NCBI GenBank assembly: GCA_016930115.1
Contig: JAFGHN010000007.1
Span: forward strand, 1 to 17,332
Direction of reading: 5' to 3'
DNA from: Spirochaetales bacterium
GTDB taxonomy: Bacteria > Spirochaetota > Spirochaetia > ARS1246
Length of the DNA stretch: 17,332 nucleotides
How positions within the stretch are numbered: position 1 is the stretch's first letter; each line of letters begins with the position of its first letter. Made by a program: the position numbers and the translations under genes. The notes under the pieces are model-generated. The model made no database searches and had not been told where the DNA came from. It saw only the letters and a list, made by a program, of their open reading frames with translations. Positions 1 to 17,332 of this stretch are shown here, one piece after another.

Positions 1-231
1 TCGGTGGGCATCGCCTACACGCTGCAGATTGTCGCCCAGAAATCGGCGCCTCCCGCCCACGCCGCGATTATCATGAGCCTTGAGGGCGTTTTTGCGGTTC
101 TCGGCGGCTATCTGGTGCTTGGTGAAACCTTGTCCGTTCGCGGTTTCGCCGGTTGCGCACTGATGCTTTGCGGCATGATTATCTCTCAGGTCTCCGTGGG
201 TATTCGCGGCAAAGCCGTGCCGGAGGTATAG
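1..231 (+). CDS. DMT/EamA-family transporter, C-terminal fragment (gene starts upstream of window)
   Basis: Open frame from base 1. Hydrophobic TM segments with EamA-like C-terminal pattern (SLEGVFAVLGGYLVLGETLS...ALMLCGMII). No start context in window. Confidence 0.55.
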   Translation, partial: SVGIAYTLQIVAQKSAPPAHAAIIMSLEGVFAVLGGYLVLGETLSVRGFAGCALMLCGMIISQVSVGIRGKAVPEV

Positions 232-284
232 GAGAGCCTTCGCGTGGGTGGCACGGGCCGGGTCAAAAAAAAAGGCGTTACCAC

Positions 285-313
285 TTGACGAATTCCTGAG
301 ATTGTCCTATATT
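285..313 (+). promoter_or_regulatory. sigma70-like promoter: TTGACG (285-290), 17-nt spacer, TATATT (308-313), driving the GntR-ABC operon
   Basis: Near-consensus -35 and a good -10 at canonical 17-bp spacing, about 40 nt upstream of ATG 353. An A9 run lies just upstream (266-274). Confidence 0.45.
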
Positions 314-343
314 CCTATTGTACTAATGATTTAATACAATAGG
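314..343 (+). promoter_or_regulatory. 30-bp near-perfect palindrome CCTATTGTA-N12-TACAATAGG (12/15 arm matches), candidate GntR/YtrA operator over the transcription start
   Basis: Read directly: cctattgtactaatg / atttaatacaatagg are reverse complements with 3 mismatches. Contains the GT..AC cores typical of GntR operators. It sits immediately after the -10 hexamer and 10 nt before the GntR start codon. Confidence 0.5.
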
Positions 344-352
344 ATGTGACAG

Positions 353-760
353 ATGACAACCGACCGGCAAGGCAGCGGTTTGCAGTTCATCCTCGATCCC
401 ACCGGTGGAGTGCCCTACTATCGGCAGATCATCATGCAGATAGAGATGGCGATAGCCGACGGGCGGCTCAGGACCGGCATCCAGCTTCCGACTGTCCGGG
501 CGCTGGCTGTCGACCTTCAAATCAATCCAAACACCGTCGCACGGGCCTATAACGAGCTTGAGATCCGCGGTATCGTCAACACCCAGCAGGGTACCGGCAC
601 TTTTATCAGCGATAAGAAGATAGATCTGACCGACAGTGAACGGAGCGAGGTCCTCGCGGGCCTCGTACGTTCATTCCTGGCTACCGCGTCGTCCTACGGC
701 TTTACCGTTGACCAGATCATGACGTATCTCGACGAGAGAAAGGAGGGGCAAAAGCAATGA
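353..760 (+). CDS. GntR-family transcriptional regulator, YtrA-like subfamily (short C-terminal domain)
   Basis: 135 aa. N-terminal winged HTH with GntR signature (IQLPTVRALAVDLQINPNTVARAYNELEIRGIV). The C-terminal part is only about 60 aa, as in YtrA-type regulators. Stop overlaps the next gene (ATGA). Confidence 0.85.
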   Translation: MTTDRQGSGLQFILDPTGGVPYYRQIIMQIEMAIADGRLRTGIQLPTVRALAVDLQINPNTVARAYNELEIRGIVNTQQGTGTFISDKKIDLTDSERSEVLAGLVRSFLATASSYGFTVDQIMTYLDERKEGQKQ

Positions 761-1920
761 AATCGTTGGATTTCTTTGGCCGGCATGAGGATCGCGAGGA
801 GAAAACCGCGTTCGTACGGCACCGCGGGCACTTCAGGTTCAACACTATTTCTGCTCTCGCGCTGCTTATCTTTATCGCCCTCGGCCTGGGTTTTCAGGGT
901 ATTGTCGCAGACTTCCCGGATGCCGAAACCATCGCGTATATCACGTCCGGAGTGCTGGCGGCGGCGGCATTGCTCTTCATCCTTCCATACTGGCCCCTGG
1001 TCATAGCGATCATTGCTGCGATCTGGGCAGTGCTTCCGGTTGCTCTTGGCGTGGACCTGCAGTTCGCGGCGGTCGTCCTCACCCTTGGATTTCTCATCTC
1101 TCCGGGATTCGAGGTGATAAATCAATGGGACAAGATCGTAGTTCTCCGTCTCGGCCGGTTCCACAAGGTCCGGGGCCCGGGCGTGCTGATGTTGTTTCCT
1201 CTTATCGACTCGGTTGCGGGCTATGTTGATACCCGGATCCGGGTGACCGATTTTTCGGCGGAGAAGAGCCTTACAAAGGATACCGTTCCGGTACATGTGG
1301 ACGCGCTCGCCTTCTGGATGATCTGGGACCCTGAAAAGGCGATCCTGGAAGTCGAGAACTTTGAGCAAGCCGTGGTATTGAGCGCTCAGACGGCCTTGAG
1401 GGCCAGTATCGGCTCCAGCGACCTGGCGACACTGTTGAGTGAACGCGAAAGGCTTGGGGAAGAGATCAGAAAGATCGTCGACGCCAAAACGGATTCCTGG
1501 GGGATAACGATCATCTCCGTGGAGTTCAAAGAGATTCTCATACCAAAAGAGCTCGAGGATGTCCTGAGCAGGCAGGCGCAGGCAGACAGGGAAAAAACCG
1601 CGAGGATCGTCCTCGGCTCGGCAGAGGTCGAAATTGCTGGCGCGTTCAAGAAAGCCGCCGACCAGTACCGTGAAGATCCCGTAGCATTCCAGCTCCGGGC
1701 GATGAGCATGATCTATGAAAGCATCAGAAACAGGGGCGGCATGGTGCTCGTTCCCTCTTCGGCCCTCGAATCGATGAATTTGGGTACCGTGCTCGGTGCG
1801 ACGGCGTATGCAAAAAAATCGCCGTTTGCCGCCGGGGACCTTCAGCCGGAAAATGCGCCCGGAAGCCCGCCGGGAAGCGCTCCGGATAGCACACCGGATA
1901 GCGAGCCGGAATCACTATAG
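757..1920 (+). CDS. SPFH/band-7 (stomatin/slipin-like) membrane protein with about 4 N-terminal TM helices and an acidic Pro/Ser-rich C-terminal tail
   Basis: 387 aa. Residues about 30-115 are very hydrophobic (several TM segments). The central region matches the band-7 fold pattern (VVLRLGRF...VDTRIRV...DALAFWMIWDPEKA...ISVEFKEILIPKE...REKTARIVLGSAEVEIA). The tail is PENAPGSPPGSAPDSTPDSEPESL. Translationally coupled to the GntR gene. Confidence 0.85.
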   Translation: MKSLDFFGRHEDREEKTAFVRHRGHFRFNTISALALLIFIALGLGFQGIVADFPDAETIAYITSGVLAAAALLFILPYWPLVIAIIAAIWAVLPVALGVDLQFAAVVLTLGFLISPGFEVINQWDKIVVLRLGRFHKVRGPGVLMLFPLIDSVAGYVDTRIRVTDFSAEKSLTKDTVPVHVDALAFWMIWDPEKAILEVENFEQAVVLSAQTALRASIGSSDLATLLSERERLGEEIRKIVDAKTDSWGITIISVEFKEILIPKELEDVLSRQAQADREKTARIVLGSAEVEIAGAFKKAADQYREDPVAFQLRAMSMIYESIRNRGGMVLVPSSALESMNLGTVLGATAYAKKSPFAAGDLQPENAPGSPPGSAPDSTPDSEPESL

Positions 1921-1932
1921 CGGGGGACGCCT

Positions 1933-2817
1933 GTGATTGAAGTCAGCAATCTCACTCAAGTATACAGAAGCGGAAAAGGCGTTTTCAACCTCGATTTTTC
2001 GATACCGGAAGGAGAGATATTCGGCTATCTTGGACCCAACGGTGCGGGGAAAACAACCACCATCAGGAATCTTCTGGGATTTGCGAACGCCGACGGCGGG
2101 TATGCGAGGATAAACGGTCTTGATTGCAGAAAGGACGCGGCCAGGCTTCAACCGATGATCGGCTATCTTCCCGGTGAAACCGCGTTCCTCGAAGACATGA
2201 CCGGCGCCGAGTTTCTCAAGTTCATGAGTGACATGCGCGGCACCGGGGATACCGGCAGACGTGATAGCCTCACAGAGAGATTTGCCCTCGATCCAAGGGG
2301 AAAAATCAAGAAAATGTCAAAAGGGATGAAACAGAAACTGGCGATCATCACCGCTTTCATGCATGATCCGGCGGTGTACATCCTCGATGAGCCGACCGCG
2401 GGCCTCGATCCCTTCATGCAGAACGTGTTCCTCGATCTCCTCGAGGAGGAACGGGGGCGCGGGAAGACCGTTATGATGTCCTCCCACATCTTTGAGGAGG
2501 TACAGCGAAGCTGTGACCGCGCGGGTATCATCAGGGAAGGGCGCCTTGTCGCAGTTGAAGACATAGAAGCGCTCAACGATGCGAAATCAAGAACATACGC
2601 GGTGACCTTCGCAGACCCCGCGGACTTAGGAAAGCTCGATGGACTGCAATTCCGCAGAATTTCATCGAACAGGGTCGAGATAACCGTCGGTCATGACTAT
2701 CGAAGTTTTTTCCAGACGCTCGCTCACTGCAGCGTGGTAGGGCTGTACTCGTCGGAGCAGTCTCTCGAAGACGTGTTTATGAAGTACTACGGAAGGAACG
2801 GCGGGACAGATGAATAA
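1933..2817 (+). CDS. ABC transporter ATP-binding protein (ABC-2 / DrrA-like subfamily, with C-terminal DUF4162-like extension)
   Basis: GTG start preceded by GGGGGA RBS. Walker A GPNGAGKTT. Degenerate signature MSKGMKQK. Walker B ILDEPTAGLD. H-loop SSHIF. About 80-aa C-terminal extension typical of ABC-2 ATPases. Confidence 0.9.
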   Translation: MIEVSNLTQVYRSGKGVFNLDFSIPEGEIFGYLGPNGAGKTTTIRNLLGFANADGGYARINGLDCRKDAARLQPMIGYLPGETAFLEDMTGAEFLKFMSDMRGTGDTGRRDSLTERFALDPRGKIKKMSKGMKQKLAIITAFMHDPAVYILDEPTAGLDPFMQNVFLDLLEEERGRGKTVMMSSHIFEEVQRSCDRAGIIREGRLVAVEDIEALNDAKSRTYAVTFADPADLGKLDGLQFRRISSNRVEITVGHDYRSFFQTLAHCSVVGLYSSEQSLEDVFMKYYGRNGGTDE

Positions 2818-3610
2818 GACGTTATTTCTCGTGGATCTGAAAGCGAACTGGCGTGTCATTCTCTTTGTCTCTCTCGTATTCATGATATACGTCTTAACGA
2901 GCGTGCTGATGTATGATCCTGACAGCATCGAAAAACTTGAACAGATGTTCACTCTGTTTCCGGAAGGAATGCTCAAGGCGCTCGGTTTCGATACGCTGGG
3001 GACGGACCTCAACGGGTACGTAGCCCACTACCTGTACGGGTTCATCGCAATCATATTCCCGCTTATCTATATCATTGTCATAGCCAACAAACTCATTGCG
3101 AAACACGTCGACTCGGGTTCCATGGCCTACCTGCTTACCACTCCCGTCACCAGGGTGAAGGTGGCGGTAACGCAGGCGGTGTTCCACGTGTCCGGGCTCA
3201 TTCTGATTTTCCTTATCGATATTGGGGTATTGGTGCTTCTGAGCTCCGCGGTTTTCCCGGGAAGTCTCAAGTTGGCGAGCTTTCTCTCGCTTAACTTCGT
3301 GACCATCATGACGTTGACGGTTGCCGGCGGAATCGGTTTTTTGTTTTCATGCATGTGCAACGACTCACGGAATTCTCTGGCCTTTGGGGCAGGTATCCCG
3401 GTCGCGTTCTTTGTCTTCAAAATGGTCTCCGAGATCGACGCCAAGCTCGAAGGTTTCAAGTATCTGTCGGTGTTTTCGCTGATCGAGATAGATAAGATAT
3501 TGGCGGACCCGGCCTACGGTCTGGGCGTGGGTTTTATCCTTCTTGGTGTGTCGGTGTTGCTTTACGGCGCCGGGGTTATCATCTTCAATAAGAAGAGTCT
3601 TGCGATATGA
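2810..3610 (+). CDS. ABC-2 type transporter permease (6-TM type)
   Basis: 266 aa, 6 predicted hydrophobic helices and no soluble domain. ATG overlaps the upstream ATPase stop by 8 nt. Confidence 0.8.
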   Translation: MNKTLFLVDLKANWRVILFVSLVFMIYVLTSVLMYDPDSIEKLEQMFTLFPEGMLKALGFDTLGTDLNGYVAHYLYGFIAIIFPLIYIIVIANKLIAKHVDSGSMAYLLTTPVTRVKVAVTQAVFHVSGLILIFLIDIGVLVLLSSAVFPGSLKLASFLSLNFVTIMTLTVAGGIGFLFSCMCNDSRNSLAFGAGIPVAFFVFKMVSEIDAKLEGFKYLSVFSLIEIDKILADPAYGLGVGFILLGVSVLLYGAGVIIFNKKSLAI

Positions 3611-3629
3611 ATTACAGGGGGTGTTGGTA

Positions 3630-4484
3630 ATGATCAAGGTTGAAGGGCTCTATCATTCGTATTCACATGACGATAAGTATGCAGTCCGCGATGCCAGTTT
3701 TGAAATAACCCGTGGAGAAGTCTTTGGATTCCTGGGGCCGTCCGGGGCGGGGAAGTCGACGACGCAGGGTGTGCTGACCGGTTTGCTTCAACTGCAGAAA
3801 GGCAATGTCTCCGTGGCGGGGTACGACGTCAAGAAACCGGTTCGCAAGATGTTCAACAAAATCGGTGTTTCTTTCGAGCAATCGAACGTATACGGCAAGC
3901 TTACCGCTCTCGAGAACCTCGAGTTCTACAGGAAGCTCTTTGACGTACCCACCCGGGATGCCATGGAGTTGCTCGAGATAGTGGGCCTCGATCACGTCGC
4001 GAACCAGCGGGCGGCGGAGTTTTCAAAGGGAATGAAGCACCGTCTGACTTTCATCAGAAGCATGATCAATAATCCTGAAATTTGGTTTCTCGATGAACCG
4101 ACGACGGGTCTCGATCCGGCGATTGCGAGCGAGATCAAGGACATCATCAAGCGCGAGAAGGAAAAAGGGACGACCGTGTTCCTTACCACCCACAACATGT
4201 TTGTGGCGGATGAGTTGTGCGATAGGGTCGGCTTTATCATCGACGGCGAGATCAAGCTTATCGATTCACCGAGAAACCTGAAGCTTCAATACGGCGAAAA
4301 GCTCGTGGAGGTGGACTACCGCAAAAACGGCGGTACGGTACGAGAGAAACTTTCCTTCATCGATGAGAGCGACAGGCGGCGGCTCAACGAAATCGTAAAC
4401 ACCGGTGCCATTGAAATGATGCACACAAAAGAAGCGACTCTCGAGGAGATCTTTATCAAGGTTACCGGAAGGGGGCTCGAGTAA
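3630..4484 (+). CDS. second ABC transporter ATP-binding protein (ABC-2 subfamily)
   Basis: ATG 3630 preceded by GGGGG RBS (3616-3620). The ORF-track start at 3543 lies inside the upstream permease and lacks an RBS. Walker A GPSGAGKST. Signature FSKGMKHRL. Walker B FLDEPTTGLD. H-loop TTHNMF. C-terminal extension present. Confidence 0.85.
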   Translation: MIKVEGLYHSYSHDDKYAVRDASFEITRGEVFGFLGPSGAGKSTTQGVLTGLLQLQKGNVSVAGYDVKKPVRKMFNKIGVSFEQSNVYGKLTALENLEFYRKLFDVPTRDAMELLEIVGLDHVANQRAAEFSKGMKHRLTFIRSMINNPEIWFLDEPTTGLDPAIASEIKDIIKREKEKGTTVFLTTHNMFVADELCDRVGFIIDGEIKLIDSPRNLKLQYGEKLVEVDYRKNGGTVREKLSFIDESDRRRLNEIVNTGAIEMMHTKEATLEEIFIKVTGRGLE

Positions 4485-5518
4485 TGAAACTGTTATACAG
4501 CTTTCTGAAAGATATGCGGTTGTCCTTCAAGAGCTTCTATATTTATATCGAGATCGGTTTTGCGCTGATATTCGTCGCGATAATGTTGTTTGTCGTTCCC
4601 GAGAACATCCGGCCGCAGGTCACCGTGTACGCCCATATCGATCTGCCTGAATCGTACCTTTCGGCCGCGGAAGGCGCGCTTTCAAAGGAAGGGTACGATA
4701 TAACGATGCTTTCTTCCCGGGAAGAAGTGGAGTCAGAGATTGCTTCCCACAGAAGCAGCGTCGGGCTCGTGGTTTCGCCGGAGGGCGGCAAGATCGTATA
4801 TGACTATATCCTCCAGGGATACGAAAGCGAGAAGTTCAAGAACGTCATCAAGGCCTCGATCGAAGGCACCTTTGTAAAAATGGCGCCCGGATTCCAGGAT
4901 GTCACCTCGGTGACAACCATCGAGGGCGACATCGAAAAGCTCTCAACGCGTCTGAATATGCTCCCGGTTTTCCTGGGGCTTAACGCGGCTTTTATGGGGC
5001 TTTTCATTATTGCGGCGTACATATTCCTTGATAAGGAAGAAGGCACCATCAAAGCCTTCGCCGTTACACCCGCCAAGGTGTGGCACTACCTGGCGAGCAA
5101 GATGGGTGTGATGCTTGTAACCGGATTGTTGTCCGGGTTGATCGCCACGGTGTTTATAGCGGGCGGGAAGGCGCACTACTTCCATCTGATCATGCTCATC
5201 ATCTCGCTCAACGCTTTCGGATCAGCCCTTGGGCTGTTTATTGCGAGCTTCTTCGATACCATGACAAAAGCCATGGGCTGGCTCTATGTTTCGATCATTA
5301 TTCTAGCTTTTGCGGCGGTGTCGTACTACATGCCGGCGTTCTCGCCCCTGGTTATTCGCATCCTCCCTTCGTATCCGATGCTCTTCGCATTCAGAGAGAC
5401 TCTGCACGAAGTGGTGGACCTCGGGTACGTGTACGCAAACGTGGGCGGATTTGCGGCGGCCGCGGTTGTGTTTTTCCTGCTTTCGAACTACCGGTTTAAG
5501 AAGACGCTGACGGTGTAA
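4484..5518 (+). CDS. ABC-2 family permease (N-terminal TM anchor, about 130-aa extracytoplasmic domain, 5 C-terminal TMs)
   Basis: 344 aa. Topology read from hydrophobicity: TM1 at about 17-37, soluble region about 40-165, then 5 hydrophobic helices. TAATG overlap with the upstream ATPase. Confidence 0.75.
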
Positions 5519-5528
5519 GGAGGCTCCC

Positions 5529-6530
5529 ATGTTCAGAAGAATATTTGCGGTTACTTTGCGGGATCTGAAAAGCGGTAGCCGTGATTTCATGATTCCCTAT
5601 ATCCTCGCGGCGCCGTTCCTTCTCGCGCTCATCTTGAAGGCCATCATCCCCGGAGCCGGCTCGGCGACGATAAACATAGCGGTGGACAGATCCGTAAGCG
5701 ATGAAGTCGTTACGTACCTGGAGGGGTACGGCAGAGTTGAAAAGCACGACGGCGTGGCGGATCTGGAAAAAAGAGTAGCGAAGACCGACGACGTATTCGG
5801 GCTCACGAAAACCGCGGAAGGATACGGGATTATCAGACGGGGGGACGAAACGCCCGGGGGGATCGAGATGCTGCAGGCGGTTTTGAATGCCCTGGAGAAT
5901 GGAGACCTCGACCTGCCCGTTGAAGTGCGGCTATCAGATATCGGTTGGAAACTTTCGCCCCTCAAACAGCATGGCGCGAACTTCCTCATCATCTTCTGCT
6001 CGGTATTCGGCGGAATGCTTATCACCTTAAGCCTTGTGGAGGAGAAGATGAGCAACACGCTGTCGGCAATCAACGTGAGCGCTGTCTCAAGGGCAGAGTT
6101 TATCATCGGTAAGAGCATTATCGGTTTCCTTGCGCCGATTCTCGGCGCCTTCGGCGTCATCTGGATCCTGGGATTTGAGGGCATCAACTACGGAATGGTG
6201 GCGCTCTCTTTCGTCAGCGTGGCCCTTATCAGTATCATCATAGGATTCAGCATCGGCAGCGCGAATACCGAACCGATCGGCGCGATTGCGAGCATGAAGA
6301 CCCTCTTCATCCCGGTGTTTGGGTCGATTTTTGGTGGAATATTCCTGGCAGACAAATGGCACCCGTTTCTCTGGTGGTCGCCGTTCTACTGGGCGTACAA
6401 TTCAATGGATTCGATCATGCTCAACGAAGCTTCCTGGGGGAAGGTATTACTGAACAGCGGAATCGTCGTCGTGATCACCGCGCTGGTATTCGCGGCGTTG
6501 AGAAAGAAAATCAGGCATGGCCTGCAGTAA
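5529..6530 (+). CDS. ABC-2 family permease paralogue (same TM1 - extracytoplasmic domain - 5 TM architecture)
   Basis: 333 aa. Strong RBS TAAGGAGG 8 nt upstream. Same architecture as the preceding gene but a divergent sequence. Confidence 0.75.
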
Positions 6531-6556
6531 GACACGCATACAAGGAGTGTTGCTGT

Positions 6557-6763
6557 ATGAACGGATTAGCGCTACTCGGTTTACTTCTGATTCTCTACGC
6601 GGTGGTAGTTGTTGTGCTGGCGGTCAAAAAACCAAAGCCGATCTGGGAGATGGGGAAGATACAGATGTTTATCAAGCTCCTTGGTGACAGAGGCACGGTG
6701 ATTTTGTTCTACGTCCTTGCCGCCATCGCACTGGGTTTTGGAATCTGGCTGCTGGTGCGTTGA
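6557..6763 (+). CDS. small hypothetical membrane protein (68 aa, two TM helices), terminal gene of the ABC operon
   Basis: ATG 6557 preceded by AAGGAG (6542-6547). Two hydrophobic helices (LALLGLLLILYAVVVVVLAV and ILFYVLAAIALGFGIWLLV) separated by a basic loop. Nested in the longer track ORF 6356..6763, which overlaps the permease. Confidence 0.45.
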   Translation: MNGLALLGLLLILYAVVVVVLAVKKPKPIWEMGKIQMFIKLLGDRGTVILFYVLAAIALGFGIWLLVR

Positions 6764-6776
6764 GCCGGCGGGCGGA

Positions 6777-6800
6777 CAGGCAGGCAAGCAGGCAGACAGG
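6777..6800. repeat. imperfect tetranucleotide repeat (CAGR)6: CAGGCAGGCAAGCAGGCAGACAGG, in the convergent intergenic region
   Basis: Read directly in the 64-nt gap between the plus-strand small membrane gene and the minus-strand USP gene. Confidence 0.4.
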
Positions 6801-6827
6801 AAATAGGCCTCGGCGTCCGGAAACCGG

Positions 6828-7292
6828 TCAGGAAATCACCGGCGCGCCGGGAACCACCAAAACGGGGCACGGGGCTTTGCGGACGATGCGCCCCGCCGTA
6901 TCACCGAAAAACCAGGTGTTCACGCGGCTCGATCCGCCCCGACCCATGACGATCAGATCGGTGTTTTCACGCTCCGCGGCTTCGAGTATTTTCTGTTCCA
7001 CTTTACCGACCGATGCCTTGAGCGACCATTGGAGATCTTCCGGGATGCGGCTCACGTATTCCTTCGCTATCTTTTCATCGATATCCGTTTTGGCCTTTTT
7101 GTCTATCTCGTCGACTTCATAGATATACGACTTCCAGAATTGGGCGTTGGGCTCGGGAACGACGTGGAAGATGATCAATTCACAGTCCGCGTTTCCGCTG
7201 GCAATATTCAGCGCGTGCAGGAACGCGACGCCCGCGTTTTGCGAAAAATCCGTGCAAAACAGTATTCGATTATAGATATCTCTGTGCGGCAT
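6828..7292 (-). CDS. universal stress protein (UspA family), co-transcribed downstream of the TRAP permease genes (TeaD-like arrangement)
   Basis: 154 aa. USP fold pattern with ATP-binding-type glycine motif (VMGRGGSSRVNTWFFGDTAGRIV). GGGAGG RBS 6 nt upstream. Starts 19 nt after the dctM stop on the same strand. Confidence 0.8.
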   Translation of the reverse strand: MPHRDIYNRILFCTDFSQNAGVAFLHALNIASGNADCELIIFHVVPEPNAQFWKSYIYEVDEIDKKAKTDIDEKIAKEYVSRIPEDLQWSLKASVGKVEQKILEAAERENTDLIVMGRGGSSRVNTWFFGDTAGRIVRKAPCPVLVVPGAPVIS

Positions 7293-7310
7293 GGTACCTC
7301 CCAGCGGCGA

Positions 7311-8609
7311 TTATGTTGCCCCGGAAAAAAGAAGCGTCAGCCCCGGTATAAACACAAGTATGACGGCTGCGAGCACGAGCATAAGAAGGAAAGGCAGAGC
7401 GCCCTTGAAGATCGATTGAAGCGGGATGTCGCGCTCTATCCCGCTGACGACATAGACATTGACGCCCACCGGCGGCGTGATAACCCCCATCTGGGTGATA
7501 ATCACCACTATGACGCCGAACCAGATGGGATTAAAGCCAAGCTGCACGATAACCGGATAGAAGATTGGTATGGTGAGCAGAACGAGCGCCAGTGCGTCGA
7601 TAAAGCAGCCGGCGAGGAGGAAGAACAGGATGACAAGGAACATCACCGCCCAGCCCGGAAGCGGCAGATTGGTGAACCAGTTTGCGAGGGCGAAGGGTAT
7701 TTGCGACACCGCAAGGAACCTGCCGAACACCACCGCCGCCGCAACGATGAAAAAAACCATGCTGGAAGTACGCACCGTCTCGAAGAGAACCTTCTTGAGC
7801 ATCTGCAGATTCAGTTTGCCTTTGACCGCCGCCACAAGCAGGCTACCCGCCGCGCCTACGGCCGCCGCTTCTATCGGTGTGAACAGGCCGATGAACATAC
7901 CGCCGATTACAACCACAAAGAGCGCAACCGTTTCAATGACGTTGACCAGTGACTTTAACCGGATTTTCCAGCTCGTTTTGGGGCCCGGCGGTCCAAGTTT
8001 CTTGTTCAGGGAGCACCGGACAAATATCGAACAGCAGAACAAAAACGAGATCAGTATACCCGGGACGATGCCCGCCAGGAACAATTCACCGATCGATTGC
8101 TCGGTCATGAGCGCGTAGACGATAAATACAACGCTGGGAGGGATGAGCATTCCCAGCCCGCCGCCTGCCGCAACGGTCCCGCCGGCCAACTCGTCTGAAT
8201 AGCCGTAGCGACGCATTTCAGGAAGTGCGACGGAGGCCATGGTCGCGGCGGTAGCCGGCCCTGAACCGCAAATGGCGCCAAAACCGGCGCACGCTCCCAC
8301 CGTCGCCATCGCGAGCCCTCCCGGCAGATGTCCGATCCAATTGTACGCCGCCTGAAAGAGGCGCCTGCTGATACCGGCGTGAAACGCCACCTGACCCATG
8401 AAGACAAACAGCGGGATAACCGTCAGGCTGTACGAAGAGAAGGTGTCATAAAGGTCGGCCACCACCATGCTCAACGCGGCGGACGGCGTTACGATCATTG
8501 CAAAACCGGCAAGCCCGGCCGCTATCAAGGCGAACGCAACGGGCATGCTGGTGAAAAGAAGAACAATCAGAATGCCGCAACCCAATATGCCGATCTGGAG
8601 AGGTGTCAT
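7311..8609 (-). CDS. dctM: TRAP transporter large permease subunit (DctM family)
   Basis: 432 aa, about 12 TM helices, typical DctM N-terminus (MTPLQIGILG...). Start overlaps the dctQ stop (ATGA). Confidence 0.9.
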   Translation of the reverse strand: MTPLQIGILGCGILIVLLFTSMPVAFALIAAGLAGFAMIVTPSAALSMVVADLYDTFSSYSLTVIPLFVFMGQVAFHAGISRRLFQAAYNWIGHLPGGLAMATVGACAGFGAICGSGPATAATMASVALPEMRRYGYSDELAGGTVAAGGGLGMLIPPSVVFIVYALMTEQSIGELFLAGIVPGILISFLFCCSIFVRCSLNKKLGPPGPKTSWKIRLKSLVNVIETVALFVVVIGGMFIGLFTPIEAAAVGAAGSLLVAAVKGKLNLQMLKKVLFETVRTSSMVFFIVAAAVVFGRFLAVSQIPFALANWFTNLPLPGWAVMFLVILFFLLAGCFIDALALVLLTIPIFYPVIVQLGFNPIWFGVIVVIITQMGVITPPVGVNVYVVSGIERDIPLQSIFKGALPFLLMLVLAAVILVFIPGLTLLFSGAT

Positions 8610-9118
8610 GGTTTTATCATCTCTTTGCCCGGTCGTATCAGGTGGTAGAAGACAGCCAGAAGCACCAGTACCAGATTGAAGCTGATGAGAAACGGTATCC
8701 AGAATACCGGTATTTGCGTCGTCGGCATGACCTCACCGCTTGCCAACAGGGACAATCCATAATCGATGTTCTTGTAGATCAGCAAACCGAACAAAGTGAG
8801 CGCCGAGAGGCGGAAAAGCGTGTCAACGGCGATCCGTCCCGCCCGGTTCAGGTTCTGATAAAAAAACTCGATGGCGATATGTCCTTTGACAGCCGTCACG
8901 TACGGAAGCCCGCAGGAGATAGCGATGACACCGGCTATCCGCACAATGTCGTACGCTCCGACGATGCCGATGTTGAATATCCTCAGGACTACGTCGGTCA
9001 TCGTAACGCCGATCATCACCAGTACCGCGAGGCCCGCGACCAGCGCAAGTACGTATATCACTCTCCGTATGATGTCAAAAGCGGCCTCAACGAAACCGCT
9101 TTCCGGATCCCCGGTCAT
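8606..9118 (-). CDS. dctQ: TRAP transporter small permease subunit (DctQ family)
   Basis: 170 aa, 4 hydrophobic helices. Lies between DctP and DctM genes with 1- and 4-nt overlaps. Confidence 0.75.
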   Translation of the reverse strand: MTGDPESGFVEAAFDIIRRVIYVLALVAGLAVLVMIGVTMTDVVLRIFNIGIVGAYDIVRIAGVIAISCGLPYVTAVKGHIAIEFFYQNLNRAGRIAVDTLFRLSALTLFGLLIYKNIDYGLSLLASGEVMPTTQIPVFWIPFLISFNLVLVLLAVFYHLIRPGKEMIKP

Positions 9119-10137
9119 CAGTTGGCAAGCGCTTTCTGTATGTCTGCAAGGAACTGCCGGCCGGGAAGCCCTTTTTCTTCAGTCGCTTTTACGTAATCAT
9201 CCAGGATGGGTCGCATCGCCTCAACAAAAAGCGTTTTTTGGCGAGGCGCAAGCTCGATAAAGACTTTGCCAAGACCCCGTACAAAAGCCTCTCCCTCTTC
9301 GTCGCTCAAGTCCCATGCCTCGCCCTGTTTGACGATCCATTCCTCGCTCACATCGGTGAAAATCTTTTGCAGATCCCGCGGAAGGGAGTCCCATTTATTC
9401 TTGTTCATGACAACGAACATCGCGGTGGTATATCCTATTGCCCGGGTATTGACGACGTGGTCAATCACTTCTCCCTGCTTCCACCCTTTGAGGGTTTCAA
9501 CGGGACAAAAAGTTGCATCCACAACCCCTTTCTGAAGGGCGTCATAGGTTTCTCCCTGGCTCATTGAGACAGGCACCGCGCCGAGACGCGATACGATTTT
9601 TGCGGATAACCCGGTGGCTCGAATTTTCATGGATTTCAAATCGTCGATTCCGGTTATTTCCTTCCGGCTCGCCAGTATCCCGGGACCGTGGGCGTGCAGG
9701 TAGAGGACGTGCACATCCTCAAGTTCCTTCGGTTGATATTTTTCAACCATATCACTCGCGATTCTGGTGGCCGTCAGCCCGTCCGGATACCCGAGAGGTA
9801 AATCCAGTCCTTCAAGCAGCGGAAATCTTCCCCGCGTATACGCGAATACACTCATCCCGATGTCGGAGATACCGCTCACTACCCCTTCATAGCATTTGTC
9901 GGCCTTGGTGAGCGTTTCCCCGGCGAAAATCGTAATTTTGATCCTGCCGTCTGAGCGTTTCTCTATTTCCCGTGCCCATGCATCCGCGGTTTGCGCCTGC
10001 AGGTGGCTGGCCGGAAAAAAGATGCTGTAATTCAGCTCAACCGTTTTTTTTGCTTGCGAATCCTCCGCCTTTTCACCACATCCGGAAAAGAAGAAGACCA
10101 TCGCGACCAGGATAAGAGCAGAGACGAGCTTTTTCAT
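9118..10137 (-). CDS. dctP: TRAP transporter substrate-binding protein (DctP family), probable lipoprotein
   Basis: Start taken at MKKLVSALILVAMVFFFSGC (AAGGA RBS 7 nt upstream). The track start at 10203 adds 22 residues without an RBS. Signal peptide ends in lipobox-like FSGC. The mature protein has the DctP/SiaP-like pattern. Confidence 0.85.
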   Translation of the reverse strand: MKKLVSALILVAMVFFFSGCGEKAEDSQAKKTVELNYSIFFPASHLQAQTADAWAREIEKRSDGRIKITIFAGETLTKADKCYEGVVSGISDIGMSVFAYTRGRFPLLEGLDLPLGYPDGLTATRIASDMVEKYQPKELEDVHVLYLHAHGPGILASRKEITGIDDLKSMKIRATGLSAKIVSRLGAVPVSMSQGETYDALQKGVVDATFCPVETLKGWKQGEVIDHVVNTRAIGYTTAMFVVMNKNKWDSLPRDLQKIFTDVSEEWIVKQGEAWDLSDEEGEAFVRGLGKVFIELAPRQKTLFVEAMRPILDDYVKATEEKGLPGRQFLADIQKALAN

Positions 10138-10222
10138 AGGATATCCTTCTCGTTTCAAGTAGTAACGGCATAAACAGTGGCATCTATCGATTTGGTTTGT
10201 CAATATATGGATGATCCTGCGT

Positions 10223-10247
10223 GCGCCCGGCGTTTCCAGCCGGGCGC
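10223..10247 (-). terminator. GC-rich hairpin (9-bp stem GCGCCCGGC / GCCGGGCGC, 7-nt loop) 14 nt downstream of the oxidoreductase stop; no U-tract
   Basis: Read directly: gcgcccggc-gtttcca-gccgggcgc. Lacks a T-run on either strand, so it is a possible terminator or attenuator rather than a confirmed intrinsic terminator. Confidence 0.3.
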
Positions 10248-10260
10248 CGTGTGGATTGTC

Positions 10261-11610
10261 TCACGCCGACATTTGTTGTATCGCAACTTCTGCAGCATTT
10301 ACGAGTTGATAGGCTATTGGCGACGCCGTAAGCGCAGGATGGGTGCCCGTTTGGAATGTGGCAATATCGTTTGCCGTCATTCTCTGGTGAATGCATGCGC
10401 TTATCGCGTTTATGAGCTCTCCGCCGCTTTTTGCGCCGTTTACCTGGCCGCCTATGATGACCTGGCTGCCGACTTCAAAAAGCAGCTTGACGCTCAGCAT
10501 TTCACCGCCGGGCATACAACCCGGATGACGGTTGATCGATTCCGCAACTCCCTCCACAACGTGGTAGTTTTTGGCCTCAGCCTGGGCTTTTGTAAGGCCG
10601 GCCGCGGCAAAAGCGCAGTCGCCGATCACCGTCGAATACACACCAATGACGCCCATGTTCACCCTGTGCGTTGAAAACAGGTTGGCGCCGGCTATCCGCG
10701 CCTCCATGGAAGCTATCGAGGCAAGCTTGAGGGCGGACGGCTTTCCGTCAAAGAAGGATACTTTCTCCGCGCAGTCCCCGCAGGCGAAAATAGAATCGTC
10801 GCTGGTTCTCATATACCTGTCCACTTGTATTCCGCCGGTGAGCCCGATCTCCAGACCCGCATCCTTGGCTAGTTCGGTGTTGGCTTTCGCCCCGATGCCG
10901 AGAAGCACGATGTCAACATCTATCTCCTTGCCGCTGTCAAGCTTTACTTTCTCTACGTATTCGCCACCCTCGAGAGACTCGACCTTCTCGTCGAGGGAGA
11001 GAGAAATATTCTCGGCCTTCAAGGTTTCCTCGGCTTTGACGCAGAACTCTTCGTCATACACGAGCTGCAAACAGTGGGTGAGCATCTCAACAATTGATAT
11101 TTTCAAATCGGGATAGCGGCGTCTGCATTCCTCCGCAAGCTCAACGCCGATAAAACCGCAACCCACGACGCAGAGGCTCTTTGCTTTTCCCATTGCTTCA
11201 ATTGCGGTTTCGAGGTACGGAACGTCTTTCTGGATTGCAAAGATGTTCTTCTTGTTGACTCCGGGGAACGGAGGTATGACCGGCCGCGAGCCGGTCGCGA
11301 GTACGAGGCTGTCGTATCCAAACTCGTCTTTTGAAGCGCCGGTCACCGTCTTCGCTTTGGGATCGATCTTTACAACCTCGTCCACAACCGTATCGATTGC
11401 GTTCTTCTTCATGGTGTCATCCGCGGGAATGAGGTTTTTTTCAGGAGTACCCACCACGCCAAAAGCGTAGGGGATCCCGCAAGGTATCGGAACAAGCTTT
11501 TCTTTGCGAATAACCAGAATACTCTTCTTCGGGTAATGCCTGCGCGCCGTTATAGCGGCAACAAGACCGGCGGCGCTTGCGCCTATCACGATAACATCAT
11601 ACTTCTTCAT
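10261..11610 (-). CDS. FAD-dependent pyridine nucleotide-disulfide oxidoreductase, single-redox-Cys class (NADH oxidase / CoA-disulfide reductase / NADH peroxidase family)
   Basis: 449 aa. FAD GxGxxG (VIVIGASAAG). Candidate redox-active Cys in PIPCGIPYAF near residue 44. NAD(P) site VVGCGFIGVELAEE. C-terminal dimerisation-domain pattern. GGAGG RBS. Confidence 0.85.
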   Translation of the reverse strand: MKKYDVIVIGASAAGLVAAITARRHYPKKSILVIRKEKLVPIPCGIPYAFGVVGTPEKNLIPADDTMKKNAIDTVVDEVVKIDPKAKTVTGASKDEFGYDSLVLATGSRPVIPPFPGVNKKNIFAIQKDVPYLETAIEAMGKAKSLCVVGCGFIGVELAEECRRRYPDLKISIVEMLTHCLQLVYDEEFCVKAEETLKAENISLSLDEKVESLEGGEYVEKVKLDSGKEIDVDIVLLGIGAKANTELAKDAGLEIGLTGGIQVDRYMRTSDDSIFACGDCAEKVSFFDGKPSALKLASIASMEARIAGANLFSTHRVNMGVIGVYSTVIGDCAFAAAGLTKAQAEAKNYHVVEGVAESINRHPGCMPGGEMLSVKLLFEVGSQVIIGGQVNGAKSGGELINAISACIHQRMTANDIATFQTGTHPALTASPIAYQLVNAAEVAIQQMSA

Positions 11611-11638
11611 GTATTCCTCCAGAATGCCTTATCTAAAT

Positions 11639-11657
11639 AATATTGATAATCATTATT
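11639..11657. promoter_or_regulatory. Fur-family (Fur/Zur/PerR-type) box AATATTGATAATCATTATT, with 7-1-7 core TGATAAT-C-ATTAT, in the divergent intergenic region
   Basis: 16/19 identity to the classical Fur box GATAATGATAATCATTATC, read directly. It lies 29-47 nt upstream of the minus-strand oxidoreductase start. It overlaps a plausible plus-strand promoter (TTGATA 11643-11648, 17 nt, TATAGC 11666-11671) for the ZIP gene. Confidence 0.5.
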
Positions 11658-11738
11658 TATTGCAGTATAGCCGGTCCCGGAAATTGTGGCAATCGTTTTT
11701 GACTCCGCTTGAGGACGTGCGTTACACTACAGGTATCT

Positions 11739-13070
11739 ATGAGTATTGAATTGCTGCGAAGCGCCTTCTTCTGGGGCTTGATCAGTGCGGTTTCGCTTCC
11801 GCTGGGAGCGTTGCTCGGGCTGCTGACCCGCCCTCCTCGCAAAGTGACGTCGGTGCTCATGGCTTTTGGCGCCGGCGCGCTGCTTTTTGCGCTGACCATT
11901 GAGCTTTTCTCTGAAAGCCTGCATCTGTCGCGCGAGTCAGGCAACAGCATCATCTATATTACAATAGCGGGTGCGCTGGCAGGCGGCCTGCTGTTTGACC
12001 TGCTCAACCAGCTCCTCAACAATCGCGGCGCCTTTCTGAGGAAGTTCGTTACGACAAGGAAGCACCTCGTCCGGATGAAGCGGAAAATGGCCCGCGCGCT
12101 CGTCAACGAATTGAGCCGGGTCAGGCTTCTTCAGTCGCTTCCCCCCGACGACATAGCAACGTTGATTCCCAATATGAAACGAGAGACCTTCGATGCAGGC
12201 GAAGTGATTTTCAGACAGGATGATCTCGGGTCAACTCTCTATTTCATCGTTTCCGGAGAGATCGAAATCCTGAGACGCGACGAGAGCGGGGATGAAAAAA
12301 CGGTCGCCGTTTTGTCCGATAATGACACCTTTGGAGAAATGGCGCTTCTCGGCAGCAGTCCACGGAATGCGACCGCCAGAGCCAAAACGCGAACGAACGT
12401 TTTGAAGGCTCTGCACAGCGATTTTGAGACGGCCCTTGCGCAATCGGACGCGCTCCGTGAATCGGCGCTGGTGCTGTTTCACCAACGCGCGGAGAATCTC
12501 TCGCAAAAGGCGAAGGACTACAGCGCCGAGGAGTGGGAGAGCAGGTGTTTGAAACGGCTGCAGCGTCTTTCAATCCCGGTTTCCGAGCAGGAAATCAACG
12601 AGGAATCGCAAAAAGCGATGCTGGGGAAAGGCGCGGCGATGGCGATCTGGCTTGGCATACTTCTCGACGGCATCCCTGAGTCCCTCATCATCGGGATCCT
12701 CTCGGCGAGCGTCACCGGTATCAGTCTGGCGTTTATCACCGGCGTTTTTCTGGCAAACCTCCCTGAAGCAATGTCAAGCGCCGTCGGCATGAAGAAAAGC
12801 GGTATGTCCTTCTCAACCATTCTCCTCATGTGGGGTTCTCTCTGTCTTATTACAGGCGCCGGCGCCGGTATCGGTGTTTTGCTGTTTCCGCCATCTACCG
12901 GAAAGTCGAGTTACATGCTCTTGAGCGGTATCGAGGGACTTGCCGCGGGAGCGATGCTGACGATGATCGCCGAGACGATGCTGCCTGAAGCCTTTGAGCA
13001 GGGCGGGGCAATCGTCGGATTTTCGACTCTGCTTGGCTTCCTTACCGCTCTTCTTGTCAAAGTGTTTTGA
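11739..13070 (+). CDS. ZIP-family (ZupT-like) metal transporter with a cyclic-nucleotide-binding (CAP-effector-type) domain inserted in the TM3-TM4 cytoplasmic loop
   Basis: The N-terminal 3 TMs align in pattern with ZupT TM1-3 (compare E. coli ZupT [21 protein letters not shown] with MAFGAGALLFALTIELFSESL here). The C-terminal 5 TMs carry ZIP xxPE motifs: LLDGIPESL and LANLPEAM (versus HNFPEG / HNIPEG), and ETMLPEAF (versus DELMP). Between them, residues about 145-265 form a complete cNMP-binding domain with an intact phosphate-binding cassette, FGEMALLGSSPRNATARAKT. Start chosen at ATG 11739; the track's TTG at 11709 is less likely. Confidence 0.75.
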   Translation: MSIELLRSAFFWGLISAVSLPLGALLGLLTRPPRKVTSVLMAFGAGALLFALTIELFSESLHLSRESGNSIIYITIAGALAGGLLFDLLNQLLNNRGAFLRKFVTTRKHLVRMKRKMARALVNELSRVRLLQSLPPDDIATLIPNMKRETFDAGEVIFRQDDLGSTLYFIVSGEIEILRRDESGDEKTVAVLSDNDTFGEMALLGSSPRNATARAKTRTNVLKALHSDFETALAQSDALRESALVLFHQRAENLSQKAKDYSAEEWESRCLKRLQRLSIPVSEQEINEESQKAMLGKGAAMAIWLGILLDGIPESLIIGILSASVTGISLAFITGVFLANLPEAMSSAVGMKKSGMSFSTILLMWGSLCLITGAGAGIGVLLFPPSTGKSSYMLLSGIEGLAAGAMLTMIAETMLPEAFEQGGAIVGFSTLLGFLTALLVKVF

Positions 13071-13143
13071 TCCACCGGCCCGGAAGCGGAACATCATTTT
13101 TCATTAGATATCCCGCCGTGAATCGATTACATTATGCTGAGAT

Positions 13144-14142
13144 ATGAAATACGTTACGGCGCGACGGTTCTTTTTGCCGCTATTTCTCCTCACCGCGTTG
13201 GCGGTCTCGCTTCCGGCCGACGGGGAACCAGGGACTGCTGCCGCCGCGATGACCGCGGCAATCGGAAAGCCTGTAAGGATGAAGACGACCCAGGGCGGCG
13301 TTTTTCATGGCATCCTGAAGTTGGTAGCGGAAGACAGGATCGAAATAGTCGCCGACGACGGGCAGATCCTACAAATCGATCTGGAATCGGTAGAAGAGTT
13401 TACCGTCATTGAGGAGAAGATCACAAAAGAGACCTTCTTCCAGGATTCCGCGGCCAACCGTCTGATCGTGATGCCCACCGGATTTCCCATGGAAACCGGG
13501 GAGTTTCACGTAGCAGACCAGGAGATTATTGCGGTAACCGTCAGTTACGGCTTGAACGAGCATGCATCCTTCTGGGCGGGTTTGAGTATACCCGGTTTTC
13601 TCGTGAGCGCGCGCTATATCTTCTCGCCTTCAGACAGCTTCGCGCTTTCGGTCGGTTCCTTTGCGGGTCTATCCTGGATGGAGAACCTCAAGACCGGGGT
13701 AATTCTTCCCTATCTCATCGGTTCCTGGGGAGAGCCGAACAACAACATTACGGTGGGCGCAAGCCCGATAGTGACCTTTGACTACACTCGGGCCACACCG
13801 TTTGAGCTCAATGGCGCGGTTGCTGCGCTGGGCGGGAAGATGGTATTGACGGCCTCTTCCTCGCTGATATTTGAGAACTGGATCATGTGGCTCAAGCGGG
13901 ATGTCTACGGGGGCTCGCTTGATCAGGCGAGTGCGAAATGGGACGCCGTTCCCAGAGTCCTCCTTCCCGCGGTTGTGTTTCGCATCGCCGGGCAGCGGTT
14001 GAGCTGGGACATCGGTGCGATCATTCCGCTGTTCATAACGGATTCCGGCTATGAAGCGAATACCGGTTACAGGCTGCAAGGCATTGGCGGTGATGCGGTT
14101 ATTCCACTCCCGATCCTGAGCGTGACCTATCGTATCGATTGA
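13144..14142 (+). CDS. secreted hypothetical protein (signal peptide; beta-rich, possibly outer-membrane or periplasmic)
   Basis: 332 aa. N-terminal signal peptide MKYVTARRFFLPLFLLTALAVSLPADG. Long stretches of alternating hydrophobic/polar residues consistent with beta strands. No recognisable catalytic motif. Confidence 0.55.
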   Translation: MKYVTARRFFLPLFLLTALAVSLPADGEPGTAAAAMTAAIGKPVRMKTTQGGVFHGILKLVAEDRIEIVADDGQILQIDLESVEEFTVIEEKITKETFFQDSAANRLIVMPTGFPMETGEFHVADQEIIAVTVSYGLNEHASFWAGLSIPGFLVSARYIFSPSDSFALSVGSFAGLSWMENLKTGVILPYLIGSWGEPNNNITVGASPIVTFDYTRATPFELNGAVAALGGKMVLTASSSLIFENWIMWLKRDVYGGSLDQASAKWDAVPRVLLPAVVFRIAGQRLSWDIGAIIPLFITDSGYEANTGYRLQGIGGDAVIPLPILSVTYRID

Positions 14143-14171
14143 ACCGGACATTCCCTGAAGGGGGACGGCCG

Positions 14172-14372
14172 TTAATCATCGACCTTGTATCCCGCTGCCG
14201 CCACCGCTTCTTTCACGGTGTCCAGGGAGACATCCCCTTTTACAACCGCCGACTGCTTCCTGAGGTTGACGGAAACGCCTTTGACGCCATTCAGTTTTTC
14301 GATACTCGATTTGACCGTTCTGACGCAATGGTCACAGCTCATTCCAACAATTTTCAGCTTTAGTCTGGTCAT
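14172..14372 (-). CDS. heavy-metal-associated (HMA) domain metallochaperone, CopZ-like
   Basis: 66 aa from ATG 14372 (GAGGAG RBS 6 nt upstream); the track's longer start adds 9 residues without an RBS. MxCxxC metal-binding motif GMSCDHC, ferredoxin-like beta-alpha-beta-beta-alpha-beta pattern. Confidence 0.75.
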   Translation of the reverse strand: MTRLKLKIVGMSCDHCVRTVKSSIEKLNGVKGVSVNLRKQSAVVKGDVSLDTVKEAVAAAGYKVDD

Positions 14373-14406
14373 GTCAAACTCCTCTGCATGTATATGCAAC
14401 TATCAG

Positions 14407-14751
14407 CTATTCCTCCACGTGCTCGAGTCCGAGGTTGAGAATCGCGCCTATGTGGTTGTCGTTCAAGGTGTAGAACACCATTTTCCCCTCTCTTCTATAC
14501 CTGGCCAGCCGCGCCTGGCGCAGCAGCTTCAACTGGTGGCTGATGGCCGCCTGTTGCATGTTCAACACCGCACAGATGTCCTGCACGCAAAGCTCTCTGT
14601 CGCGCAGGAGAAAGAGAATCCGTATCCGTGTGGGATCACCGAACACTTTGAGGAAATCCGAGAGATCCTGAAGCACTTCCTCGATGGGGAGTCTATCCGC
14701 GAGGATCTTTACCTCGTTTTCGGTTAGATTGCAGGCGTCAACATCGGCCAT
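14407..14751 (-). CDS. ArsR/SmtB-family metal-sensing transcriptional repressor (both alpha3N-type Cys ligands and alpha5 DxHx10Hx2E site present)
   Basis: 114 aa. HTH region ELCVQDICAVLNMQQAAISHQLKLL. Cys7, Cys55, Cys60 sit at CadC/SmtB alpha3N-like positions. The C-terminus DNHIGAILNLGLEHVEE exactly fits the alpha5 motif D-x-H-x10-H-x2-E. GGGAGA RBS. Confidence 0.85.
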   Translation of the reverse strand: MADVDACNLTENEVKILADRLPIEEVLQDLSDFLKVFGDPTRIRILFLLRDRELCVQDICAVLNMQQAAISHQLKLLRQARLARYRREGKMVFYTLNDNHIGAILNLGLEHVEE

Positions 14752-14766
14752 GCCACGTCTCCCGCT

Positions 14767-14798
14767 ATATATAAACGATTGCGCATGTGTTTATATAT
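14767..14798. promoter_or_regulatory. inverted repeat ATATATAAAC-N12-GTTTATATAT, candidate ArsR/SmtB operator in the divergent promoter region
   Basis: Perfect 10-bp arms read directly, 16-47 nt upstream of the arsR-like start. Overlaps AT-rich -10-like hexamers for the minus-strand gene. Confidence 0.45.
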
Positions 14799-14932
14799 TA
14801 GTCATTTTGTTGCGTCACATCAAGTATTTCGAGCACGCGGAAAATGATGTATTCTTCTGAGAGATCGCGGCTATAATGACCGTTCAGACAGTATTGCACG
14901 CGTCGGAAAAGAGGCGTGTCCAGGAGGGCAAA

Positions 14933-15721
14933 GTGAGAATAGAGGATCTTCAGCCCGGACAGGAAAATTCATACTGCATGTGTCTCGAAGAATGGTCTCG
15001 CGAGATGAAGGACGCCGGGGATAAGAAGCGATATTGGTACGAAGAAGCCAAACCGAAGGGATTGCGGGTGAAGCTTGCCGTCGATGAAAACGGGGCGGCC
15101 GCAGGAATGATACATTATATGCCGATCGAGCAGACTCATGTGAAAGGGAGGGATCTGTACTTCATCTACTGCATCTGGGTCCACGGCTACAAGGAAGGGC
15201 AGGGCAACTACCAGAAACAAGGCATCGGGACGGCGCTGCTCGAGGCCGCCGAGCAGGATGCGCGGGAGCTTGGCGCAAAGGGCATTGCCGCCTGGGGCGT
15301 GGCACTCCCTTTTTTCATGCGGGCGAGCTGGTTCAGGAAAAAAGGATACACTCGCTGCGACCGCGACGGAATTGGCGTGCTGCTTTGGAAATCGTTTTCA
15401 GAAGATGCGGTTGCGCCCGAATGGAACAGGCAAAAGAAGAAACCCCGGGGTGAGCCGGGACAGGTGACGGTGCACTCCTTTGTAAACGGCTGGTGTCCGG
15501 GGCAGAATCTGGTGCACGAACGGGCAAAGAGGGCCGCCGCAGAAATTGGCCCGCCGGTCGTTTTCAAGGAATATGAGACCGGCAAGCCGGAAATCTTTAA
15601 CGAGTGGCATATCGTCGATGCACTCTACGTTAACGGCCGGCAAGTGCGAACCGGTCCGCCGCCGTCGTATGACAAGATTAGAAGGACGATACAGAAGGCG
15701 GTGAAAAGATTACGTTTATGA
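14933..15721 (+). CDS. GNAT-family N-acetyltransferase with C-terminal YoaP-like / thioredoxin-like domain
   Basis: GNAT acetyl-CoA motif QKQGIGTALLEAAEQDARELGAKGIAAWGV. C-terminal about 90 aa (VTVHSFVNGWCPGQ...ALYVNGRQVRTGPP) resembles a thioredoxin-like fold with a single Cys. Start taken at GTG 14933, which has a strong AGGAGG RBS (14922-14927). The track start ATG 14876 is in-frame upstream but lacks an RBS and is overlapped by a TATAAT hexamer (14872-14877). Confidence 0.7.
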   Translation: MRIEDLQPGQENSYCMCLEEWSREMKDAGDKKRYWYEEAKPKGLRVKLAVDENGAAAGMIHYMPIEQTHVKGRDLYFIYCIWVHGYKEGQGNYQKQGIGTALLEAAEQDARELGAKGIAAWGVALPFFMRASWFRKKGYTRCDRDGIGVLLWKSFSEDAVAPEWNRQKKKPRGEPGQVTVHSFVNGWCPGQNLVHERAKRAAAEIGPPVVFKEYETGKPEIFNEWHIVDALYVNGRQVRTGPPPSYDKIRRTIQKAVKRLRL

Positions 15722-16521
15722 AGCTCTACCAAGTCGATTCTTTTACCACAACTCCCTTCGCAGGAAATCCGGCGGGCGTCTGTATCGTCGAAAAAGAGGT
15801 ATCCGATGAATGGATGCAGCGGCTGGCGGCCGAGATGAACCTTTCGGAAACGGCGTTTGTCCAAAGGCAGCAAAACGAACAGACGTACAGCCTGCGGTGG
15901 TTTACCCCGCTTACCGAGGTTGATCTGTGCGGCCACGCCACTCTCGCATCGGCACATATCCTCTACACGGAAGGAATGCACGATCCGTCAGACACGATCA
16001 GTTTTACAACAAAAAGCGGCGTGCTGACCGCCGCTTCGAGAGGTCATCGGATAGAATTGGATTTCCCGCTCAGGAACGTGGAGAAAGTTGGGGAGTATCA
16101 CGAATTGTCCGCGGCTCTCGGCGCGAGTCCGGTCGGCGTCTATCGGCACGTCAGTGACGAAGAGACTCTCTATCTCTTCGAGCTTTCGACTCCGGATGAG
16201 GTGAAAAGACTCAAACCGAATTTCGGCGTGATGGCCGGGACAAACGCCCAGGCCGTCATCGTTACGAGCAACGGCGGGGCCACCGGATACGACTTTGTAT
16301 CGAGGTTTTTCGCTCCCGCTATCGGCATCAACGAGGACCCGGTGACCGGGTACGCCCACTGCTACCTGGCGCCTTTCTGGGCGGCGCGTTACGGGAAGAT
16401 GAAACTCACCGGATACCAGGCTTCTCCAAGAGGCGGAGTGGTTTTCTGCTCGACCAAGGGTGACAGGGTAATTCTTGGCGGTAATGCGGTAACGGTGTTC
16501 CGTGCCGAATTGTTGGCGTGA
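15718..16521 (+). CDS. PhzF-family isomerase (phenazine biosynthesis PhzF-like / YHI9-type)
   Basis: 267 aa. Characteristic N-terminal pattern (KLYQVDSFTTTPFAGNPAGVC...NLSETAFV) including the catalytic-Glu-containing SETAF motif. ATGA overlap with the upstream GNAT gene. Confidence 0.85.
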   Translation: MKLYQVDSFTTTPFAGNPAGVCIVEKEVSDEWMQRLAAEMNLSETAFVQRQQNEQTYSLRWFTPLTEVDLCGHATLASAHILYTEGMHDPSDTISFTTKSGVLTAASRGHRIELDFPLRNVEKVGEYHELSAALGASPVGVYRHVSDEETLYLFELSTPDEVKRLKPNFGVMAGTNAQAVIVTSNGGATGYDFVSRFFAPAIGINEDPVTGYAHCYLAPFWAARYGKMKLTGYQASPRGGVVFCSTKGDRVILGGNAVTVFRAELLA

Positions 16522-16544
16522 GAGTCACAGAAAGGGAATGCGAA

Positions 16545-16561
16545 GGCCGGATTCTCCGGCC
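16545..16561 (+). other. perfect 7-bp stem / 3-nt loop hairpin GGCCGGA-TTC-TCCGGCC between phzF-like and the downstream gene; no U-tract
   Basis: Read directly. Overlaps the region just upstream of the RBS (GGTGGAGG, 16563-16570) of the next gene. It could modulate translation or stabilise the transcript; it is not a canonical terminator. Confidence 0.25.
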
Positions 16562-16579
16562 GGTGGAGGCAGAACGGTG

Positions 16580-17332
16580 ATGTTTTACGGTGTGCGAAAA
16601 ATCTGGAACACCGCTCTTTTTCAAGGCATGAACCAGAAGAAACGCTACTTCGAAGGGTGGTACTTCAAACATGTGTCTCCTCAAGGAAGGGTGTACGCGG
16701 TCATCCCCGGTGTAGCTCTGAGCGCCAATGGGAAGAATAAACTAGCCTTCATTCAGACTATCGACGGAAATACCGTGGAGACCCATTACATCACCTTCCC
16801 GTTTCAGGACTTCTCATACAGAAAGGACCGGTTTGCGGTTGTGATTGGGGACAATCGCTTCTCTGCGGAAGGTATCGAAGTTGATGTACATGACGGTGAT
16901 TTCAAGTTCAAGGCGGAATGTTCCTACGAGGGCGTTCGCGGTCTGCCGTTTTCGCTTGTCAATCCAAACGCCATGGGCTGGTATTCTTTCGTACCGTTCA
17001 TGGAGTGCTATCACGGCCTGGTGAGCATGGATCACGTTGTGAGCGGATATATTGAGATAAACGATGAGCGCATCGGATTCGAACGCGGACGGGGATACAT
17101 AGAAAAGGACTGGGGAAGATCTTTCCCGAGCTCCTGGGTCTGGATGCAGACAAACTCGTTTCGTAACAGCGGCGATTCGTTCATGCTTTCAATCGCGAGG
17201 ATCCCCTGGTTAGGGAGTCATTTCGTGGGTTTCCTCGGGTTTGTAGCCGTATCAGGCACAGTGCGCAAGTTCGCGACGTACACCGGAGCCCGGATCACCG
17301 GGTTGGACATCACTGAGGATTCGGTCCACGCA
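16580..17332 (+). CDS. tocopherol-cyclase-family protein (Tocopherol_cycl-like), N-terminal 251 codons; continues beyond window
   Basis: Frame open from ATG 16580 (GGTGGAGG RBS) to the window end. It contains the two hallmark motifs of the VTE1/tocopherol cyclase family as I recall them: FEGWYFK near the N-terminus, and EKDWGRSFPSSWVWMQTN (compare plant VTE1 EKNWGGGFPRKWFWVQCN). Confidence 0.6.
   Translation, partial: MFYGVRKIWNTALFQGMNQKKRYFEGWYFKHVSPQGRVYAVIPGVALSANGKNKLAFIQTIDGNTVETHYITFPFQDFSYRKDRFAVVIGDNRFSAEGIEVDVHDGDFKFKAECSYEGVRGLPFSLVNPNAMGWYSFVPFMECYHGLVSMDHVVSGYIEINDERIGFERGRGYIEKDWGRSFPSSWVWMQTNSFRNSGDSFMLSIARIPWLGSHFVGFLGFVAVSGTVRKFATYTGARITGLDITEDSVHA

Follow-up and report, generated by a model that had tools for sequence, protein, structure and literature searches.

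The eight tightly packed genes found, together with a sigma-70-like promoter and a 30-bp palindromic operator, at positions 285-6763 (plus strand) of the window (the whole stretch of 17,332 nucleotides analysed here, from a MAG of an uncultured spirochaete) are probably transcribed together as a single self-repressed unit, which belongs to a conserved regulon formed by a YtrA-type repressor and a stomatin with four transmembrane (TM) segments. The invariant unit of this regulon is the repressor-SPFH pair, and the exporters encoded with it are the variable, interchangeable part.

The ORFs and their tight same-strand spacing were confirmed in the sequence, as was the single promoter and operator ahead of them (Table 1). 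The GntR and SPFH genes overlap by 4 nt (ATGA, 757-760), and from there the genes are separated or joined by a gap of 12 nt (SPFH to ATPase-1), an 8-nt overlap (ATPase-1 and permease-1), a gap of 19 nt (permease-1 to ATPase-2), a 1-nt overlap (ATPase-2 and permease-2) and gaps of 10 nt (permease-2 to permease-3) and 26 nt (permease-3 to the 68-aa ORF). A TTGAC-type -35 hexamer is present at the equivalent site in most related loci. No intrinsic terminator was evident downstream of 6763, and internal promoters may lie within the coding sequence. All Pfam assignments (GntR, Band_7/SPFH, ABC_tran twice, ABC2_membrane_2 once and ABC2_membrane_3 twice) were above the gathering thresholds.

Table 1. 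Features of the operon (positions in the window).
Feature	Position	Strand	Evidence and remarks
-35 hexamer TTGACG	285-290	+	10/12 promoter match together with the -10 hexamer; spacer 17 nt
Half-site-like ATTGTCCTA	301-309	+	Overlaps the -10 box; read directly from the sequence
-10 hexamer TATATT	308-313	+	5 nt upstream of the operator core
Operator, 30-bp palindrome CCTATTGTACTAATG/ATTTAATACAATAGG	314-343	.	Core TGTACTA-N6-TAATACA at 319-338
YtrA-subfamily GntR repressor, 135 aa	353-760	+	Pfam GntR, residues 23-85, E = 2.9e-16
Ribosome-binding site AAGGAGGGG	740-748		Serves the SPFH start
Stomatin-type SPFH protein, 4 TM, 387 aa	757-1920	+	Band_7, residues 120-284, E = 8.6e-33
Module A ATPase-1, DrrA-like, 294 aa	1933-2817	+	ABC_tran, E = 5.6e-23
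Module A permease-1, ~6 TM (hydropathy), 266 aa	2810-3610	+	PF12679 ABC2_membrane_2, E = 7.8e-13
Module B ATPase-2, DrrA-like, 284 aa	3630-4484	+	ABC_tran, E = 5.1e-27
Module B permease-2, 344 aa	4484-5518	+	PF12698 ABC2_membrane_3, E = 2.2e-15
Module B permease-3, 333 aa	5529-6530	+	PF12698, E = 6.3e-18
2-TM protein, 68 aa	6557-6763	+	AAGGAG ribosome-binding site at 6543-6548, 8 nt upstream

The comparison set comprised 133 related loci, of which 115 had enough upstream sequence, 109 were used for the operator, 106 for the exporter type and 112 for the SPFH tail; the hosts are all diderms (Spirochaetes, deltaproteobacteria and Myxococcales). A GntR gene lies directly upstream of the SPFH gene in 114 of the 115 loci, the lone exception being due to an IS21-like insertion. 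The GntR stop codon often runs into the SPFH start as ATGA (39 loci have an overlap of 4 nt and 10 one of 1 nt), and the divergence of the two proteins is correlated (r = 0.79). Behind the SPFH gene, about 73-78 of the 106 loci have a MacB/Lol-like exporter, which is of a different mechanism and is composed of a LolD-like ATPase, a pair of FtsX+MacB_PCD permeases, a LolA_like protein and a further protein of ~400 aa, while ABC-2 modules were found in 9-10. About 13 loci have a GntR-SPFH pair and no exporter, and the neighbours of these stand-alone pairs are unrelated. In the SPFH tree the ABC-2 loci L032 and L043 are nested inside MacB clades. The comparison indicates that the association of SPFH protein and exporter proposed in the original prediction is evolutionarily real, but not that the SPFH protein is tied to this particular transporter. 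The synteny analysis, which could have exposed the SPFH gene as a lineage-specific insertion, gave the opposite picture: SPFH and repressor are the core and the ABC genes vary. Such a pair, kept in more than 110 related loci with lineage-specific pumps, offers a genetic handle on what bacterial stomatins do.

The predicted set of two distinct ABC-2 ATPases and three ABC-2 permeases was recovered in the Pfam searches, and the 2-TM protein predicted at the end of the operon also holds, but the interpretation of the set as a single exporter did not, since it forms two separable modules. Module B (ATPase-2, permease-2, permease-3 and usually the small protein) occurs without module A in five loci (L002, L032, L041, L052 and L056), where ATPase-2 orthologues of 76-87% identity directly follow the SPFH gene, and an ATPase-1/permease-1-like pair stands alone in L043 (its ATPase copy is 36% identical). 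Module A adjoins the SPFH gene only in the closest relatives of the window, L001, L003 and L054; in L001 an ATPase-2 orthologue (87%) comes after module A, the same as in the window. Because the modules vary between loci, the window is to be described as two independent exporters on a conserved core and not as one machine of two ATPases and three permeases.

The two ATPases are 28% identical to each other. ATPase-1, in which inspection showed the Walker A, signature, Walker B and H-loop motifs to be intact, scored 178.5 bits against drrA (TIGR01188) and ATPase-2 scored 237, the cut-off being 312; the scores for DrrA, PmtA/C and families of that kind all stayed under the equivalog cut-offs of NCBIfam, and PADLOC returned only generic ABC-ATPase similarities for the locus. 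Alignment with ATPase-1 and the existence of 284-aa orthologues both favour the ATG at 3630 as the start of ATPase-2. Permease-1 scored 48.8 bits against PF12679 (cut-off 27.2). From hydropathy, permeases 2 and 3 are built of TM1, a loop of ~110 aa and five TM, the large loop of permease-2 being presumably external, and permease-3 is very diverged from permease-2 (~19% local identity). The 68-aa protein gave no significant Pfam match (DUF1206 was sub-threshold only); its ORF is considered a real gene because homologues (64-82% identity) occupy the same position after module B in L001, L002, L041 and L052.

The assignment of the first gene to the YtrA-type GntR repressors was upheld by Pfam and by the best solved relatives (4r1h, 3by6, 3neu, 4ham and 2du9), which are YtrA-type proteins of 113-134 aa. 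According to Pfam the protein has no effector domain, and its top NCBIfam matches, the Rv1152 and PmtR families, were both under the cut-off. Chance would give 0.10 copies of the core operator motif in the window, which has one. Within 260 nt upstream of GntR, the motif TGTAYTA-N6-TARTACA was found at the promoter in 99 of the 109 loci, lying 26-63 nt upstream of the GntR start and immediately 3' of the -10 box. Its consensus across loci is TGTACTA-ATACAT-TAGTACA, with half-sites TTGTA-N12-TACAA; the B. subtilis YtrA site, AGTGTA-N13-TACACT (PMC8060467), has similar half-sites with a spacing of 13 nt instead of 12 nt. Judging from its sequence, ATTGTCCTA is a possible auxiliary repressor contact, and extra half-sites or second operators of similar kind were seen in L018, L053, L029, L033, L034, L036, L039 and L045. 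In three loci (L018, L019 and L053) the ABC-2 operon is convergent and has its own TTGAC promoter and perfect operator, and in four deltaproteobacterial ones (L047, L048, L049 and L051) the operator heads a series of ATPase, permease, permease, GntR, SPFH and a 132-aa membrane protein. These convergent or upstream ABC-2 operons belong to the same regulon, through the shared operator.

The SPFH protein is, as predicted, a multi-TM protein encoded by the first structural gene and translationally coupled to the repressor. It belongs to the stomatin clade, with matches to PH1511 (3bk6, 1.9e-36), human stomatin (~4e-34) and QmcA (1e-25) and only 1e-6 to 1e-7 to HflK/C. Four N-terminal helices precede the SPFH domain (residues 30-50, 56-75, 79-97 and 102-123; block-mean pLDDT ~73-83 in AF2), in agreement with hydropathy, and this region is kept in full-length homologues. 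The juxtamembrane motif RGHFRFNT is conserved and specific to this 4-TM family, and the disordered C-terminal tail is acidic, being net acidic in 107 of the 112 homologues. The similarity to PH1511 and E. coli QmcA extends over the SPFH domain and the helical stretch behind it (E = 1e-25 to 1e-36), and a hydrophobic anchor directly before the SPFH domain is common to both sides, whereas the family of the window has three TM helices more at the N-terminus than prokaryotic stomatins and slipins. The operon partner of the latter is NfeD, a gene that the window lacks, and here a transcription factor takes the place of a protease or OB-fold protein; the term GntR is absent from the SPFH surveys searched. 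As the whole-protein AF2 model was poor (pLDDT 55.6), cage formation and topology are proposed from homology and the positive-inside rule only.

From the position of the gene and from family knowledge, we infer that a dimer of the GntR protein binds the palindrome right after the -10 box and blocks transcription of its own gene and of everything downstream. On release, the stomatin would act as the invariant effector, anchored by its four helices so that the SPFH domain and the acidic tail face the cytoplasm, and, like stomatin and QmcA in their solved rings, it may assemble into an oligomeric cage at the membrane's inner face. The lineage-specific effectors would here be the two exporters, module A with two copies each of ATPase-1 and permease-1, and module B with two copies of ATPase-2 plus permease-2, permease-3 and the 68-aa protein. 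By analogy with known systems this is most likely an envelope-stress or antimicrobial-defence regulon that would respond to membrane-active or envelope-damaging compounds, the pumps removing the agent and the stomatin stabilising, repairing or compartmentalising the membrane. Since YtrA proteins have no ligand-binding domain, induction would most likely come about when a partner at the membrane captures the repressor, as shown for MbrR/MbrA in streptococci, this partner being either an operon-encoded ATPase or the stomatin. The stress/defence analogy is drawn from Bacillota, and the hosts here are diderm spirochaetes. The dominant partner of the pair is Lol-like with a LolA-like protein, which could point to lipid or lipoprotein trafficking instead.

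It is possible, if somewhat doubtful, that an ABC ATPase of the operon (ATPase-1 or ATPase-2 here, the LolD-like ATPase elsewhere) sequesters the repressor when engaged with substrate, the SPFH protein being merely a co-induced effector. Experimental precedent for such flux sensing is the sequestration of MbrR by the ATPase MbrA, and pairs of YtrA proteins with ATPases, YtrA-YtrB among them, have been predicted by structural modelling (bioRxiv 10.64898/2026.02.18.706565). Moreover, in ~84% of loci an ABC ATPase shares either the operon or the operator with the pair, and GntR is slightly more diverged across ABC types at matched SPFH divergence, a weak excess which, if real, favours an ATPase partner. 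The precedent is however confined to Bacillota and has the ATPase gene directly after the repressor (mbrRAB), whereas here SPFH always intervenes; the ATPase class also differs by locus (DrrA-like or LolD-like, ~27-35% identity) while the repressor wHTH stays highly conserved. That conservation beside ATPases of two ABC classes, and the at least 13 operator-bearing pairs with no ABC gene nearby, would fit with the stomatin as membrane sensor or anti-repressor, in a two-gene switch that captures or releases the repressor according to membrane state, resembling PspA-PspF or MbrA-MbrR, with the exporters as interchangeable outputs. It is SPFH, and not any ATPase, that invariantly adjoins the repressor and is often coupled to it. 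Its tail is consistently acidic, and MbrA captures MbrR through an acidic patch touching a repressor arginine; YtrA regulators, which are devoid of a ligand domain, are known to be governed by protein capture (bioRxiv 10.64898/2026.02.18.706565). We nevertheless consider a stomatin switch unlikely: an SPFH protein that was simply the main regulated product would account equally well for adjacency and coupling, the stand-alone genomes may carry operator-controlled ATPases elsewhere, and the excess GntR divergence, if real, would point the other way.

The main idea of the original prediction, that the SPFH protein is dedicated to assembling or scaffolding the ABC exporter and stands in a fixed stoichiometry to it, now seems quite improbable. 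In most loci its gene does share an operon with the exporter genes and lies ahead of them, the linkage outlasts changes of gene order, and flotillins are reported to aid transporter function in S. aureus (PMC10147376). Nevertheless, the finding of different exporters or none behind the pair argues against a factor dedicated to the ABC-2 pump: one SPFH family accompanies both ABC-2 and MacB/FtsX exporters, which are structurally unrelated, the window itself has two separate exporters, and the tightest coupling is to the repressor and not to an exporter subunit. There is also only a slight chance that the locus, instead of defence, serves housekeeping or remodelling through the trafficking of envelope lipids or lipoproteins, with the SPFH protein organising an inner-membrane export site. 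The predominant partner resembles LolCDE with a LolA_like periplasmic protein and a putative outer-membrane protein, and the hosts are without exception diderm; but the Lol-like matches are far under the NCBIfam equivalog cut-offs, the ABC-2 exporters of the window have no periplasmic or outer-membrane component, and tight YtrA-type autorepression is typical of inducible stress systems.

Among known systems, the S. aureus operon PmtR-PmtABCD encodes a YtrA-like repressor together with two ATPases and two ABC-2 permeases. It is not known to include an SPFH gene, and the Pmt scores obtained here were far under the equivalog cut-offs (PmtR 56.7 against 200, PmtA 124.3 against 350 and PmtC 97.2 against 375). 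The B. subtilis ytrGABCDEF operon, induced by lipid-II-binding (cell-wall) antibiotics, is autorepressed by YtrA at an inverted-repeat operator with TGTA/TACA half-sites and has two ATPases and several permeases (PMC8060467). The likeness originally seen to ytrABCDEF stands in its logic only, as the Bacillus operon joins ABC-2-like and MacB_PCD/FtsX-type parts, whereas the window has no FtsX/MacB_PCD (YtrF-type) component, and SPFH is missing from the former. In B. subtilis pspA-ydjGHI, a membrane-stress operon, the SPFH protein YdjI is described as linking PspA to the membrane (PMC8581546); the parallel is conceptual, an SPFH protein encoded inside such an operon, which is regulated differently and is not known to have a YtrA repressor or ABC exporters, and whose SPFH protein is of another subgroup.

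The closest precedent is the S. salivarius regulon in which the YtrA-like repressor MbrR acts via a palindrome on three operons for ABC exporters, on a flotillin-like gene and on a CaaX protease (bioRxiv 10.64898/2026.02.18.706565). That preprint softens the view that an SPFH protein together with an ABC exporter is unusual. Both systems have a YtrA-type repressor without effector domain, a palindrome that serves as operator at the repressor's own promoter and at further ones, several ABC exporters and an SPFH-superfamily protein, and the multi-component membrane defence that is the output of the MbrR regulon can be likened to the locus described here. The MbrR hosts are Gram-positive and those of the present loci diderm, and no CaaX protease was found here. 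Moreover, MbrH is a flotillin with its own transcription unit and poorly conserved across streptococci, whereas the SPFH gene of the window encodes a 4-TM stomatin that is coupled translationally to the repressor and is more conserved than any other member of its regulon.

Eight open reading frames were found on the forward strand of the window between positions 353 and 6763. Their spacing is exactly that of the original prediction, whose overall observation of an eight-gene operon with a promoter and a palindrome was borne out by the ORFs, by Pfam and by a scan for promoter and operator. The Pfam matches, each of which passed its gathering threshold, are to GntR, Band_7/SPFH, ABC_tran (in two proteins), ABC2_membrane_2 and ABC2_membrane_3 (in two proteins). 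The core of the palindrome, TGTACTA-N6-TAATACA, occurs once in the window against 0.10 copies expected by chance.

Genes and regulatory elements of the GntR-SPFH operon in the window
Feature	Position	Strand	Details
sigma-70-like promoter	TTGACG 285-290, TATATT 308-313		17-nt spacer; directly 5' of the palindrome
30-bp palindrome (putative operator)	314-343		core TGTACTA-N6-TAATACA
GntR	353-760	+	4-nt overlap (ATGA) with SPFH
SPFH	757-1920	+	strong Shine-Dalgarno sequence within the 3' end of the GntR gene
ATPase-1	1933-2817	+	12-nt gap before; 8-nt overlap with permease-1
permease-1	2810-3610	+	Pfam ABC2_membrane_2 (PF12679)
ATPase-2	3630-4484	+	19-nt gap before; 1-nt overlap with permease-2
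permease-2	4484-5518	+	Pfam ABC2_membrane_3 (PF12698)
permease-3	5529-6530	+	10-nt gap before; Pfam ABC2_membrane_3 (PF12698)
68-aa ORF	6557-6763	+	26-nt gap before

The operon is separated by 64 nt (6764-6827) from a convergent Usp gene, and no convincing intrinsic terminator was evident in this interval. Terminator-like pattern matches in region 1-7400 numbered 20 against 7.8 expected, nearly all of them within coding sequence. Transcription as a single operon is predicted, and there may be promoters within the coding sequence. The flanking genes (Usp, TRAP transporter, pyridine-nucleotide oxidoreductase, ZIP protein, GNAT and PhzF) are unrelated and lie mostly on the opposite strand, and Rfam gave zero matches in the window. 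The ZIP-family metal transporter (11709-13070, +) has an unusual architecture in which a cyclic-nucleotide-binding domain (residues 159-245) precedes the ZIP region, which suggests a cNMP-gated metal transporter. Two adjacent ORFs at 13144-14142 and 14185-14727 (+) encode proteins of 332 and 180 aa without a Pfam match.

The window was compared with 53 related loci from species-representative genomes and 80 from metagenomes (numbered with the prefix L), the genes of which were labelled in tblastn and blastp searches that used the window proteins and representatives of other neighbours as queries. Gene calls in the loci were checked against the tblastn labels. The GntR gene is placed directly 5' of the SPFH gene in 114 of the 115 loci whose upstream sequence extends to 450 nt or more. 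The lone exception is L116 (1-1730), where an IS21-like element (transposase and IstB-like ATPase) has replaced GntR and the first ~97 SPFH codons. The two genes share 4 nt at their stop and start codons in 39 loci and a single nucleotide in 10, and the divergence of one protein follows that of the other (r = 0.79). The GntR-SPFH pair is the conserved unit.

The operator is similarly widespread. A search for TGTAYTA-N6-TARTACA with at most two mismatches, within 260 nt upstream of GntR, found it in 99 of 109 loci, usually at a distance of 26-63 nt from the start codon and immediately after a -10 box, and 103 sites gave the consensus TGTACTA-ATACAT-TAGTACA. A half-site-like copy, ATTGTCCTA, overlaps the -10 box of the window operon (301-309). 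Extra half-sites or second operators are also present upstream in L018 (~10600-10640), L053 (~6670-6700), L029, L033, L034, L036, L039 and L045, and in several loci a full second operator spans the -35/-10 spacer. These extra copies suggest cooperative or higher-order repressor binding.

The 135-aa GntR protein consists of a winged helix-turn-helix (PF00392, residues 23-85, E = 2.9e-16, 59.3 bits against a cut-off of 27) and a short tail, with no second Pfam domain; FCD, UTRA and aminotransferase effector domains are absent from it by Pfam. The closest solved relatives are YtrA-type proteins of 113-134 aa (4r1h, 3by6, 3neu, 4ham and 2du9), aligned over nearly the full length, and the top NCBIfam matches are the Rv1152 and PmtR families, both YtrA-type, at scores well under their equivalog cut-offs. 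The linkage to ABC transporters typical of YtrA is seen in the two ABC modules of the window operon, and in ~84% of related loci an ABC exporter is found in the operon or under the same operator. By domain, size and ABC linkage the protein qualifies as a member of the YtrA subfamily. For autoregulation through an inverted repeat at its own promoter, as in YtrA proteins, the palindrome directly after the -10 box, kept in the same 99 of 109 loci, is the putative site.

The second protein of the pair matched Band_7 (PF01145) with E = 8.6e-33. Its similarity was highest to the Pyrococcus horikoshii stomatin PH1511 (E = 1.9e-36) and to human stomatin (E about 4e-34), followed by QmcA (E = 1e-25) and HflK/C (E = 1e-6 to 1e-7), and its scores against the HflK/HflC NCBIfam models were under the cut-offs. 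A database entry 100% identical to it is named 'slipin family protein'. By domain and closest relatives, it is assigned to the stomatin branch. Hydropathy and the helices of an AlphaFold2 (AF2) model both place four TM helices ahead of the SPFH domain. Since the alignments to solved stomatins start at residue 101, in TM4, this helix corresponds to the usual stomatin anchor, and TM1-3 are a family-specific extension. The protein is thus not a single-anchor stomatin, having a variant architecture with three further conserved TM helices before TM4, and a conserved RGHFRFNT motif precedes TM1. The N-terminal 4-TM region gave only 15 matches, mostly fragments, among 1.84 billion representatives, and no other architecture containing it was found. 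The charge distribution fits an N-terminus inside the cell and a cytoplasmic SPFH domain. The C-terminal tail (residues ~357-387, window 1825-1920) varies in sequence and length and has an acidic net charge in 107 of 112 homologues (mean -5).

The AF2 model, built on a 23-sequence high-identity alignment, had a pLDDT of 55.6. The four N-terminal helices reached block means of ~73-83, and the prediction failed on the SPFH domain (pLDDT <50 at residues 121-221) despite its 1e-36 match to solved stomatins. As the model was too poor for a fold search, the SPFH assignment was made by sequence matches to solved stomatins. Formation of a large homo-oligomeric ring or cage may be expected by analogy with the solved 16-mer of stomatin and 26-mer of QmcA. 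A scan of 18 window proteins revealed no NfeD domain.

The five ABC genes had been regarded as a single '2-ATPase/3-permease' transporter. This did not hold, as the window contains two separable ABC-2 modules: module A (ATPase-1 and permease-1) and module B (ATPase-2, permeases 2 and 3 and the 68-aa protein). In L002, L032, L041, L052 and L056, module B comes after SPFH in the absence of module A, in some of them lacking the small protein, and a module-A-like pair is found alone in L043. Only in the window and in L001 does module A intervene between SPFH and module B; SPFH is also followed by ATPase-1 in the short contigs L003 and L054. An annotation as a 'five-component transporter' should therefore read two separate ABC-2 exporters. 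Contig L003 (CAYFHS010000108.1) is filed as an 'uncultured archaeon' MAG, its SPFH and ATPase-1 being 78% and 76% identical to those of the window, and is probably mis-binned.

Both modules are of the ABC-2 (type V) exporter class, given one PF12679 and two PF12698 matches above gathering thresholds together with DrrA-like ATPases, whose closest model is TIGR01188 drrA (178.5 bits for ATPase-1 and 237.1 for ATPase-2, under the cut-off of 312.45). The two ATPases are only 28% identical, and permeases 2 and 3 have a common family and almost no shared sequence. According to hydropathy and AF2 helices, permease-1 has ~6 TM helices, permeases 2 and 3 have one TM helix, a large loop and five more, and the 68-aa protein has two. 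This small protein is without an assigned family: Pfam at E <=10, searched jointly with a 132-aa protein of the deltaproteobacterial loci, gave only DUF1206 or V-ATPase-f matches, all sub-threshold, and for this reason both proteins were rejected as YjeT/DUF2065-like SPFH partners.

Downstream sequence of 900 nt or more was available in 106 loci, of which 73-78 have a MacB/Lol-like module behind SPFH. This module comprises a LolD-like ATPase of 225 aa, two permeases with FtsX and MacB_PCD domains, a LolA_like protein and a ~400-aa signal-peptide protein. ABC-2 genes are found on the same strand in only 9-10 of the 106 loci, and ~13 have unrelated neighbours (aldo-keto reductase, GAF sensor, DUF1028, D-Ala-D-Ala ligase or a convergent Liv operon). 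The ~400-aa protein, which closes these modules (L014 15033-16247, with equivalents in ~40 loci) and ends in ...GGRYSY, belongs to no Pfam or NCBIfam family; it is a possible outer-membrane beta-barrel that would act together with the LolA_like protein. An extra FtsX-type permease gene is located between SPFH and the LolD-like ATPase in L071, L079, L081, L087, L110 and L116.

Exporters also occur under the same operator in other arrangements. In L018, L019 and L053, SPFH faces a convergent module-B-like operon, which has its own TTGAC promoter and a perfect operator; L019 has the operator at both the GntR-SPFH unit and the separate ABC-2 operon, and in L018 and L053, which have it at the ABC-2 promoter, none was found upstream of GntR. 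In the deltaproteobacterial loci the operator heads a series of ATPase, two permeases, GntR, SPFH and a 132-aa membrane protein. This multi-TM protein is conserved after SPFH in deltaproteobacterial/Myxococcales loci (L047 11040-11438; L046, L048 and L049), and has no known family and no detectable relationship to the 68-aa window protein. In a neighbour-joining tree of SPFH, all loci of the window clade are of the ABC-2 type and the convergent ABC-2 loci form its sister group; MacB-type loci surround both. The ABC-2 loci L032 and L043 fall as exceptions within MacB clades, which indicates repeated module exchange.

These comparisons show that one operator defines a regulon in which the YtrA-type repressor and the 4-TM stomatin are constant, and the ABC exporters, of at least two mechanistic classes, are variable. 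The hosts are mostly uncultured spirochaetes, and what we say of function is throughout inferred from sequence or by analogy. From the position of the operator over the transcription start, and from YtrA, PmtR and MbrR, binding of GntR would repress the operon. A stress or defence role may be proposed by analogy with MbrR and the Bacillus subtilis ytr operon, which is induced by lipid-II-binding antibiotics (PMC8060467). Through a palindrome, the YtrA-type MbrR of Streptococcus salivarius governs the operons of three ABC exporters together with a flotillin-like gene and a CaaX protease; when cells are exposed to bacteriocin, MbrR is captured by the ATPase MbrA in its ATP-bound form and thereby released from DNA (bioRxiv 10.64898/2026.02.18.706565).

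The suggestion that the SPFH protein is an assembly factor for the window transporter is argued against by its invariance, by the change of ATPase class and by the pairs that stand alone. The same three observations leave two options for induction, namely capture of the repressor by an ATPase, as in Mbr, or by the stomatin. GntR divergence by exporter type, compared in order to tell an ATPase partner from an SPFH partner, showed a small effect (0.03-0.08), confounded by phylogeny. Taken further, stomatin capture would make of the repressor and the 4-TM stomatin a self-contained membrane-state switch, a proposal that we consider rather unlikely. Upon perturbation of the membrane, the stomatin assembly would capture the DNA-binding domain of the repressor, perhaps via its clustered acidic C-terminal tails or the conserved juxtamembrane motif, thereby inducing its own production and that of the exporter acquired in the given lineage. 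Were this switch real, it would be a first demonstration of a transcription factor under the control of an SPFH scaffold, and bacterial stomatins would gain a defined signalling function.

To our knowledge, the role of bacterial stomatin-type SPFH proteins is largely unknown, with NfeD as their only recognised genetic partner, and signal sensing by the YtrA repressors, which have no ligand domain, has only recently started to be explained. The GntR-SPFH loci join these two questions and offer useful handles on them: an invariant, translationally coupled stomatin partner, a clearly defined operator and naturally swapped exporter modules. These handles could help to decide if the stomatin is an effector, a scaffold or itself the sensor.

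Among known systems, Pmt is distant, the window proteins scoring under the NCBIfam equivalog cut-offs for PmtR (56.7 against 200), PmtA (124.3 against 350) and PmtC (97.2 against 375). A known anti-phage defence system was also rejected, since PADLOC gave no specific match, only generic ABC-ATPase similarities (mad3, AriA and others), and left GntR, SPFH, the permeases and the small protein without any match. Canonical stomatin operons pair with NfeD, whereas the window operon is without NfeD and its SPFH has three extra TM helices. YtrBCDEF includes a YtrF-type component (MacB_PCD and FtsX); the window proteins have neither domain, although most of the other loci carry such permeases after their GntR-SPFH pair. 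Read as TTGTA-N12-TACAA, the operator resembles the B. subtilis YtrA site AGTGTA-N13-TACACT (PMC8060467).

No paper in the library searched joins YtrA with SPFH or stomatin, and the term GntR is absent from the two SPFH surveys searched. The nearest likeness is to the Mbr-type module, which shares with the window family a YtrA-like repressor, a palindrome common to several units, ABC exporters and an SPFH protein, a flotillin that the authors of the preprint called 'unexpected' (bioRxiv 10.64898/2026.02.18.706565). This likeness shows the same regulon logic and not homology of effectors. In Mbr the gene of the sequestering ATPase comes directly after the repressor, whereas here the repressor gene is separated by SPFH from that of any ATPase in every locus, the deltaproteobacterial loci having the ATPase upstream of the repressor. 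The SPFH protein is the centre of the regulon in the window family and not an accessory. A YtrA-controlled exporter regulon is thus known, now with an SPFH precedent in streptococci; what is new is that the 4-TM stomatin is obligatory and translationally coupled, and that the exporters behave as plug-ins.

Follow-up and report, generated by a model that had tools for sequence, protein, structure and literature searches.

A 21-bp operator of the Fur family probably acts on oxi, the gene for a single-cysteine flavin-dependent oxidoreductase, whichever paralogue of the family binds to it. The site lies in the 128-bp intergenic region between oxi and a divergent ZIP-cNMP gene, and was analyzed within the window, i.e., the whole 17,332-bp stretch of Spirochaetales DNA, which is an entire MAG contig (Table 1). 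The full proposal, in which the operator is of the PerR type and represses oxi alone, is the reading we tentatively prefer, short of calling it probable. Regulation of this kind is ordinary, and the site itself is a predicted case of it.

Table 1. Positions of the operator, its repeat units, and the associated gene and signals in the window
Feature	Position	Strand	Description
Fur-family operator, 21 bp	11638..11658	.	TAATATTGATAATCATTATTT on the plus strand; two overlapping 7-1-7 inverted repeats
7-1-7 repeat no. 1	11638..11652	-	TGATTAT-C-AATATTA in the oxi sense; central C = 11645; better conserved unit
7-1-7 repeat no. 2	11644..11658	+	TGATAAT-C-ATTATTT; unit named in the first-pass annotation
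oxi (regulated gene)	10261..11610	-	single-cysteine (Cys42-type, PCGIPY) FAD/NAD(P)H oxidoreductase
oxi -35 element	11687..11692	-	TTGCCA; promoter scan; 17-nt spacer
oxi -10 element	11664..11669	-	TATACT; promoter scan; invariant in three lineages
oxi RBS	11615..11620	-	GGAGGA; invariant in three lineages
GC hairpin, perfect, 9 bp	10223..10247	-	GCGCCCGGC-TGGAAAC-GCCGGGCGC; 14 nt after the oxi stop; read from the sequence
Separate ZIP-cNMP promoter candidate	11699..11728	+	TTGACT-18-TACACT; promoter scan; outside the operator

The oxi product belongs to the group formed by NADH oxidases, CoA-disulfide reductases (CoADRs), and NADH peroxidases. It contains the Pfam domains Pyr_redox_2 (1.9e-59) and Pyr_redox_dim, and its best PDB matches are NoxA-3 (PDB 6pfz, 1e-55) and CoADRs (1e-47). 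Since its score against the NCBIfam CoADR model is 253 bits, under the cut-off of 458, it is not established as a CoADR. The two flanking genes are as the first-pass annotation had described them: a minus-strand Pyr_redox_2/Pyr_redox_dim gene and a plus-strand ZIP gene that also encodes a cNMP-binding domain. In other phyla, the oxi family often clusters with Nitro_FeMo-Co, NUBPL/Mrp-type iron-transfer ATPase, ferredoxin, and radical-SAM genes.

Within the operator, the 19-mer AATATTGATAATCATTATT (positions 11639–11657, plus strand) agrees with the Fur consensus GATAATGATAATCATTATC at 16 of 19 positions, and its arms, read from the sequence, are self-complementary at 8 of 9 positions about 11648. 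It is the sole match with three or fewer mismatches on either strand of the window, and shuffles of the whole window contained a mean of 0.01 such matches. A score of 16/19 was reached by none of 20,000 shuffles of the 128-bp intergenic region, by 5 of 20,000 shuffles of its 40-nt AT-rich core, and by 8 of 20,000 random 128-mers with the composition of that core (80% A+T). The 7-1-7 match by itself (at least 12/14) occurred in 214 of 20,000 and is weaker evidence. A+T richness does not account for the 16/19 match; the classical Fur box claimed in the first-pass annotation is confirmed, and the possibility raised there, that the site would score no better than AT-rich background, did not hold. 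Neither the window nor the 18-kb contig of one relative (L162) has a further copy of the operator motif.

Conservation was assessed in three independent lineages: that of the window (with L081), L082/L165 (oxi 90% identical), and L162–L164 (87%). In the block from 11638 to 11658, 16 of the 21 columns are invariant, in comparison to 6 of the 37 columns in the flanks, which consist of the promoter spacer and the 5'UTR (Fisher p = 9e-6). These flanks have diverged, with 4 of 17 positions invariant in the 17-nt spacer and 2 of 20 in the 5'UTR; the -35 and -10 elements, the RBS, and the 21-bp block are kept in all three lineages. The location of the site within a conserved promoter–operator module upstream of orthologous genes thus supports the first-pass suggestion of PerR- or Fur-type control of the NADH-oxidase/CoADR-like gene. 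The footprint analysis sampled 77 metagenome oxi homologues and three more, and the site is kept only in the relatives at 87–90% identity; oxi homologues at 75% identity or less have no such site. A 12/14 box in a homologue at 75% (L169) was not counted, since it lies upstream of the -35 element. The predicted regulation is lineage-specific, as judged from three lineages.

These data also bear on whether the block is bound by a protein at all. It would make up the first ~20 nt of the oxi transcript, and with just three lineages compared, it might represent an AT-rich initial transcribed region, an RNA element of the 5'UTR, or chance conservation among close relatives. Such an origin is extremely unlikely. 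The neighboring 5'UTR and spacer are near-random and the block is not, and it significantly resembles a known class of operators. An RNA element was rejected, as Rfam gave no match at E ≤ 1 for positions 11500–11850 and the 56-nt leader folds like its shuffles (−4.8 kcal/mol, z = −0.22).

In the established model, the 19-bp Fur box GATAATGATAATCATTATC has been reinterpreted as two overlapping 7-1-7 repeats of the form TGATAATNATTATCA (Baichoo & Helmann 2002, as cited in PMC5007448), which bind a dimer of dimers (PMC5007448). The operator shows the same architecture: it is a 19–21-bp box, above background, composed of two inverted repeats of the TnATAAT-N-ATTATnA type offset by 6 bp. Repeat no. 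2, the 7-1-7 core recognized in the first-pass annotation, indeed matches TGATAATNATTATCA at 12 of 14 positions in the window. In this unit, position 11651 and the outer three bases (11656–11658) differ among the orthologues. Repeat no. 1, which reads TAATATT-G-ATAATCA on the plus strand with 3 mismatches, has 13 of 15 columns invariant (counted from the three-lineage alignment) and corresponds to TAATAATCAATATTA in L082 and TAATTATCAATATTA in L162. Both registers are retained in all three lineages at 11–13/14. For the register of repeat no. 2, the scores against TGATAATNATTATCA are 12/14 in the window, 11/14 in L082, and 13/14 in L162 (one mismatch), and for that of repeat no. 1, the scores against TAATAATNATTATTA are 11/14, 13/14, and 12/14, respectively, the values for the window and L162 being hand counts.

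AT-rich palindromes over transcription starts are bound by many repressor families, and a non-Fur regulator was considered, either of the CRP/FNR type (TTGAT-N4-ATYAW) or a MarR-, TetR-, or Rrf2-type repressor. The plus strand reads TTGAT-AATC-ATTAT, TTGAT-TATT-ATTAA, and TTGAT-AATT-ATTAA in the three lineages (8–9/10 with respect to TTGAT-N4-ATCAA), so that the first half-site is invariant and the second is ATTAT, ATTAA, and ATTAA. However, the invariant stretch runs 7 nt past the TTGAT half-site (AATAATA, 11636–11642), an extension that a 14-bp FNR site leaves unexplained and that the left arm of repeat no. 1 explains. The conserved block is centered at 11645, as against an FNR axis at 11649/11650. 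Two 7-1-7 units are a better fit than the CRP/FNR reading. Moreover, no CRP/FNR regulator is encoded in the window, where the cNMP domain of the transporter is without an HTH, and the match to a Fur-family box is statistically unusual. Overall, a regulator from outside the Fur family is quite unlikely.

The oxi promoter gives the operator its predicted role. Its -35 element is TTGCCA, TTGTCA, and TTGCCA in the three lineages, and the spacer is 17 nt in each. Because of this promoter (TTGCCA-17-TATACT, minus strand), the oxi start is predicted near 11657. The operator begins 5 nt past the conserved -10 element and spans about -1/+1 to +20 of the predicted transcript; the 19-mer lies 29–47 nt upstream of the oxi ATG (A at 11610), in agreement with the first-pass annotation. 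Like a classical Fur box, the site overlaps the core promoter, and occlusion would be expected. Its position over the predicted transcription start implies repression. We propose that the operator belongs to a sigma-70-type promoter, that transcription would start where the operator begins, and that the region from +1 to about +20 would be occupied by one or two repressor dimers on the overlapping repeats, preventing open-complex formation or escape from the promoter. If the repressor ceased to bind DNA, oxi would be derepressed. The likeliest regulator would be a PerR-type peroxide sensor, and oxi would therefore be induced by peroxide or oxygen stress.

The divergent gene appears to stand outside this control. 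According to the first-pass annotation, the site overlaps the best ZIP promoter and is common to both genes; neither claim is supported. The promoter scan finds the separate candidate listed in Table 1 instead, the -35 element of which begins 41 nt from the operator edge. The plus-strand candidate over the operator (TTGATA-17-TATAGC) has no T at position 6 of the -10 element and fails the scan. In L082, a ZIP promoter of conserved sequence (TTGACG-18-TACAAT) occupies the same position, likewise stopping 10 nt short of the ATG, and 155 bp separate it from the operator. In L162, the operator and the oxi promoter are kept, and upstream lies a hydrolase gene on the same strand, with no ZIP gene. 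Furthermore, no Fur box is present upstream of any of 60 ZIP-cNMP orthologues from other genomes (≤70% identity); the highest score, 13/19 upstream of the L017 orthologue, was attributed to chance in an AT-rich genome. The operator thus does not abut both promoters in a conserved pairing, and the match to the Zur box is just 9–10/14. A single Fur, Zur, or PerR site co-regulating the divergent genes, with both oxi and the ZIP-cNMP importer repressed from it, is accordingly very unlikely, even though the two genes are divergent across a 128-bp spacer in the window with the pairing kept in L082, a ZIP importer is a logical target of Zur or Fur, and in L025 and L058 the ZIP-cNMP gene is followed, ~2.4 kb downstream, by a PerR gene. 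The ZIP-cNMP gene would rather use its own promoter.

No Fur-family gene is present in the window, and PerR-type Fur-family genes occur in other Spirochaetota MAGs. One of their products (L058:3288–3707) matches B. subtilis PerR (PDB 2fe3) at 1e-30 and Fur structures at 1e-17, and retains residues aligned with the PerR regulatory site (alignment read by eye). The genes for its relatives adjoin katG, dps/ferritin, 1-Cys peroxiredoxin, and rubrerythrin genes. An in-phylum PerR box, TAAKAATCATTAYTA, was derived here from four independent Spirochaetota perR promoters (perR-katG/dps operons); these perR genes are from distant Spirochaetota, whose ZIP orthologues are ~49% identical to that of the window. 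The oxi operators match this predicted box at 13/15 in the window, 14/15 in L082, and 13/15 in L162 and are the top matches in their own contigs. The value for the window comes from repeat no. 2; repeat no. 1 gives 14/15 in L082, 13/15 in L162, and 12/15 in the window. By chance, at least 13/15 would be expected in 2.8% and at least 14/15 in 0.2% of 128-nt sequences at 80% A+T. In a scan at 13/15 or better, the oxi operators are the sole matches in the window and in L162, and the L082/L165 operator is the sole non-perR match of at least 14/15 in ~1 Mb of loci. Yet the agreement with TAAKAATCATTAYTA (12–14/15) is no better than that with the Bacillus iron-Fur box, a box from outside the phylum (11–13/14), and the window copy has G/C where TAAKAATCATTAYTA has A/T.

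The B. subtilis consensus sequences are TGATAATNATTATCA for Fur, TTATAATNATTATAA for PerR, and TCGTAATNATTACGA for Zur. Repeat no. 2 of the window scores 12/14, 11/14, and 9/14 against them, respectively. The invariant G11645 counts against PerR, as in register no. 2 it is the base that reportedly separates Fur from PerR boxes in B. subtilis. The PerR and Fur consensus sequences are supported by PMC545781. Against the PerR consensus, marked by T at position 2 and A at position 14, the three operators score only 11, 10, and 11 of 14; PerR boxes vary between phyla (PMC545781). Zur boxes, with CG at positions 2–3 and 13–14 as discriminators, fit least, with 9, 9, and 10 of 14, and the site is without CG dinucleotides. 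The features shared with PerR boxes are the 7-1-7 architecture, the AT-only arms, the central C, and a target of the oxidative- or disulfide-stress type. Among Fur-family boxes, the in-phylum PerR box probably fits the operator best, and the assignment to this paralogue is tentative. In D. psychrophila, Fur-box-like sequences have been assigned to PerR, and vice versa, so that the type of box is not diagnostic of the paralogue (PMC545781).

The same operator might instead be bound by an iron-sensing Fur. In that case, oxi would again be the only gene repressed, and the flavin-only enzyme would be switched on under iron starvation, e.g., to spare iron by taking the place of iron-dependent O2/peroxide reductases. 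The window copy, at 16/19 with respect to the E. coli box and 12/14 with respect to TGATAATNATTATCA, and the L162 copy at 13/14 are consistent with this, as is the invariance of G11645 (TGAT) in the three lineages, and the gene clusters of the oxi family in other phyla hint at a link to iron-sulfur metabolism. However, the second discriminator, C11651, is T in both relatives, and hence the classical TGAT-A-ATCA core, with its G and C in both half-sites, is specific to the window. Of the inner G/C contacts of the classical Fur box, two in number, G11645 alone is conserved, the outer G/C positions are absent, and the right half-site ends in TTT, ATA, and ACA in the three lineages. Besides, the target is a redox flavoenzyme in contrast to an iron-uptake gene, and no iron-uptake gene is nearby. 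The conserved G may not be discriminating here, because the Helicobacter pylori holo-Fur box TAATAATnATTATTA (PMC3950669), a 7-1-7 repeat, and the in-phylum PerR box are both AT-only. The H. pylori sequence, which the oxi operators match at 11–13/14, signals iron-Fur in that organism and is identical to the Spirochaetota perR-promoter box; the sequence of the box alone therefore cannot assign the paralogue. Taking these points together, control by iron-sensing Fur is unlikely, although it deserves serious consideration.

A further iron-based scenario concerns the origin of the site. In one clade within the free-living Spirochaetales, oxi would have left a Nitro_FeMo-Co/DUF5320/Mrp-type cluster, an arrangement that persists in other phyla, and gained its promoter together with an iron-Fur operator, its product, a flavin-only O2/disulfide reductase, becoming an iron-sparing replacement of iron-dependent oxygen defences. 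We regard this scenario as improbable; a variant in which the repressor also tunes the neighboring cyclic-nucleotide-gated ZIP importer is weaker.

The function of oxi points to redox stress, as does a precedent from the same phylum, the cdr gene for the CoA-disulfide reductase of Borrelia burgdorferi (BB0728), whose product belongs to the same enzyme superfamily (single-Cys Nox/CoADR). The Borrelia regulator, BosR, is described as a Zn-dependent activator with other target motifs. The oxi operator differs in its position over the predicted transcription start, which implies repression. According to PMC6454574, citing Boylan et al. 2006, cdr expression is partly dependent on BosR, a Fur/PerR homologue.

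Taken alone, the site is a routine predicted operator of modest uses. It illustrates that a textbook-looking Fur box can owe its appearance to one lineage-specific base, which makes the assignment of a paralogue from the consensus alone unsafe. The predicted link joins a Nox/CoADR-family flavoprotein of uncultured, free-living Spirochaetales to a sensor of the Fur/PerR type; redox and metal regulation in these bacteria is, to our knowledge, essentially unstudied. In addition, TAAKAATCATTAYTA could seed the reconstruction of Spirochaetota regulons.

At the other end of the gene, the GC hairpin is a possible 3' end of the oxi transcript, ahead of dctPQM-usp. It has no T tract and was not called by the terminator scan; it is the only such element in the interval between oxi and dctP, in which the scans detected no promoter and no canonical terminator. 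No TRAP genes come after oxi in L162. Finally, one 12/15 match lies at 7496 of the window, inside the dctM coding region.

The 19-mer AATATTGATAATCATTATT lies between oxi, a NADH-oxidase/CoADR-like gene, and the divergent ZIP-cNMP metal transporter gene. As the first-pass annotation had stated, it is identical to the Fur consensus GATAATGATAATCATTATC at 16 of 19 positions. It is the sole match with at most three mismatches in the window (mean of 0.01 in shuffles), which is an entire contig (17,332 bp) from an NCBI MAG with the label Spirochaetales bacterium, and its 9-nt arms are self-complementary at 8 of 9 positions about 11648. Since the A+T content around the site is 80%, the background was tested directly on AT-rich sequence. 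Among 20,000 sequences per test, a 16/19 match was attained by 0 spacer shuffles, 5 shuffles of the AT-rich 40-nt core and 8 random 128-mers of that core's composition; thus, the site is real and A+T richness does not explain it. The 7-1-7 core described within the 19-mer is also present, together with a second, overlapping unit (Table). Taken alone, its 12/14 match is weaker, with a frequency of about 1% in such AT-rich background.

Table. Coordinates of the features discussed (window positions unless a locus is named)
Feature	Position	Strand	Remarks
GC hairpin GCGCCCGGC TGGAAAC GCCGGGCGC	10223-10247	minus	perfect 9 bp; 14 nt after oxi stop; no T tract
oxi	10261-11610	minus	Pyr_redox_2 (1.9e-59) and dimerisation domain
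oxi/ZIP intergenic spacer	11611-11738		128 bp; 40% G+C
Unit 1, TGATTAT-C-AATATTA	11638-11652	minus (oxi sense)	
19-mer AATATTGATAATCATTATT	11639-11657		palindromic, Fur-box-like
Unit 2, TGATAAT-C-ATTATTT	11644-11658	plus sense	12/14 to TGATAATNATTATCA
oxi -10, TATACT	11669-11664	minus	predicted; 17-nt spacer from -35
oxi -35, TTGCCA	11692-11687	minus	predicted, sigma-70-type (promoter scan)
ZIP promoter, TTGACT-18-TACACT	11699-11728	plus	predicted (promoter scan); ends 10 nt before ATG
ZIP-cNMP gene	11739-13070	plus	ZIP transporter and cyclic-nucleotide-binding domain
oxi-family clusters	L166:3022-6277; L133:940-4350; neighbours of L083-L161		
Spirochaetota perR genes	L058:3251-3707; L025:5277-5505; L170-L175 around 2984-3411		

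Protein searches identified close oxi orthologues in two further, independent lineages, L082 (with L165; 90% protein identity) and L162 (with L163 and L164; 87%; GCA_964536145.1). The upstream regions of the three lineages were aligned, and invariant columns were counted per segment: 5/6 in the -35 hexamer, 4/17 in the promoter spacer, 6/6 in the -10 hexamer, 16/21 in the block 3′ of the -10 (11638-11658), 2/20 in the 5′UTR from block to RBS, and 6/6 in the RBS. The block is more invariant than its flanks (Fisher p = 9e-6), and promoter plus discrete element form a clean phylogenetic footprint. Chance conservation of the block is contradicted by the divergence of these flanks. An RNA element is unlikely, as Rfam gave no match and the oxi leader folds no differently from shuffles. 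The block may be a CRP/FNR-type site, given its 8-9/10 match to TTGAT-N4-ATTAW, but this leaves unexplained both the invariant 7 nt past TTGAT and the centre of conservation at 11645. A conserved Fur-family operator acting on oxi is, overall, the probable reading, and would belong to a well-known kind of regulatory site. Transcription usually starts 7 nt after the -10, which would place the predicted oxi start at ~11657 and the block over ~+1 to +20 of the predicted transcript. A repressor bound at this position would occlude RNA polymerase.

In all three lineages, the operator consists of two 7-1-7 units with a 6-bp offset. Unit 1 (oxi sense TAATAAT-C-AATATTA in L082, TAATTAT-C-AATATTA in L162) is the centre of conservation, with 13 of 15 columns invariant. 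Unit 2 reads TGATTAT-T-ATTAATA in L082 and TGATAAT-T-ATTAACA in L162 (11/14 and 13/14 to TGATAATNATTATCA), its outer three bases being variable. The classical Fur box has the same, well-established layout of two overlapping 7-1-7 repeats, bound by a dimer of dimers (PMC5007448). C11651 and G11645 give the window copy a textbook TGAT-A-ATCA core; because C11651 is T in L082 and L162, the E. coli-like look is partly a lineage-specific accident. Regulation of oxi is clade-specific, since the operator was not found at oxi homologues of ≤75% identity. One homologue of 75% identity (L169:136-189; GCA_964387575.1) has TAATAATAATTCTCA, a 12/14 Fur box match; a TTGAAG-17-TACAAT promoter follows 10 nt downstream, and the match may be fortuitous or mark an independent Fur-family site.

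The first-pass annotation further proposed that the site overlaps the best ZIP promoter candidate and serves both divergent genes; neither proposal is supported. The plus-strand candidate over the site, TTGATA-17-TATAGC, has a -10 without T at position 6 and arises solely from reading the conserved oxi -10 on the other strand, and the scan puts the ZIP promoter at 11699-11728. A corresponding promoter, TTGACG-18-TACAAT, occurs in L082 at the same distance to the ZIP start, and the bases around it align. The L082 spacer is 246 bp, with the operator 155 bp from the ZIP -35. L162 retains the whole promoter-operator module, yet has a hydrolase gene on the same strand upstream and neither a ZIP nor a TRAP gene nearby. 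No Fur box match above 13/19 was found upstream of ZIP-cNMP orthologues, of which 60, from many phyla, were examined. The evidence says that the operator is not shared with the ZIP gene.

The conserved ZIP -10 lies only 10 nt from the ATG (window 11723-11741, L082 723-739), which would leave a leader of 3-4 nt, and Shine-Dalgarno-like AGG/GGTG bases are present in between; either the ZIP mRNA is near-leaderless or the true promoter is elsewhere. In the window, the ZIP -35 is part of the 12-mer TTTTTGACTCCG (11696-11707, plus). This 12-mer recurs within the additional ~118 bp of the L082 spacer (797-808, plus), where it lies on the other strand, in oxi sense; its placement may reflect a small intergenic inversion or duplication. 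ZIP proteins with a cyclic-nucleotide-binding domain in the cytoplasmic loop are widespread and suggest a family of cNMP-gated metal importers: orthologues of near-full length (37-70% identity) number at least 60 and come from Spirochaetota, Desulfobacterota, Myxococcota, Gemmatimonadota, Nitrospirota and other phyla.

Scored by Bacillus box rules, the operators of the window, L082 and L162 match the Fur box at 12, 11 and 13 of 14 positions, the PerR box at 11, 10 and 11, and the Zur box at 9, 9 and 10. The Fur and PerR scores thus lie only one or two positions apart under Bacillus rules, and Zur is an unlikely regulator of oxi. What stands of the earlier proposal is a Fur-family-type operator on the oxidoreductase promoter, conserved in three lineages; Zur is a poor fit (9-10/14), and a role at the ZIP gene is not supported. 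According to the literature, box type is non-diagnostic across phyla: the iron-Fur box of H. pylori is TAATAATnATTATTA (PMC3950669), and the predicted PerR box of Desulfotalea, GtTAATgATnATcATTAaC, is Fur-box-like (PMC545781). Therefore, an in-phylum calibration was sought.

The 17,332-bp window contains no Fur-family gene. Scanning the compared loci with the conserved block revealed such a gene, ~2.4 kb downstream of a ZIP-cNMP gene and preceded by a perfect TAATAAT-C-ATTATTA, in L025 and L058, both from Spirochaetota MAGs. Its product matches B. subtilis PerR (2fe3) at 1e-30 versus 1e-17 for Fur structures. The alignment, as read here, shows both CxxC pairs and residues at the positions of the PerR regulatory site (His37/Asp85/His91/His93/Asp104). 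In other Spirochaetota contigs, related genes directly precede those for katG, dps/ferritin, 1-Cys peroxiredoxin and rubrerythrin (perR-katG, perR-dps-katG and perR-prx-rbr). By structure match, aligned residues and relatives' neighbours, the predicted protein is PerR. TAAKAATCATTAYTA occurs in four independent perR promoters (perR-katG/dps lineages) and ends 2 nt before the ATG; this placement implies autoregulation and near-leaderless mRNAs.

With the 15-mer TAAKAATCATTAYTA as query, the oxi operator is the sole match of at least 13/15 in the window and in the 18-kb L162 contig (13/15 in each). The L082/L165 operator, TAATAATCAATATTA, reaches 14/15, the sole non-perR match of at least 14/15 in ~1 Mb of compared DNA. 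The chance per 128 nt at 80% A+T is 2.8% for at least 13 and 0.2% for at least 14. Expression of cdr, the Borrelia CoA-disulfide reductase gene, depends partly on the Fur/PerR homologue BosR (PMC6454574). Enzyme class, this precedent and the box match tentatively favour a PerR-type regulator for oxi; iron-Fur is a less likely candidate.

The best match of the oxi protein is A. fulgidus NoxA-3 (6pfz, 1e-55), followed by CoA-disulfide and persulfide reductases (1e-47 to 1e-46); its single redox cysteine, near residue 42, lies in a PCGIPY motif. The protein scores 253 bits against the NCBIfam CoADR model, under the cut-off of 458, and is termed Nox/CoADR-like. The scan called neither a promoter nor a canonical terminator between oxi and dctP, and the hairpin after oxi, which precedes dctPQM-usp, may end transcription or stabilise the mRNA. 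In L162, oxi is not followed by TRAP transporter or usp genes. There, oxi directly adjoins a GntR(YtrA-like)-Band7-ABC-2 transporter cluster (8390-14632) syntenic with window 353-6530, usp-dctMQP lying in between in the window.

Only in the window's clade does oxi seem to stand alone with a promoter of its own. In other phyla, the family often occurs within clusters of Nitro_FeMo-Co (NifX/NifB-like), DUF5320, NUBPL/Mrp-type P-loop ATPase (some with ferredoxin domains) and radical-SAM genes, the top families each matching 10 of 124 neighbouring ORFs. Upstream of one Nitro_FeMo-Co-DUF5320-oxi operon (L166:2696-3021), GTTGCATCATGCAAC is found with more TTGCAT repeats. Convergent to another oxi cluster is a Fur-family gene (L133:4964-5430, minus) with TTGCAACTGAGTTGCAT in front of it; this sequence agrees with the Desulfovibrio-type Zur box ATGCAACnnnGTTGCAT (PMC545781) at 16 of 17 positions.

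Follow-up and report, generated by a model that had tools for sequence, protein, structure and literature searches.

Can a transporter of the ZIP superfamily carry a second-messenger receptor within its own fold, and, if so, does that receptor govern transport? ZIP transporters are the main importers of zinc, iron and manganese from bacteria to humans, and both their post-translational regulation and the control of their elevator movement are poorly understood. The question is posed by a gene in a stretch of 17,332 nucleotides from a Spirochaetales genome (the window, meaning the whole of the DNA analysed), whose product had been predicted to consist of two ZIP halves with an intact cyclic-nucleotide-binding (CNB) domain between them.

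A ZIP protein with a CNB domain in its main cytoplasmic loop

The gene lies where the original prediction had put it: the open reading frame list and translation give an ATG at 11739 and a stop codon at 13068-13070, encoding 443 aa, and in a database comparison the protein matches, at 100% identity, one deposited at NCBI from a Spirochaetales metagenome-assembled genome. A TTG at 11709 is an alternative start that would add 10 residues; the starts of homologues fall at the ATG position. Pfam searches return both anticipated domains above their thresholds and in the anticipated order, Zip-CNB-Zip, with PF00027 (cNMP_binding) scoring 84.4 bits (E 5.7e-24, cut-off 27.5) over residues 149-235 and PF02535 (Zip; TC 2.A.5) scoring 56.5 bits (E 3.4e-15, cut-off 35.1) in two stretches that flank the CNB domain. 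The gene product is a ZIP-type transporter with a complete CNB domain in its main cytoplasmic loop (Table 1).

In an AF2 model (mean pLDDT 76.7) the transmembrane (TM) helices and the barrel of the CNB domain are both well predicted, and the interdomain arrangement is uncertain (pTM 0.55; pLDDT below 50 at residues 99-103, 252-261 and 294-296). In this model TM3 ends near residue 96 and TM4 starts near residue 298; the expected CNB domain is present in the TM3-TM4 loop, but the insert measures about 200 aa rather than the 120 or so first estimated. It comprises, in order, a basic helix continuing TM3 (residues 100-125), the CNB domain (approximately 118-253) and two helices (263-294). We compared 118 homologues, 49-84% identical overall. 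In all of them Gly97 and Gly173, between which the chain passes from TM3 to the CNB domain, stand precisely 76 residues apart; the linker from the CNB domain to TM4 is variable in length, with 14-21 residues from Arg250 to Trp266 and 36-40 from Trp266 to Trp304. The TM2 stretch AFGAGALLFALTIELF is invariant and includes Glu55 (118/118).

The eight TM helices are arranged 3+5 in a BbZIP-like fold with a cytoplasmic TM3-TM4 loop. Basic residues lie on the TM1-2 (RPPRK), TM3-4 and TM5-6 loops, as the positive-inside rule would have it, and because this pattern fits the established ZIP topology, in which both termini are outside (PMC5573306), we place the CNB domain in the cytoplasm.

Table 1. Features of the ZIP-CNB gene and its product, in coordinates of the window.
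Feature	Position	Strand	Basis or remark
Sigma-70-like promoter candidate, TTGACT / 18-nt spacer / TACACT	11699..11728	+	Consensus scan, 9/12 matches; consensus match only
Complete ZIP-CNB protein gene, 443 aa, stop codon included	11739..13070	+	Open reading frame list, translation
ZIP N-terminal module TM1-TM3 (aa 1-96)	11739..12026	+	AF2 helices 3-30, 34-67, 70-96; weak ZupT match aa 8-94
Basic helical linker from TM3 to CNB (aa 97-117), GAFLRKFVTTRKHLVRMKRKM	12027..12089	+	AF2 helix 100-125
CNB domain (aa 118-253): N-terminal helices, eight-stranded beta-barrel, alphaB/alphaC helices	12090..12497	+	
Phosphate-binding cassette FGEMALLGSSPRNATARA (aa 198-215) with Gly199, Glu200, Arg209	12330..12383	+	Translation
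CNB-to-TM4 linker (aa 254-297): low-confidence segment, then two short helices; conserved Trp266	12498..12629	+	AF2 helices 263-276, 283-294
ZIP C-terminal module TM4-TM8 (aa 298-443)	12630..13067	+	
TM4 transport-site motif LDGIPES (aa 309-315)	12663..12683	+	Aligned to BbZIP 177-HNLPEG-182, ZupT LHNFPEG
TM5 transport-site motif ANLPEA (aa 339-344)	12753..12770	+	Aligned to BbZIP 207-QDVPEG-212, ZupT HNIPEG
TM7 motif ETMLPEA (aa 412-418)	12972..12992	+	Aligned to BbZIP 275-HEVIPET

The phosphate-binding cassette and its probable ligand

Judged by its sequence, the phosphate-binding cassette is canonical, with the Gly-Glu and Arg that in CAP/PKA-type domains clamp ribose and cyclic phosphate. 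It equals the PKA RI-alpha cassette in length, and the Glu and Arg that an earlier reading had recognized in a near-canonical setting, Glu200 and Arg209, are each kept in 117 of the 118 homologues, alongside Gly199 (118/118) and Ala211 (106/118); the 10-residue spacing from Gly199 to Arg209 never varies among them. The domain shows the beta-barrel and alphaB/alphaC fold of the CAP/PKA type, in keeping with its PF00027 score, and its best sequence matches are true cAMP or cGMP binders: PKA-R, PKG, SthK and CRP. The residue after Arg209 is Asn (Thr, Asn or Ser in the family), which does not discriminate between cAMP and cGMP. As to the CRP/FNR class of transcription factors, Pfam finds neither HTH_Crp_2 nor any other HTH match in the protein, and the CRP and NtcA NCBIfam matches span the CNB part only, far below their cut-offs.

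It is common for a CNB fold to recognize a different ligand, as in the FNR, CooA, CprK and NtcA types and in trypanosome PKA, or no ligand at all, as in the CNB-homology domains found in KCNH channels and CNNM transporters, which are ligand-free structural or autoinhibitory modules. It is conceivable, though in our estimate unlikely, that the transporter is real and the insert is no cyclic-nucleotide sensor, serving instead another ligand or a structural or autoinhibitory purpose. Members of the same clade with two CNB modules (about 610 aa) lend this some weight, for their cassettes are degenerate, with Glu replaced by Gly or another residue and Arg by His, so that the scaffold tolerates sensors other than canonical cNMP binders. 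The single-CNB subgroup to which our protein belongs differs in just this respect: conservation of Gly, Glu and Arg in 117-118 of 118 sequences, within a cassette of canonical length and sequence, is not expected unless the cyclic phosphate is the ligand, and the kinship of the domain to established cAMP and cGMP receptors points the same way.

The putative ion site and its proposed coupling to the CNB domain

The ZIP kinship of the TM halves emerged at the level of profiles and of fold. A profile of family members aligns to BbZIP with E 1e-7 and, by hhalign, to E. coli ZupT with E 2e-5, and fold comparison of the model also links the TM part to BbZIP; phmmer of each TM half against the PDB found no ZIP, and Foldseek with the whole model returned CNB domains only. 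The halves had been described as ZupT-like, which is right as to the superfamily and overstates the closeness to ZupT itself: with NCBIfam NF003243 the protein scores 28.1 bits, where the cut-off is 252, and has the best stretch confined to residues 8-94, so we rejected the assignment as a ZupT orthologue, and the His, Asn, Gln and Asp ligands are replaced.

In BbZIP the binuclear centre consists of M1 (His177, Glu181, Gln207, Glu211) and M2 (Asn178, Glu181, Asp208, Glu211, Glu239) (PMC5573306). Profile alignments to BbZIP and ZupT show that only the two Glu of this set survive, as Glu314 and Glu343, together with their prolines, so that the proline-kinked xPE core is retained (BbZIP P180-E181 and P210-E211 corresponding to P313-E314 and P342-E343). 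His177, Asn178, Gln207, Asp208 and Glu239 are replaced by Asp310, Gly311, Ala339, Asn340 and Thr372, which is not a centre of the Zn/Fe type. On the cytoplasmic metal-release path, which in BbZIP includes His275 and Glu276 (PMC5573306, PMC9873690), His275 becomes Glu412; BbZIP Met99 corresponds approximately to Leu48. The putative site is all-oxygen, made up of Asp310 and Glu314 (TM4), Asn340 and Glu343 (TM5), Thr372 (TM6) and Glu412 (TM7), and these residues are invariant among the 118 homologues, save for Glu412, which is kept in 115. Within the motifs, Asp310, Pro313, Glu314 and Ser315 of TM4, Ala339, Asn340, Pro342 and Glu343 of TM5, and Pro416 and Glu417 of TM7 each occur in all 118.

The invariance of the ion site and the recurrence of the motifs across the clade argue for a conserved transport function. 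With canonical ZIP ligands replaced, even the term metal transporter is an extrapolation; metal uptake is a plausible function and the substrate is probably a divalent cation. Because the site is both invariant and all-oxygen, this substrate may not be zinc, and possibly is a harder cation (Mn2+, Fe2+, Mg2+ or Ca2+). The systematic replacement of the zinc ligands marks an unstudied ZIP subfamily and bears on how metal selectivity is coded in the ZIP site. A Fur-box-like site (16/19) lies upstream of the gene in the window; among homologues the best match is 13/19, which is background, and hence the site gives no ground for assigning iron or manganese to the family.

Allosteric gating of transport by cAMP or cGMP is our best explanation and has indirect support from three features, namely purifying selection on the clamp residues, the fixed linker and the position of the insert. 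In the BbZIP elevator, TM1/4/5/6 form the transport domain and TM2/3/7/8 the scaffold, and the proposed trigger of the conformational switch is that alpha4 comes free of the scaffold at its cytoplasmic end (PMC9873690); on that model, an insert between TM3 and TM4 sits at a mechanically relevant joint. By analogy, the ion site would lie in a mobile domain made of TM1/4/5/6, set against a static scaffold of TM2/3/7/8, and the loop from TM3 (scaffold) to TM4 (transport domain) would have been expanded into a complete CAP/PKA-type CNB domain, with a helix of fixed length on the TM3 side and a looser helical linker on the TM4 side. Once cAMP or cGMP occupied the Gly199/Glu200/Arg209 cassette, the alphaB/alphaC 'lid' helices would shift, as in other CNB proteins, and this shift would alter how TM4 is restrained at its cytoplasmic end and so turn the sliding of the transport domain on or off. 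Architecture, fold, topology, residue conservation and linker geometry are observed; nucleotide binding, its coupling to transport, the direction of regulation and the substrate are inferred. We consider it fairly probable that the product is a divalent-cation transporter of the ZIP superfamily that is regulated by cyclic nucleotides, with cation uptake probably under direct second-messenger control. It would then be the first ligand-switchable ZIP, with its receptor wired between scaffold and transport domains, and a handy means of trapping ZIP conformational states by cryo-EM; many bacteria would steer divalent-cation influx directly by a second messenger, much faster than by the usual Zur/Fur/MntR transcriptional route.

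A bolder version, to which we give rather little credence, holds that the clade marked by DxxPES and xNxPEA is an unrecognized ZIP subfamily with a hard-cation site (Ca2+, Mg2+ or Mn2+), whose CNB-bearing members, in uncultured phyla and alveolates, would be cyclic-nucleotide-gated cation-entry systems, that is, carrier-based analogues of CNG channels; cAMP/cGMP signalling would then be tied directly to cytoplasmic Ca2+, Mn2+ or Mg2+ levels.

Some ZIPs have non-transport signalling roles, and the missing canonical zinc ligands could also be read as those of a signalling 'transceptor' or metal sensor, in which the ZIP part senses an ion, the CNB domain integrates the cyclic-nucleotide level and a partner is controlled. 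This seems to us quite improbable: neither an output domain (Pfam) nor a conserved partner gene (84 loci) was found, and the invariant proline kinks and acidic residues within an intact 8-TM elevator fold form the pattern of a working transporter.

Family spread, genomic context and related systems

By their sequences, these proteins form a ZIP clade of their own, which has 0-3 CNB modules in its loop and the clade-wide motifs D[GAS]xPES and [AS]NxPE[AS]. The design is widespread among uncultured bacteria and extends to some protists. Relatives occur in at least 287 bacterial species-representative genomes, with named matches from more than 12 phyla (Spirochaetota, Desulfobacterota, Myxococcota, Bdellovibrionota, Gemmatimonadota, Acidobacteriota, Gammaproteobacteria and others), as well as in alveolates (Vitrella and dinoflagellates); the best 80 of the at least 287 loci match almost the whole query length and include contigs longer than 2 Mb and one cultured isolate. 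Allohahella marinimesophila JCM 17555 has an orthologue. The best 120 database homologues, from NCBI, JGI, ENA and Logan assemblies, are 415-471 aa long, and both Pfam domains are present in nearly every one.

Databases already contain the architecture; its novelty is to the literature. No curated family model for the ZIP-CNB clade was found, and full-text searches of a literature library retrieved no paper on a ZIP-CNB protein, in line with the original view that this coupling is uncharacterized; a 2007 census of CNB domains has no ZIP-associated class (PMC2246266). Such proteins are labelled 'cyclic nucleotide-binding domain-containing protein' by PGAP and 'zinc transporter ZupT / CRP-like cAMP-binding protein' by JGI.

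Several known systems resemble the ZIP-CNB protein in part. In BbZIP (from Bordetella bronchiseptica) and E. coli ZupT, both prokaryotic SLC39-type metal transporters, the loop is short and either His-rich or unstructured, whereas here it runs to about 200 aa with a folded CNB domain. The TM3-TM4 loop has been implicated in metal release and sensing in BbZIP and human ZIPs (PMC5573306), and the His-rich IL2 loop of ZIP4-type eukaryotic transporters is a regulatory element at the same cytoplasmic position. That loop, however, is disordered, and its ligand is the very metal being transported; its counterpart here would be a folded second-messenger receptor, whose regulatory signal would not depend on the substrate. 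The bacterial cyclic-nucleotide-gated K+ channels MloK1, SthK and LliK bear a C-terminal CNB domain joined through a C-linker to a tetrameric pore, whereas the present domain lies inside a secondary-transporter polypeptide, between two mobile domains. The sperm Na+/H+ exchanger SLC9C1 has an unrelated CPA/NHE fold with a C-terminal CNBD and a voltage-sensing domain, and is eukaryotic only.

The Pycsar proteins PycTM and PycTIR likewise join an effector or membrane module to a CNB domain (PADLOC, 45 bits at the level of the CNB domain). Were the protein an anti-phage effector of this kind, a partner cyclase would make a cyclic pyrimidine upon infection, the CNB domain would capture it, and collapse of the membrane through the TM part would follow. 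This strikes us as very improbable. Pycsar systems are cyclase-effector gene pairs, and no nucleotide cyclase accompanies the gene, either in the window or among the clustered neighbours at 84 related loci; the likeness goes no further than the generic CNB domain, and what lies in the membrane is a highly conserved ZIP of eight TM helices whose ion site is invariant, rather than a simple disrupting helix bundle. Nor is the context a defence island: the flanking genes are of housekeeping types, one copy sits within a dcw cell-wall cluster, and PADLOC gave no match in the two flanking genes or the next downstream open reading frame. We rejected a Pycsar effector because similarity is at the CNB level only and there is no cyclase. 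A fusion artefact, whether through faulty assembly of the contig or through erroneous merging of genes, might be suspected of a short 17.3 kb metagenome-assembled contig and has virtually no likelihood, since the frame is uninterrupted, the best 120 homologues are of similar length and nearly all have both domains, and relatives recur across the genomes, assembly sources, long contigs and isolate named above.

All-against-all clustering of open reading frames from the 84 loci revealed no conserved neighbours beyond generic types, these being generic ABC ATPases (10 loci), histidine kinases and GGDEF-EAL proteins, and four contexts examined individually had nothing in common. No metal-homeostasis gene (metalloregulator or metallochaperone) is linked in the window or at these loci. 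An Rfam search of the window and 37 related loci placed no riboswitch upstream of the gene; the only matches were one TPP and one fluoride riboswitch, both unrelated to it.

Architecture and transport site of the ZIP-CNB protein

We favour, on balance, a reading of the ZIP-CNB gene product as a cNMP-regulated ZIP-family divalent-cation transporter. The original prediction had placed the open reading frame exactly; we prefer its ATG over an in-frame TTG upstream at 11709, which would give 10 extra residues, because homologues start at the ATG position. Pfam recovers both expected domains in the expected order: cNMP_binding (PF00027; 84.4 bits, E 5.7e-24) covers aa 149-235 and profile positions 2-88 of 89, and Zip (PF02535; 56.5 bits, E 3.4e-15) matches in two stretches on either side of it, both exceeding the curated cut-offs. 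In an AlphaFold2 model built from 118 homologues (mean pLDDT 76.7, pTM 0.55), the insert, first estimated at about 120 residues, proves to span about 200, comprising the linker helix, the CNB domain and two more helices. Basic clusters mark the loops between TM1 and TM2 (RPPRK) and between TM5 and TM6 (KK) as well as the beginning of the TM3-4 insert (RKFVTTRKHLVRMKRKMAR); taken with the established N-out/C-out topology of ZIP proteins (PMC5573306), they place the CNB domain, as predicted from sequence, in the cytoplasm.

Features of the window, of the ZIP-CNB protein and of two related loci
Feature	Position	Strand	Basis or remark
ZIP-CNB gene	11739-13070 (ATG 11739, stop 13068-13070)	+	ORF list and translation, 443 aa
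Phosphate-binding cassette, FGEMALLGSSPRNATARA	aa 198-215, nt 12330-12383	+	translation
TM1-3	aa 3-30, 34-67, 70-96		AF2 model
Linker helix running on from TM3	aa 100-125		AF2 model
CNB beta-barrel and alphaB/alphaC helices	to ~aa 253		AF2 model
Two short post-CNB helices	aa 263-276, 283-294		AF2 model
Five further TM helices	aa 298-442		AF2 model
Pyridine-nucleotide-disulfide oxidoreductase gene	10261-11610	-	divergent from ZIP-CNB gene
Fur-box-like site, AATATTGATAATCATTATT	11639-11657	+	16/19 match to consensus
332-aa ORF	13144-14142	+	73 nt after ZIP-CNB gene; no Pfam or PADLOC match
180-aa ORF	14185-14727	+	no Pfam or PADLOC match
Apparent GntR/SPFH/ABC-2 operon	353-6530	+
Two-CNB relative, locus L087	6001-7842
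Bdellovibrionaceae ZIP-CNB gene, locus L004	6001-7323		MAG GCA_018663505.1

Foldseek and plain phmmer searches recovered the CNB portion alone, and phmmer searches of the PDB with either TM half found no ZIP match; a profile built from family members matches BbZIP at E 1e-7 and E. coli ZupT at E 2e-5 (hhalign). Against the NCBIfam ZupT equivalog model the protein scores 28 bits (cut-off 252), and it is thus a ZIP-family member by fold yet distinct from ZupT orthologues. The ZupT-like halves originally proposed stand as regards fold and profile match, but 'ZupT-like' claims too much, the ligands being replaced; ZupT gives no guide to the substrate.

The BbZIP metal ligands are H177, E181, Q207, E211 and M99 at site M1 and N178, E181, D208, E211 and E239 at M2, with H275 and E276 along the release path (PMC5573306). 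Of the site residues, only two Glu and two Pro kinks persist here; the other ligand positions are Asp310, Gly311, Ala339, Asn340 and Thr372, without His or Met. Each of E55, D310, P313, E314, S315, A339, N340, P342, E343, T372, P416 and E417 is kept in 118/118 of the closest database homologues, and E412 in 115. With oxygen ligands only and a strongly acidic character, the site suggests a divalent cation, which may be harder than Zn2+.

Transport-site correspondences from the profile alignment to BbZIP; the ZupT alignment agrees at the TM4, TM5 and TM7 motifs
Helix	ZIP-CNB	BbZIP	ZupT
TM2	Leu48 + Glu55 (approximate)	M99 + S106	not aligned
TM4	LDGIPES	177-HNLPEG-182	LHNFPEG
TM5	ANLPEA	207-QDVPEG-212	HNIPEG
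TM6	Thr372	TM6 Glu (E239/240)	not aligned
TM7	ETMLPEA	275-HEVIPET	DELMP

Nucleotide cassette and loop variation across the clade

The cassette is canonical in length and sequence (F-G-E-x-A-L-x5-P-R-x-A-T-x-x-A), and the top sequence matches are true cAMP/cGMP receptors (PKA-R, PKG, SthK and CRP). Among the 118 homologues, whose overall identity is 49-84%, Gly199 is invariant, the Glu200 and Arg209 noted at the outset each persist in 117 and Ala211 in 106, and the Gly199-to-Arg209 spacing is always 10 residues. Conservation of Gly, Glu and Arg at such identities indicates, from alignment, purifying selection on precisely the residues clamping ribose and cyclic phosphate. The residue following Arg209 (Asn here; Thr in 51, Asn in 38 and Ser in 21 family members) is uninformative for cAMP versus cGMP preference.

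A full HMMER search with only the TM4-8 half, across 1.84 billion cluster representatives, returned 1963 matches at E ≤ 1e-3; 825 of them reached 1e-10 or better and 150 reached 1e-30 or better. Tallying module order in 148 of the top representatives, with HMMs built for three modules, we found 39 TM-CNB-CNB-TM proteins (mostly ~610 aa), 30 TM-CNB-TM, five TM-CNB-CNB-CNB-TM and 21 TM-loop-TM with no CNB detected, the rest being fragments. Because D[GAS]xPES and [AS]NxPE[AS] turn up in members of all architecture classes, where the pattern search located them, the altered site is what defines the clade, and its variable regulatory slot is the TM3-TM4 loop, which hosts zero to three CNB modules.

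In the large bacterial two-CNB sister group (~610 aa; P0139, P0156, P0162, P0167 and others), tandem modules occupy this same loop and their cassettes are degenerate, with Gly or another residue in place of Glu and His in place of Arg (e.g. FGG.SFLTGARH..TA.A); these proteins probably respond to something other than canonical cNMP. Canonical nucleotide binding is therefore predicted for the single-CNB subgroup, which includes the window protein, rather than for the whole clade. Although the degenerate sisters lend some credit to a CNB fold that responds to another signal or to none, we judge that reading unlikely for the present protein, given how strictly its own subgroup conserves Gly, Glu and Arg.

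Eukaryotic members occur in Vitrella brassicaformis (P0133, CEM33398.1; 864 aa, three CNB-like modules), the dinoflagellates Prorocentrum cordatum (P0274) and Ceratium (P0228), Guillardia theta (P0191) and Rigifila ramosa (P0135). They share the DxxPES and xNxPEA motifs; those of 700-900 aa bear up to three CNB-like modules, and CNB-less ones have acidic, Ser-rich, low-complexity loops. With one genome per GTDB species, at least 287 stretches encode a relative, a lower bound from scanning only two peptide patterns. The best 80 of these come from Spirochaetota, Gemmatimonadota, Desulfobacterota/Thermodesulfobacteriota, SAR324, Acidobacteriota, Gammaproteobacteria, Myxococcota, Bdellovibrionota, Hydrogenedentota, Nitrospinota, Fibrobacterota, Latescibacterota, Delongbacteria and Atribacteria. 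Nearly all are MAGs; the single cultured carrier found, Allohahella marinimesophila JCM 17555, retains the cassette (FGERAVISGVSRQTTARA) and the DGVPES and ANFPEA motifs. A contig binned as archaeal (L086, DATKXY010000234.1, 'archaeon' MAG) carries one full-length relative at 44% identity, which reflects either rare presence in archaea or faulty binning.

Proposed gating and relation to known systems

In BbZIP, a transport domain (TM1/4/5/6) slides on a scaffold (TM2/3/7/8), and the inward-to-outward switch is proposed to be triggered when alpha4 comes away from the scaffold at its cytoplasmic end (PMC9873690). By these assignments the CNB domain is inserted exactly between TM3 of the scaffold and TM4 of the transport domain. 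Its link to TM3 is a continuous basic helix of fixed length (76 residues from G97 to G173 in 118/118), and the R209-R250 distance is likewise constant at 41 residues (118/118); the link to TM4 differs by several residues among homologues and has low AF2 confidence. The CNB domain would thus be fixed rigidly on the scaffold, and nucleotide binding would shift the alphaB/alphaC lid, which holds conserved Arg250 and is followed by conserved Trp266, tightening or loosening the tether to TM4 and so gating the elevator movement. From sequence alone, the nucleotide may be either an activator or an inhibitor.

Functionally, the protein would combine two known types, a ZIP elevator transporter and a CNB-regulated membrane transport protein such as the MloK1 and SthK channels or the SLC9C1 exchanger. 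Unlike all of these, it carries the sensor inside the transporter chain, at the scaffold/transport-domain joint, has the canonical ZIP metal ligands replaced, and sits in a clade whose loop carries zero to three CNB modules. That it is a sensor or transceptor, not a transporter, seems improbable to us; a Pycsar-like effector is more improbable still, the PADLOC similarity being restricted to the CNB domain and a cyclase partner lacking in the window and among the clustered neighbours at 84 related loci, and a fusion created by misassembly is ruled out by many independent homologues.

The CNB module is promiscuous, and fusions with it are unsurprising by themselves. Sequences of this type already stand in databases under generic names, and NCBIfam has no model specific to them. 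The suggestion that such coupling is uncharacterised for the family agrees with full-text searches of open-access papers and bioRxiv, which found no description of the protein (subscription journals or TCDB may contain one), and with the 2007 CNB-domain census (PMC2246266), which does not describe it. The architecture is well supported, testable and broadly distributed, and its putative function bears on both ZIP transport and cNMP signalling.

Genomic setting

Neighbours of the gene on four related contigs have nothing to do with each other, clustering of all ORFs from 84 loci found no conserved partner gene, and Rfam searches of the window and 37 related loci found no family upstream; the gene thus looks like a self-contained, single-gene unit. 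The 332-aa ORF opens with a hydrophobic segment resembling a signal peptide (MKYVTARRFFLPLFLLTALAVSLPA) and did not cluster with neighbours of ZIP-CNB homologues.

The 128-nt region between the divergent oxidoreductase and ZIP-CNB genes holds the window's sole Fur-box-like site (0.01 expected by chance against the E. coli consensus, GATAATGATAATCATTATC), directly downstream of what looks like the oxidoreductase gene's promoter. This candidate box may regulate either gene or both, and hints at a local iron or manganese link.

Other neighbours include a TRAP transporter, a universal stress protein, ABC-2 exporters, a GNAT acetyltransferase and a PhzF-like protein. The apparent operon, unrelated to ZIP-CNB, joins a GntR-family regulator and an SPFH/Band-7 protein to two ABC-2-type exporter sets (ATPase and permease, then ATPase and two permeases). 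In the Bdellovibrionaceae MAG, the ZIP-CNB gene lies within the dcw cell-division/cell-wall cluster, flanked by a PBP/FtsI-type gene on one side and the first gene for a Mur ligase on the other, at gaps of only 1-14 nt, an odd place for a transporter.

Follow-up and report, generated by a model that had tools for sequence, protein, structure and literature searches.

A GNAT, PhzF-family and tocopherol-cyclase-family gene trio in a Spirochaetales contig appears to be a lineage-specific string rather than a conserved three-step pathway

Results

Three tightly packed genes at the 3' end of a Spirochaetales MAG contig, encoding a GNAT-family acetyltransferase, a PhzF-family isomerase and a tocopherol-cyclase-family protein, appear to form a lineage-specific co-directional string and not a conserved three-step pathway; we put the probability of this reading at roughly 0.55. 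The whole 17,332-bp contig (17.3 kb) was analyzed and is called the window below. The three genes are probably co-transcribed, and each would be a functionally independent member of a large, widespread enzyme family that has no assigned function and normally occurs alone.

Gene organization at the 3' end of the contig

The ORFs were confirmed in the order GNAT, PhzF, tocopherol-cyclase family, all on the + strand (Table 1). The tight packing described in the first-pass annotation was borne out: the ATG of the PhzF gene overlaps the stop codon of the GNAT gene as ATGA (15718-15721), and the gap between the PhzF and cyclase genes is only 55-58 nt and contains a GC hairpin of 7 bp and a GGAGG sequence. 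No T-tail follows the hairpin, and terminator prediction on the + strand did not call it. A riboswitch or attenuator was considered for this hairpin and dropped, because the Rfam search of the intergenic regions matched no family and the hairpin is not conserved in the related contig L176. The base composition showed no sign of a foreign island. By exact-sequence lookup, a 1.4-kb Logan contig was the sole match for the PhzF protein, and no record was found for the GNAT ORF.

Table 1 Features at the 3' end of the window.
Feature	Position	Strand	Remarks
CopZ-like HMA domain protein, 75 aa	14172-14399	-	PF00403, 63 bits; downstream of arsR
ArsR/SmtB-family metalloregulator, 114 aa	14407-14751	-	HTH_5, 61 bits; NF033788, 92.9 bits (cut-off 55); divergent from the GNAT gene
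Perfect inverted repeat, candidate ArsR operator	14767-14798		ATATATAAAC-N12-GTTTATATAT
GNAT with monothiol thioredoxin-like domain	14933-15721	+	Acetyltransf_1, 39 bits (cut-off 20.7); likely GTG start
PhzF-family isomerase, 267 aa	15718-16521	+	PF02567, 219 bits
Intergenic GC hairpin (16545-16561), then GGAGG (16565-16569)	16545-16569	+	Fold z = -2.7
Tocopherol-cyclase-family (PF14249) protein, partial	16577-17332	+	First ~252 of ~330 residues; contig ends inside the gene

Properties of the encoded proteins

The longest ORF of the GNAT gene spans 14876-15721. The start annotated earlier at ATG 14876 lies approximately 57 nt too early, since the NCBI gene model and all homologues (approximately 262 aa) point to a start at GTG 14933, which is preceded at a distance of 5 nt by AGGAGG (14922-14927). 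Hence, GTG 14933 is probably the true start and the longer ORF is probably not used. The N-terminal part of the protein (residues ~1-155) has the GNAT fold and the acetyl-CoA pyrophosphate-binding Q/RxxGxG/A motif, and is followed by a monothiol thioredoxin-like domain (residues ~175-262) with the predicted topology beta-alpha-beta-alpha-beta-beta-alpha and an invariant WCPxQN at the Trx active-site position. These features agree with the earlier description of a GNAT with a thioredoxin-like C-domain. The accompanying label "YoaP-like" was not supported: PF14268 (YoaP-like) gave no match even at E ≤ 10 with the whole protein or with the isolated C-terminal 93 aa, and nothing relevant was found in the literature on "YoaP". 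The protein resembles the B. subtilis YoaP-type GNAT in its two-domain layout, an N-terminal GNAT with a small C-terminal domain, whereas the C-domain of the YoaP type is PF14268 and not a monothiol thioredoxin-like domain with WCPxQN. The GNAT would acetylate an amine with acetyl-CoA as the donor, and the fused thioredoxin-like domain would probably bind or gate the substrate. Across phyla, the family is approximately 60% identical and its neighbours are not conserved, which suggests a self-contained housekeeping-type role.

The PhzF-family protein matched PF02567 (PhzC-PhzF) over essentially its full length (profile positions 1-280 of 281) and TIGR00654 with 130 bits (cut-off 76). With P. 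fluorescens PhzF it shares 31% identity (BLASTP against the 1t6k sequence); Glu45, His74, and Asp208 of that enzyme have E44, H73, and D201 as their counterparts in the alignment, and Ser213 is replaced by Tyr. The full-length match and the conserved Glu/His/Asp residues confirm the earlier assignment to the PhzF-type isomerases. The role of the catalytic glutamate in PhzF has been described (PMC5958127), and the window protein may use its glutamate in a similar proton shift, amounting to a double-bond or allylic isomerization. By its context, however, it is not a phenazine-biosynthetic PhzF (trans-2,3-dihydro-3-hydroxyanthranilate isomerase) orthologue: identity is limited to 31%, and the window contains no phz genes, including no phzA-G type cluster with PhzD/PhzE. 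The nearest solved structures, E. faecalis 1s7j (E 1e-54) and C. difficile 4dun (E 1e-50), are not functionally assigned. E. coli YddE and yeast YHI9 are further uncharacterized relatives of PhzF; the score of the window protein against the YddE equivalog model was 121, below the cut-off of 386 bits.

The third ORF starts at GTG 16577 or ATG 16580 and runs without a stop or frameshift through residue 251/252, where the contig ends; bacterial members of the family have a full length of approximately 330 aa. The partial protein scored 63.9 bits and its full-length homologue P0005 70.6 bits against Tocopherol_cycl (PF14249; gathering threshold 26.6), although the profile was aligned only in part (positions 144-213 and 145-335, respectively). 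FEGWYFK and YIEKDWGRSFPSSWVWMQTNSF are both found in the protein and do not vary within the family (23 homologues in the case of YIEKDWGRSFPSSWVWMQTNSF). They agree with the motifs described for tocopherol cyclases and similar bacterial proteins (PMC4963081), YIEKDWGRSFPSSWVWMQTNSF corresponding to YxEK(N/D)WG and FPxxWxWxQxNxF. The family assignment of the first-pass annotation thus stands, and the HMM check that it had proposed supported Acetyltransf_1, PhzC-PhzF, and Tocopherol_cycl alike above their cut-offs.

Szymanska and co-workers noted "tocopherol cyclase-like proteins of heterotrophic bacteria" in 2016 (PMC4963081). Beyond this note of their existence, the searchable literature yielded no functional assignment, so the earlier statement that the bacterial homologues lack an assigned function holds for heterotrophic bacteria within the literature searched. 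The bacterial and archaeal family numbers over 7,000 clusters when grouped at 90% identity, and it is widely distributed among strict anaerobes and methanogens, for example Clostridium argentinense, Alkaliphilus, Methanobacterium, and Thermoplasmatota. A dependable genomic partner would open the way to testing the function of this large, strongly conserved and still unassigned family.

The cyclase profile matched no PDB sequence at E ≤ 1. The predicted model has the two-barrel all-beta architecture of the solved CrtC/AttH-like members, a fold group that includes CrtC carotenoid 1,2-hydratase, AttH, kievitone hydratase, 25-phosphosteroid lyase, and the decalin-forming fungal Diels-Alderases CghA and Fsa2. 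Sequence identity to this group is only 11-13%, and it was the comparison of folds that proved informative. The modeled double beta-barrel points to acid-catalyzed alkene protonation, and acid catalysis by CrtC has been described (PMC4717167). The analysis thereby gains a fold-based hypothesis: the protein may be a cofactor-free enzyme of the CrtC/AttH type, in which the invariant acidic YIEKDWG motif would donate a proton to an isolated C=C in a lipophilic substrate, and a hydroxyl or water would then capture the cation to give cyclization or hydration.

The divergent metal sensor and its probable target

The HTH_5 and NF033788 matches of the divergent gene substantiated the ArsR/SmtB metal sensor recognized at first pass. 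Its C-terminal DNHIGAILNLGLEHVEE, read from the sequence, fits an alpha5-like DxHx10HxxE, the metal-site pattern of SmtB/CzrA. The HMA protein carries a GMSCDHC motif and scored 72 bits against NF047957, under the 85-bit cut-off. The perfect palindrome (10-N12-10), a candidate ArsR operator by its sequence and position, lies within the 180-nt intergenic region shared by the divergent genes, 16 nt 5' of the arsR start and approximately 135 nt from GTG 14933. At the corresponding site of the sister contig L170 there is a palindrome of another sequence (TGAACATATGTTCA), and the candidate operator sequence of the window found no match across all loci collected for comparison.

The system resembles SmtB/CzrA-type sensors in the NF033788 match, the alpha5-type pattern, the palindrome immediately 5' of its own gene, and the HMA gene downstream. 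It differs in that the ArsP-HMA permease, the usual partner in the relatives, is absent from the window, and only position connects the sensor with the GNAT string. In the sister contigs, a 433-aa ArsP_1 permease+HMA fusion occupies the position of the HMA gene and is paired with arsR, and one to three genes (TM1506, NHL, and AKR in the relatives) lie between arsR and the GNAT gene. These arrangements do not support the proposed control of the trio by the metal sensor. The regulator would most likely control its own arsR-HMA unit, and arsR adjoins the GNAT gene in the window through local loss of the genes that separate the two in the sister contigs.

Synteny in close relatives

The trio was found only in one narrow Spirochaetales clade. 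The whole neighbourhood is syntenic there, so that co-conservation of the trio within the clade says little about function. The closest arrangement, TM1506-NHL-AKR-GNAT-PhzF-cyclase-MFS-FecR in L007/L176, keeps the trio at 65-72% amino-acid identity. A 3,356-bp JGI contig holding P0124, P0245, and P0011 apparently also has the trio, judging from its matching size and source only. Wider synteny (ABC, ZIP-cNMP, arsP/HMA, and arsR) is shared by L170 and the P0127 contig, and in each of the three sister contigs arsR is transcribed divergently from the gene that heads the GNAT-PhzF-containing string. Single genes of the trio also occur: the cyclase gene is found without GNAT or PhzF in L178 (77%), L002-4 (73%), and L005 (71%), and the GNAT gene without PhzF in L169 (71%). 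In L002, an ArsR orthologue (80%) is kept 3 kb from the cyclase gene and other genes replace GNAT-PhzF; a methyltransferase gene approximately 7 kb from the cyclase gene in the same contig was judged not suggestive.

The first-pass annotation had advised looking for prenyltransferase or methyltransferase genes downstream. In the relatives, neither follows the cyclase gene, and an MFS transporter gene does. The cyclase-MFS pair is kept in L005 and L007/L176 (MFS 83% identical); by analogy with the sister contigs, an MFS gene probably lies just beyond the contig end of the window.

Synteny across diverse genomes

Neighbourhoods of ±6 kb were sampled around 80 diverse genome loci of cyclase homologues and around 80 metagenome GNAT loci (GNAT 55-63% identical). 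The GNAT gene was near the cyclase gene at none of the 80 diverse PF14249 loci, and PhzF was near it at two (L024 and L026, both Bacteroidales). Around the GNAT gene, PhzF, cyclase, or ArsR occurred at 0/80 metagenome loci, and no neighbour was conserved. No neighbour family was common to more than a handful of the 80 cyclase loci. The three genes thus do not form a conserved operon across distant genomes, and the short pathway proposed earlier mostly fails the synteny test set for it beforehand, also in view of the single-gene relatives L178, L002, L005, and L169.

The two Bacteroidales loci are related to each other (PhzFs 82% identical) and have the orders PhzF-MFS-cyclase (L024) and PhzF-cyclase (L026). 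Two of 80 is above the ~0.05-0.3 loci expected by chance on a rough estimate. No PhzF match was found in 475 kb of control loci, and the PhzF relatives looked at in other phyla had no cyclase neighbour. The cyclase-linked Bacteroidales PhzFs are 41-43% identical to the window PhzF and PhzFs without such a link reach 55-57%, indicating that the linked PhzFs are not a special orthologous subfamily. MFS was rejected as a cross-phylum marker, as the resemblance between the MFS of L024 and that of the spirochaetes is no more than generic (25-30%, with part of the L024 protein aligned). In L172/L174, the PhzF gene lies near a different GNAT gene and a DsbA-type thioredoxin-fold gene.

Discussion

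The reading of the trio as a lineage-specific string is favored by these counts, and several observations pull against it. A 4-nt overlap followed by a 55-58-nt gap is typical of a real operon, and the members of an operon often share a functional link; the trio is kept in L007/L176 and apparently also on the JGI contig; PhzF directly 5' of the cyclase gene recurs independently in Bacteroidales; and arsR faces the GNAT-PhzF string in every sister contig. As a clade-specific arrangement, the trio offers no reliable partner for the cyclase-like family, and the result on the three-gene pathway is a clear negative.

The recurrence of PhzF beside the cyclase gene bears on an alternative in which the PhzF-like protein, the cyclase-like protein and the downstream MFS form a two-enzyme module with the GNAT as a passenger. 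PhzF would shift a double bond, the beta-barrel enzyme would protonate and cyclize or hydrate, and the MFS would import the substrate or export the product. The adjacency on the same strand in two independent lineages (the window with L007/L176, and the Bacteroidales), the retention of cyclase-MFS in the spirochaetes, and the lack of PhzF in the control loci are consistent with such a module. We nevertheless consider it unlikely, since only two related loci among 80 show the PhzF linkage, the linked PhzFs are the less similar ones, the L024 MFS is a generic match, the nearest cyclase relatives (L178, L002, and L005) are without PhzF, and the PhzF relatives of other phyla are without the cyclase.

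Decidedly unlikely, in our estimation, is a lineage-specific pathway of the full string (TM1506-NHL-AKR-)GNAT-PhzF-cyclase-MFS that makes or detoxifies a lipophilic metabolite, in which PhzF would reposition a double bond, the beta-barrel would cyclize or hydrate by acid catalysis, the GNAT would acetylate an amine, and the MFS would transport. If true, this pathway would offer a first entry point to the function of the >7,000-member family.

We regard as very improbable the original proposal of one short pathway, expressed under the divergent Zn/Cd-type ArsR, in which the GNAT, PhzF and cyclase proteins together isomerize, cyclize and N-acetylate a small molecule with an aromatic or prenylated structure. 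The junctions of translational-coupling style, the conservation of the trio in L007/L176, the candidate operator in the shared intergenic region, the divergent arsR of the three sister contigs and the PhzF-GNAT-thioredoxin-fold neighbourhood of L172/L174 would fit it. Opposed to it are the two counts of 0/80 for the GNAT with either partner, the cross-phylum identity of the GNAT without conserved neighbours, the partnerless GNAT of L169, and the pairing of arsR with its own ArsP/HMA gene at a distance from the GNAT gene. Moreover, the candidate operator is far closer to arsR than to GTG 14933, and promoter prediction found no sigma-70-like promoter on the + strand.

Homogentisate formation requires O2. 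A true tocopherol or chromanol cyclase making a vitamin-E-like antioxidant in the spirochaete is extremely improbable: the third protein shares with VTE1, SXD1, and Synechocystis slr1737 the PF14249 match above threshold, both published motifs and the N-terminal FEGWYFK, its expected ~330 aa being those of the short bacterial form, but its Pfam match is partial, it has no tocopherol-pathway context (no homogentisate/UbiA-type prenyltransferase or quinol methyltransferase gene for prenylated-quinol supply in the window, and no UbiA-type prenyltransferase or quinol methyltransferase adjoining the cyclase among the listed called genes of L002, L005, L007/L176, and L178), and its family lives mostly in anaerobes, including archaea, where homogentisate formation is not expected. 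A glutathione peroxidase gene and an NmrA-like/DUF2867 reductase-type gene do recur beside family members in several phyla, which would fit a lipid-antioxidant theme; together with PhzF and MFS, they make up the list of weak recurring partners of the cyclase gene.

Gene organization at the 3' end

The window comprises a complete 17,332-bp contig from a MAG labelled as a Spirochaetales bacterium. Three ORFs on the same strand occupy its final 2.5 kb and encode a GNAT acetyltransferase, a PhzF-family isomerase, and a tocopherol-cyclase-family protein (NCBI JW852_00290, partial). The first-pass annotation described this layout and these families correctly but placed the GNAT start at ATG 14876. 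The frame is open from that ATG; nevertheless, in the NCBI model and approximately 3,000 homologues (260-262 aa) the first residue is that encoded by GTG 14933, which is preceded by AGGAGG at 5 nt, and the gene was placed accordingly.

Features of the window and of homologous loci (L-numbers)
Feature	Contig	Position	Strand	Remark
ZIP-cyclic-nucleotide-binding gene	Window	11709-13070	+	PF02535 + PF00027
HMA/CopZ-like gene	Window	14172-14399	-	75 aa
ArsR/SmtB regulator	Window	14407-14751	-	Upstream of GNAT, opposite strand
Perfect palindrome, 10-N12-10	Window	14767-14798		16 nt before arsR start
GNAT-thioredoxin-like gene	Window	14933-15721	+	Start GTG 14933
PhzF-family gene	Window	15718-16521	+	Start within GNAT stop codon (ATGA)
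Predicted RNA fold	Window	16517-16589	+	z = -2.7
7-bp GC hairpin	Window	16545-16561
GGAGG	Window	16565-16569
Cyclase gene	Window	GTG 16577 or ATG 16580 onward	+	Open at contig end
ArsP_1-HMA fusion	L170	3895-5196		433 aa
Frame upstream of cyclase ORF	L176	4040-4165		RKIWETAIFQGAGKKRRYFEGWYLKH
PhzF-to-DsbA-type run	L172	5001-8439
PhzF-to-DsbA-type run	L174	5001-8687
Glutathione peroxidase	L025	7036-7527
Glutathione peroxidase	L031	7115-7606
Glutathione peroxidase	L052	4895-5446
Glutathione peroxidase	L055	3016-3528
Glutathione peroxidase	L002	6908-7474
NmrA-like/DUF2867	L002	4807-6267
NmrA-like/DUF2867	L178	3211-4674
NmrA-like/DUF2867	L023	6980-8407
NmrA-like/DUF2867	L027	1609-3033
Cyclase-trpEGD run	L024	5986-10127	same strand
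Cyclase-trpEGD run	L026	5995-10396	same strand

The PhzF-cyclase spacer (55-58 nt) contains a GC hairpin and GGAGG. The hairpin lacks a T-run and is not conserved in the sister contig L176; no + strand terminator was called, and no Rfam family matched in the spacer. A further predicted fold joins the last part of the PhzF ORF, with its UGA, by base pairing to the region around the GUG/AUG start of the cyclase gene. This predicted fold, which is not kept in L176, could act as a translational coupler of the two genes.

Conservation of the three genes

Conservation of the trio was examined from the cyclase, GNAT, and PhzF as anchors. Scanning one genome per GTDB species with the cyclase profile yielded >590 loci; the analysis continued with the best 80 (40-51% identity, many phyla) and ±6 kb around each. 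When these best 80 of >590 loci were searched by tblastn with the window proteins, GNAT was found near the cyclase in none and PhzF in two (L024 and L026), both from Bacteroidales and mutually related (PhzF 82% identical); all-against-all clustering of the neighbouring ORFs gave no family present in more than a handful. Likewise, PhzF, cyclase, ArsR, or CopZ was near GNAT in 0/80 GNAT-anchored metagenome loci (55-63% identity), among which GNAT had no conserved neighbour. No cyclase was near PhzF homologues of 55-57% identity on long contigs (n = 2), and the cyclase-linked PhzFs of Bacteroidales were 41-43% identical to the window PhzF, compared with 55-57% for these two unlinked ones. In the related contigs L172 and L174, a PhzF homologue (55-57% identity) is followed by genes for an approximately 150-aa unknown protein, Dabb, a 163-aa GNAT, and a DsbA-type thioredoxin-fold protein, an order that loosely echoes the pairing of GNAT-Trx with PhzF in the window.

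Among close relatives, L007, L008, and L176 (GNAT 72%, PhzF 65%, cyclase 68-69% identical) carry the trio as part of a longer run of tightly packed genes, TM1506-NHL-AKR-GNAT-PhzF-cyclase-MFS-FecR. The wider synteny of the window (ABC transporter, ZIP-cNMP, approximately 340-aa protein, arsP/HMA, arsR) recurs in L170 and in the contig of the homologous protein P0127, indicating that conservation of the trio in this Spirochaetales clade is no more than background synteny. In other close relatives the trio is broken up: the cyclase gene has an approximately 250-aa gene on one side and an NmrA/DUF2867 gene, convergent with it, on the other (L178, cyclase 77%; L002-4, 73%) or lies with MFS only (L005, 71%), and GNAT lies between sugar-type oxidoreductase genes (L169, GNAT 71%). 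In L002, an 80%-identical ArsR is encoded 3 kb upstream of the cyclase gene and a GGDEF/EAL gene replaces GNAT-PhzF. The chromosome stretch is rearrangement-prone and not a fixed cassette. A 3,356-bp JGI contig probably also carries the trio as P0124, P0245, and P0011, judging solely from the contigs listed for these proteins, which agree in length and source. The window also encodes a ZIP-family metal transporter with an inserted or fused cyclic-nucleotide-binding domain, which is kept in a sister contig.

On the most likely reading (probability of about 0.55), the cluster is specific to this clade and probably co-transcribed, and its three enzymes, of unknown function, are each widespread independently of the others. 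A PhzF-cyclase(-MFS) module would be a less probable alternative, raised because this adjacency arose twice. The metal-controlled three-step pathway proposed in the first-pass annotation is improbable, and the synteny counts at the cyclase and GNAT loci speak against it. An order of isomerisation, cyclisation, acetylation, and transport is chemically sensible but is drawn solely from adjacency.

Control of the GNAT string by ArsR is conceivable, but nothing in the window or sister contigs supports it. The regulator itself is, by its sequence, a good ArsR/SmtB member (NF033788, 92.9 bits), in line with the metal sensor proposed earlier, with a C-terminal DxHx10HxxE pattern that fits the alpha5 site of SmtB/CzrA. 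In the sister contigs (L170 and that of P0127), arsR is followed by a fusion of ArsP_1 permease and HMA; at this position the window has an HMA ORF alone, so the permease part has apparently been lost. TM1506 alone, or TM1506, NHL, and AKR, separate arsR from GNAT in sister contigs, and the palindrome lies beside the arsR start, where L170 has a different one (TGAACATATGTTCA). The simplest reading is that ArsR autoregulates the arsR-metal-handling unit and that the direct arsR-GNAT adjacency arose by loss of intervening genes.

Properties of the three proteins

Each of the three proteins adds a new member to a known family. The GNAT matched PF00583 (39 bits) and has the QxxGxG motif, invariant in the family alignment. 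Its last 90 residues have a predicted beta-alpha-beta-alpha-beta-beta-alpha topology, and the invariant WCPxQN occupies the position of the thioredoxin CxxC, both supporting the thioredoxin-like C-domain assigned earlier. The YoaP-like label was dropped, as PF14268 was undetected even at E<=10. The protein would catalyze acetyl-CoA-dependent N-acetylation; invariant C17, C80, H84, and C188 suggest a metal or redox site. The family is unusually conserved (approximately 60% identity across phyla, >3,000 clusters) and has no curated entry.

The PhzF assignment also held, with a full-length PF02567 match (219 bits). The protein is 31% identical to Pseudomonas fluorescens PhzF (reference sequence 100% identical to PDB 1t6k) and retains the equivalents of its His74, Asp208, and catalytic Glu45 (role of the glutamate, PMC5958127); a Glu-mediated proton shift would be expected. 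The nearest solved relatives, 1s7j and 4dun, are structural-genomics proteins of unknown function.

The cyclase scored 63.9 bits against PF14249 (cut-off 26.6) and has FEGWYFK and YIEKDWG..FP..WVWMQTN, invariant family-wide and published for tocopherol cyclases and bacterial look-alikes (PMC4963081), confirming the family. By its modelled fold it resembles the CrtC/AttH-type double beta-barrel group, whose members are all cofactor-free and act on lipophilic alkenes. The model put forward for CrtC has an Asp/His/Tyr/Trp set donate a proton to an isolated C=C (PMC4717167). The invariant acidic Y-I-E-K-D-W-G motif would play the same role here, with cyclisation or hydration of a lipophilic olefin as the predicted reaction. 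Genuine synthesis of tocopherol is unlikely, and that of chromanols by the third gene very unlikely, since no prenyltransferase was found near the cyclase in close relatives and the family is common among strict anaerobes and methanogens in the profile scan.

Several Bacteroidota members (P0053, P0072, P0084, P0103, and P0119) have N-terminal hydrophobic, signal-peptide-like extensions, absent from the window cyclase, suggesting that some members may act outside the cytoplasm. In L176, the frame upstream of the called 279-aa ORF encodes the conserved N-terminus; for L176 and L007, either the start was called too late or a frameshift is present.

Recurring neighbours of the cyclase gene

In three or four independent lineages, from Spirochaetota and Bacteroidales, a glutathione peroxidase gene adjoins or lies <=2 genes from the cyclase-like gene, with none in 475 kb of control loci; the cyclase family could have a lipid-peroxide or antioxidant role. 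An approximately 480-aa NmrA-like NAD(P)-binding protein with DUF2867, also absent from the control loci, is the product of the gene immediately adjacent to the cyclase-like one in Spirochaetes, Ignavibacteria, and Bacteroidales. In several Bacteroidales (L024, L026, L052, L043, and L049), the cyclase-like gene immediately precedes trpE-trpG-trpD, in the same orientation. This link with chorismate-derived metabolism may be mere lineage synteny; in L024 and L026, PhzF lies just before the cyclase of this run.
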